DNA of 64,000 bases from Ophelia neglecta (Eukaryota): assembly GCA_965285935.1 (NCBI GenBank), contig OZ260667.1, positions 39,928,001 through 39,992,000 of the forward strand, in the 5' to 3' direction. Of the stretch, positions 1 through 64,000 are shown piece after piece. Made by a program: the position numbers and the translations under genes. The stretch's first letter is position 1. Each line of letters opens with the position of its first letter. The notes under the pieces are model-generated. The model did no database searches. It had not been told where the DNA came from and was given only the letters and a program-made list of their open reading frames with translations.

Positions 1-2370
1 AAAGTAGTCCAATAGCAATGTAACATCATATAGTCCCTAGCTAGCACTATAAATAGCTCTAATCCCATATTAATTTTTGGCAAATTTTGATCAATTTAGC
101 ATGTATTTTCCCTAATATAATGCCAATTCAACACAGGAGTGGAATTCTCTCTCACAATATGCAAGATATGAAGCCAGAGCCCATGGCGTCCATAAATTGG
201 CAAAATCAGGTACAGTTTCTAGTTGATATGCAGGTTAGTTTACTTAAGTCAATGCTTCCATGGTCCAACCATTTTTATCAATAGAAGAAGTAACTATGTG
301 TATGTCTATATACATTTAGACATGTTCAGTATACGTATTGCATACTGGCAACTGTGGCTGTGGGTCCATACCATGCACACACTCTACACCATGCATACAC
401 TTCACAATTTATCCTCAGATGACTCCTTGAGGTCAGTGGAGTCAGTTGTAAAGCTATTTATCTATGAATAGCTTGAAATATGGGTGGAGGTCCAGCTATA
501 GATGCCAGACAGTGTTTGCACTGGCTGTTTAAAAATGGGGAAAATAAAGTACATTTCAGGGCAATAGTGTGTCCCAGTCAATACAGGGTCAAATTATTTT
601 GTGTTCTAACCTATTTTTAATGCGTAAAAGCTACTGGGACGGGCAAAGACACTAACCCTGCCTGCTCCCCCTAGAGTAAAACAAATACACATGAATACAA
701 GGAGCCTTCAGTTAGTCATGCATTCATTACATGACTCCTAAGGGTTATTCCACTTAAAAATCTGGACATTTTCTGCCCTCCCCCCCCCCTTCCCTCCCCA
801 CTATTCCAGATGTTCAGACACCTGCACCCCCTCCTACTCCCAAATTTTTATAATTTAATCTTTCTATATATTGCAAAGATTGAGTTGGGTATTTCATTTT
901 AGTTATTTAAAATGGGTATGCAGTACCAGGATCTAAAACAGCTAAACTTCAATAGGTTTTATAATTCAGTCATTCAAACACTAACATAATATAATACACA
1001 TCCTCTTACTTGGAGAAAGACACTCACTAGACAACACTACATATTCTACATCTATGCAACTAACAACACCACTGTTTCCGTCTTTGTAACTAATCAACAA
1101 ATGTTTCTAGGCCTAGTTATCCACTGCATAAATTATTTAAATTCACCAGGGACCTCTGGACGTTTTTCAGATTCAATACTTAGATTTCCATGTTCCGGGT
1201 TAATGTGTCTTGATGTGTAACTAGCCTTATAAATTTGTTTGACCTTTTTTTTTCTCAGGCCTGTTCACCTTGACTATTCCTCAGATCAACCATAGCTAGA
1301 CTTGGCCAACACCCAACTTCTCAATATGGGTAGGTGAGGCAAATTTTGAAAAATGGGAATAACTGCAGGGCCAACTTTTTAATTGGTTAGATAAAAAGGG
1401 CCCCAAACTTTAATTTCAATATAATGGAATCACATTCTAATTTAGAAATGGGCCCTTTTCCTTTATAAGGGGGGTGGCACAAATTCCGACATTCTATGAC
1501 ACTCCCTACCCAGAATTCAGTCTTTTTGCCCCACCTCAGAATGTCAATTTGTTTCAACACCCCCCCCCCTCAACCAACAAATTCTGAGAGTTAACTATCA
1601 TTTCCCTCCCCCTATTATTAAATGGCCTAGTCCTTAAGTTACAGTTAATAGAGTGTTTCTCAGGCACTGGCCTCCTCCTTCCACTAACACCAATCACTTA
1701 TTGTTTATATTGAATGATTACAAATAAAAACTAAGGACAAGTCAGCCATTGTCAGGATCACGAGAGTGGGGTGCACAATACAAGAAAGGTGCTCGCCACT
1801 TTTGGAGCTAGTAAAAAAAAAATCACCCTCTTCCTACATTATCTCTCTCCTCAACATCATGTGCATGCATGTGATAGTGGTTCAATGACTGATGATATAA
1901 TTTCTTTTCCTGTTACAGTCAAAATATCGAGTTTCTTGTGAAAGACATAAATGCCTTAAGGCTAGCCAAGCGGCTATTGTAACCAGACTTCAAAACTAAC
2001 AACCAACTGGTACAAATCAACTAACAAATACTAGACTATAGTAAACCTTAAGGTAAACTAGTCACACAATCATTGGGGGAGATGGGCCAAATCTCTCAAA
2101 ATAAAGGATGACTTGGTCTAGTAAAAGAAAAAGTTAGCTTCAAAGCCTGAATACACAATGCTTTAAAAATAGCATTGAACTGCATTTCCATGCATTCATG
2201 AGGCTAAAAACAACAGTAACCTCCTGCACTCACAATGATATTCTAGTGGGTAAAAATCATCTCATTCTCACCATATAGGCTTGGGCTCATTAGTTAATTA
2301 CCATTGTCCAAACATTATAACAAGTCTGCTCTCATTTCCCTAATAAAGGTAGCAAATAAAATTAAAAATA

Positions 2371-4400
2371 AACTAGGCCAATGCTGTCAGGGGGGCCAAC
2401 AGCAAGGGGTATATCCACGAATGCGTGCAATAGTCGAATGGGGAACATGGCATAAGGTGAGGTAGTGAATATGGTAGTTTTTTGTTGGCACGAAAGATAA
2501 CGACCTTAACTTATTTTTGTTCAGGTCATTAATAAAGTTCACTAGTTAACTTATTACACAGTATTAGCAAACTTATTACACATATTGTAGTAGGTTCTAT
2601 ATGACCTCAATAATAATGCAGGTCATTCTTAAAGTTGGTTCCTTATTACCTCAAAAATAATGCAAAACGACCTTAACTAATCTTTTTTCAGGTCATTAAT
2701 AAAGTTAACAAGTGAACTTATTAGGAGGTTCCTTAAGACCTCAATAATAATGCAAAACGACCTTTACTAAAAAAAATTCCGGTCATTAATAAAGTTAACT
2801 AGTTAACTTATTACCAGTGATATTGCTAGCCTGAATTAGCTTTAGGACATTTGTCCCAAAGGACAAAAATGTTTAGGACAAATGTTGGTTGCCACAGAGC
2901 CCGCATGGGGGGGGGGGAAGGTATACAGGAGGGGGTTTTAAGAGTATGAAGTGACCTTTTTTTTCCCCTCCTGTTGGGGGGGGGGGGGGGGTCTGGAGGG
3001 CCTCGCCCAGGATTTTTTTCAAATTAAGGCACCCTGTTAGCTCTCTTTGGTGCATTTTAATGTAAAAAAAGGTCACTTCATACTCTTAAAAGTTAAGGGC
3101 TCTTCCATTTAAAAAGGTGTGGAGTGGGTGGAAGTGTCCTTTTATGATTTTAAATTTTAGGACCCCCCCCCACGTCAGAAACCACGCCAATTCTGTGATC
3201 CCCCCCCCATCCACTATACTGGGTTAAATTCAAATTGCCCCGTAAACCCGAATTTTTTTTGAGCACCCTCAAATGTGGTATTAAAAAATGAATGGGTGTT
3301 GCATGGAAGGATGACGAAGAAAAATTTAAAATTATTATTTTTATGGGTGATTTGGCTTTATGACCGCCCCCTTGCCCCCATAGGAGGGTGTCACATTTTT
3401 GTGACCCCCCCCCCCCCCCATCAGATGGTGTTCCAATTCTTTGACCCCCCCCCCAAGGATTTGTGCCCCTCCCTCCCCCCCCCCCCACTCCATAGTAAAT
3501 GACCACCCCCTAAGAAGTACTCAGGCACGGTGCCGCCGATGGAAACACTGTAACCCCTTGACTATTTTTCAGTAATAACCATTCGAATATACCCGAAATT
3601 GACAGTGGGCGATAATTTGGAAATTTCACCCAATGGGTTTTCTTTGACCGATTTCAATAATTTTAAAACAAATTATTTGATTTTGAAGAATGTCTTATCA
3701 TAGTATGTAGTCATTGCTTCACTTCTATAAAGTATCTCTCACAATTATATGTAAAACAGTCATGACTTACACAGGAAGCGCCCCGGACAGTGTATATTTA
3801 TCTCAGTTTGCACGCCATGCATCTGATTGGCTGAAACCATGCCATGTTGTAGCCAAGAAGTAGGCCAGATCTTGACCCAATTGTATCTATTTACAGGGCG
3901 ATGCTGATGCGGTATAGGTAGATCTGCGTACCAAGCACGCGGATAAATATATGCTGGCGAAAATTGATTAGTCAACGAACAAAGCACCAAGCCGTTGGCT
4001 TGTTTTTCATTCGGACATTTGTCTGAAACTCCAAATTATTTTCGGCCATTTAAAAAAAAAATCGGCAAATTGCCGATGGCCGACGCCAATCTGAATCCCT
4101 GATTACACAGATTGTATAGTTATTACATGATTAGTAGGTTCCATATGACCTCAATAATAATGCAAAACAACCTTAACTATTTTTTTTTCAGGCCATTAAT
4201 AATGTTAACTAATTAACTTATTACACGGATTGTATATAGTTAACTTATTACACAGATTGTATATATTTATTACATGAATCATTACACAAAACTTGTAACC
4301 AATATGATCTACACTGTCGAATATGTGAAAGAAAATGAGTTAAGGAAATTATATAACATTTTGTTTTGTTGCGTTTCTCAACCAAAAATTACTTGACAAC
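2371..4400 (+). mobile_element. Helentron/HINE-like non-autonomous element with internal satellite array (copy 1, interrupted at 2815-4101, 3' end missing)
   Basis: Shares the 5' end AACTAGGCCAATGCTGTC..GGGGCC.ACAGCAAGGGGTATATCC and the ~99-bp monomer (GGTCATTAATAAAGTTAACTAGTTAACTTATTACACAGATTGTAGTAGGTTCCATATGACCTCAATAATAATGCAAAACGACCTTAACTAA) with copies 2 and 3. Confidence 0.7.
2815..4101. mobile_element. Composite insertion (CAG...CTG-ended MITE with a nested poly-C/G MITE at ~3094-3513) inside HINE copy 1
   Basis: The host monomer is broken at TTATTAC|CAGTG and resumes at CCCTG|ATTACACAG, duplicating ATTAC. The inner segment is bounded by TTAAGGG...CCCCTAA. Confidence 0.5.
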
Positions 4401-6710
4401 TAGGCTAAATCACAGTTATGCTTCAACCCTGATTTTTTCAAACCCTATTTAGAAAAATACATTTACTACAAATTCTACAATTGTTCAGACGGCGGTCTCA
4501 TCTGCTAACTTAAAAATGTTCTTGAAACCAACAGAATACATTTATTCTTATGCATGATACTATGATAGCCCCCCTTGACTGTTAGATTATCCTAAAACCA
4601 ATTCCTGGGGAAAACTACCTATGAGCCCAATCAGCCCATGCTTTGCTGTATTTCCACTGTTTCAAAAGGTCGAGCCACAGCCTTGTTTTTCTCTTCATGA
4701 ATCTTATGCTCTTACTGTTACTGTGTTAATTAGCCCCATGAGGCAATAAATTTACTGTTTAACCATATACTTTACAAAGGTTTAAGCATACTTGTCAAAG
4801 TTGTCATGGCAAAAATAAAGTTCTAGCTTCATTGGGTCGTAATAAATATGACTTAATGGATAGTCCATTTACCTGGTTTACATACTGATAGAAATGTTAA
4901 TATAGATGTGTCCTATGCACAATTTGGCAATGAAGATGGCTTGCTCTGTGCTATAATTTATTCAAACAGGGCAAGTCAGAACATGTGCATTCATGTGCAA
5001 GTACAAGTATATTATCAGCCAATGCCTGATAACTTAATCAGACTACATTTCCTTGAAGTTCAACTATCAGGATATTATAATGCTCAAAGCAATTTTCTGT
5101 AACCAGTACTTCCACTTAATTATTTTAAAGTTCTAGATTCAATTTATTATTTTTTCAGAAGCAAGATGACCCTCATATTACAAGGTGCTAAAATCTGGTA
5201 GGAATAATTTTTTCTATTAATGTGAACTTTTTTTATACCCTAAATCACACACAAACCATAAAAAATGGGTTGGTTAGTCTGGTAATTAAAAAGTTTTGGA
5301 GTTATAATATTCAATAACTGATTAAAGTAGGTTGTAGAATAGTTTTCATTTTAAAATTAAAATCATATGATTTGATTGCAATATTCAGCATCATAGGCTC
5401 AGTGCTGTTATTTGTTAACACATTAAGTTCAAATCTCTGCCAATATTACATACACTTTAATAAATTCTTCATGATTTACCAAAATGATAGCAATATATGT
5501 TTGTTAGCAAATCAAGTCCTCTTACTATCACAATTTACAACTTTTAATGTTCCACTGAAATTGGAAGAACCATAAAAAGTTGTTGCCAACCAATCATCAG
5601 TTGATTCAAGGCTGTATCCAAGCATCAATTGCGAATATTTAACCAATAACCAACACCAACATCTGTGCCTAAACATAAATCTGCATAGTTTTGTCAGACT
5701 GGCAGCCATCACTTTAACAAAGATGCTCAGACACAAGGCTGAGGCTGGATGCTGGAACAGCCCAAAAACATAATGCCTAAGACATATTGTCTCCAACTAA
5801 ACTCCCACACTTGACAGACCAAAACTAAAGCCTGTCAGAGACTATCACCGATCTGAGAAATCTTAACATGCCAATGTCGCAATGTCTGGTGACCAGCGGG
5901 TTTTTGCTAACTCTGACCATGCACAATCATTAACATCACTCTCAAATTAATAATCGTCTTTTTTCTTCACTAGTCAGTATTTTCTTTAGCATAAATAATC
6001 AGAGTTAATATTTTGCTGGTTATTGTTTGTCATTGGATAGGGGTTAAAAGACAGTGACGGAAATAGGCCTACGTAGGACAAGACTCCATAGTAAGATGAT
6101 GCAATCCTGCACTATGGGCTACATGTATACCAAGTACCCTTTATCATACAGCTTTGAAAGCCCACAATACTTAACTTATGCTGGTGATACACACAGTAAC
6201 ACACTGGCGATGGGAGTGCATATATGCTTGTTTCTTTCCTTTGTATACAAGGCCTAGCCTAGGTGTTTTTCAAAGTAAATTCAAAATGAATCAATAGCTT
6301 GCATCAAACTAAATTAGAACTGTGGCTTACTTTATAAATTGTTATTCTCTTTAAAGTTTGAATGCCATTTCCTGTCATAATTGTTTAAATGTACAGAAAA
6401 AATCCTATATTAAAACACATGTTAATTGACAAAATAAAAAGTAAATATTTTGGCCGTATGCAGGGTGTTTCTTTTCGAATACAGTTGATGGGAATTTTCT
6501 GAATGCATGCCAAAAAGGGTAGCTTAAGAATGCGTTGCAAAGGCATGCATTAAGGTGAGGCTGACAGCCATATTGGGTCAGGCGGCTATTTAAATCACCG
6601 GTAGCCGGCCGAAAAGTAACACCCCGTGTACTACAATTTGGCAAGCGGAAGAAACAGCTACACTAAATGGAAAAAAATTATATGACCCATCAATGATAGA
6701 GGTGACTGAC

Positions 6711-7096
6711 CTATATGCTAGTGTCATGCAATCAAACAACTTGGTCAGCGAAGAGTCAATAGCCAGATGTGCTGTGCTTCGAGGACCGAACTGGTATGAA
6801 TTCGATGGATCCTTTTTCGCTGTATCGAAGTCATAGCCTGTTTCGAAGTCATAGCCTTTAGGCTCCTCCTCGTCTTCTTCTTTCACATCTTGAGGTGAAG
6901 TACTGCCATCCTCTCTTTCGTCGTGCACACAACTGACCATGAAGTGGCCAGAGTGGATTGTATTTTCCGTAGATTTATCCAGTACTGAATCCTCCATATC
7001 GAATCCTAACTTTCCAAGACTGAGTTTGGGAGGATTACTGGAATCTCCCGCCTCGTCTATGTCACTTTTAGCCATAATTACTCTCTTTAAACGCAT
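6711..7096 (-). CDS. MLXIP: First coding exon of Mondo-family bHLH-ZIP glucose sensor (MLXIP/MondoA or ChREBP orthologue); rest of gene lies left of the window
   Basis: Translation contains the Mondo conserved regions IHSGHFMVS (MCR I) and IDSSLTKLFDCMTLAY (MCR II). The exon ends at TATAG|GTCAGT (phase-2 donor at 6710), where the family continues with ...AYSGK. The start could be ATG 7096 or the downstream MAKSD ATG. No next exon was recognised in 1-6710. Confidence 0.88.
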
Positions 7097-7139
7097 AATA
7101 ATTTAGTTTGTTTAGCTCCACTAAAACTCGACGAAAACT

Positions 7140-7250
7140 CCGTCGCCATTTTGGTTTAGAGTACTAGTAGTATCTCAAACTGACGTAGGCATGCTAATCA
7201 CCAATCTTTGCACCCCATTGGCCAATCAATGTCTAGGGACCGCCCACCTC
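7140..7250 (-). promoter_or_regulatory. Putative Mondo proximal promoter
   Basis: Just upstream of the exon: YY1-type CGCCATTTT (7144), CRE-like TGACGTA (7181), CCAAT boxes (7201 and the palindromic CATTGGCCAATC at ~7216) and GC box CCGCCC (~7240). Confidence 0.5.
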
Positions 7251-9569
7251 CAACATTTAGCAACACAATATGGTTGTTTGTAGATCTAGGTGTTATTATC
7301 TAAAACACACAATTTGTTTTTATAAAAGATCTGCAGGCACGTGGCGTACAATAACATTTTGTGTCGGTGAACTACGTAGCCGTTTCAACAAAAAGGTTTC
7401 CTTGACACTCATGTTAGAAATACAAAAAGGAACTGGAAACATTGGGGATTCGGCGCTATCTTCCACCGAACAAAGGCATAAATATATGTATTAACAAATT
7501 CCATAGCAGCTCTGTTTTTAACGCATCGGTCCCCTAAATGAGCTCGTATTGTTAACATCATAACAATGGTTGTATGTTTCTGAACAGTTTGGAGGTGATG
7601 CCTTGAATGTGTCTTCTTCAAATTAGAAATAACTCACTAAAAAGATACATGCTTAAGTATGTAATTATCTTCAGCATTATTTAACCTATTAAAGTATGCT
7701 CACTTTTGATCAAGAAAAAAAATATATAATGTAATTGAACTGGGTAAAACGAAAATAACAACAAACATTTATTAAAACTTTAATCTATAATTCATCAGTA
7801 GATAAATATTTGGTACCTTGGTAGGGCACAGGAAGCTGGAACCAATACTGTAAAACCATTCAATTTCGCTGGCCTTAATGTTCCCGGTTTTGACATGCAA
7901 ACTTTTTTGCTGCCCTTTAATTGTGCGCTTTAGAGGCATATGTCCTTAATGGGCTTCTTATTTCTGTGAGCCTTTTAATTTGTGGTTTTGATGCTAAGAG
8001 CAGATGTAAAAAATAAGGGGTTTGTGAAATATAAGGGTTTTACAATATACTGAGTTTTTTTCCTTTCAAATTTTTTTTCAGGCCTTACAGTTTATGTTTA
8101 AGACGGCCGTCTTTTAGATGGGATGCTACATGACATCCTCCCTTTTTGAGGGTTGCTATAAGATAACCACATATATTTTGCCTTGATATAAAAAATAAAA
8201 TGGGCAAATAAATTCTCCCCCACGCTTCTAAACATAGGCTATTATAAATGCTAAAATAAAGATCCTCATTAGCTAGATGATAAGGTCAATTTCCAGTGGC
8301 ATTGCTATAAGAATGCATTTGGCCGTGCATTCCTACCAAAATCTTGGACGGTGTCCCCCCCCCCCCCCCCCCCCAATTATTGAAGTTTCAGTTTATCACA
8401 GACTTAATACACTTATTGTGAGAAGGAAGGGATACCCAAGCCACACTGGACTACTGTTAATAAAATTCGATAACTGGCTAAGTATATTCACATTACAACC
8501 CGGAGACATAAGGTCATATCTAATCAAACTATATTAATTATTAAATTCATAATAACAGTGAGCTTAGCAATACAAAGCACATTGATATAGTATATCTTAC
8601 AAATAGAAGGATTTAACCCGGGGATTTGACGCCGGGATTGGATCTTACATGTACACTACCTTTGTGATTTATATGTTACTGTGATAATGAATGCATTTAA
8701 ATATTAAGAGTTAATACCGCTGATCAGGTTAATTAAACTATAAGTCAAGTCCACATAAGTTAACTCTTTCAATGCCAAAGATTTTTCCAACTACACACCT
8801 ATGTAAGCCAATTCCTTTCCATTTAGACATAAAATTTAAGGTTTCTTGCAGGTCCAACTATTAGTCCTGGTGGCATGAACTTTCACTTAAGTAGTATTCT
8901 TTATTAACTCTTTTTAAGTTTAAGAATATGCGCAAGATTACTTCTACAATCACTTTTTACGATTTTTGTTCATTCACTATTTTGTTCATTGTTTTTTTTT
9001 TTTTTTTTCATTTTTCATTTGTTCATTGAGACTCTAAATATAATGTGGCCCTCAATCTGAAGTGTAACAGTAGCTGTGAAAGGGTTCAGATAATAATTTA
9101 CCTAGCACTGTACATTACTGACCCCATGTGCTTTACTTAACAAACATGATTATGTCATTTCTTGTTTATGCCAGCTATCTTGATCTTTGTAACAAGCGCC
9201 CACGCCTTGAAAAGTGCCCACTCTCTTTCTGCAGAAATCTTTACATTTTGACCTTATGCACTAGTTTATTGGAGGGTTTTAAGCATAAAGATGGAAGAGG
9301 GGATTTCTTACATTTATTCTTGGGTCACAGAAGTACTGAAGTGCCCTGGGCACTTAATACAGACAATACGGTATGGCTTCACTGGGCATAGTCAGAAAAA
9401 AAAACATTAACATTTTTTAATTGAAAATAATAGATGTTGCTTTAATTAGTACAATCTTGTGAGTATGTAAAATTAATATGTGTAACAGTCCATTATGAAA
9501 CTGCCAAAAAACCTCATTACCAACACATCAAAAACATATGCCTGACATCGACATTAATAAGTCCCTTTT

Positions 9570-9940
9570 AGAGACTGGCCATTTGATCTGGGGGGAGGGG
9601 GGGGGGGAGGGGATACAAGTATATTTGTACATGGTGGGGTAATTCTATCCCAGGACATGATGGCAAATCTTTGATTATCATAAATGGATGGGGGGGGGGG
9701 GGGGGCTCTCTAGTCCGCAGTTGGGTTAGACTTCCCTCTGGGAGGAAACGCCCAATTACCATCTTAAAGATGCCCATCTATTGGTCCGCCTGCTTAACAG
9801 AATTGATATTCAGAATGTAACAGAGCAAAATAGGTATTTCTTTCCCATTTTGTGGGATACATTTACCATTTCTTTGAAGAAAACAATTTTTTGTTTTGAA
9901 AAGTAGACAGACGTCTACCCAGATCAAATGGCAAGTTCCT
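9570..9940. mobile_element. MITE with terminal inverted repeats
   Basis: GACTGGCCATTTGATCTGGG at the left and CCCAGATCAAATGGCAAGTTC at the right, with TTTA/TTAA flanks and poly-G tracts inside. Confidence 0.7.
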
Positions 9941-10300
9941 TAAAAATATGAATGCACAGTGAAAAGAAAAAAGTTAAATGCCATCAGCTTAAATCAACCT
10001 TATACATACTGGAAAGAGGCAATGTGGATACTTATCTAACTATGTGGAATGTATGAAGACTCCATTGCCATTTATTATACATGCAGTATGAAATTAGCTT
10101 CTCTTTTTGGACTTTTCACAATCTCCAGTACAATGTACTGTTAATACCAACTGCTTTCAATGCACATGGAAGTATAAAACAGTGTTAAATATCACACTTT
10201 TTACCAAAAAAAATCACATAAGTCAAAGCTGAGTACAAAATTTGTATATATAGAACAACAATTTTTCATTACTTTTAACAAATTCATTAATTAACATCAT

Positions 10301-10367
10301 GAAATGCATTTAACCCCATAATTGCTATTATTTGAAATGCATTTAACCCCATAATTGCTATTATTTG
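10301..10367. repeat. Exact 33-bp tandem duplication in the presumed CPD 3' UTR
   Basis: GAAATGCATTTAACCCCATAATTGCTATTATTT occurs twice in succession. Confidence 0.9.
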
Positions 10368-10756
10368 AGCAAATTCAACAAAGGTCCTCTCAAATCAGCC
10401 ATATATATAAATCAAGTTCACTAGAGGTTATATTTCACTTCAAAAGCAATGTAAGTACATGTAAGTTTATATAAATCACTGTAATAATCAGACTTATGGT
10501 ATGCATCATACTAATTAAAACACAAAATAAAGTTGTAGTCTTACCGTTATGTAATATATGATCACACTGCTTTTATACCGGATAAACATTATCAAATCAA
10601 GCTTTGAATGGTTTTGTATCTTGGTGAATTAGAATAGCATCAACATTATTTGAAAGACACATTTACATTAAAGTTAATGATTTGCGCAGCAATTTAGATA
10701 ATTATGTAAAATTATAAAGAGTACATAGAGATATTTATATCCTGTCATTGAACAAG

Positions 10757-13700
10757 TTATGTGGCCATGGGTTGTGAGAACTCTTCTTCAGATTCACTGT
10801 CATGATATGCTTGTAGCAGCTTGGCACTGGCCTCATCCGTCTTTTCATCCCGAAAGGTCAATGCAGGCGTGCCAGGGGCTGCATAATGGGTAAGGTAGTC
10901 ATCTTCGTAGTATTCTTCATTGTTTTCTAAGGGTCTGAACCCTTTGTAGCTGCGCAGACGTGACTGGCGTTTCTGCTTGCGGAAGCACACCATGATGACC
11001 AGAGTGGCCAGAACCAACAGCATAGCCAGAGCTGAAAATGTGAACTCAACATGAAAGTTGTATTTACCTAGTAGTCACTGGATGCATCAGATAAACTAGG
11101 CCAATGCTGTCGAGGGGCCGACAGTAAGGGGTATATCCGCGAATGCGCGAAATAGTCGATTGGTGAACATGGTATAAGGCGGAGTAGTAAATAGGGTAGT
11201 TTTTAGTTGGCACAACAGAGAACAAGGTAATTTTTGTTCAGGTCATTAATAAAGTAAACAGTTAACTTATTACACAGACTGTAGCAGGTATCATATGACC
11301 TCAATGATAACGCAAAATGACCTTAGCTAATTTTTTTCAGGTCATTAATAAAGTTATGCGGCGGCGGCTTAGCACACATGTTCCAGTAGGTTCCGTTTGA
11401 CCTCAATAATAATACAAAAGGACCTTAACTAATTTTTTTTAGATCAGTAATCAAGTTTACTAGTTAACTTATTACACAGATTGTAGTAGGTTCTAATAGA
11501 CCTCAATGATAATGCTAAAGACCTTAACTAATTCTTTTCAGGTCATTAATATAGTTGGTTCCATATGACCTCAATTATGCAGCAAAACGACTGTAACTAA
11601 TTTTTTTCAGGTCATTAATAAAGTTAACTAGTTAACTTATTATACAGATTGCAGTAAGTTCCATATGTTGTCTGGACTTTTCGAGTGGGCACCAGTTCGA
11701 GCGGTGGCTATACTGGTCTTAAACAGACTGATTTGGAAATGAAATAACAGCATAAATATGCGCCAAACTTGTGCAAGTTCAGTAATATAGCTACATTACC
11801 AAGATTGAAAGGCTCACCACCTATTTGACCAGAATCAAATCAGTTCCTCCTCTCAATAAGGTCTATGGCTGTGTCAAATTTGAAAAAGATGTACGAAATG
11901 TTTTTTGAGTTATCGGTGGCGCTACTGATTCCATAATATCCGCATTTCGCAGATATAATTACACAACTCAGAACTACTGGAGTTCCCTGAGAGTAAGAGT
12001 ACCCAGTTCTATGGTCATAAAGGATGGAATGGACTCCAGAGGTGTTTCTACTATAATTGACTTACCAACTACTATCACCACAATTTTAGGAGATATGCCA
12101 AGTAAACTCTTGTCCCGTTTTAATGCAAAGAATTCAACATGTATAGCAGTTTGTGGATTTGGTATCACAATTTCCTGAAACAAAAATAAAACATAAAAAA
12201 CATTACAGCAACAACATTAGAATAAACAAAAGTAACCTGAAGATGTCATATTAAAATTAAAGGATGTTCCATTACAAGTTGCACTAGGATGTGTGTTTAA
12301 TTCATCACAAACCTTGGTGATGTCTTGGAAGTTTTTAGCATGCACCCTCAAACTGTATTTTCCTGGAAGGAGGACACGCCAGAAGTATCCATCCTCTGTG
12401 GTGTGCACATCGCTGAGATGGCCACTTACACTTATGGTAGCCCCTTCTATGGCCCACCCTTGTTCATTTGTAACTCTGCCCTTCACACCACGGTGAACCT
12501 GGAAACAACAATAACACCTTTTTTTACTAATGATAATATGCCAAGCTGAAAATGTATAAAGAGTTAGGATATTTCAGAACCAATATTAACATATAAGAGA
12601 TATTTGAGTCCCTTGGGTTTAACCAACCTGTCTAATGGTTTCCAGCAAGGCATGGCTGTTGTCATTCCATGCCTGAGCCAGGCTGCTGTCATCAATGTAC
12701 ATGCAGCAGCCGGTGTATACACTCAACTCCAGAGTGTGGCCATACTGATAACCCCAGTCCTAGAGTGGGAACATAAAGGAATCATAAACACCTGCCAGAG
12801 TAAAGTATTTTCAAGAACCTTGGTAGTGGCAGTTGTGTACAGATGCTCAAATAAGGCTGATTGGAATTTTTGACCATTTAATGAGCTTGTAAATGTAAAA
12901 ATCAAAATTTGAATATAAAGTTACTCTATGTGTGGCAGTGCAATCTAATTCCGGGCAATAAGCCACTCAGCAGAGTTTGAGGCAGTCTGAAGCCACCTAC
13001 CTGAATAGTGCCTGGCTTGTTCTGCCACTTGGCACCATTGACAATTCCTCCAGTAAACAGTTCTCCTGAGTAATGAGAACATAGGTGGATGTAAACTAGC
13101 ATGCCATATCAAATTAAATGGGGATGTTTAAGAGATGATTGCACTAAGAGGTCATTTTAATAGACTGGAATATTTATTTTGTGCATAAAACCTTCCCCTA
13201 ATCCTGATTTACACTCGTACATAGCTCTGTTATCCAGAATTCTTAATTACTGTGAATCCCTATACTGCTCAATTCCGAATTCCCCCAAAATCCACACAAC
13301 GCTTCTACTTTTTAATGGAACAGTCCTTATATGGTTAACTTTAAAATCATTTTACCAGTTGCTTTGCATTGGAGGCCTTGCATCATTGTTGGATGGTTTC
13401 GGGCATATGTTTTTGCCAGATGCTTGAAAACAGCATCATCTGGTGTAGTGGTAGAACTGTTCACCAAGCCACCTGAAATGATAATGGACATATAAACGGA
13501 TAAAACCTCTATTAATGAGTTTATTTATGAGAGGTTTCCTCCTATGTGAGTTCACCGGCTAGATTCTACTGTTGGCTACATTGTTCTCATAAACCAGGCA
13601 TACATTTTAATGTACAATGAACATGTATTCACAGATTCAAATAATCATTGCCTTATCAAAAGAGTACTAGATACCTTGATGATTGTAAGGATACACTGCC

Positions 13701-16700
13701 ACCAAGGCTCCTTGACGTAGGTTGATAGACAGAACAAAGTCATTATCTGTCATCCACTCTGCCAGGGCTTTGACTTCAGGTGGAGCAGAGGAGTTTACCA
13801 AAGCCTGAGGTGTATCTGAGAAAGTGAAAAAATAAAATATCAAAACCATGAAAATTAGGTGATGCCTGTTGACTTGGTTGGGACTTGGCCCCCACAAGCC
13901 TTGCTGTACCACCACCTAGCTCAATGATACAAGTACCTCTACCATTGTGCTACATCCACATCCCTTGATGGATGATTTTAATGGTGCATTTTTTCATGGC
14001 TACTGATTAATTCTTAACAACACATTTCAGTAAACTGTACAGCTATGAAAAAGACATAATAATATCAATAGTTAAATATTTATTGCCTTAGCAAATCCAT
14101 GGGGTCATAAATATGCCGTGTAGGTATTTTACCAATAAACACTGAATCCAAATCGATCCCGTTGGCATTAGTCTTTCCTTCCTCGCCATTACAAGCTCCT
14201 AACACACCCTTCTCTCCTCCATCGGGATTTGCAGATGGCATGATATGGATTCTGGTAGATTTCAGCAACTGGTAATGTTAAAAATGAGAATTTTATGGCA
14301 TGTTTTATGCTCACTTACTACTGATGTGTTCCATAGTTAAAAAACTATACTACTTTGGGAGTATACTGCTTTATACTGATTAGTTGCAGTTTCTTGCTAA
14401 CTCTGTCATGCATGAACTAGTTGATTATGCCCATCTGCTTAGGGTTGATATATACACCTATAGCATTGAACGATGAAATACAAGCAAAAACTAAGACATT
14501 ATGAACAATATAGGCAGTCAATGACAAATCACATTTGGTCCTAAAATTTTCTTTTCAAACAAACTAAACTTACTTGGGAAATAGAATAGTCTGGTTGATA
14601 CTTAGTACAGAGATCCCAGATGAGTTCCAGGGCTAACTCTCTGCCTACGTTCTCATTGCCATGGATGCCTGCAACAATTTTAACCTGGGGAATACCCTTG
14701 TCTGATTGGTCAGCAGCACTGATCTCCATCACCCACAGTTCACGACCTTCTACAGACTGACCAACACTAGGAGAGCAACAAAAATGGCATTTGAAACATA
14801 TTGTAAGGAACAAAAAAGAATGTTATCTATTTTTTCTGCACTGCAAATTATCTTATAATGGTTAGTCTGGAGAAAGCTGACTATTTCCTGAAGCACATGA
14901 CAGCTTCACCATTCATTGGTGTGTTGGCTTTGAAATCAATAGTTATGGTCTTAAAACATTCACACAAACCTGTAAAGTCTGGTCAATTCTGGGTAACTAG
15001 TAGAAATATTGTGCAGTGCAGCTTCCATTTTGTCGTAATTGTGATAAAGGATTGATGACACCTCTGTCTGCAATGTGAATGTCACGCTGCTTGTAGAGTC
15101 TTCTGACACCGAGACAGACTTGCTCTGACTATCAAATCCTGAAGATAACAGATTGCAAAAGGTCTAAGATTAAGTCAGTGGTAACTAAGTTATACCAATT
15201 AATTTTTATCCAGTCTAAACCATGGAAATTCACTTTTTTAGCTGAATTATTAAAAGCTGAAGAGATTAGCCATCACAGGTGTGTTAGTAAAGTGCCAAAG
15301 GCAGACCATGGTCAGCCTCTGTACCTTTAGCTGCTGCGGTGAAGACGTACTCTCCAACAGCCATGATGCGGAAAAAGCCGTGGTCTTGGGGCACGGTGAT
15401 TTGATGTTCAAAGCCTGCAATGTCCACAGAGGCACTGCTCAGGTGTTTGGAGTCCATGTCAACAACATGACCAATGACCCCTGAACAAAGTAAAACCATG
15501 TATTTGAATGTAAAAAAAAGCTGTAGCACAACTGATCTTGAATGTCAGGCTTATTGCAAACCATACTCAAGGCCAGTTTAAATAGAAACATGACCTTATA
15601 ACCCCTGTGTCTGGGATTTAATCACCTTGTTGTGTCTTCTCTATCACTTTCATCAAGGGCTCCACATTATCCATCCAGATTTGAGGCAGATTTTCTGCAT
15701 TGGGATTCTTGCAACAACTTACTTGGGCTGTGACCTGAAGTAAATTTATGTACAGGTTAGTAAGGTTAAATTAATTTGTAATATTTACTAAGTTTGCTTT
15801 GGTTGCTAGTACCAACCTATGATTTGGTACTATCAACAGTATTTTGTTGGAACCAAACCAGGCCTGCAACACCCTAACTTTGGCTAACCATGTCAAAGGA
15901 TATATAAATTTAATCCATCAAAATAGGTTCTGTTAACTGTTATATTTAGGATGCAAACTAACTGTGCATGCCAAGGAAAAATTACAAACCATAAATGTTC
16001 CATGTTTGAAGTAGAGGAAGTCAGGGAGAAGTCCTGTTTGGTCTGTTATTTCTGCCCCGTGGTGTATTCCAGTCGGAGCCCTGCTTCCACAACCACCCCC
16101 AGCTACAATAGAGGGGTGGGCTTCAGCATAGGCATGAGACAACATACTTAGGGTGTCTTCGTCTTCCGTCTTAAAGGACTTGGCTCCCAAAGAGTTGCGT
16201 ACTGCATGGTTTAAAGGATACCTGAAATCCATTTATGACCGACTTAGATCATGAGAACAACATAAAATACAAACTTAATAGTATCAGGATAACATATTTT
16301 GTTACAAGAGACATTATTCCAGATTTAAGGTGAAGCAGAAGCCTTAAAATACTGGGCAGAACAGTAACATTCTTGTGATTCTTAGACCCACAGAATTATC
16401 TTTACCTGACCATCAGTCCACCTGATCCTAGGCTTAACACAAAGTGGAATTGTGTTTCTGTAAAAATTCTTTTGAGGGCAGCAACTTCCACAGGCGTTGC
16501 CATGCTAGTGGCACTCTCACCAAACTGGTCAGCAAATCTCTGGCCAGTATACTGATGTCCAGAGCAATCCCCAGGAACAGCAAGCTTCAATCCATCAGGG
16601 TTCAAGGCAGGTATAATGTGCAAGTTGATTTTCTCCAGAATTTGTCCTAACCTCTCATCTTTCAACTCATGCCCTGCAATACAATGGCAATCAAAGGGGA

Positions 16701-19700
16701 CTCTCCATTCACTGATGTCTGTTTATCTACCATATATTATTATTCAATCATTATACATGTACATCTTATTTTGATATAATATATCAGTGTGCATCTAAAA
16801 ATTGGTAATTTCTGTGGTTTTCTGGGTTATAGACCAAAATGTTTAGAGGACATCGATTTTGTACGGATTTGCTGAAAGTTTGGATAAACAAGGTTTGGAT
16901 ACGAGGGATTGTACTGTAAATGTCAAGGTAGGTTTAATGTCTTATTTAGGTTAAGCCTGATTTCTATATGATATTTACCACCTGGCACATGGTCAGATCC
17001 TTCTTGGGCCATTTCAAACCAGTGAGTAAATTACAACAACAGTCAGCTTATAGCCAAGAACGTAATTATCTAACCAGTACCCTCTCATGTCCTGGGTCAA
17101 AAGAGATACAATCGCTGGTAGGCTAAGGCCCAAGGTCAAGGAACCATCAACTGCTAAGCTAAGGCCCATTGTCAAGGAACCATCAACTGTTAAGCTACGG
17201 CCCATTGTCAAGGAACCACTTACTGTTTGGCTAAGGCCCATGCTCAAGGAACCACCAACTGTTAGGCTAAGGTCCATTCTCAAGGAACCACCTACTGTTA
17301 GGCTTAGGTCCATTCTCAAGGAACCACCTGCTGTTAGGCTTAGGTCCATGCTCAAGGAACCACCAACTTTATCTGCTAGGAAATGATCCATTGTCAAGCT
17401 TCTTACCCACCAAGTCACAAAGTCACTTTATAAATAGTACCAAATCACCTACCTTTGATAATGTGTCTTATGAACCTGACCAGAATCTCAGGACCCACAG
17501 TTTCATCACCTTCTAAACCTCCCAGGAGGAGGCAGTTGACTTTCACAACTTTTGGTTTTGGACTGGTCAGTTTTATGCCATAGAATACATCTCCTGAAAA
17601 CAGGGGATTGCTTTGTGATGTAACAGTAATTATGCACTACATATTCCCTTTTAATGGTATTGATTTTCAAACAATTATGATATGCTGAAAAATATAGTAA
17701 CTTGTGACAAAAAATCTAGATCTCGTGTCTGAATTTGCCCTTCAGAAAGCACAAAACCATTGATCTTTCTTATTGTCAGTCACCCTATTTCAAGCCACTT
17801 ACCACTGGTTGTCTGATAGGAATCCATTAGACTTGCCACATCACTGTTCTCATTGACAACCTCCCTAATGTAATCACTGATTTGCTCTGAAGTCATGTAG
17901 GAAGTCTTTTCCAAGTTTTCTTTGATATTAAAATCTTCCTGCATTGACCAAATCTCCAAGTCAGCAGGCTGCAGGGTGAAATTGGTAAGAGTGGCAGCTC
18001 CATCTGTCACAACAACTGACAGGGTTTGGCTTGTATACCTTCAAAGATAAAAACTAGATGTATATCTCTAATGATGTGTCCCACAACATGTACAACAGTA
18101 TTTACACGGACACCACATTAGTTAATATGAGCATTCCAGCACTATAACACACATGTAGCTAATCATTGATAAACCCTAGGGATAATTCACTAGTGATGAC
18201 CTCCTGCCAGTCTACTGCCTTAGTGCCCATCTTTAATACATTTATTAACTCTACTTTTATTGGGTTTTGAAGCAAAGACGAAAAAGATTTTTTCATTCAA
18301 TATATAGTTCTAGAGGGTATTCAGCACATGGGACCCTACACATATAAGTCAAGATATTCGACATACCCGTCCTTAGAGGCAGTTATGCTATAAGTGCCTG
18401 GCACCAGTAGACGCCAGTAGTCGCCAGTGGCTGCTGCAGTGATATTATGGTTGATACCGGCCACATTGATACTGGCTGTTGGGACTGGTAAACCTGAAGT
18501 GGCATCTATTACAAACCCCTTCACTCCTTTGTGGACCTGGGCAAGTATGAATTGACATGAATTTATGAATAGAAAAAAGAAGAGTACTGTCCACCCATTT
18601 GTTTTATTGGTCATATTAAAGAAGAAAAGACAGACTATTTTCTGATTGTATTAACTGTAAACCACATGCTTTTAACATTCTTAATGAAGGTTTACATTAC
18701 CAAGTGCATAATCAAATAGTTAATGTGACTAAAAACCCTTTTTGGATAATTCATAATAGAGAATATGTGAATTAATTCCAGAATACATATTTTTTCACTC
18801 TGCTGTGGCATATCTACTACAACTAACCTTAACCATTATATGTATTTACACTATAAATTCAAATCATATTGACAGATATTAATGCTAATACCAATAACAA
18901 TCATTTCTAAATGCCAAATTTCTACATTGGTTTGTTATCATTAGTAACAACACACCAATTAACAGGACTGGTAATTAAGAGCCACTGTATTGCTTACCTG
19001 TCCCATAAATACCAGGAGGGGATATTTATTGGCCTCCCAGAATGAGGGTAACTGGGTCCCTCTGGGATACTTCACACAGCCCAGCTCTATGGTCAGCTCA
19101 AAACAGTTACTGTGTAAGTAGTTCCAATCCTGCATACCACCTACAAAACCCATCGTAATATTAGCGGGTATGTCAAGCGGATCACAATCAAGCTCTTATT
19201 TTTGCTTGTCAAATTGGAGAGGAAAAAATGATATTTTAACCCAGGGAATGAATGGCACTTTAACTCTTGCATGGAATTTTTATTACCATATTCTAAACAA
19301 ACTGAACAGAATAAAGCTTTCATTTGAAAGAGAACAAATTTTTATCATCTGGGTACTAAAGGCTTCTAAAGAATTGAGTTACGGTAATAGTGGTTGTCGG
19401 TAAGTATACAATATCTAATATGGCATGTACAGGGTATATCTGAGGAAGGCCACGGCTTCACACTAACTGAGAGATTAGGAATACAGACATTAATTTCACG
19501 AATCTTATTACTAAATCTAACTTGATACACACTGTACACCTTGTTCAAATTGGAGTGAAATATAGTGTCCCATTTCTTACCTGCTACATTATACCAGTGG
19601 GCCCCATTGGTAATGCCATCTTTAAAGTAATCCTCCCCCATGCCAGTGCCAGCACACGCATGGCCAGAGTGCATTGTAGAGTGAGCCTAAAAGGTAAATA

Positions 19701-22700
19701 ATACACATTTTATCATTTCAAAAACAATTGGCGACAGTGAAAGGCTATAAACTGATAAACTCATAAACTGAGTTTTCAGGATTAATGTTGCCGCCAATCT
19801 TCAGTTTTTCTTCTACAGGTAGTATGCAGTTATCCCTGATGCAGTCCCCTAAAAGACTCCTCATAGTTCATAATCTGTGACCTGGAAGATATTCATGTGC
19901 TATGTACAGTGGTCCCTGTGATGTAGGTTCTTTTTAAATCCAAGGAAAGTGTCCCTACATTGCAGGTGGCCCTTTGAGATACTTGAACATGGAAAAGATA
20001 GGACATGGAAAAACTGTCCTGCATGCACAGGTGGCTCCTCATTTGAAGGGCTTACATCACAAGGACTACTGAACACTGTTATAGGCTGTATATATAATCA
20101 AAAAAAGTCATACTCTAGCATTTTATTATTAAATAAGCCAGGGCACATGTTGTAACAAGAGTAGGAGCAAAGGTGACCCCCCACCCACCCTCGTATATGT
20201 TAGATTAGGGACATGAAGCCCATGGTAAAAGAGTGTCTGATCAGATGAGTGTAACATTACATATTTCCACCCAGCCAAGCCTTGATCCCTAGCTAAGAAG
20301 CCTGAAAGTCTAAAGGCCTGCAAACAGAAAAAAAAAATCTCTGCAGAACTCATTACCTCCATTGTCTACTGCATGGCACCATGCCATGCGATTATATCCA
20401 GGGCATTGCACAGTATTGACAGAGATGTTTCATTTTAAAGATCTTCCTAGAACCTTTATCCATAGGTTCTCTTATGCATATTGGGAGAAAAAAAGCCAAG
20501 AAGAAGAAGGCTGTTTAATCTTTTTTTTTCACAACTAAGAGTTGTTAGACTTTTATGGAACCAAACATTTCTAACAATGAAATAAACAGGCAAATAAGAT
20601 GAAAAAGAATGCAATAATTAAAGAGTACTGCCTATAAATTGTGCTAAATTTACATATTTTACCCAGTGAAAAAAAAGGCAGCATACAATTTCAGTGATAT
20701 ATTTATAAAAAAATTTAGCAGATTAATGTGTTTCTGATAATAATAGTACTGACCGGATTTATTTGTGTTATTTATATTTGACAATTTAAACATATACTTT
20801 GCTAAATTTATTTGATTGTAAAAAATTTGCCAGCCTAGGTGAATTTCAAATTATGTGTACACCACTCACCAGCGAGTAGGCCTCTGCCAAGGATTTGAAG
20901 GTAACATCGTCAGGACACTTGCTGTAGGTTGTATGACCAAGTTTGGTGTCATCATATGGATAATTGGCGACGAGGCTTCCTCCGTGGAGGTTGGCAGACA
21001 GAACAAAAGGGTAGCTCCTAAATGTAAACCAAGCATGTGAAAAAGTCTAATGTTTTACAGGCTTGTTCTTCCTGTCCAGAAAACTAAATTTCTTGAAGGG
21101 TGTACAATATTAAATCTTTATTCCAAAGTACCCTAATCCATACTGGCGGCTTATCTTTAATCGTCCATCTTACATGGACGAAACTGAATATGAATGTGTT
21201 TAAGATTCTATTTAGGAGGAGAGTCTATTCAAACCTGATCCAGTCCATGATGAGTAGTGTTTCCGCTTCCTGGTGATTGTTCTCATAGTAAGTCTTATAC
21301 TGATCAGGAAAGTTACGGTTCAAATCTCTTCCATTGGCATTAGCTCTGCCCGTCACACCCTGGGCGTCACCTTAGGAATCCAACAGTCCCAATGAATTCA
21401 TGAGTTAATTTGAAAGTCCAATCTTATTATACCAGGTATGCACTAGTGAGCTGTAGAGAGGATGAGTATCTAAGGGATGCACAACCATGACAGGGGTCAC
21501 TCTGGCAAAAATTTGTATGAGAAAAAATATCCCATGGAAAAGTTCTATGAGATTTACCTGCTTATTTGTTTTTGATTTGGAAAAGGCCTACCAATAAACA
21601 TTGTGGAGTGCTTAAGTATAGTATATTGAAGTTGCAAGACAGAGTAATATTTTACGGCATACAAACTTTTGACATGTGATTATGGGAATTTCAATGCGAT
21701 AATATCGGGATATCACAGCCTAGAGTGATCCCTGCCATTGCCCTCTCCTTAAATGATTATTTCAACATTTGGTATTTTATTCCCACCTACCTTCATGAGC
21801 ATGTGCATAGCCATCTGGATTCATCGTTGGCATGAGATGGATTCTGGTCTGATTCACCATTAGGCTGATCAAAGCATCCTTCCCATAGTTCTCACACAAG
21901 AGCTGGGCCAGATTTACCAGCAGGACCCGACCTACTACTTCATTGCCATGCATATTAGCTATGTATTTGAACTCCGGCTCACCTGGAAACAGACATTTTG
22001 AAAAAACTTAATGCTATTGTAATCCACAATTTTTGCAAGCAAGAAAATTTCACAGATCACAATATTATTTAACCACATAGTTTCTACTTGACATTTCTTC
22101 CATGAGCAGGAGAGAAAGTTTTTATCTAACTTTCTATGGAAAGTTAGGCTATATGGGAAATCATACATTGGAAATTCTGCAAGCAGGACTTTTCTGCTAA
22201 TTTTCTCAATTATCTTGAAATTTGAGAAAATTTTTGCTTGCAAAATGTCCTGATTAGAGTCGTACAAGCTCTGTGCTGACAATAAAATATACAACAGGAA
22301 CAAAGCACCTGCTCTGCTCTTTGGTCACCATCTTAACAGTGATTGTCCAGTTGTGCTGAATATGTGAATATAATTCAGTCTGTGCCTTTAGCACTAGTCC
22401 AAAGCACGCAGACTGGTGTACGGGGAAACTTTTAAACTAAGACCACCGATGGGACTGGAGAATACTGGTCTGATTTTGGAGGTGACCACTTTACACAGGT
22501 TAATTACCATTTAAAGTATACAGCAACATCGTCATTTTGTTGGTCTGAATTGACAGGTGGTCTGATTATAGAGGTGGTCTTTAAGGCGGGTGTCACTGTA
22601 CATATATTTATTCATGCTAGTGTAGATTCAAATGCACTAGCCCCGACTGGACCAGTGCCTGTTCAGTACAGACACATAAAACCTGGAATATATCAAAATG

Positions 22701-25700
22701 TCCTCATTTCCCAATTTACTTTTCTGAAATATATGAATTAATTCATGAAGCAAAGGCTACAGCTTTTTGGGTTAAATTAAGACTTGTGTCAAATATTTTG
22801 GACTAGTAGCATTTCAATTCTACTAGCCTGAATGACCGGTGGGTACAGTATATATATATATTTGGCACAGTCAGAGTGCCTCAAGTGCAAGCGTATGTAG
22901 TTTCATGCTATTACTGTGTTATTTGATGAGAGTAAAAAAAAATTTAAAGGATCAAAGAAAATTTTATTCCTAAAATGAAACCATATCTTCTGAACTGATG
23001 GACTTAGTGGTAATTGTTTTCAACAAGTTTCAATGTATTTTTAACCCTTCCCCTACAGAGGCTTCAACTAGTAACTCACTACTTCTGGAATTGAATCCAG
23101 AAGGAAATGGTTAATGTGATACAATAATACTGCAAAATTACAAGGGGAATCACAAGGTTACTACCTTCGCATAAAGGAAGGAGTTAGTGCTAACCTGGCT
23201 CATGTTTGCCGGGATTGTCCGAGATCTCGATTACCCACAAGTCCCTGCTCTTTACCGACTTGCCGATGGAATACAGTCTGGCTATATTTGGATGGGCATT
23301 GGCAATCTCTTTCAAAGCCGCTGTCAGTTCTTCATGGCTTAAGTGTTTACTATAGGTGGGTTCCTTAAACATATCATAACAAATGTATATCAGACCAGTA
23401 AAGTAATCTTGGATACCCCCGGTACATATATATATAGAGTAATACCAAGGGTGTTCCTTTTCAAATTGAGCTTGTGGGCACTTTCTGTACAGCAGAGAGG
23501 GAAAATGACAAGTGCCACAGTCTGTATCCTTAGCAAGGGGCTTGAGTTGCCGGCAATTAGTGTAATTACAGATTGATTAAATCTCAGTCGCCAGCAGCAA
23601 AGAAACACCCTTAATAGCAAAATACAGGACATGTGCTGGAACAAACTTTTAGTGGAAATAATCAAGCCATTTTCTAATAAAACATTGCCCGTGGATTACC
23701 TTAAATGATATTGAATTGCGATGTGCATGGTCTTTCAACTTGTTGATAATGTCAACCAAGCTCTCGGCAGGGTGTTTAGGATCAAGATCACTAGCAAAAG
23801 GATATGGTGATGTTGAACCGATTGGCGCTGGAGAGGTGGACTGAGATATTTTGGCAGTGGGAGATAACCGTGGTGTGCTTGAGCTTAGGTTGTTGGATGG
23901 CACTACATTCTCATTGTCATCTTCAGAAGTCTCATAGTTACTGAAAGATAAGCTGCCTATTAGGGATCATTTTGACCTTGAGGCCTATTTCTCATAATAC
24001 AAAAAATACTGAACTTTGGCAGTTAATGCTATACATGCAGGCATAGAGAAAGGGCAATACATAATAATTATGGCATATGATGCAAATACAATACATTTAG
24101 GAGACAATTCAAGTGACACAGTTATTTAACACAGTTAAACCATTTCCTAAACAGATTATATATCTATTACATATTTTTTCCCGACTCCAACAGTTTCCAT
24201 GAGGGAAGGGTTAAACATATCACAAATTTACTGGGGTACACACTGTAACCATCAAGACTGCAATGCAGTAAAATGTAATATGCTATTTTCCCAATGTTAT
24301 CTTTTTGTTAGAATGACTCCTTTTAGAATATCTTATTTAGAACAGTAGAAAAAACATACTTGTTTACTTCATCAAACCATAACACTTACTGAAGATAACA
24401 TATAAATGAAAATAACCTAACTTTAAACCTAACTTGACTTTCTCGCCTCATTGAGAATGGCAGAAAGTTTTGCATATCGCCTGAAATCACATTTCGAAGA
24501 GCAGAAGCTTTTTTTGGAGCATCCGGTGATGCAAAGTCCAATATTTGTGGGAACGGTGCTTCGGATCTTAGTTGTAAAAGGGGTTTGACTCTCTGCTGTC
24601 GCCGTTGACGAAGGAGAAATTCAAGCACAGAGTCTCAGCAAATCAGAGACCAGCATTTTGAGGTGTGGTCCCTGTCAGCCAATAAAAGCTTCTGCATGTG
24701 AAAACGTGATTTCATACCAGCTGCAAAAGCCATTCTCAATGAGGCATGAAGGAGTACTAAAACCCGACCATCCATCATTGTACGGTAAAAAATCAGTAGG
24801 TGTTCTACCAGAGCAATGTACAGGAAAATGTTTGGAATAAACAATAATCTTGCATTGTTTTGTAGCTCAATACTAAATAATTTTGACATAAAAGTTAGGT
24901 TTCCTAGTTTTGGTTTTAGTAAAAATCTACTAGGTATTTCACTGCCCGGTCTGGTAATGTTCAAACTATTCCCGACTGCAGATCTGGAAAAGTTCATACC
25001 TTACTGGACCATTGGTCTGGTAATTTCAAACTTTACCATTGGTCTGGTAAGTTCAAAATTTACCCAACCATTGGTCTGATGCGTTGAACCACCCACTGGC
25101 CTGGTAAGTTCAACCCCACCTGACCATTTGTCTGGTTAACCACAATCTTAAAGTTACAAACTGTAATAACCAAGGTAACAAGATTAAAGGTATATTCCGA
25201 AAGAAAGGTATATACGCACGATAATACGATATATACCACAATATAATATTTACTGTATAAATTTAAAACAGCATAGGAAATGCATATAACGTCCTCTTTT
25301 ACTATTTACATGATTTATGCTTACCTCCTTTTTCTCCGTGTAAGCTTTTGAAAGCTTGGAGTATATATAAATGTTCGCATATACATTATGGAGTATGGAC
25401 CAAACACATTTAATATGACATTCAATTTATCTTTATTCTGAATTAAGCCCTGATAATTAAACAACCATCTATAATAATAATATTAAATAATAATACTAAT
25501 AATAATAATAATGATAATAATCAACAAAATATTTCATATTTGATACATCACAAATAATATCAGCTTAAAGTACCCACCCATAAGGAAGCTCGCCATATTC
25601 ATCCCCAACTTGATTGAACACTTTCTTTTCTCTTACAAGGGGCTCTGAACCAGGCTCAATATTTTCTCGCTGTTCTAAGTGAGGACCTTTCTCTCCAAAT

Positions 25701-28700
25701 TTAAACAGTTCAAAGGAAACAAGAGTAGGACCCTTACTCTCCACATAAATATTACTTCTGGTAATAGGCAAATATCTGGAACCATGTGGAAAACATTATT
25801 AGTTAAATGTAATAATTATCAGCCACGAGTACTTAATACATAAATCATTTCTTTTGAATCATCAATGACATACAGGTAATGTAAATTATATTGTATACAA
25901 AAGTTGGCTATATTTTGATCATGAAGAAGACAGTGAATTACACTGAATTTTAATAAGATTAATCCTACCCTGGGGCAGTTACAGTGACTGTGTAAATGCC
26001 TGGAGTAAGTAGGCGCCAGTAATCCCCATGTTTTGCTGATGTCACATTATGATTTATTCCATACACAGATACAACAGCTCTACTGATTGGCTGACCTGTC
26101 TCGGCATCACGAATAAAACCTTTTATCCCTTTGTGTACCTAAAAGTAGTATAACGGCTTTAGATATTTTTCAAACTGCAGAATATCTAAATGTGTCTGAT
26201 CATTAACAGAGTGGTCTCCACGACAGTTAACTACTGTAAACCGGGAATTGTTCGTGGCCGTTTTAATTTTGCTATGTTCGCGATAAGGGTCCAACCGCGA
26301 AATTAATAGGAGGGAATTTAAAAACCCTAATCTGAAGATCAGTGGCCTGATCTGGTCCGCCATTGCTGTTACAAATATAGCGCTGAAATCAGCGTGCTGA
26401 TGGACAGGCTGTGTAGCTTCATTGATTGCACTTACAGTGCGATGATAGAGACTTGTAGAGAGGTGCAAAAACATAGCCAGTAATCTTATGTGGTGGTTTT
26501 AGTTGGTTTTATGACTGATTTAATTAGGCGGCGTGAGAAACTGACGACAAAGCGAATGATATTCAGCTTCCTTACACAATTGTTGTTCATAGCTACACTT
26601 CAAAGACTGGCTTAATTTGGTTTAATTGAGTTTTATTTTTTTATATTTGAGGAAATTGTATTTTGGCTTCTCTTTATGACAGTTGTTGTAGTTTCAGACG
26701 TGAGGACTCGATCACAGTTTTTGCTTTGCAGGTGCGATTCCTTCCTCGCACCTCGCTAATAAACTTGCTTGTGAGCACAATTACAATCGGCAAATTCCGG
26801 GTCCCGGTAACATTGAATTGTAATCAAGTCTCCGCAGGCGGGCTCCCCACGCTGGCCGTGTTGCACACGGCGCGCTTGGCGCTACGCTCGAGACGTCTCT
26901 CAACGACACATGATGTAAGGGCATAGCGCTCTGGAGAGCAAACAAAATGGCGGCCATTTTCGGCAACTCGGATCGCTAAATTAAAACAACGCGAATAGAC
27001 GCAGGAAGGGGAAATCGCGAACTTTTAGCGCCGCGGAAATATTGTGATTTACAGTACCATTGTAATCTTATAAAATATAATAATAATAATAACAATTATA
27101 ATATTAATAATGATTTAGCTTGTATATGGCACTTACCTGTTCAATAAATACCAGCATTGGTTCTTTATTTTTTTGCCATTCACCATCTAGCTCAATGGCA
27201 GCAGGATATTTACAGCAGGAAATTTCCAGAGTAATTTCAAAACAATTACTGTGGACATAGTTGAAGTCTTGCATTCCGCCTACAGTACAAGGAACATAGA
27301 CATAATCAACATTTCTAGGCTCATGGAATTACTTCATAATACTAGTAATTTTACTACTCAATTAGATAAAGGATATACCCAAAGTCCCTAACAGGATATT
27401 AAGGTGGGACCTCTACAATGGCTATTAGATATAAAGTGGTCTCATTGGAATCCTTAAGTAGCAAACAAGTAATTTATGTCATCATACATAACGTTCATGC
27501 ATCTTGTTTACATACAGCAGTCTTTCCACCAAAAATATTGACTTTATTCAATTTTTTGTGTAAAAAAATGCAACTTTTTTCAATCAGCCTATTCTAGAAG
27601 ATGGTCATACAGTTTTTTTTAAATCCTATCCTAAGTTGTGTTTTTGGGGCCATGATGAAACTAGTCATCAAATAAAGTACTCATGAGTGTGAATTAACCT
27701 TTACATGCCATTTAAAAATGAATAAAAAGGTGTTTTAAAATTCTGGGCTGCCATCACCTAGAACTAACTGCTGCAAACAGTTTCCATTTTACAGAATTTA
27801 ATCATCACAATATTTGACTGCGATAACTCGATTGAAAAATTGTGTATCAGTTGTAATTAAGTAAAATTAAGATAAATGACTGGCCGACTGGGGCTATTTA
27901 ATTTCATGACCAATGTCTTTTTGATTTAGCACCTATTCTAATACAGTACTAGTATGTGGTCTGAAAATTCAGAACACAATTATCTTTGATCTGTAAGAAC
28001 AGTAAATTTATGTTAAGCAAAATTTGTAAACATGTCTAGTGTTCCTTCAAATTGGGCAGTATTTGTGCATGACATAACCAAAGTGACAAATTTGATATTC
28101 TAACTCAACCTTAATTAGAGCCAGACATTAGGTGCCCTGCTAGGGGGGCATTTTTTCAGCCACATTGAAAATGAACTCGATTTTAGAATGCCGTTATGAA
28201 ACACAGGGTTGGCAAAAAGCCGGCTAATATGAGTATTAGCCGGGCCGGTGGTTAAAGCCGGTTAAAGCCGGCTTTTCATGGCCAATTCTTGGAGACAATT
28301 AACCAGGCTGGATAATTGGTTTATCTAAGGTAGTTTTGTGTACTGTTGCTGATCTCCCATTTATTAACTGTTTATCTAAGGTAAGTGTATGTACTGTTGG
28401 GGATATCTCATCCAAGTTTGCTAATTGAGTTAAAGAGTAATCAAAGTAAACCAACAAATGCCAGTCGTTGCAGTGTCTATTCTGTCTAGGTGTGATTAAC
28501 ATGCTATTTAGGTGGCTTAGGTAGGCTGGCCAGCCTTGTGAGTAACACCTAGTCTCTACTCTTAGGACTAGCAATCTACTGGTCGGCAAGTTATTGACTA
28601 TTGGTTGATACCCCAGAGCTAAATTGTGCAACAAACAACCTGTTAGTCACTGATCCATGGAGGGGATGGTCCCTCACCCAACAAGACAGCTAGCTATTGG

Positions 28701-31700
28701 TCAAAGCTGAAAGTGTCACATACATTAAGAACTGGGCTTATTAAGTTTAGTTGATCTATCCGACAGTCTGTCCTTTGCAAGCAGCCTGTACAGAGTTACT
28801 ACTTCCAAGTCTAAACATTATATTTTCAAAATGAAACCTAAAGACCCTATTTGGGGATTCTACACTCTTTGTGAAAGTGGAGGCAAAACTACTGCAATAT
28901 GCAAGGGCTGTAGTTCAGAAGTTAGTGCTAGAGCGGTGCAACTTAAGACTCACCAGGGAACCTGTTCAGCAAAAGATGAGCTTAAACCTGCCAAAAAACG
29001 ACCACTGGAAGATATTGATATACCATCAGCTATATGCACACCAAGCATGCCAGAACCCAAGCGACCCAAGCTACTGCAGAAAGAATTTACTGCATTTGCT
29101 GTGACTACTTTTCCTGCAATGAACAAGTGGCTAAAATGTTTTTTGCTTGTAACATTCCCTTTAATGTTGCAAATCATCCAGATTTTAAGAGAATGGTTGC
29201 GCTACTAAGACCAGGGTACCAGCCCCCCAACAGGAAGAGATTAGCAGGAGACTTGCTGGACAAAGTACACATTAATATAACTACAGAAATGAAAAGTGAA
29301 CTGAAGGGCAAGAATGTCACAATGATTCAGGATGGATGGAGTGATGTTCATAACACCCCTGTCATAGCAAGTACCCTCCATACTGGGGATAAATCCTACT
29401 TCTTGTCAGCAGTGGATACTGGGACTAACAAGAAAACTGCTTCCTACTGTACATCCATAGCACAAGATGCTTTGAAAGAGGCTGAGGATGGAATGTACTG
29501 TTACTGCTGTTGTAACAGACAATGAGAAGAAAATTGTTGTAATAAGAACCAATCTGAAAGAGAATAATCCAAACATTACAGTCTATGGATGCTCAGCACA
29601 CATGCTATATATCTCCTTGGTCAAGACATAACCCCTTCCCAAGTCATGTGTCAAGTGGTTGAAATCAACAAATACTTCCGGAATCACCATGTGCCTGGAG
29701 CCTTGCTGACTGAAATTCCCGGGTCTTTAAAACCACAATTACCTGCTGTTACAAGATTGAACAGTCAAATGAAGTGTGTTGAAACATACTTGAAAAACCG
29801 CCCATACATGTAACTCATTGCTGCTCAGCATGAGGAACTGATAGATGAGAGAATAAAGAAAATCATACAGAATGCTGGCTTATTCAGTGAAGCTAAGAAC
29901 TTGTATAGTCAGCTTGAACCAATCACCAAGGCACTGAACACCCTTCAGTCTGACACTGCATCAATGGCCGATGCTTGTGAGGTGTGGCTACAACTTTTGA
30001 AGGAACCATCACTCGAACCATACAAGGATAAGGTGCTAAGGAGATTCAAACGAGCATTGACTCCTACACATATGTTGGCCAACTTGTTGCACCCTCAGTA
30101 CAAAGGACAAGGCATGGATGTAGATCAACTAAATGAAGCCCAAGAAGTGTTGGTGGCAAGGAGTCCTGAGTGTATGCCAGAACTGTTGAGTTACATGGCT
30201 GATAATTTGCCTCTGCCCAAAGCCATGTTGCTTGACACAGCCATCAAAAACACTAAACCAGCAGTGTGGTGGAAGTGCATTCTCAAGACAGGAGCTGTGA
30301 ACCCTGTGCTGTGTGATATTGCACTCAAATTGTTGGCCATGCCTGCCAGCTCAGCATCTGTGGAAAGAATATTTTCAAATTTTGGTTTTATTCAAACCAA
30401 GCTTCGAAACAGACTGGGAATTCATAAAGCTGCCAAGCTTGTGGTATGCTACAGGTTTCTACGTGGAACTGAGGAACTTGACTGGTAGCAAGTGTCAGAA
30501 CAAAAAAGCTAGTGTGTGACCCTGGCTGTTTAATTGTAAGTGCATTTCCAGATGTCTGAAAGTGGTGACTTTTCACTATATCAAACACTTTCCCACACTT
30601 TTATGGATATTGTGCTGCAAACAAAGCTGGACTATGTCTGATATAGACCAATAAAAATACATGTAAATATGTTTGTTAAAAATTGTTCTGCAATATATTA
30701 CTACAGATTACATTGATAAGCTGACATTGATTAATTTAATGTTCTGTAATAAACGAAGTTTTTAATTTGGCATGAAGTGTTTATTATTCCATTATAAATA
30801 ATCAAAATCACCTAAAATAATATAGCTTAATTAACAGTATTAACCTTATTAGCCAGTAAAAGCCATCAAGGGTTGGTGATATGTGTGTTTGTCCCTTCCC
30901 GAGACTAAGCATGCATGCCCGCTCTTTTCAGCGTTGATTTGCACAGAGAATGACAGTGACAAGAGAGCATACATCAGAAAAAGATAGCAGCCTGATTTCT
31001 TGACTACCAAAGTATCCCAGCATGCAGCGCAGTCTTCCGTTTCTTGTCAGATGGTGCTAACATACACGCTATATCTGGCCATTGCATTATTGGGGGGGGG
31101 GGGGGAGATTTGCCATGTGTGTTTAGAAATGAAAGGTTTACCTTGGGAGAATTGTTACATGACCAAAAAAAGGGGTCCCTCTGTGTAAGCGGGGACTTGG
31201 TATGCATGTATATATGTAATAGCACTGTAAAATGTTAAAGTAATATTAACCTACTATAAACAATATTATTTTTTGAATTATCCTACACAAATGCCACATA
31301 CCTATTACTTCATACCACTCATTTCCATTGGTGATACCATTTTGGAAGTGTGCATTTCCACAAACTGTTTGCTCATGCATAGTGGGATGGGCCATTGAAT
31401 ATGCCTTAGAGACCTGGTTAAACACAGCTTCATCTGGGGAGGTATTTGCTGTTCCATGTTTAGTATGATCTGGGGAGTCATCATAAGGGAAGTTGGCAAC
31501 TAAAGACCCTCCATGAAGGTTGGCTGATAGTACAAATGGATTCAACATTATCCATTTCATCAGAGCCCTTGTTTCTGGCTGAAAATTGTGGCAATCTTTT
31601 AATTGTTCATGGAGGTCTATAACATCATCAGGCTCCTCAAACTGATCAGGAAAGTTACGATTTAAATCACACTTGTTCGCATTTCCTCGGCCATCCACGC

Positions 31701-32163
31701 TAGTGCAGTCACCCTCTCGTGAGTCCTCAAATCCATCAGGATTCATTGAAGGCATAATGAAGATGTTTGTGTGATCAACAAGTTTTTTTACTCGGTCATC
31801 AGTCTCATAGTTAACCAAGAGATATTCAGCCAAGCGTAACAGCATTTCCCTCCCAACGGCCTCGTTGCCATGCATGTTGCCTACATATTTAAACCATGGT
31901 TCGCCAGGCTCTTCAAAACGAACATGGTCGCTTATTTGTATTGCCCACAAGTCCCTTCCTTCGACGCTTTTTCCTATAGAATGCACCTTAGCTAGAAGAG
32001 GATACCGATTTTCGAGATCGCTCAAAAACGCTGTTAGTTGGTTATAGTGAGTGTACTTTTTGGTGTTAAGTGTATTAGATGGACTTAATGCACGACCACA
32101 CCATGTCCACGAAAAACAAACATAAATGCTTAACCAAAACATCAGAATATGTGTCGAATCCAT
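10757..32163 (-). CDS. CPD: Carboxypeptidase D (M14B), four CP domains, type I membrane protein, 28 exons, ~1780 aa
   Basis: Exons in transcript order: 31302-32163, 27137-27279, 25969-26138, 25578-25775, 23700-23940, 23195-23363, 21791-21982, 21235-21370, 20870-21017, 19581-19686, 18998-19140, 18367-18536, 17803-18038, 17453-17593, 16406-16673, 15990-16221, 15626-15734, 15325-15480, 14970-15138, 14574-14766, 14133-14268, 13675-13815, 13356-13472, 13001-13065, 12628-12759, 12313-12498, 12066-12174, 10757-11031. All introns are GT-AG, phases are consistent and the total is 5343 nt. The protein has a signal peptide; HGNE, DLNRNF, NLHGG and the catalytic Glu in domains 1-2; four transthyretin-like subdomains (e.g. 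GDYWRLL); a TM helix; and a cytosolic tail with an acidic cluster (DSESEEE). Confidence 0.95.
11095..11957 (+). mobile_element. Helentron/HINE-like element (copy 2) in the last CPD intron
   Basis: Same 5' end and satellite monomers. The 5' subterminal TATATCCGCGAATGCG is an inverted copy of the 3' terminal hairpin ATATCCGCATTTCGC(A/G)GATAT. Confidence 0.75.
17120..17370. repeat. 36-bp minisatellite, ~7 copies, in a CPD intron
   Basis: Unit AGGCTAAGGCCCATTGTCAAGGAACCA(T/C)CAACTGTT, which produces 12-aa periodic ORFs on both strands. Confidence 0.92.
22418..22600. mobile_element. Small TA-flanked MITE (Tc1/mariner-like ends); related copies at ~19904-20088 and ~35963-36144
   Basis: Ends read TAC(A/G)G...AAGACCACC and GGTGGTCTT...CACTGTA, with internal inverted similarity. 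Confidence 0.5.
24445..24745 (-). ncRNA. Putative structured intronic RNA element (long rod with three-hairpin multiloop), unassigned family
   Basis: 17-bp perfect closing stem GCCUCAUUGAGAAUGGC/GCCAUUCUCAAUGAGGC, then 7-, 14- and 12-bp helices separated by a bulge and symmetric loops, capped by three hairpins. Five G-U pairs exist only on the minus strand. Confidence 0.5.
24945..25140. repeat. Degenerate ~27-33-bp minisatellite, ~7 copies
   Basis: Recurrent CCATTGGTCTGGTAA(G/T)TTCAAA core. Confidence 0.75.
25325..25354 (-). CDS. Candidate 30-nt alternative CPD microexon encoding (G)FQKLTRRKR(S)
   Basis: Minus strand reads TACTCCAAG|CTTTCAAAAGCTTACACGGAGAAAAAGGAG|GTAAGC. The donor is strong and the phase 2-2 matches the flanking exons 25578-25775 and 23700-23940. 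The AAG acceptor is weak, but AAG is also used at three constitutive CPD introns. Confidence 0.45.
26232..27056. mobile_element. TA-flanked non-autonomous DNA element (TACTGTAAA...TTTACAGTA family) in CPD intron 2
   Basis: Imperfect TIRs TACTGTAAACCGGGAATTGTTCGTGGCC... and ...CGCCGCGGAAATATTGTGATTTACAGTA around a CpG-rich interior. A shorter relative lies at ~7846-8047. Confidence 0.6.
28204..30864 (+). mobile_element. Defective hAT DNA transposon in CPD intron 1 (antisense to CPD)
   Basis: Left end CAGGGTTGGCAAAAAGCCGG with AAAGCCGG subterminal repeats. The transposase is split over ORFs 28831-29208, 29034-29525, 29589-29813 and 29901-30488 and shows a BED zinc finger (IW..CKGC..H..C), the catalytic QDGWSD motif and the hAT dimerisation motif [12 protein letters not shown]. 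Frameshifts and an in-frame stop are present; no matching right TIR was found. Confidence 0.88.
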
Positions 32164-32204
32164 GTCGAAATATCCAAGTTATTGACAATCCGACTTCCCC
32201 ATTG

Positions 32205-32225
32205 CAAACCGGAAGCGGAAGTTTT
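32205..32225 (-). promoter_or_regulatory. Tandem ETS/GABP-type motif at the CPD 5' end
   Basis: CCGGAAGCGGAAGT about 45-60 nt upstream of the CPD ATG, typical of TATA-less housekeeping promoters. Confidence 0.5.
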
Positions 32226-32461
32226 GCTGACGACAGATCTCGAACTTGTTAGTAAACATTTCCTCGTGGACTAATTGAAGCTCGTGTAGGACTTACATTT
32301 ACCAGGGCCAGAACAGGGTTATCGCCCCCTCATGTTTTACATGACCAACTGGTCCAACAGGGACAGTAACCGTACCAATTCACGCAGGAGGGGGGGGGGG
32401 GTTCTATTCACACAAAAAATGTCATACTACCTTCAATCATGTGTATTGCAGAAATGTGTTT

Positions 32462-32955
32462 TAATTGATCACGTCACCCTGGCCGTAACCCCTGTTTTCT
32501 CCCTTCCTGACCTTGTGTTTCACCATGACTACCAATTGAGACCGTTGCCCCCCCCCCCCCCCCCTGGGTGTTTGCTACCTTGATTGATCACGTCACCCTG
32601 GGCGTTACCCCTGTTTTCTCCCTGCCTGACCATGTGTTTTTTATCATGACTACCAAGACCGTTGCCCCCCCTGGGTGGTTGCTTCCTTGATTGATCACGT
32701 CACCCTGGCCGTTACCCCTGTTTTCTCCCTCCCTGACCATGGGTTTTTATCATGACTACCAATACCGTTGCCCCCCTGGGTGTTTGCTACCTTGATTGAT
32801 CACCACACCCTGACTAATACTTGTTTTCTCCTTGCCTGATCATGTGTTTTTCATCATGACTGCCAAGACCGTTGCCCCCCTGGGTGGTTGCTACCTTGAT
32901 TGATCACTTCACCCTGGCCGTTACCCGTTTTCTCCCTGCCTGACCATGTGTTTTT
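32462..32955. repeat. Tandem repeat, ~105-120-bp unit, ~4.5 copies, upstream of CPD
   Basis: The unit TTGATCACGTCACCCTGGCCGTTACCCCTGTTTTCTCCCTGCCTGACCATGTG...GACCGTTGCCCCCCTGGGTGGTTGCTACC recurs near 32465, 32585, 32691, 32796 and 32900. Confidence 0.9.
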
Positions 32956-33342
32956 TATTATATATATATTTTTTTATCATTGTTACTACTAAAGGATTAC
33001 CCAAGCAGTAGAAACGGGTAGTTTTGCTCATGGTACTAACACCAGATCACTACTACAGTTGTTTATTTTCATTCATAGTTACGACTAAAACGTTTCTAAA
33101 GCAGTATAAACAGATAGTATGAAAAATGTATATCCGTAGTAGTGCTAGGCCTAAACTATATATGAAATGAAGAAATAAGTTACAAAGCGACCTCCTCACA
33201 GAATTTCACACTGTAAAAATTATCAAAATATAATAAATAGAAAGATGAATCTTGGACTAGGAAATATGTTGCCCTTAAAATCTTAAATCGCATGAGTCAA
33301 ACACGTTCACATTTTTTATGAAACACTACAACATCTTCAACT

Positions 33343-34415
33343 TAACTAGGCCAACGCTGTCGGGGGGCCGACAGCAAGGGGTATATCGATATATAATAGT
33401 CGATTGGAGACTATGGTATAAGGCGCAGTAGTGAATATGGTAGTTTTTAGTTGGCACGAAAAATGCTTATTTCACAGATTCTAGTAGGCTCCATATGACC
33501 TCAATAATAATGCAAAACCACCTTAAATAATATTTTGCAGGTCAATAATAAAGTAATATGAGTTAACTTATTACAAAGATTGTAGTAGGTTCTATATGAC
33601 CTTAAATAATGCAAAACGACCTTAACTAAAATAAAATCAGTTCATTAATAAAGTTCGTTTCATATGACCTCAATAATACTGCAAAACGACCTTAACTACT
33701 TTTTTTCACGTCATTAATAAAGCTAAACTAGTTAACTTATTACACAGTACTAGTTAATTTATTACACATATTGTAGTAGGTTCCATATGACCTAAATAAT
33801 AATGCAAAACGACCTTAACTAATTGTTGTTCAGGTCATTCATAGAATTAACTAGTTAACTTATTAATTGGTTCCATAAGACCTCAAAATAATGCAAAACG
33901 AATTTAACTATTTTTTTAGGACATTAATAAAGTTAACTAGTTAACCCATTACACAGATTTATATAGTTATAACATGAATCATGACACAAAATTTCAGGCC
34001 AATATCATCTATACTTTCGAATTTGTGGTAGAAAATTTTGACATTATAAATAAATTGTTTTAACTAATTAAAAATTACCGAAAGTCACCTGAATACAAAC
34101 AGTTCTTCCTCTCAATGAGGTGTATAGCTGTGTCAAATTAAAAAAGATGTATCAAAGATTCTTTGTGTAATTGCAGAAAATGCGTTTCTGACATAATTAT
34201 ATTATTGTTTTAACTAATTAATAATTATTGGAATTTCACCAAAATCTTATCAGTTCCTCCTCTCAATAAGGTCTATGGCTGTGTCAAATTTGAAAAAGAT
34301 GTAAGAAACGGTTTTTGAGTTATCGCGTCAACGACAAAGATTTGCGGCGGCGTCCGCCGCGCGGCAGCGGCGGCGGTGCTTCTGATTCCATAATATCCGC
34401 ATTTCGCGGATATAA
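33343..34415 (+). mobile_element. Helentron/HINE-like element (copy 3, most complete)
   Basis: Same 5' end, about 5-6 satellite monomers, a GCG-rich tract and a perfect 3' hairpin ATATCCGC-ATTTC-GCGGATAT at 34393-34413. Confidence 0.78.
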
Positions 34416-34467
34416 TAATGTCCAATTATGTACAGGACAAAAATTCTGTTGAGGAGAATGCCCTTAA

Positions 34468-34675
34468 GCATGCGTGCGCATCAACAGTTTTGACACATGC
34501 GCGCGCATATACGTTTTTGAGACATGCGCGCGCATGTACGTTTTTGAGTCATGCGCGCACAAGTATCATTTTAAGACATGCGGCCTTATGTACCGTTGTC
34601 ACACATGCGCGCGTATGTATGGATTTCACACATGCGCACGCCTATACTGTTTTGACAAATGCCTGCGCATGTAAT
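34468..34675. repeat. 27-bp CpG-rich minisatellite, ~8 copies
   Basis: Unit TTTTGACACATGCGCGCGCATATACGT, which gives a 9-aa periodic ORF (xHARAxTF). Confidence 0.85.
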
Positions 34676-37175
34676 TTTTTATTCTCTTTTGTATTATTAA
34701 GCACCGATGACCAAACCACAGTTATAAATTGACTTCGTAAGTGTATGTCCTGGGCCACTGCAACTTGTATGTTTACTGTGTTATCACAGCACCATGCGGA
34801 AGAATCATAGTTAATCATCAGTCAGTGAGAAATATGTGAAAACTTCAGATATATCGTAACATGGTAGGCTTTTTGCCTTGTCATGCCGAATCACTCTGTC
34901 TGAAAGACTTCGTGCCCAGATCATCCTCAGGTGCCAGACATTAACAATGAGCAATACGTCTCAAATGAACTAACCCGAATCTTTAGGTCCATTCTTGAGA
35001 GGCAAAAAATATTACACTTTATTTTCTAAACGACTGGTACGTCATTCTCTGACCCCCGTGCACCCTGATGTTGACTGGTCGGTTTGTATTTATCATGCTT
35101 GTGTTAGATAAATGATCTGTTGTATGTAGATTGCTTGCGACAAATGTATTTAGAAATGCATTAACACATAATACAATGTTCGAGGTATGTGTTAGTATTG
35201 CTTAATACAAGTACCAAGATTTTAGAATTCAATTTTTTAAGGAATAAAAGAAAAAAGGTAAAATAAAGTCATTTGGTGTTATGATCTCTTGACTTTATAT
35301 ATTTATGGTACTTGGACATAATTAAAATCTTATCCCTGTGCATTTTTGTCATGGGATTTTTTTCTGAGCTTCTTTGCTCTAAACAATGGCACAGAATAGC
35401 ACAACTATTTACTTAACTTTCTACTTTACACTTATGGTGATTAAAAAGTACGTTTACGTTTTATTATAACATGGCTTGGTGGGTTGTTCTAAGTAATACA
35501 GCCCTGACTTAGCCATTATTTCATGAATTACACCTACCCTTGTCATGGTGGTCCATAAAGCGCTGTAAGATATGTTGGTAAATATCTCTGTATGTATTCC
35601 GTAAGTGCTTGTGGAAGTGCGACCAATGCTCTTTCACCCCCTATGTGTTATCTGCTAAGCTCCATTGTATATATTTCCTGCGGTGGCCCCATGCGAGCGT
35701 CTATCTAGGATTTAATGGGATTCTCCCTGACCGCGAGGACACACCGTTAATTGTTGTTAATATTTATGATTTATTTGTTTGATGATCAATCGTACTTTGT
35801 GTCTTCTTAATTATATTTTACATTGCAGTTGTACTTGCTCTATCTTGGTCCAATAAATGTTTCTGAATCTGAATCTAAATCTGACAAAGCACACCAGAAT
35901 TGAGACATTTCCACCGGGCTTCCGAGGATAAAAGTTGCTTTCTTCACAAATGCCTAAAAAGGATACTGGGAAACCTGTATAATCAAGTCAGCCGAGGAAA
36001 AGGAAAAAAAATACCGCATAATGTGGGTGACCTTATCAGGTAGGTCAGTTAACCCAGCATACATAGGTATTTGGGTATTATTCATTGACCATAGTGGGCA
36101 GGTGACCTTATTCCACTGTTGACCACAAACACAGTTTCACTGTATAATGAAAAATTGTGTTTTTAAGGCTCGGCAATAAAGATTATATAAAAAGAGTGTT
36201 CAAAGTGTACTTTAAACTTCCTCTTCAATGATGAATTTAAAACTGGTCTGCTGATAAAAAGGTTCACCTGGTGCTTACCATAAGGTAGCGACCTAATATT
36301 GGTGTTTGTATGAACAGCGCCCAGATGCTACCTGCAAATTGAATACTGATTTAGCCTGCAGAAGATTTTTTCTTCATATTTCAATTCTTTATGTGTCGGA
36401 TTTCTGTTGTATAACACGCAACATAGTTCGGAAGACCTTAAAATGTAACCAGTTAACACAGGGATAAACGGGGATTGGACTAAGTGACCTTAGTGGGTGA
36501 CCACAAGTACAGGTTTCACTCTTTCTCTCTCTCTCTCTCCGTGTATGAATGTATATATGTATGTATGTATATGTATATATATTTGTGTGCTTCCTACCAA
36601 CATACATGTATATTTTCCCAGACACCGGGCGTGGCAGCAGCTATTATTTGGCTTCAACATTTAGTCTGTTTCAATCATTGCACAGTGTGGAGCTGCTGGC
36701 AAACGTGAACACTAAAACAGCCCTGTACCAATGATCAGGTGGTACTTAAATAACTGCAGCGTGAATCAGATCCGTTCGAACAATTATCAGCCGCTAATCA
36801 CCTGAGGCAGGTGCAGACTATATAGATTACATATTATTAAGAATCCTATTTCCCATTTTTCTGCCAGTGGTGATGCTTTCAAGTTCATATTCCCGTTCAG
36901 CATAAGGAATTCTTTTTAGCAGATAGCAGTCACGTACATGTCTGAAGATCAAATAGATGAAGGGCACTTATTTTTTCTCTTATAGATAATGTGTTTTATA
37001 CACGCAGTTCAAGTATACGTCGCTATCGTGTATATTAGAAATACCTGTATCAATACATAGTCTTATTTGCATGTGAGATACCAACACACGCACGTATTTC
37101 TATTGGGAGGGTCGGATTGACAATACGATCTGTGTTTTTGGGCTTAACAAGAATACATTCCATGATTAAAGTACT

Positions 37176-40100
37176 ATGACCAAATTTATAACAATTTTTT
37201 GTGTATTTTTGCTAGTTTTACATGAAGCAGATGGCCGGCTTCTCGTCCCCGGTCTGTATGAGGGCGAGTATGCAGAAGAAGGAGATATCACCCTGGGTAC
37301 ATTTTACTCCATCTCCAAGGCGGCGGAGAAGGGAAGTTCAGAAAAGTGCTCGTCAGAGTTTCGCACTTCAACAAACTTTATACTTCAGTATTCAGAACTC
37401 ATGTCATTCTGCACACGGGAAATCAATCGGAGATCCGATCTTCTTCCTAATATCACGGTTGGGTTTGTGGTAAAAGACACATGTAATTCAGATTTGACCA
37501 CTTTGTCGCGTGCTATCTACATGGTCCCTGATCATCTACCGTCTTGTACCGGCAATCTGAGTTGGCCGGACACAGGCGGGGAAGCCGCCAAGTACCCAGT
37601 ACATAGGAAAGTAGCCGGCATCATTGGGCCGGTATCAAGTCGGCAATCGGTAGCCATTGCCCAGTTGACTTCTGTTTTCCAGATACCAACCCTGTCAACT
37701 TGGGCTACTAGCGACGAGCTAATGGACAAAGCAAGGTTTGAATACTTCCTTCGCATGGTACCAACAGACAGTGCCTCTGTGCAGGCCATTTTCGATGTCA
37801 TCAGATCGTTTGGGTGGACTTACATCGCGGTGATCTACTCCGATGGCAGCTATGGCGAATTTGGGTTTAAAGCAATTGTGAGAACCGCAAAAAAGTATGA
37901 CATATGTATATCAGTCAGCCATCAGCTACTGACCAGCTCAACAGATGACGATTATGACACAGCTGTGAAAGTGCTGGAGACAAATCCTAAAGCCAACGTC
38001 GTAATTGTTTTTGGAGACACCTATTTGATTGGGGGCATGTTCAGGTAAGGCTTATTCAAAACCAGATATAATCGAACAAATAGTTCTCGGATTTAACGAG
38101 ACACATTGATACCGTATGGTCTAGTTTCAAGATACCGTTTAAGATCCAGCTTCTCGATGAAAACGCAGAGCAAGGTGGTTGATTTGTTTACAATTCATAC
38201 AATTCATGGCAAGACTCTATCTGCAAACTATTAGTTTAGCATTATAAACTAGGACAATAATTGGGACAAAATTTAACAGCAAAAGCTTATTACTTTATAT
38301 GATAATAAGTACGACAATAGTACCTGTTATAGTGATCAGTATTCCTTATAGGCATGCCGAGTTTAAATTCGCTTAATTTATAAATGCAAATAAAATGATT
38401 GCCTAACTTAAAATCTATGTTTTGGTAAGTGGAATTGCAGAGGGTACACAGGCTCACAGAGCTATATAGTAATGCTGCTTAACCACTGTGATGTTGTAGC
38501 AATCAGTGAACATTTCTTATTCCCAAATGAACTACATAGGCTTATTAATATTGACCCGCAATTTAATGGAACTGCCAAGTCAAGTTCATGTCTGAAAAGT
38601 GAAATGCATGGACATCGTATTGGTAGTGGTTGTGTTGGGCTACTGTGGAGGAAAGACCTTTATAATGTAAAAATTATTGGTAATATTGGAAGCGAAAGAA
38701 TTTGTGGCATACCAATTATAAGCGCGCAAAATAAAACACTATTTATTCTCTCTGTATACCTACCACAGCTACAATGTAAAGCTAGCTCTTTTAATGATGT
38801 TAAAGATGAACTAGAAAGTATAGTCTCTAATTTAAACGAAACTGGACCAATTATTGTATTGGGTGACTTTAAAGTTCAACTTGATAAACAGCATGGCCCT
38901 AGAAGATGCGAAAATAGTGATACGACTATCAATAGTAAACTTTTGACAGTATTTATATTAACCTCATGTCTTACTGTCATTGATCTGTCAAATGTATGTG
39001 AACGGTGAAACAAGCCGGTGCAAGAATCAATATTATCATAGGAGAAGATGGGAACCCATTGACTGATATCGACGAAATTCGCGACGACTGGAGAAAATAC
39101 TTCACCTACCTGGTTAGCCCGAAAGAAGAAACGTGTTACGGTATTAATTTCAAACAAATTATCGAGGCAAAAGTCAATAAATACGACGTCACATCGTAAA
39201 AAAATCACGATATTATCTTGGACGTACCTAAACACACTGTTCAACGTCGTGTTTCGGAATACGTACCAAAGGATTTTCGTCGGGCAATTGAGATTCCCTC
39301 ATTCAAAGGAGGGGGAAAAGATCCTCGCTTAAAAGACAACTACCGAAAAATTAGCCTGCTTCTATCTATGTCAAAGATCCTTGAGGGGATATTCTACACC
39401 AGATGAACGGAGTGGACATCACAGCAAGGACTCATCAACCACCTCCAGCGAGCAGCAGAACCCCGCTGTTCCAGCCTCCACTCTACTCTTGTGCTTAGAC
39501 AAACCGTCCAAGAGCACCTAAGTGGAGGAGACGCAGAGTGCGTCACTTTCCTTGACTGCAGGAAAGCCTTTGACACCGTCTGGATTGAGGGACTTATCTA
39601 CAAACTTGTCCACATGGGATTAAAAGGGAAAACTTGCCGAATATTACGACTATTGTAGGGGCCTACCATGATTTTCTCAGCGCCGTTAGAGTGAGACGGG
39701 GCATCTCTGAGGTTCAGCGTACTCCAGGGTCTCCACCAAGGAGGTATGCTGTCGATGCTACTCTTTGTATTATACTACAATGATATGACAGACCGCCTGT
39801 CCAATGCTAATACCGGATGTTACCTTTACGGCATAAACTGTTCGACTCCTGTTTCGCCGATGACGTGTCACTGATCACATCTTTCCGTCGGTCAATGACT
39901 AAAATGCTCTATATTGTCTACAAATACAGCAAACTTTGGCGACTAGGTTTTAATGTGACAAAGTGTGAGATGCTCATGTTTGGTCAACAGAATCCTGTTA
40001 GAGATGACCGTTTATATATGGGGCCTGGGTTAATCCCCGTGACAGAAGGTACATTGCGTCTTGGAGTCCCACTGGCATGTAATGTTAAAGAGATGCGAAG

Positions 40101-43100
40101 TCTTCTAATGAAACGAATAAACAAAACACGAACGAAGATGATTTCCGTCCCCGGGATAGGAACGGCCAACAGACGATTCAATACCATCACATTGTCAAAG
40201 TTATACTTTTCTATCGTGATCCCAGGTTTTCTCTATGGCCTTGATCTGGTGAACATTGGCCCTCAATTGATGGAGATATTGGAAATGAAACATAGGCGAA
40301 ATGCTCGGCTTAGTCAGAACCTGTCAGCTAACACAAGTAACGCGGCAGTGTTAGCACCATTAGGATGGAGAACCATACAGTCTTATCTAGATCTACAAAG
40401 ATTTAAATTACTCAGAGACCTCCTGTCTCTGCCTAAAAACTGTATACCGACTGGTAACAATACGAGCAGTAACTAAGCGTGACAACGGCTGTCAGTTCCC
40501 TGAGTGTCTTGCTGCGGACTTTCCTGAGATGCGGAATGGGAGGCACACTGATATCATGGATTCACTCTGGTAAAGTGCCACCGAAAACACAGAGAAAGAA
40601 ACATGCCCAAGATGTGACCAAGCAAATGCTAGAACATAAGTGGAAAATTCAGATTGCTATGACACCCAGTCTTAACACCTACCGATTGGTGGTCGGCAAT
40701 TAAGAGTGTCTCGGTTGGTGGAAATCAGCCAGTAAAATGTCAGCAGTAAGAGGGGTGCAGACTATCCTTAAACTGATTACCAAGACATCAGTCCTTTACA
40801 GCCATCTCGGGAAATTGTTCTCACCTAACAACCCTGTATGTCCTCTGTGTCCGTCGGAGAGAGAGTATGCAGCACTTCCTGTTGCAATGCTTATCTCATC
40901 GCACATGAACACATTAATGAATTTGAAGATCCGTGCATACGTTATCTATACGCTTTGAATCCTACTTAACGATGGCCCGAGAAACAGTGCTCTCTCTAGT
41001 CGCAGGGATGTATCAGAGGCGTGTCCACAACACCCAATAGTCAGGCAAAGGTTGTATCTCGGTAGACTATAGACCTAACTTAATTGTTATAGATTCGGGC
41101 ATAATATTGTGATAGTTTCTATGCTCAGCAACTCCCTTTGTAAGGTAAAGACACAGGTACACTTTTTTTTGTATACAGAATCAGTTCTCACTTTACAAAC
41201 CTGATAATATTATGTTTGTCGTAACCAGTTCTCCCTCTATATAACTTTATATTTTTGCCGAAGCATTGTACAGTCAAGAACCCAACGTTTTGTTTTTCAC
41301 TTTTTCTCTCTCAAATGTAAACCGATTGGTTCATTAATATTGTACTATGTATATGCTCTCCAGAAAGTGGAGGTTCAATAAACATATAAATATATAAAAA
41401 ATAATTCAAAAACGCTAAAATGTTTAAAATGTTCAGAGATAAGAGTATCTTGCAATCATGCATTTTAAGTTCACCAGTGAACAATTTTGTTAAATATCAT
41501 TCAATTTTTGTGTTTTTCTTTCTTCTCATTGTTGGTACATTTTCCACATGGGAATATTCGAAACGTGCATGTGGCATAATTAAGCTGTAAGTGTAAAGGG
41601 CTTTGGTCGAAAGTCATATTTTGGACTGTGAGGCCAGCCGGAAAGCACAAATATCTGATACACTCAGCCTGGGGAACGGCAAAACCATGAGACAATTTCA
41701 ATATTTTTTTTTGTCCAGAAAGTGTCATTGGCCTACAGATTGTATAGGCCTTATCTTTTTTTTATATATTTCCAGATACATGGTTCAAAATAACCGAAGC
41801 CTCTCCCGGATTTGGCTAGGAGGTGACAGTCTATGTGTTGACTATGTTTATGGTGCCCTGTGTTTCGATCATCCTAAAAATATAATACCCAGTTTTGCCA
41901 CTTATGTCCGAGAAACCGTTAGCCCATGGTCACGACCCGACAATATGTGGCTAGAGCAACTGTGGTCCAAAATATTCACCTGCTCTTGGCAGAACTCTTC
42001 AAATGACTGCAATAGTCATCGCACTTTGGCAGACAAAATTCCCATCATGACATCACAGAGTGGACGCGTTTGCGATGCAGTTTCAGTGTACGCTCATGCT
42101 TTGCACAGCCTGGTATCCATTTACTGTCCAGAAGCCTTCTCTGGTAGATCCCTGCTCGAAGATTGCGTTACTGGACCCAGGCTGCTTAATGCCATGAAAG
42201 GGGTTTCTTTTCAGGGTGTCGAAAAATACATAGAGTTTGGTTCAGACGGAGAATTGAAACCTGAGTATGTTATTTATTTTTCGGTTGAAGGTAAGGCTAG
42301 TTACCCTGGTGAGACTAAAGTCCTGCTGGTAGGTGAATGGAGGAGAAGGAACGAAGAGGGCATCCTTCAACTTAACAGAAGTATGCTGGATTGGTATCGG
42401 ATCGATGGGAAAGGGCAGCACGAATATCCCGAGTCACTATGTAGCAAACCGTGTGGTAGGAAACAGTTTCAGATACGACTGGAGCAGAAATGTTGTTGGA
42501 ATTGTCATGACTGTCAGGTGAACGAGATTCTTGTAAACAACCGTACTGGGTGTGAGGAATGTCCTCAATACTGGTGGCCAGAAGACGAAAACGCACTGGA
42601 GTGCGAACCAATACAGCCAAAATATCTCAAGTTAGGTGACCCGAGTGCAAACGGACTTGCCGTCTTGGCTTTGATTGGCCTCATTGTATGTGTTGCAATC
42701 ATCATTATTTTCAGTGTAAAACGACACACCCGCCTGGTGAAAGCCTCAAACAGAGAGTTGAGTACCGTTATGCTTGTTGGAGCCACTTTGGCGTGTTTGG
42801 ACATTTTTTCATATCTTGTGAAGCCGACATCAGTGACATGTGTATTCCGTCAAGCTGGGTTTCATTTTGTTGTTAACCTTCTCTATAGTCCGTTATTCGT
42901 CAAGACCAACAGAATCTATCGCATTTTCTCAGCTGGTAAAAATGGCAATATCAGACCCAGGTTTATCTCAGGCAAATGGCAAAACACTCTCGTCGGCGTC
43001 ACTATCGGAATACAGGTATGCAAAGTTTAATGAAAATTAAAGTCTGAATCAAAAGTGCAGAGAATAATGTCATTTATCTATATAAGTTTTATACAATATA

Positions 43101-43691
43101 TAAATTTTATGCAATAATGATTATAGTATTGTATGGTAAAGAAAAGTTAAATGCTTGTATTATAATCGAGTATGGAATGTTTAATGTATCTTCTTCGGTC
43201 TCATTCATGTTCAGGTGATACTGTTGTCCACCATTCTCATCAGCGGCCTGCCAGAAATAGAACTGATAATGCCCGTTCGTTTCGAGAAGTTTGTGGAGAT
43301 CAGTTGTCAAGAAAATATGATTAAATTTGTCGTGCCTCTGTCCTACAACGTCATGCTAGTCTTGACATGCGCATTTTTGGGCTACTTCTCCAGAAAACTG
43401 CCTGAAAACTTCAACGAATCCTGGTTTATTTTTATCTCAGTATCGACCACCCTGTTTATGTGGGTTGTGTTCGTGCCCACATATTTTACTTCGTTCTACT
43501 CGTACAACCAGGTTTCTACGCTTGGATTTTGCTTATTATTGAATGTATACATTACTATTGGTTGTTTGTTCTTGCCTAAAGTATACGCGTTGTATTTTGT
43601 TCATGAAAACTCCCTCACATTCAACACGGTTACACAAACACAAATAGGCAGTGTTGCCCACCCGTCTCAGATAGTGCCCGTGGATTCGTAG
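37176..43691 (+). CDS. Class C GPCR, metabotropic-glutamate-receptor-like orphan, ~861 aa, 3 coding exons
   Basis: Exons 37176-38044, 41776-43015 and 43215-43691 are GT-AG and phase-consistent. The protein has a signal peptide, a Venus flytrap domain (EINRRSDLLPNIT, GPVSS, RMVPTD), a cysteine-rich domain (ESLCSKPC..CCWNC) and a 7TM region with VKASNRELS, KTNRIYRIF, RKLPENFNES and FLPKVY. Confidence 0.92.
38400..41400 (+). mobile_element. Decayed CR1/L2-group LINE in GPCR intron 1
   Basis: APE endonuclease motifs (WNCRG, AISEH, LSVYLP, VLGDF) and RT motifs (NYRKISLL, LDCRKAFDTVW, QGGMLS, FADD) are spread across frameshifted ORFs. The 3' end has AATAAA plus an AT-rich tail near 41377-41400. 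Confidence 0.88.
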
Positions 43692-44940
43692 TATTAATGT
43701 GGTCAAACAAAGCAGAGCAGCAACAGATAATCCAGATATTTATTAGAAGCAAAACTATGTTACTCGAGGATAATAAATAATCAATTGTCAATGTTTCTGA
43801 ATTCTTGCTGGCAGTCAAAACTACACATCTATACCAAACATTTATATATATAACACATATGCCTATATAGGCCTATAGATAACCGTTTGATGCCTTTATA
43901 GCACTTTAGTACCGTCTGTGTCATTTCTACTTATATTTGAGCCATTGATGGTAGGTCGTGGTGCCTTGTGTTCTTTGCTAGGAACGGTTAGTGTTTTCCT
44001 TTTTCCAGCTTCTAATTATAAATTACAGTACTAGTCGTGTTAATAGGTTAAGGTACATGTTGTATTAGTGGTGCTTTTGGAATTATTTTTATATAAATAT
44101 ATATTTAACAATTGTATTAATATAACTTTTACGACAAATAAACGGGTAGTTATCCAAATTTTGGCCAGTAAACTTTCTTCATCAGGATTTGATTTAAAAC
44201 CTCTACTTATCATATGTCTTATTTAAAAAATGTATTTCATATCTATACGCAATAGAAAATGCCAGTTAACATCATTATGCAGCATTGACATCATTTGACC
44301 ATCTCATTTAAGTAAGCATCTTAGCAAAAAAGGAAATATATACAATTAAATATTAGTCGACAAAATCATTCCGCAATCAAGTCTGGAAGGACTTAAAGCC
44401 ATTTATAACCTATGGCTAGATTTGTATTAAAAGTTGTTAGACATCTTAGTATGAAATGTTTCGTAAAAGTGTATACATGTTTCTTAAAAGTTTTTACGGG
44501 TAGCTAACGAGAAGGAAAGGTATACATGTTGAAAAATGTAGAAAGATAAATGTTGCCCATCCTTACACAGGCAGCATTATCATCTTATTACCTGCCCGTA
44601 TCTTATAATAACTCATGCATGACACTAGTACACATATGATCATGGTAAAAGAAGTTAACGGTATTGATCTATTTTGTTACTCAATATATGTAGATGGGTA
44701 AACCAATTGTAACTGTCATTTCCCCAGAAGTTGGCCTGTTAAAATAGCTGGGAGTAATTTAGCCTTATTTATGTATAAAGGTTTTGGAAGCTTTGATGGT
44801 TTTCATTATATTGTAGTAGTTTTCTTGAATAAAAAAATTGGTTGTGTCGAAGTGTTAATTCAAATGTACATATAATTCTTCACCCGCATAAACTTATATC
44901 AGAGTATTTTATCACTAGTAAACAGAATTTGTACAAAGCG

Positions 44941-45243
44941 TCAACTTGTTGTTACATGTTTAGCGTCCACGTAATATCCTATATCGTGTAAGTAGATTCT
45001 AAATAGATCGGCGCTAGCATTGAATTCACCAATAATGTATACATTCATGTTTTTACGTTTTACCTTTGACATTATTTCGTTCAATTGGAGAATAAATATC
45101 TTCTTATCTGTATCTGGGGATCTGTAGATAACACCAATTATGATATTATTTTCATTGCCAACCTGAAGTTTGAGAATTTCTATGAATATAGGTTCAATAT
45201 AAAGACTGAAAACATCTTTATCCTTCTTAGTTACATATTCCAT
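44941..45243 (-). mobile_element. LINE endonuclease fragment
   Basis: IIIGVIYRSPD and IIGEFN (degenerate GDFN) APE-type motifs. Confidence 0.65.
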
Positions 45244-46642
45244 ATCAAGCTTGAAAAAAATGGGGAGGAGGAGATAACTTCAGCGTATGGTTCCCCATAA
45301 GTAAGACGACTTAATTATCTTACAAACGGTGCGAAATAAATTTAAGTAGATTATGAAAATAAGGTTTTATGGTTAACAGAGGAAAGAAAATAAAGTAGAT
45401 AGATAATAATAAATCTTGTCCATTAAATGAGATTTTCATTCGAATAGGCCTATGTTTTTTGTATGCTGTGAGTGATTTATGAAATCTAGATTAGTGCAGA
45501 TAGCGTTATACCACAATACACATTGATATCGCATAGAGGTGTGCACAGTATTGTACACAACAGGGGGAGGTGTACCATAACAGCCAGTCTAGTCTCTTAG
45601 TTATGCAAACTGTTATTGAATGTAAATAGGTCGTTTAGGGGGTAAGCATTCGTGAATAAATTTATACATGGAAATATTAACTAAATAGCATTAATAAATA
45701 TGTCGGAATGGAAGAATATTTAGTTAAGCAATTAATGGCAGCTATGGGGCCCTATAAGATGGACCCCTAATCATTCGCATAATCCTCTTTGAAAAAATAA
45801 ATAAAGGCGCCAAAAGTTTCCCCCAAGCACAGTAAATAGACGTGGGTATACAAATGAATAATATAGGGAGATTAGATTGAAACTTTTACAATATTTCCGT
45901 GCATTTGTTTATGTCCTAAAGTCTCTGGAGATTTTCCACCTAGTTGATAGTCTAGTTGTACCCCAAGAAATGTGGTCCTTTCAATTCCTGAAACGACTTC
46001 ACCTTTAATAAGAAGGTCATTCGCGCTCTCGGTATGATCGACCCTTCTTAAAATTAATGAGTTTTTATTTACATTTATTGTTAGCTTATTAATTTCTAAT
46101 CAGTCGGTTATTTTCATCATCTCCTCTTTAAGAGTGCAAATAAGACCATTGATATTCTCTAAAGTTTAATGGCCATTGGTATTTCCGCAAGACCAAATAC
46201 AAATTTACATATTTTATGACCAACGTTAATCCAGGCCGCTGATTACACAATCACCAACACCTATATCCTATAGGCTATACTGTCAATCATTTAGTCTGCT
46301 GTATGATTCTAGTGTATAGTTTTAACAAGGGTTATAATAATAATCTACTATTTCTGCAATACGCTCGATTTTTTTCAAGTCTCGGGATGTATACCTTGTC
46401 AGAATACTATGAAGCTTAATCAATACAGGTGATTGAGTGGTCGGAAAATTTAGGACCAAGCTCGTGGCCTAGTAGTTTTTAATTAACGTAAGATGCATTA
46501 AGATGGTGGGTAAAAATGCAAATAAAACAGCGGGCCTCATTTAATCATGGCAGACTTGACACTTTATATCGACCAGTAGAGGCTGGCTTCAGTTATCTCG
46601 AATGTATCGGTATATTCACGTGTACTTTACATATAGTGGAAA

Positions 46643-47379
46643 ATGTTGAAACTGGTCGTGTTTTGTTTGGCTGGTAAGATTATCTTTCATCCTATTGTCT
46701 TCTCATACGTGACTTGACAATTGATTTGTAATATCGGTCTCCAAATCTAACTGTCGTCCTTTACATTCTATCAACTTTAACACAAATTTAAAGTAATCCA
46801 AATAATCTACATAGCTTCTGCAAGGTCTTCTTCGATTATTATGTGTCCTTTTGTTTATTTTGCTCCTGCGATAGATTTGATTAATATGTATCCAATATTT
46901 CATTCAGTGTCCGTGGTTGTAGGGGCACAATGCCCCATGGCCTGTACAATGCAGTACACGCCCGTGTGTGGCGAGGATGGGCATACATACAACAATAGGT
47001 GTGCGCTCAAGGCGACTATATGCGAAGAGGGGTAGGCTTATGCTCGTTCCATTATTTGAACAATACAACACCAGCCATGTCGTATTCTGGATCGTGCTAT
47101 TTTTTTTTATCTGGTCACACATCGCGCTAATATGTATTGTCATCGTAATATTAATGATTAGCTTTCAAACTTGAATGTAGTCTGGACATCTTGGTCAGTA
47201 CTTTTATGTAACCGTTTTTTATATGAATGTAGATATTATTAACAATTCAACGATTCAATTATTTATATCAATGCAGTATTCATAACACATGCACAGGTGG
47301 TTCTTTTATCGGTCCTCATTTAAGGCGCAGTGAGGCTGTACAATTTGCACACGCGGGGCCATGTGGAGGTGAACTTTGA
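46643..47379 (+). CDS. Secreted single-domain Kazal-type serine protease inhibitor, ~67-69 aa, 3 exons
   Basis: Exons 46643-46673, 46908-47031 and 47331-47379 (or 47325-47379) give [67 protein letters not shown]: a signal peptide, six Kazal cysteines and the PVCG.DG.TY.N.C motif. Confidence 0.88.
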
Positions 47380-48590
47380 GACTCGGCACAATATATAGTA
47401 AACTGGAAATGAAGAAAATAACGATTTGAATGTGTCCTTGAGTAAATACAGTTTTCCCTTGCTAGAAGTTTGCTGCTAGTGTCATGATCACCTGAGAATT
47501 TGATGTTTTACTGAAAAAAAACAATGAAAATAACAAATGTTATTTGTCTGTTAATTTTTGTTGATCATCAAAGTTTGTTTCGTTTGTTTATACATTCTTA
47601 CTTTAATTTGTGCCCAACTTATATGACACTTTTCACTGAAGGAAATATATTTTGTACAAAAGATATACTATATGATATTGATTTGTATTATCGGTCCCCA
47701 AAACTATATATATACAATATAATATTGCAGTGCCTAAAACAGCATTATTTAACAAATATAGATTAGGAGGTGGAAGGTAAATTTTCTTTTTGAAGTATAA
47801 TAGAAATTGCAGAATAAACCATACAGAAATGAACATACAACCTCATAACAAAGGTAAACCCGAAAGACGTGTGTAACAATTATGGAATAAGGGAATATAA
47901 AGCAGAAAAGTTACCGAAAAAAAATAATAGAATTGGGTAAAAATATCACTAATTATGGTAAAAAAAACACTACCATGACCAGCTCGTGCATGTGCATGAA
48001 AATTTTATACTATCCTATTTTAACACAACAAAGAATTTATTGAAAAAGATGATTTTTTTCGTATTTTGGCCCAAAAATGTTTTGTTGAAACTCAATGAGT
48101 ATTTTATGTCAGCCTACCTATGTAATTCCACATATTTGCCAAAGCTAATCATTACCTTTGTCACTACTACTCAGAAAAGGTCTCCAATGCCAATGAACTA
48201 CTTCAATACAACCCGAGAGAATAGCAGTAGTGACGTAATGCATGACACTACTTTATTATTATATAGTTTAAGCTTGTCAAGCTTGTGCCGCATACAACAT
48301 TTAGGAATGATATATTTCGCACCAACTGGGGAAAAACGCATGCATAAAATGCGTCCTAAAGTACGTTTTGGTATGTAAATAAAATAGCAATTCCATTCAC
48401 GAGAAATTTATAATATGAATTTACCAAATCATAATTCACTGCGCATGTTTACTGAAGCGCGCAGTACATTTGTACACGATGTAAGCGACGGGCTGAACCA
48501 AAACAAAAACACAAAAGTTGTTTAGCTTCACGAGGCATCACCAACAGCTGGGCTTCATATTGATAGGAGTCACAAAGGAAGGCAGTCGCC

Positions 48591-50797
48591 ATGAGCCTGT
48601 CGGGCGAGTTCAGTGTGTCCGGACCTAACAATTCCGGGGTTCTAGAATCACTGGATGAACAGAGAAATGAACGCAGACTTTGCGATGTGGTTCTGCGAAT
48701 TGAGGAAGAAACTTTCCCAGCACACCGTTGTGTGCTGGCAGCTGCTTCGGCCTATTTCAGATCCATGTTTGAGGAGTACAACTTCGTGGAAAGTCGAAAC
48801 AAAGAAATTGAATTGCACTCGGTTACCAAGAGAGCCCTACGGGCCATAATGGACATGGTTTACACGGGGACGCTGAAGGTGGACATAGACATCATGCACG
48901 AGGTAATAGCCGCAGCAGACCACCTGCTGATGAACGAGGTGAAGTATGCCTGTGCCGAGTTCATGTTGATGGTGCTCAAGTCGGACATAGCTGCCGCTGA
49001 AGCTTTGAGAATAAGGCGCAGTGCGGAACTGTACTCCTTGACAGATCTGCAGCACGAGGCGGACAGCGTGATTACCCTCAGCTTCAAGGAAGTGGCCCGT
49101 TCGCCTGCCTTCTGTGAACTCACCCCCAACGAGCTCCTGAGTCTGCTTCAGAGTGATTTTGTTCAGGAAGCCGATGAAGGCGTGTTCTGGGAGGCAGCTC
49201 GGGCTTGGGTTATGCAGGATGTGGACAACCGATACCAGTACATTGACGAGGTGTTGCAGGGTATACGTGTGCCACTGATAGACGCCAACCTTCTCCTGGT
49301 TAACATCCAGAAGGATGAGCTGCTGAGTAAATCTGAGTGTGCACAGAAGATGATTCTCGAGGCCATGAAGTACCAGCTACTTCCCAGGTTACAGTCCAGC
49401 CAGCAGAGTCCTCAAACCAAACCCAGGTTCACCTCACGGGACACGGTTGTCTTCTGTCTCTCTGGCATGGAAACCTTCAAATGCTATATCCCCAAGTATG
49501 ATAAATGGTGAGTATCAAAACTGCATGATTAACCTTTAATAATGGCACGTACTCTTAGTTTAAAATAGTAGGCTATACTATACAGATATGCCATTAAAAA
49601 GGGTGTTTTGTTAAATTATTTTATTATTATCATTCAAAAGTAGTTGTTAAATTTCATTTGGAATTTTTCTTTGCAAATTCAGAAAGTTAGATTTTTATAT
49701 TGCCAAAAATAAATTCAGCAAAATAAAATGTTGACCACTTGCATCAACCTGCAAAAACAATACTGTAGAAGAAAGTAGGCAAAATGTAGTCCCCACAAAC
49801 TTCAGTACCATTTCTATTGAAGCCCATCAGACTTTAATTATTCATTTAATGCAGGTACTCCCTTAAGTCTCCTCGACCAATGACCATACCCAACAAGATG
49901 GACACCGGGGATACCGGCAGAGCTTTCCAGCAGAGCCTTCTGACTTGTGGTAGCATAGTCTATGTCTGCACCCAGTCTACAAGACCTGAAGAAGTGGGTA
50001 GTTTTGAGATGGTCAGGCTCCAACAATACTGCATTGAAGCCAACCAGTGGAGTGAATGCGCATTGCCCAGTAAAGTTGGAGTCCCTACATTCCTCATTGA
50101 GTGTAACAATACTATGTATGCCTGCTCGCGAAATGCTGTGGAGAGGTTCCACCCAGAACAGAATTCCTGGGAAGTGATATCCATCTCGCGTCTATCACCC
50201 TGCCAGTTTGCAGTTTCGGATGAAAATAAGATATTACTGTACACTCTGGAGGATGGCATATCCCAGGAGATGAACATGGATCGTCCCACCATGGTGACAA
50301 CCCGACAAGTCATGTCTCCAAACCGCTTTGTCACAGAAGTAGTGGGTGCCTGCAAGCTCCCTAATCACGAGGTCTTTCTTTCATTGCGAACCATCAGTGG
50401 AATCAATCGCAAAGTTTTCAACGTGAAAACCAACTTATGGAGAGATGCTAACATCTATCATCACCCCGGACGAGCCCCGATGCAGCCCAGACCTGGAGAC
50501 CACTTCCCACGATGCTTTGACCACACAGAGCTGTGGCAGTGTCTCTGTGATCGTACTGATAATGTTCTATACTTCTTGGCCACAAAGTCAGGAATGAATA
50601 GCATCCCCATTGACAAAACTAAAGTGGCCCTAAATGACAGACTAGATGGGGTGCTCCCATTCTTCAGAGTAGATCTGAACAAGAATGCCAAGACTTGGAC
50701 CCGCTTAGCCTCGCTGCCCGAGTACATGGCCTCAGGTAATCTTCAGCTGTGTATGTGTGATGGACAGTCCTCTATGGGAAGTGCCTCTGTACTGTGA
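48591..50797 (+). CDS. Kelch-like (BTB-BACK) putative CUL3 adaptor with divergent C-terminal propeller, ~619 aa, 2 exons
   Basis: Exons 48591-49507 and 49855-50797 (TG|G phase 2, GTGAG..TGCAG). BTB motif CDVVL...FPAHRCVLAAASAYFRSMF, a BACK domain and the IVR linker QSPQTKPR. Confidence 0.88.
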
Positions 50798-53700
50798 ATC
50801 AGTTATGTTAGACAATATATGCTACATTATAGGCTTTTTTACTTAGGAGATTGTAATATGCATATTAAACTACATGTATTTTATGTTTGGGATGCTACAT
50901 GATCTTAGATGCAATGCAATGATTGTTTTATTATGAAAGAAAACAAGCCTTAAAAAGTTTCACAGGGTTTAATATTAAAAATTATCACCACTGTTAATAA
51001 TTTGCATAAGATTTAGACCATGAATATAGTAATGTTGGTTTCCAAAAAAAGTGATCAATCCATGAGTTGTGGATACAAATATTGGTCCATCTTTCAGACT
51101 TGTCATTTGACCAGGCTTTGCCAGAAAGTCTGGTCATCATTGTTTGTATCTACATTGTACCTTGCTATAACTAGATCTCCTATAGAGCCAGTAACAAAAC
51201 TACTGGATCTCAGTGGAGACACCTCTGATGCAAAAGTATAAATGTCCTCCAGTCACGCACACTATATATTAAGCAACTAGGGCTACCTCTGTCTCTATAT
51301 ATTTAAGCATATGGTATGTATTTATATATATATATATATGGGACATTACATATGAAACGCCTCATATATATGGTGTTATATCAAGTGGAACAAAAACTAT
51401 CATGTCACCAGACTTTAACAATATTTGATGACTTGCTATTTTATCCATGCCAGTGCCCTGGGCTAAGCTACTTTTAATTGATTGTCACATAAGATATGAT
51501 TGTCTATGCCAAAACAGGTATATTAATAGGTTTAAAAGATGTTGGCAACTTTAAATGTACATAATGGACACACTCGAGCTGTAGTCGCATGAATTTGGCA
51601 ATAAAGTGACAATCATTGTATTTGGTATTGCCAGCTTTTCTTGCAAATATTTTGCCTTTTCCACCTTGTTGAAATTTACGTGATACATTATGTAATTAAC
51701 AGCTAAAAGCTGCTTCAACTATCCATGTAGGCTTTGCATTTTTATTTATGTGCTTGTAACCTTCTTTGCTTAAGTATTACCCTGTTTGATGCTTTGTGAG
51801 AAGTTAATGACATGTTTGTCAACACAGTGGCCATATTATCTGCATTAATATTATACAAGTGTTCCTTTAATGAACACTTTGAAAGAAAATAAAGAATTTC
51901 AAGGTATCTTGTAGGATTTATGCTAAACCGTTATCCAAGTAACATATATATGATAGTTTAGGATCATTTCATATAATCAGGTGTTGTACCCAAGTCAGTC
52001 TTTTATTTGCCAGATGACTGGTGATATTAATTGGCAACTTTAGTGGATAAAGTGGGCAGACGTTTAGTCATTGAACTTCTGGATAGTTGAAGCAGCTATC
52101 TCCAGCTATTTTGATAGGTGGAACATTGCCAGGTAACATTCCGTGTCCTGTCAAAGTTTTTTTTTGTATTCATCTGCCCCAATCCAACTGTACAACAGGG
52201 TAACCTCTCATTGTGCCTGTGTGTTAATGTATTGTCCTGCTGGTCCTTCCTCTCCTGCTGGGAACTTCCAAATTAAATGATAAAAGCTTCTCATGTCTGC
52301 TTTAACCATCAATGATATACTGAATCAGTTCATAAAGTGTTGTATGGTATGACTTCAAGTTTAGTTGATCCATTATCCTTCCTAGTTTTCTCAGTTCTAT
52401 GGAGTTTGGTCCAGCTGACATTCTGTGTCCTGTTTATTAACACAGATTTCAGTTTTTCAATTGCCATGCTTTGAAGTCCACCTGCACCTTACTCGTGATG
52501 CTTCACCACTTGGACTGCATGCAGGATACATTAGAATATATCAGTGGTCAAACTATATAGTTATTTGTTAAAGGAACAGACGTATGCATCCTGCTGTTTA
52601 CATTGCCTTATAAATTATGTATTACTGTATTCAATCCAACATTGGTTATAGTTTTAATCACCTGTCATGGGTTGTGTTTCGTCTAACCGGATTATTCGCT
52701 TAACCAATAATTATAACATGTACCAGTAGAGTATTTGAACATTAACAGTTGGTTTTCAACTGTCACCCTCACGGTCAGTTGCCAATTCCTTCAGTGTTAA
52801 AGAAGCAAACATTTTATGTAAAAATTGATTTGTATTACTTCATTTTCTTCATTTAATTTATGTGAACAAAATCAAGCAGGATGAGTTAGTTACACTGAAT
52901 AGGAAACTATATTCCAGTGTGTCTTTATCTCAAAATGAAAGTTTAGTTTACATACAAAGTCATCCAAGACTTCAAAGTAATTACAAGCATTTATTGTGTG
53001 GTTCTTTTAGTACATGTAACTTGTATATGGTTGCCAGTATAACTGAGTGTTATAGACCTAAGGAGGAGGATGTTTTATTCTATATTGCTGAAATCCATAA
53101 AATGTTTTTTTATACACTCACCAATACCTGTGTAATGTCGATTTATGTGAATAATTCTTTGGAAGTTGTTTTTTTTTAGTTAAAATAGCTGTTCTTTTAC
53201 AAGGCCCAAAGTAAAACTCAAAACCTCGGATTAAAGAATGAATAGATTTCTTCTATCCCTGTTTAAACATTCTTACCTGAAGCTTTGATCATTTTGATAA
53301 AGGTGTATTATGTAATACAAGATAAATAAATAAAATACTTTTAAGAAGCACATATAAACTTATGAAGTTGTTTGCACAGGGTATATAGACTATACCTTAA
53401 TTTTCAGTCTATAACTCCCATCAGTGACAGCTGCCTGTTGACAGTTATAAAACTCGATGATTTTGCTGTCAGGGAGAATAAAAGTTGTCTACAGCAGTGT
53501 CAACAACGCTTCCATCTTGCCAATATCGTTTATTACTGGTTGCACCAAGTGCAATTTTTATGCAACTCATCGGCTGATGGCGATTTAAATGCACAGTGAA
53601 TGAATGATCATTGTCAACAATCAAGGTATAAAACATTCCTCAATTAGAGAAGTGCAACGATCACGACCGTGTGAGTGCTCTAGCGGATTCAGACAAAAAG

Positions 53701-56700
53701 AAGCATTCCCCACTTTGGCAATGTAACAAAATATCACACTCTTACACTTGCAGTGCGCTGTTGTGATGGAGGACCGGGGGGGGGGGGGGGGATTTATATC
53801 CTTGCATATCGATATACATACGGGCGATCGGTGGTCTCAGATCACCAATTGCAAAGTTCATATTTGTTCGAAATAATGTGCCATTAATTGGTGTGTCTAG
53901 ATCATGTGACAGTTAATTCGCCTTTTTAACGTTTTCGGTGGGGCGGTATGGGGATCAACAGAAACAGGGGAGTCTAGATGTAGTAAATGCCTAACCATGC
54001 CAAAATAATATTATTTTTTTGACACCTCGTAGGCCTACCTGTTACAAAATTGAAAAAAAAGTTATCATTCTTATTAGTGAAAATAATGAAATTTAACTCT
54101 AACATTGCATTGGCACGTACCATAGTCACATGAGTTAGATTGTTTAATTAAGCACTATCCTCGATCGTCACTTGCATTCGACATTTTAAAATAAACTGTG
54201 TCTTTCACAACTATTTCAATATTCGGTCTGGCGTAAAAATTACCATTTAAGTTTAATAAAGCTACACACAATATATCCATTATCATTTATTATTTATTTA
54301 AATAAAAAAGCCTTTTTCGCCATTGGCTCGATCTTTTAAACATCCAACTTTGCAAATAGTGATTTTTAAACTTATTCCCCACACCCCCGTCCCAAACCAA
54401 CCCGGGACCCGTTTCCAACAAACCTTCATGTCGATACAACTGTATTAGGCCTACGATGCTCACAATTATTTATTTTATTTGCTACTCATAATGGTGATCT
54501 ATAGCTATTAAGAGTCGACCTTACACGAACTCTTGTTATTCAAAACAGATAAATAATGTAACGATTTGTTATTTAAAAGCAATTGTATAGTTTATTGGTC
54601 ATCTGCCGTATGTATTAAATATGACATGCAGGTCTTATTTTGTCCATGCTCTAAAATTGCTGTAGGTATATTTATCTATCGACCAATATATCATAATTTT
54701 GAAAACAAAGGGAATTCGTTTATTCTCGCGTAAGCTAACATAACTGTTTTCACTTCGAGTTTTACTTTATTGATACTTTTCTGCAGTGAAGCTGAACATT
54801 ATTTCTATGTTTGTACAGCGCCAAGCTTTCACATTAAACAGATCTATTGCCAGCCTGACTAGTGATCCTATACTAAGGAGATGTTTACATTTCTCGCCAG
54901 CTCTTGTCTGACTGTGCTAGTGGGAAAGGAACTCTTTATCCGTAGCCCACCCTCTTTTGTACGGCTTTTACTTAAAGCTAGCTGACACCATATGTCCTTT
55001 TACTGCATGGGCCTGTCTTATAAAGGAATATTATTACGCAGTTTCATAATTCCTGCAGGTAGATTGAATGTAACTCTTTGTTTAAAGTGCCCATTTCGAG
55101 TGTGATTTGAGCCTTATATGGCGCAGGTCAAAATGGTTAATTACGGATTGCACTAAGTTTAATAAACTCTGTTAGAATTTGTGAACGGCAAACTGCGTGT
55201 CTTTTTAGAACAATGAAGGAACTTTGCCAAGTTTAAGTTTTATATGGAAATGATGCAAGTTATCTTTGAGTGTTGGTGCACGGCTACTGAACACAGACAG
55301 GTTGACTCTTAGGCTTTACGGAAACAATTAAAATAAATAATAAATAAATACTAATAACATTTTTTTCTCGCCATATTCAGGAAAATTAAACCATATATAT
55401 CCTGAAAATGAATAAAAAGACGTCAGTACCAAATCCAGAAGACGGATTGGAGAAACCGTCCATTTAACAACATGCACATATCAACGATTATTCACGTGAC
55501 ATTCTGCTACGCACACGATGAACGGCACAATGGTTTTCTTTTTTCATGATAAGTATGAAGCAAAATACCTAATTATGCCAGTGCAATACATAATGTTCCT
55601 ATATCTTTTAGACTTCTTCCCATGTTACAAGTATGATCTCATATTGTGAAGAAATGAATTATCGACCAGATGCTAGCCGCATTGAGTAGTGGTGATCGAG
55701 CGATGCTTCCCTTGGACAAGATTCATTTTAAAGTGAGGTATATATTTAACCCTTCATCAGTATCATACCAACATTACATGCCTCCATAATATATGTACAT
55801 TTACCTACACACAGTAGACGCGGGCCCAGATCATGAGAACAACGTGTGTCCTATTGTCAACATAGCAAACACCACCTAACATCACCCAACGGGTCAGGTC
55901 GGACTATAAAAACCTCGCAGACTGTCAACAGTTGTCAGTTCAGCGACCCCAAACAATTTGTATGGGATAAAGGTGTACTCAAAGGGTGTGACTAGAAAAC
56001 TGACAACAAAATGTCACTTATTTAACAACTTTAATAGTTGCATTCCTTAAAATAGGTTTTATGCGCATAATGTGCATTTCTACAAAGCACATCAAACCTA
56101 CCATTTGTATTTTTTTACCAAAGCTTTGATAATGAAAAAGGCATGGTGAAATAGTTTGCTAAAAATCGTCTAAGATGTCCCAAACTTTGTGTCAAACTAT
56201 ATTTTAATTAAGATAGTGTCTACATTAACTGAATGATAACGTGACAAATTTCTTACCAAAGAATTTGCCATGTATTCATAGTTGATATAGCAAGTATGTG
56301 CGACTCGGTACTTCACTTAATGTTATTGGGGTAAACATACGCATCAAAATATTATTACCATTAGAATATCAACTGTCCGTGTCACTTTCTTTGTCCACTT
56401 AAAGAAGATGCATTTTTTCACGCAATAACTTCATTTTAAATCGACTCCAACTTTTTTTTTACCTTGTGACAGCATAAAGCCCTCGTCACATGAATGTTTA
56501 TTGCAATTTAAGGTTCTATGAAATAAATAAAACTGGTATTTTTTTTTTGTCCGGCGTATAGTTTCCTGCGATGCTAAATTGGCAATGTTTTCAAAGAAAA
56601 GTACCAATCAGTCCAGGAATTTAAGTCGTATTTTCACGACAGATGCTACTATGTGCAACTGACATGGGGATTATTCACAATCACAAATCATACGTGGACA

Positions 56701-59700
56701 AGTATATCTGAAACCAGGTTTCAATAAAATGACAATAAATCTATTTGGTTGCTACCTAATATACAGATACAGAAATGTTGTTCTTGGCGACTGTGTTAAT
56801 TCGGTCGGTCCTCCCTTAAGGAGAATGTCAGTGACCTCCTCAGGTCACGGCGATGACAGGTCACGGCGTTGACAGATTGTCGTTTGGTAAATGACTGCTG
56901 AATATGCTTGTATACAATCCATAGGAACACATGGGCTAATAGATGTGTATTTAATATGTACAATGTATTTTTGGCAAATATGCAAATGACGCAAGTTGTT
57001 TCTTCTGAAGATGGCACAAGAAAGAAAGTGAAATAATGGCCAAAAACAAACCTAAGGTCTTTGCTGTCACCACTTTTATAATTGCACTATTCCCGATAAC
57101 TTTTTAGTGTTCTATAAATATGTAATGAATGTCTCACATTTTTCCCTTAAACAAATACATGGCAGATATTATGCAGCTGGTACCTGCTAAGGTCACATCG
57201 CAAGCAGTTAGTCACTTTATTTCTCAGGTCACAAATGGTGCGATGTAAAACGGTCTCGGCGAAGTTCATCGCTCGCTTGACAGCACGGCTTGGGCAACAA
57301 GCCATGTTTGTTTTTGTGTCTGTACACTGAACATCATGAAATATCAATCGTGATGGGCACAGAGCTATTCAAATTGATTTTTAAACTGAACTGGATGGGA
57401 CTTAATAGGGAAATATACCTCAATTAGGATAATATCGTTAAGCAAAAATGCCAAGTACCGAGTTACAGACAATTTTTTGCATTGTGTCATTCAGAGCCAG
57501 TTTATATGTGTTTACTATAATAAGCCGATGTCTATATAATGTAATATATAGGTATTGCGGGCCAAAGTAATTTGACCTGTGTGCGTGGTTTATCAGTTGG
57601 TAAGTCTTAGGGTCAAGGCGTAATTTACTTTTTCCGGTCTGTTAGCGAGTCGGTACTGTTTGAATATATTTGATGACTGGTTTCAAACGTTTATAAATCT
57701 AGGCCCATATATACCCCTGCTGTTTGTACAGTCGTCGGGCTGTTCGTAATTTCTGCCGAGAGTCGTGTAAGCCTATTAAAGTAATAATAATGAAAAAATT
57801 ACATATATGTTCAAATCAAGGCTTAAATGGCCACAGTTTCTGACCCATTATTCAAGACAGTATCACCAACCTCAAGCACGTTAAGTTACTGTTCTCGCTG
57901 GCAAACCCTCCCAGCAGAGTTCGATCATTTCGCTACTGCATAATTGTCCTATAGGGCTACCAAAATGGTATCGACGATAAAAAAAATATTTTAAAAGAAA
58001 TATATTCGAAGTTTGGGCCAACGACCTACCAGTGTACAAAAGCGAAAAATCCATAAGTTTTATGTAGAAAAAAGCACGTCTGCTGTAGCTGCAACTATCT
58101 ATTAATGTGTATGAATCAGAAAGGGGCTTGAGCCAAATGATAAGTACACATGGCAATTTAATATCGGTTTCTTTCTACCTCATGGTCAAACTGTAATTTT
58201 TGTCTCATTTCGCAAATTCAAGGGCATTCCTGACAGCTCACCTGCGGCTGGCAAAAGACTGAGAGGAAATAATGTCACCAAGAAAAATGAAGAGGGCATT
58301 TATTTTGCAGGAAACAGTTTCCAAGGTTTACATAATGATCTACAATCTTCAGATATAGTATCATGATATTGTATGTAAATATGAGCTTGTATAACTTAAT
58401 ATGTGATTAATGGTAATTGTATGAAAGTTGAACACCCCTATCGGGCCTATCCTTTCTATACTATGTTTTCATCACACGTACTAACAGTACCTCACACTAA
58501 CTTGCAAACGAGGCTAACACATTGTTAATTGTATAGTGATGTAGCTAGATCGACCTTGGCATGTCACTATTAAAAACAAATTTTGAACATTCTTTCAGAA
58601 GAAAAGAAGGCCTTGAAAACAATACGTGTGAAGGAGAACTCGTCACACCTATCAAGACAAATACTGCGACAATACACCTATGCCTTGTATATTACTAACA
58701 GCACTGGAACGTGACATTAGCTATGGAAACATGGACTTCAGCAAAAACATGTAAATTGAAATCAGCACTGAAACAATTATCACTTGGGTAACTTGCGGTG
58801 AACAAGAATCCCACCATGATATGCAAAACATGACCCTCTGAGTATAATTACTGTATAAAATTATGGAAGAGGGTGGTACATATGTTTTGGGTTGTCACCA
58901 CCGGTTTTGAAAAAACAAAATTCACTTAGCACAGATTATTAGAGTCAAAATATTACTGTTTTCGGACCAAGGAAAATTACCGTTGCCCATCAAAAATTAT
59001 GAGGAAGAAAAAGATAAAAAAAAAAACACGCATAAAGGTAAATGATACCGATCTTAACAAAATACGCCAACAATATGTTCTGTTTGTGGTACAGTTTCCT
59101 TGGCGAATGAATGGCATGACCATTTGAGGCTTTTGTTGCAGCCATCTGTTATGTCAATGTGTATTAGTCATTTCCCGCCAAAATCTAATATCCAACAAAG
59201 AGTGCAGGCTTTTTTGTTCTCAGAGCGCACCTGTGGGTCAGTAAACATTTTATAGCCTACGCTTTATGCACGGGACAAAGATGGGTGTAACGTCTGGTGT
59301 ATTACATCTTTTGTTTACACTACTCACGTATTGGGACATTCGTAAAATGCCTAAAAGGACATTGATAACCCACCGGCTAACATTTTTCAGGGTTGGCATT
59401 TCTTGGGCGTCGAATAATTGTATAAACGTAGATTTACTGCTTATCTTATTATTATAATTATATAGTTTAATTTGGACGTAATAGGGATCGTAGCCTCTAT
59501 GTCTAATGCTTTATTGTTCCAACTTTTGCATTCCACTCCTTTACCGTTTAAGTTATTTGTATATAACATTTGTGTGTGCGTTTCAATGTAAGTGCCGGTT
59601 TAATGTTTTAAAATATATATGTATGTCATACAAGATATGCTCAATTTACTGAGATCTAACAAAGTTTATGCATAAAGCACACGAATTTTGAATAAATGTA

Positions 59701-60254
59701 GGCCTACTGAGTTATCCACGCAAAGAATGTTTCACTTTGATTTACAATGGCAGACTGAAATTTAAACCGTGCCATACTACTCTTTAAAACTTCTGTTTAG
59801 TGACTATAACAACGTATACTACTATACTAATGTAAGACCATTGACATGAGAAGCTTTGAAATAAAATTTATTTGTAATTAACCACGTACATCATTGAAAA
59901 TCAATTTGTTGCCGATACTTGCGAGCGGTGAATTAAGTATATTGATATCGTCAACCTAGCTGGAACACGCCGACATCGAAAACAATATCTAAAAATTGTT
60001 ATACTCAATGACCTGTGCCCATGACGACTGGGCTTTGTATCTAGGAGCATGGCGTAGAATTAACATCCTCCGTTTAATTCAAGTGTAGCCTTTATTACGC
60101 TAAATGCACTTGCCAGTAATTAGTCACATAAACAAAAGAAATGATATCTATTTTCTCAAACAACATAGAGTATTGGTCACTAGGTACTTATAAAAACATG
60201 GGTATAATGCATGTGTATCGAACCCCAACGGAATTTTTAAAAAACTTAACGATG

Positions 60255-60340
60255 TTATTTCGGGCCCACGACTTATTATTTCGTGGCCCCAATATGCTAT
60301 CCTGTGGCCCCGAAATCCTATCTCGTGCGCACGAGAACAA
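60255..60340. repeat. Degenerate ~21-bp tandem repeat
   Basis: About 4 units of TCGTGGCCCACGA-like sequence. Confidence 0.5.
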
Positions 60341-60889
60341 TGTACATTGTTATTGACAAGTTGAGGCAAATACTACTCTTTTAGGAGTAAGTTAGGAAAA
60401 ATGGCAATAAGTATATAGGCCTTTCTTCTTAAAAATACAACTTCGGTATATCGGCCTATTGGGTTATGATAATAATATCAGATGTATTAAGCATTAGCAG
60501 AATGTGTAAGCTATGCTTGAAAGAGTAAATTATGCTGCTTCTAAATCATATTTACACATGAATTTACACATGAATTGGCATTGAATTATGTTTGTGGATA
60601 CCTGAATTGAATCAGTGTACCTGTTACAACCAACCTAAAATTATAAGAGAATCCAGTTTCAATCGTCGTTTTCACATAATCCATTGCAAGTGACGTGTCC
60701 TGCCTTCATTGGTAGAATGGGTCGGTTAGAACCATAAGCCAATGACTGTTGATTGGCCGAAGGTAATGTGACGCTCGCCAAAAGTGATGTCACACGACAG
60801 CTACTTGCTCGGAGTGACGTGCACTGCTCACCGGCCGTATCGAACGCCGCGTGGTGACAAAACAGCAAGCATCGGATTAGGACACTTAC

Positions 60890-61015
60890 CTGCCTGCTCT
60901 ACTGAAAATAGAAACCGAATTACCGGCGGCTGTTTCACCTTAAAAAACGTACACAAAAACATTGAATCGAAAAAAAAGACCCAACTGTGACTGTGAATGT
61001 GTAGCTCCTTTTATA
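60890..61015 (-). promoter_or_regulatory. Candidate TATA/Inr core promoter with first exon and consensus 5' splice site
   Basis: Minus strand has TATAAAAG (61015-61008), an Inr-like CAGTT with A at 60986 (29 nt downstream) and the donor CAG|GTAAGT at 60890/60889. Confidence 0.5.
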
Positions 61016-61763
61016 GGTTCTTAAAGAAATACTAGGCTCTATAGGCTTTAAAATATAGCCATAGGCCTAACTTGTGCTTTAGGGTGTTGCCTTTCAAAAA
61101 GAAGGGAATACCTCAACAACTAGGAAGGGAAGTTGACATATGGATCATTAAGTATGATAATTGAACATTTTTGATAGTTCAGGTACTGCTTTTTTTGTTC
61201 GTAGACGACCTTACAATGACACCAAACGGCTGTAAAACAATCATCGTGGACAAGGTAGCCGAGAAATGCCTTTTTTTAAATGTTAGAATGCAGTTATCGA
61301 CAAAACTGTCAAGGCGCAGATATAGCATACGAGGTTGGTATAGAGTTAATGGCCGTCGGCAGCTGCGATATTAACTTTGAAATAAAATTGAACAAATAAG
61401 TGAACCAAATTTAAAAGCGAAAAACATGAAAACGTTTTATTTGAGTCAGGTTAGGAGAAGAGGTAGGTCAACATGCTCATTAGTGTATGCACTCTTAACC
61501 AATTGCTACACTCATCATTAGATTTAGGCTTAAACAGTTTCCACCTTTCACAGATGACAGATAGTTTTATAATAACAACCTTCTTGATCTGGATATCAAA
61601 GTATCAAATGACTGATAAAGCCTACATCAATTCAATTACTTTAGATTGATATTTTAGTTATAAGTATCAATCAGTTTTTTCTTTATTAGAGCGCAATCAT
61701 GCGGTAAGGATTTAGTATAGTTTTATTTGGAAAAGATGTCCACAATAATTGATAACTGGGTAT

Positions 61764-62916
61764 TTAATATCCATCCGGGTGACCTCCTTTCCGGCCATCA
61801 CTCACAGCCGAAATACATTGCTTCGAACAGTTGATACATGGCTTGCAGTCGACTAAAATTCCCTGGCAAACTCCAATACTATTCTGGTACATTTTATGTC
61901 CTTTGTCTCTTAAGCCGGCCACGAGGTACTGGATTGTAAGAACATAACAAATGTAAAACACTGCTGTGATATTTGCTAAGAGATATACTATCCTTATTTA
62001 AGTAATTTCGTCATGATTAGGCCAATAGTATTTCCCCATAATATTATTTATGTATTTTCAAATATGTGAAAAGAACTCCAATAAAAGTCATGATTATGTT
62101 AAAGTAACAGTTATAAACTAGTAAAATTCTTTCATGTCATTTATAATACGGATTTGAAACGTGGAATATATTATTATAGCTGATTGAATTACAAGGACTG
62201 CCAGTAGTCTTACTTCGGGTGCGACCGGCTCGTATTCAGTTCTGTCAGGTAGCAGCTGGTCGTGAAATCGAGCTGTGTCTATTGCACTTTTGAGGTCTTG
62301 TCCCAGCCATAGGCTTCTCACCAAAGTCTACCATATAAAACACACAGAAACACATATATCAAATATATATAGTTGAGTCTAAGAATTAATTTGATAGGAA
62401 CATATATATATATAGGCCTAGGCCTGAATATAATCTCTTTGTTGTGCTAAGTTTATCATTTAAATTCCATGCTATAATAAATAATAAGCCTTATTGGTTT
62501 TAATTAAATATATCAATAAGCTTATGGTGTTGCAACCTAAGAACACCTTTTTATATGAGGCTGACAAGTCGATCAAATAATTTTATACTAGCTTATATTC
62601 AAAATTTGGAAATAAATTTGATTGGCAAATAAAGCCTGATTGTAAATCTTTTTATTGTTCGGAAAGAAATCGTACCAATGCTGTAGCTGATATGATTCTG
62701 GTGCCGCCAGACGCCCCTGCTATCATGACGACATTGCTGTCTTTGTCTAAGACAATGGTAGGACTCATGGACGACATTGGGCGCTTACCAGGCTTGATAA
62801 AGTTACTAGGAGAAGGTACGAGGCCGAAACCATTGATCAGGCCGGGCGTGCTGAAGTCGTCCATCTCATTGTTATAGATAATGCCCGTTTCGTTACCTCT
62901 TATCTTGCTACCGAAA
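61764..62916 (-). CDS. GGT1: Gamma-glutamyl transpeptidase (glutathione hydrolase), last three exons; 5' part lies beyond the right end
   Basis: Exons 62676-62916, 62214-62327 and 61764-61928. Motifs [41 protein letters not shown] and AVSDGRKGG. The symbol denotes the family, not proven orthology. Confidence 0.9.
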
Positions 62917-64000
62917 CTACCAAATTTGAAACAATAATTATGCATGAGCACAGGTACGCGAGGCGTCTATCCCCTACTACCTATAGATAACTAAAGGTTT
63001 GCAACTTCGCTGCTGCAGGGCCCGCAACTTGTCGGTCCAAGCTGTACTTCGCGATATATTCCCTCCAGCAGTGATTTTCGGCAGACAACGCCACTTTCAG
63101 GAAATAAAAGTATCACAAAAGCAACTAATTCGAACGTGTGTTCTTTTTGGTCCATAATGAAGCTGTCCCGATTAAAAGTAATCATATCCGAGCTACCCAT
63201 TCATATTTTACCGTGTCTAAGTACGGCTCAAGCCATGGGAGACCGTCCATCTTTGTCAACAAGTCGGCGGCACCGGGCTCGACTCTGATGCGGCCGCTGA
63301 TTGGTCAGACTCGTAACTTTAATATTTTTCCAAAATAAAATACTGGTAAATAAACCACTATTTCTTTTCGATGTGTTTGCCGATTCGGAATTTGTGTGCA
63401 TAAATACAAAAACATAGAATGGGTAAATATTTTATAATAGGCATTTTATTACTGATCGCCGTGTATCATGGGATCGAACCGCCATCTTGAATGGAGACCC
63501 AACAACAACATTTTACGAACGATTCGGACAATTACCTGTTTACTTGTCTACTCATCTCCCTATTGCAAGGTGAAACTGTGTAAATATCAATACCCCCCCC
63601 CCCCCCCTGTTAGAGATCGTATCAATTGCCTGCCCCCCCCCCCCCCCCCCTCCACACACACACACAAAGACATTCTGTCGACCTTCGTGTAATAAGTTGG
63701 CCAAAATAGGCTTGATTGATTTGATCAGAATCAATCAAATGAATGAATAGGTTAATTGCAAATAGCTAAGAGACATTGTTGCCCCAGTAGACAGTGAAAC
63801 GTCTGAGTGAAACCTGTGACAAACATTAGGTTAACGAGATTGACTTCAACCTAGGTCGACCAATGGGCAATAGGCTATCTATGTACTACGTGGCTGCTGT
63901 ATGTGGCGGGCCTGCCTGGTTACGCTGAAGATCGATCTTGACAGGCAAGCAACTTACCATTGATATTTGGCGAAAATTACTGAACGAGTGCCAGAAATGG

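Follow-up and report, generated by a model that had tools for sequence, protein, structure and literature searches.

A candidate 30-nt microexon that would add a furin-type site after domain 1 of an annelid carboxypeptidase D

Carboxypeptidase D (CPD) completes neuropeptide processing after convertase cuts. The CPD gene in the window, a 64,000-nucleotide stretch of the Ophelia neglecta genome, raises the question of whether splicing could decide if the first of its catalytic domains stays on the membrane. A preliminary description had recognised, in the intron between exons 4 and 6, a 30-nt stretch that would insert a furin-type RRKR site into the linker between domains 1 and 2. The sequence makes it probable that this stretch is a real exon. 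That it is an optional microexon acting as a regulated cleavage switch of annelid-type CPD is a more tentative reading, which we place somewhat short of an even chance.

The host gene and the candidate stretch

The gene (Table 1) encodes four tandem M14 catalytic plus transthyretin-like repeats, located by tblastn, and Pfam families PF00246 and PF13620 match the domain 1 exons. A hydrophobic run followed by a basic and acidic tail can be read by eye in the last two exons. The zinc-binding motifs, judged by eye against the M14 motifs, are kept in domains 1 and 2 and altered in domains 3 and 4. The protein is sister to Capitella CPD with a support of 1.0 (34-sequence FastTree), and no second CPD copy or paralogue was found in the genome. 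Convertase genes are present, with P_proprotein-domain matches at eight places in the genome.

Two further features of the gene may be recorded here. The catalytic part of domain 1 lies almost wholly in one 862-nt exon (32163-31302, minus strand), whereas the corresponding part of domain 2 is spread across five. A KR pair (residues 1682-1683; 12174-12066, minus strand) stands just ahead of the transmembrane segment and could permit shedding of the whole ectodomain; KR at the equivalent position was found in 0 of 24 lophotrochozoan homologues.

Table 1. Positions, in the window, of the CPD gene and of the features around the candidate exon
Feature	Position	Strand	Basis or remark
Entire CPD gene: 1790 aa, four M14 repeats; 29 exons, the candidate counted	10757..32163	-	
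Exon 1: N-terminus resembling a signal peptide, and catalytic domain 1 (Peptidase_M14) with its zinc-binding motifs	31302..32163	-	
Exon 4: last part of the transthyretin-like subdomain of domain 1, first part of the linker; phase 2 at its end	25578..25775	-	
AATAAA inside the 223-nt upstream intron	25432..25437	-	weak: also in 12/26 other introns
AG-free zone, 74 nt, upstream of the candidate acceptor; TGC at -25, weak TRAY branch-like word at -34	25357..25430	-	
Candidate acceptor AAG: very weak at -0.4, against 0.9-11.9 for real acceptors	25355..25357	-	splice-site matrix
Candidate microexon, 30 nt, phase 2-2, ten added residues with RRKR before Ser	25325..25354	-	frame and borders read; exon status inferred
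Candidate donor GTAAGC, mid-rank, score 8.35; 12/27 real donors lower	25319..25324	-	splice-site matrix
Exon 6: linker, first acidic and then rich in Ser/Thr/Pro, and lophotrochozoan helix motif ahead of domain 2; phase 2 at its start	23700..23940	-	
Final two exons, encoding the transmembrane segment and the cytoplasmic tail	10757..12174	-	

The candidate stretch has AG/GT borders, a length that is a multiple of three, no stop codon and phases that match those of exons 4 and 6, and with it included the 1790-aa frame of the gene model stays open. By this model the coordinates, borders, length, phase 2-2 and translation of 25354-25325 in the preliminary description are correct, which confirms an exon-shaped sequence and not its splicing. 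The residues that would be added are FQKLTRRKR and Ser, with RRKR occupying residues 464-467 when the exon is included. Its identification as a proprotein convertase motif holds good, as RRKR followed by Ser matches the furin/PC cleavage consensus R-x-K/R-R (passages of PMC11266112). It is the sole R-x-K/R-R motif among the 1790 residues and falls in the one long linker. The domain 1-2 linker without the candidate contains no KR or RR, and R-x-K/R-R in the luminal linker comes only from the candidate optional exon. Two other choices of splice site were read from the sequence and rejected: an internal acceptor at 25345, giving a 20-nt exon, and an alternative donor four bases inside the upstream intron lead to a frame shift or an immediate stop.

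We infer that the exon is included in some cells and that its inclusion is regulated. With the exon skipped, the four-domain CPD would remain a single membrane-anchored chain. In the inclusion form, furin or another, related convertase of the secretory path would sever the chain behind the last Arg. Domain 1, some 440 residues long, would then become soluble while domains 2-4 stayed membrane-bound, and CPD/CPE activity itself would remove the basic tail of the freed domain. Inclusion would in this way allow domain 1 to be cut off the membrane-anchored remainder, as had been supposed.

Another route to a domain-1-only form is possible in the same region. Reading through the exon 4 donor (25577-25400, minus strand) meets a stop after three codons, then an AATAAA and a GT-rich tract near 25408, and intronic polyadenylation after exon 4 could give such a form, as in insects. 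The AATAAA counts as weak evidence, because it recurs in so many of the other introns (Table 1).

The introns of the gene also hold high-copy repeats (24360-24810 and 26170-27080), where contig depth is hundreds-fold over background, and a 27-nt tandem unit (25008-25064). Inside the 4-kb intron 1, antisense to CPD, lie broken transposase-like ORFs (28729-30488, plus strand), putatively of the hAT family.

Exon shape, motif and acceptor against chance

An A-rich intron ahead of a decent GT could read RRKR by accident and never be spliced. We consider such a pseudo-exon unlikely, although it is the most serious rival to a real exon, and the shape of the candidate does little to dispel it. Donor and acceptor matrices were built on the 27 other splice-site pairs of the CPD gene, with thresholds taken from the candidate itself. 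On the acceptor matrix the candidate is weaker than 27 of 27 real acceptors, which makes it the weakest in the gene. Both of its scores are reached by five stretches, the candidate included, per 16,064 intron bases of the gene, and three of the four others share its intron. Simulated introns contain a mean of 1.8 equally scoring stretches (150 simulated intron sets), and 77% of the sets contain one or more. Twenty arbitrary genome stretches, unmasked and together 400,000 bases long, yield 140 look-alikes, counted per phase, equivalent to 0.19 expected in the candidate's 1637-nt intron. Exon shape alone is therefore within chance. Two of the competing exon-shaped stretches, 25146-25120 and 24756-24718, lie in or next to intron repeats.

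The motif is harder to account for by accident. R-x-K/R-R occurs in one of the 140 genomic look-alikes, so that about 0.003 would be expected in the candidate's intron and 0.027 over all introns of the gene; for KR/RR the count is 9/140, or about 0.012 expected in the intron. Simulated look-alikes give 0/272 and 5/272, respectively. Exon shape and furin motif together exceed local chance, but these odds overstate the case and are discounted, because the thresholds were set after seeing the candidate and the candidate had been chosen for its motif in the preliminary description, out of a very large scan, a circumstance that favours the accidental reading.

The region upstream of the acceptor also departs modestly from the ordinary. 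Its 74-nt AG-free zone exceeds those of all 27 real acceptors (10-60 nt) and is attained by only 5 of 864 intronic AGs. A zone of at least 74 nt is found in 1/140 genomic look-alikes, which, like the equally rare furin motif, speaks against an accident, although the local chance of such a zone is 0.07 because the intron is 78% AT. TGC near the acceptor is commoner, being present in 29/140. The acceptor tract has 11 pyrimidines in 20 positions, a low value where real acceptors have 10-18, and the upstream intron is short (223 nt).

These properties invite comparison with the neural microexons that depend on the eMIC domain of SRRM3/4. The strict length limit for a microexon is 27 nt, which the candidate exceeds at 30 nt. 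The eMIC-type traits present are a weak 3' site, a long AG exclusion zone and a UGC near the 3' site, each modestly unusual alone. Fly eMIC-dependent exons are described as having a weak 3' site, a long AG-free zone and an upstream UGC, and the candidate resembles the class as a frame-keeping short exon with a very weak 3' site, an AG-free zone, a UGC and a short flanking intron (passages of bioRxiv 10.1101/2021.02.24.432780). The UGC is not a strict requirement for eMIC exons (passages of bioRxiv 10.1101/2024.09.17.613571). In contrast to that class, the candidate has its UGC at -25, and neither a strong CUAAY nor a long UC-rich tract. It is not assigned to the eMIC/SRRM class, because no strong CTAAY branch point and no long pyrimidine tract were found at its acceptor. 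The weak acceptor, AG-free zone, TGC and short upstream intron would nevertheless suit a neuron-biased control of the eMIC/SRRM type.

Variation within the sample bears on constraint. Three DNA runs, all from a single sample that may be the one assembled, have even depth over the introns and contain no splice joints, which counts neither for nor against inclusion. A second haplotype, represented over 307 nt by a contig (contig 20, 25162-25468), differs from the window by five substitutions and a 7-nt gap. Three of the five substitutions lie inside the 30 nt, in one codon, and change Thr to Gln; one is at -9 and one is downstream. Both splice sites, the frame and RRKR are retained. The Gln codon creates an internal AG, the use of which as an acceptor would be out of frame. 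The haplotype is mildly against strong constraint, because the candidate itself has changed and a new internal AG appears, and the triple substitution is a point in favour of a pseudo-exon. The second haplotype also has a one-base insertion at 23942, in the pyrimidine tract of the exon 6 acceptor.

The domain 1-2 junction in other CPDs

The preliminary description had looked to lophotrochozoan CPDs for a basic cluster at this position. Of 120 listed proteins, 114 were used. Those set aside were three decapod isoforms that duplicated others, a shark protein with a different architecture, a fish model that was a fusion, and one unnamed protein. A lancelet model whose linker could not be delimited also dropped out, leaving 113 linkers. 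The counts are not independent events, because the species are related, and the group of the unnamed proteins was guessed. A KR or RR is present in 15/29 lophotrochozoan linkers (shuffle mean 8.0, p 0.0025) and in 4/19 of those from ecdysozoans (p 0.011). The figures for cnidarians (4/6) and invertebrate deuterostomes (4/10) are not significant, and fish have none (0/49). The enrichment is peculiar to domain 1: among invertebrate CPDs, KR/RR falls within 12 residues past the last strand in 21/64 for domain 1, 2/64 for domain 2 and 1/64 for domain 3, while for domain 4 the count is 2/52, or 6/58 with a second anchor. The expectation is thus borne out for lophotrochozoans as a group and for domain 1, but not for the two annelids or the exact position. 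No KR or RR was found in the linkers of Capitella and Owenia, the two annelid homologue models, and the basic pair of the relatives lies within 12 residues of the domain 1 end, with the candidate RRKR some 50 residues farther on.

These counts cut both ways for the idea that the candidate is a real but constitutive small exon, which would put the site in every transcript, as does the KR/RR inside a larger exon of many mollusc and decapod CPDs, and would make domain 1 always cleavable, with no switch. The skip form would be without a linker KR/RR whereas about half of lophotrochozoan linkers have one, as a constitutive exon would explain; yet the other 14 of the 29, both annelids among them, do without the pair, and so weak an acceptor would be unusual for a constitutive 30-nt exon. 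We regard constitutive inclusion as distinctly improbable and retain the optional exon as the preferred form.

The same junction is a place of splice variation. Inserts occur there in 5/21 protein pairs, comprising 4/9 isoform pairs and 1/12 further pairs, some of them between species. Isoforms of Pecten and Mizuhopecten differ by a 9-aa insert between Gly and Ser at the junction, Littorina has a 4-aa insert, for which codon logic excludes a shifted GT-AG site, and the decapods Macrobrachium and Cherax show differences of 173 and 210 aa. For the scallop inserts codon logic permits a cassette exon as well as a shifted splice site. In oyster, a model that runs into the intron has Arg in place of the Ser of the spliced model, a difference that suggests phase 2 there too. 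Three molluscs have short annotated inserts at the junction, but no furin or convertase site was found in any homologue insert there, nor any clear resemblance to the candidate. That the candidate sits at the one junction where relatives show both basic pairs and splice variants is a further argument against a chance pseudo-exon.

The mollusc inserts also bring in the possibility of a real exon whose RRKR gives no effective cleavage, owing to shielding by O-glycans on nearby Thr/Ser or to domain 1 staying bound to the other domains. Such an exon would do no more than lengthen or charge the linker, a role that the scallop and periwinkle inserts may have as well. The absence of a convertase site from the inserts of all three molluscs fits this idea, as does the APOER2 exon 7B cleavage product, undetected in vivo according to passages of PMC7410921. 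However, the candidate provides a complete R-x-K/R-R with Ser, in an open linker, in agreement with the consensus (passages of PMC11266112), and we consider an exon without effect on cleavage to be quite unlikely.

Close relatives were sought more widely. None of 78 candidates matched the linker exon at E<=10. HMMER against 1.84 billion proteins gave two matches, one of them a 153-aa relative (P0182) that starts downstream of the candidate site; a metagenome scan gave 22 loci with no close relative among them; and a near-length search gave one 67%-identical exon-1 fragment that ends ahead of the linker. P0182 continues unbroken across the junction that in the window holds intron 23699-23364, which suggests an intron loss or gain.

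Other isoform differences, in the protein pairs P0047/P0154 and P0034/P0152, lie elsewhere in the protein. Ruditapes CPD isoforms swap a 31-residue segment in domain 2, likely through mutually exclusive exons; three-frame translation of intron 20869-19687 of the window revealed no duplicate exon of this type. In Babylonia, the X1 isoform carries an extra 9 residues, also in domain 2. Mollusc proteins only about 410 aa long were considered as short CPD isoforms and rejected, 5/6 pairs being unmatched to the long CPD of the same species.

Splice-switched cleavage and the proposed release of domain 1

The use of splicing to switch cleavage is a known kind of control. In APOER2/LRP8, human exon 6B (mouse 7B) is a tiny cassette exon (13 aa) whose added furin site releases the N-terminal portion of a type I membrane protein in soluble form, as the candidate would; its inclusion is low-level and brain-regulated (passages of PMC7410921). 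APOER2 is a receptor for which inclusion and in vitro cleavage have been shown, whereas CPD is an enzyme, considered here from its gene, and no homology is claimed. The PAM linker exon has about 100 codons and a Lys-Lys site, and it separates two different activities, whereas the CPD candidate separates tandem carboxypeptidase repeats. What the two share is a peptide-processing membrane enzyme in which an optional linker frees, or in CPD would free, a soluble monofunctional N-terminal enzyme (PAM-1 versus PAM-2; PMC2289459).

For CPD itself the nearest parallel is in insects, where short isoforms of CPD/silver in Drosophila and Tribolium give, from the same gene, the same anchor-less product with a single active domain (passages of bioRxiv 10.64898/2026.08.05.742955). 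The insect product comes from a short transcript, whereas that of the annelid would arise by cleavage of the long protein, with domains 2-4 left on the membrane. Anchor-less CPD forms have been proposed to reach secretory vesicles as CPE does (passages of bioRxiv 10.64898/2026.08.05.742955), and CPD domains 1 and 2 differ in pH optimum and in Arg/Lys preference (passages of PMC5683605). No report of a CPD microexon or of a cleavage site after domain 1 was found in the literature covered, which was largely open-access. Switches of this kind are known from APOER2 and PAM, and for CPD none was found reported.

Release of domain 1 might even be a general, unreported trait of invertebrate CPD, achieved by short transcripts in insects, by a built-in KR/RR directly behind domain 1 in many molluscs and decapods and some cnidarians and ambulacrarians, and by a neural microexon here, although we consider so broad a generalisation doubtful. 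The junction-specific KR/RR of invertebrate CPDs, molluscs and decapods among them, does not depend on the fate of the candidate exon. On the broad reading, neurons of this annelid would obtain from the CPD gene a soluble CPE-like enzyme that works at neutral pH and prefers Arg. An exon of ten residues that decided whether domain 1 remains anchored would give individual cell types a compact control over peptide processing, much as in PAM.
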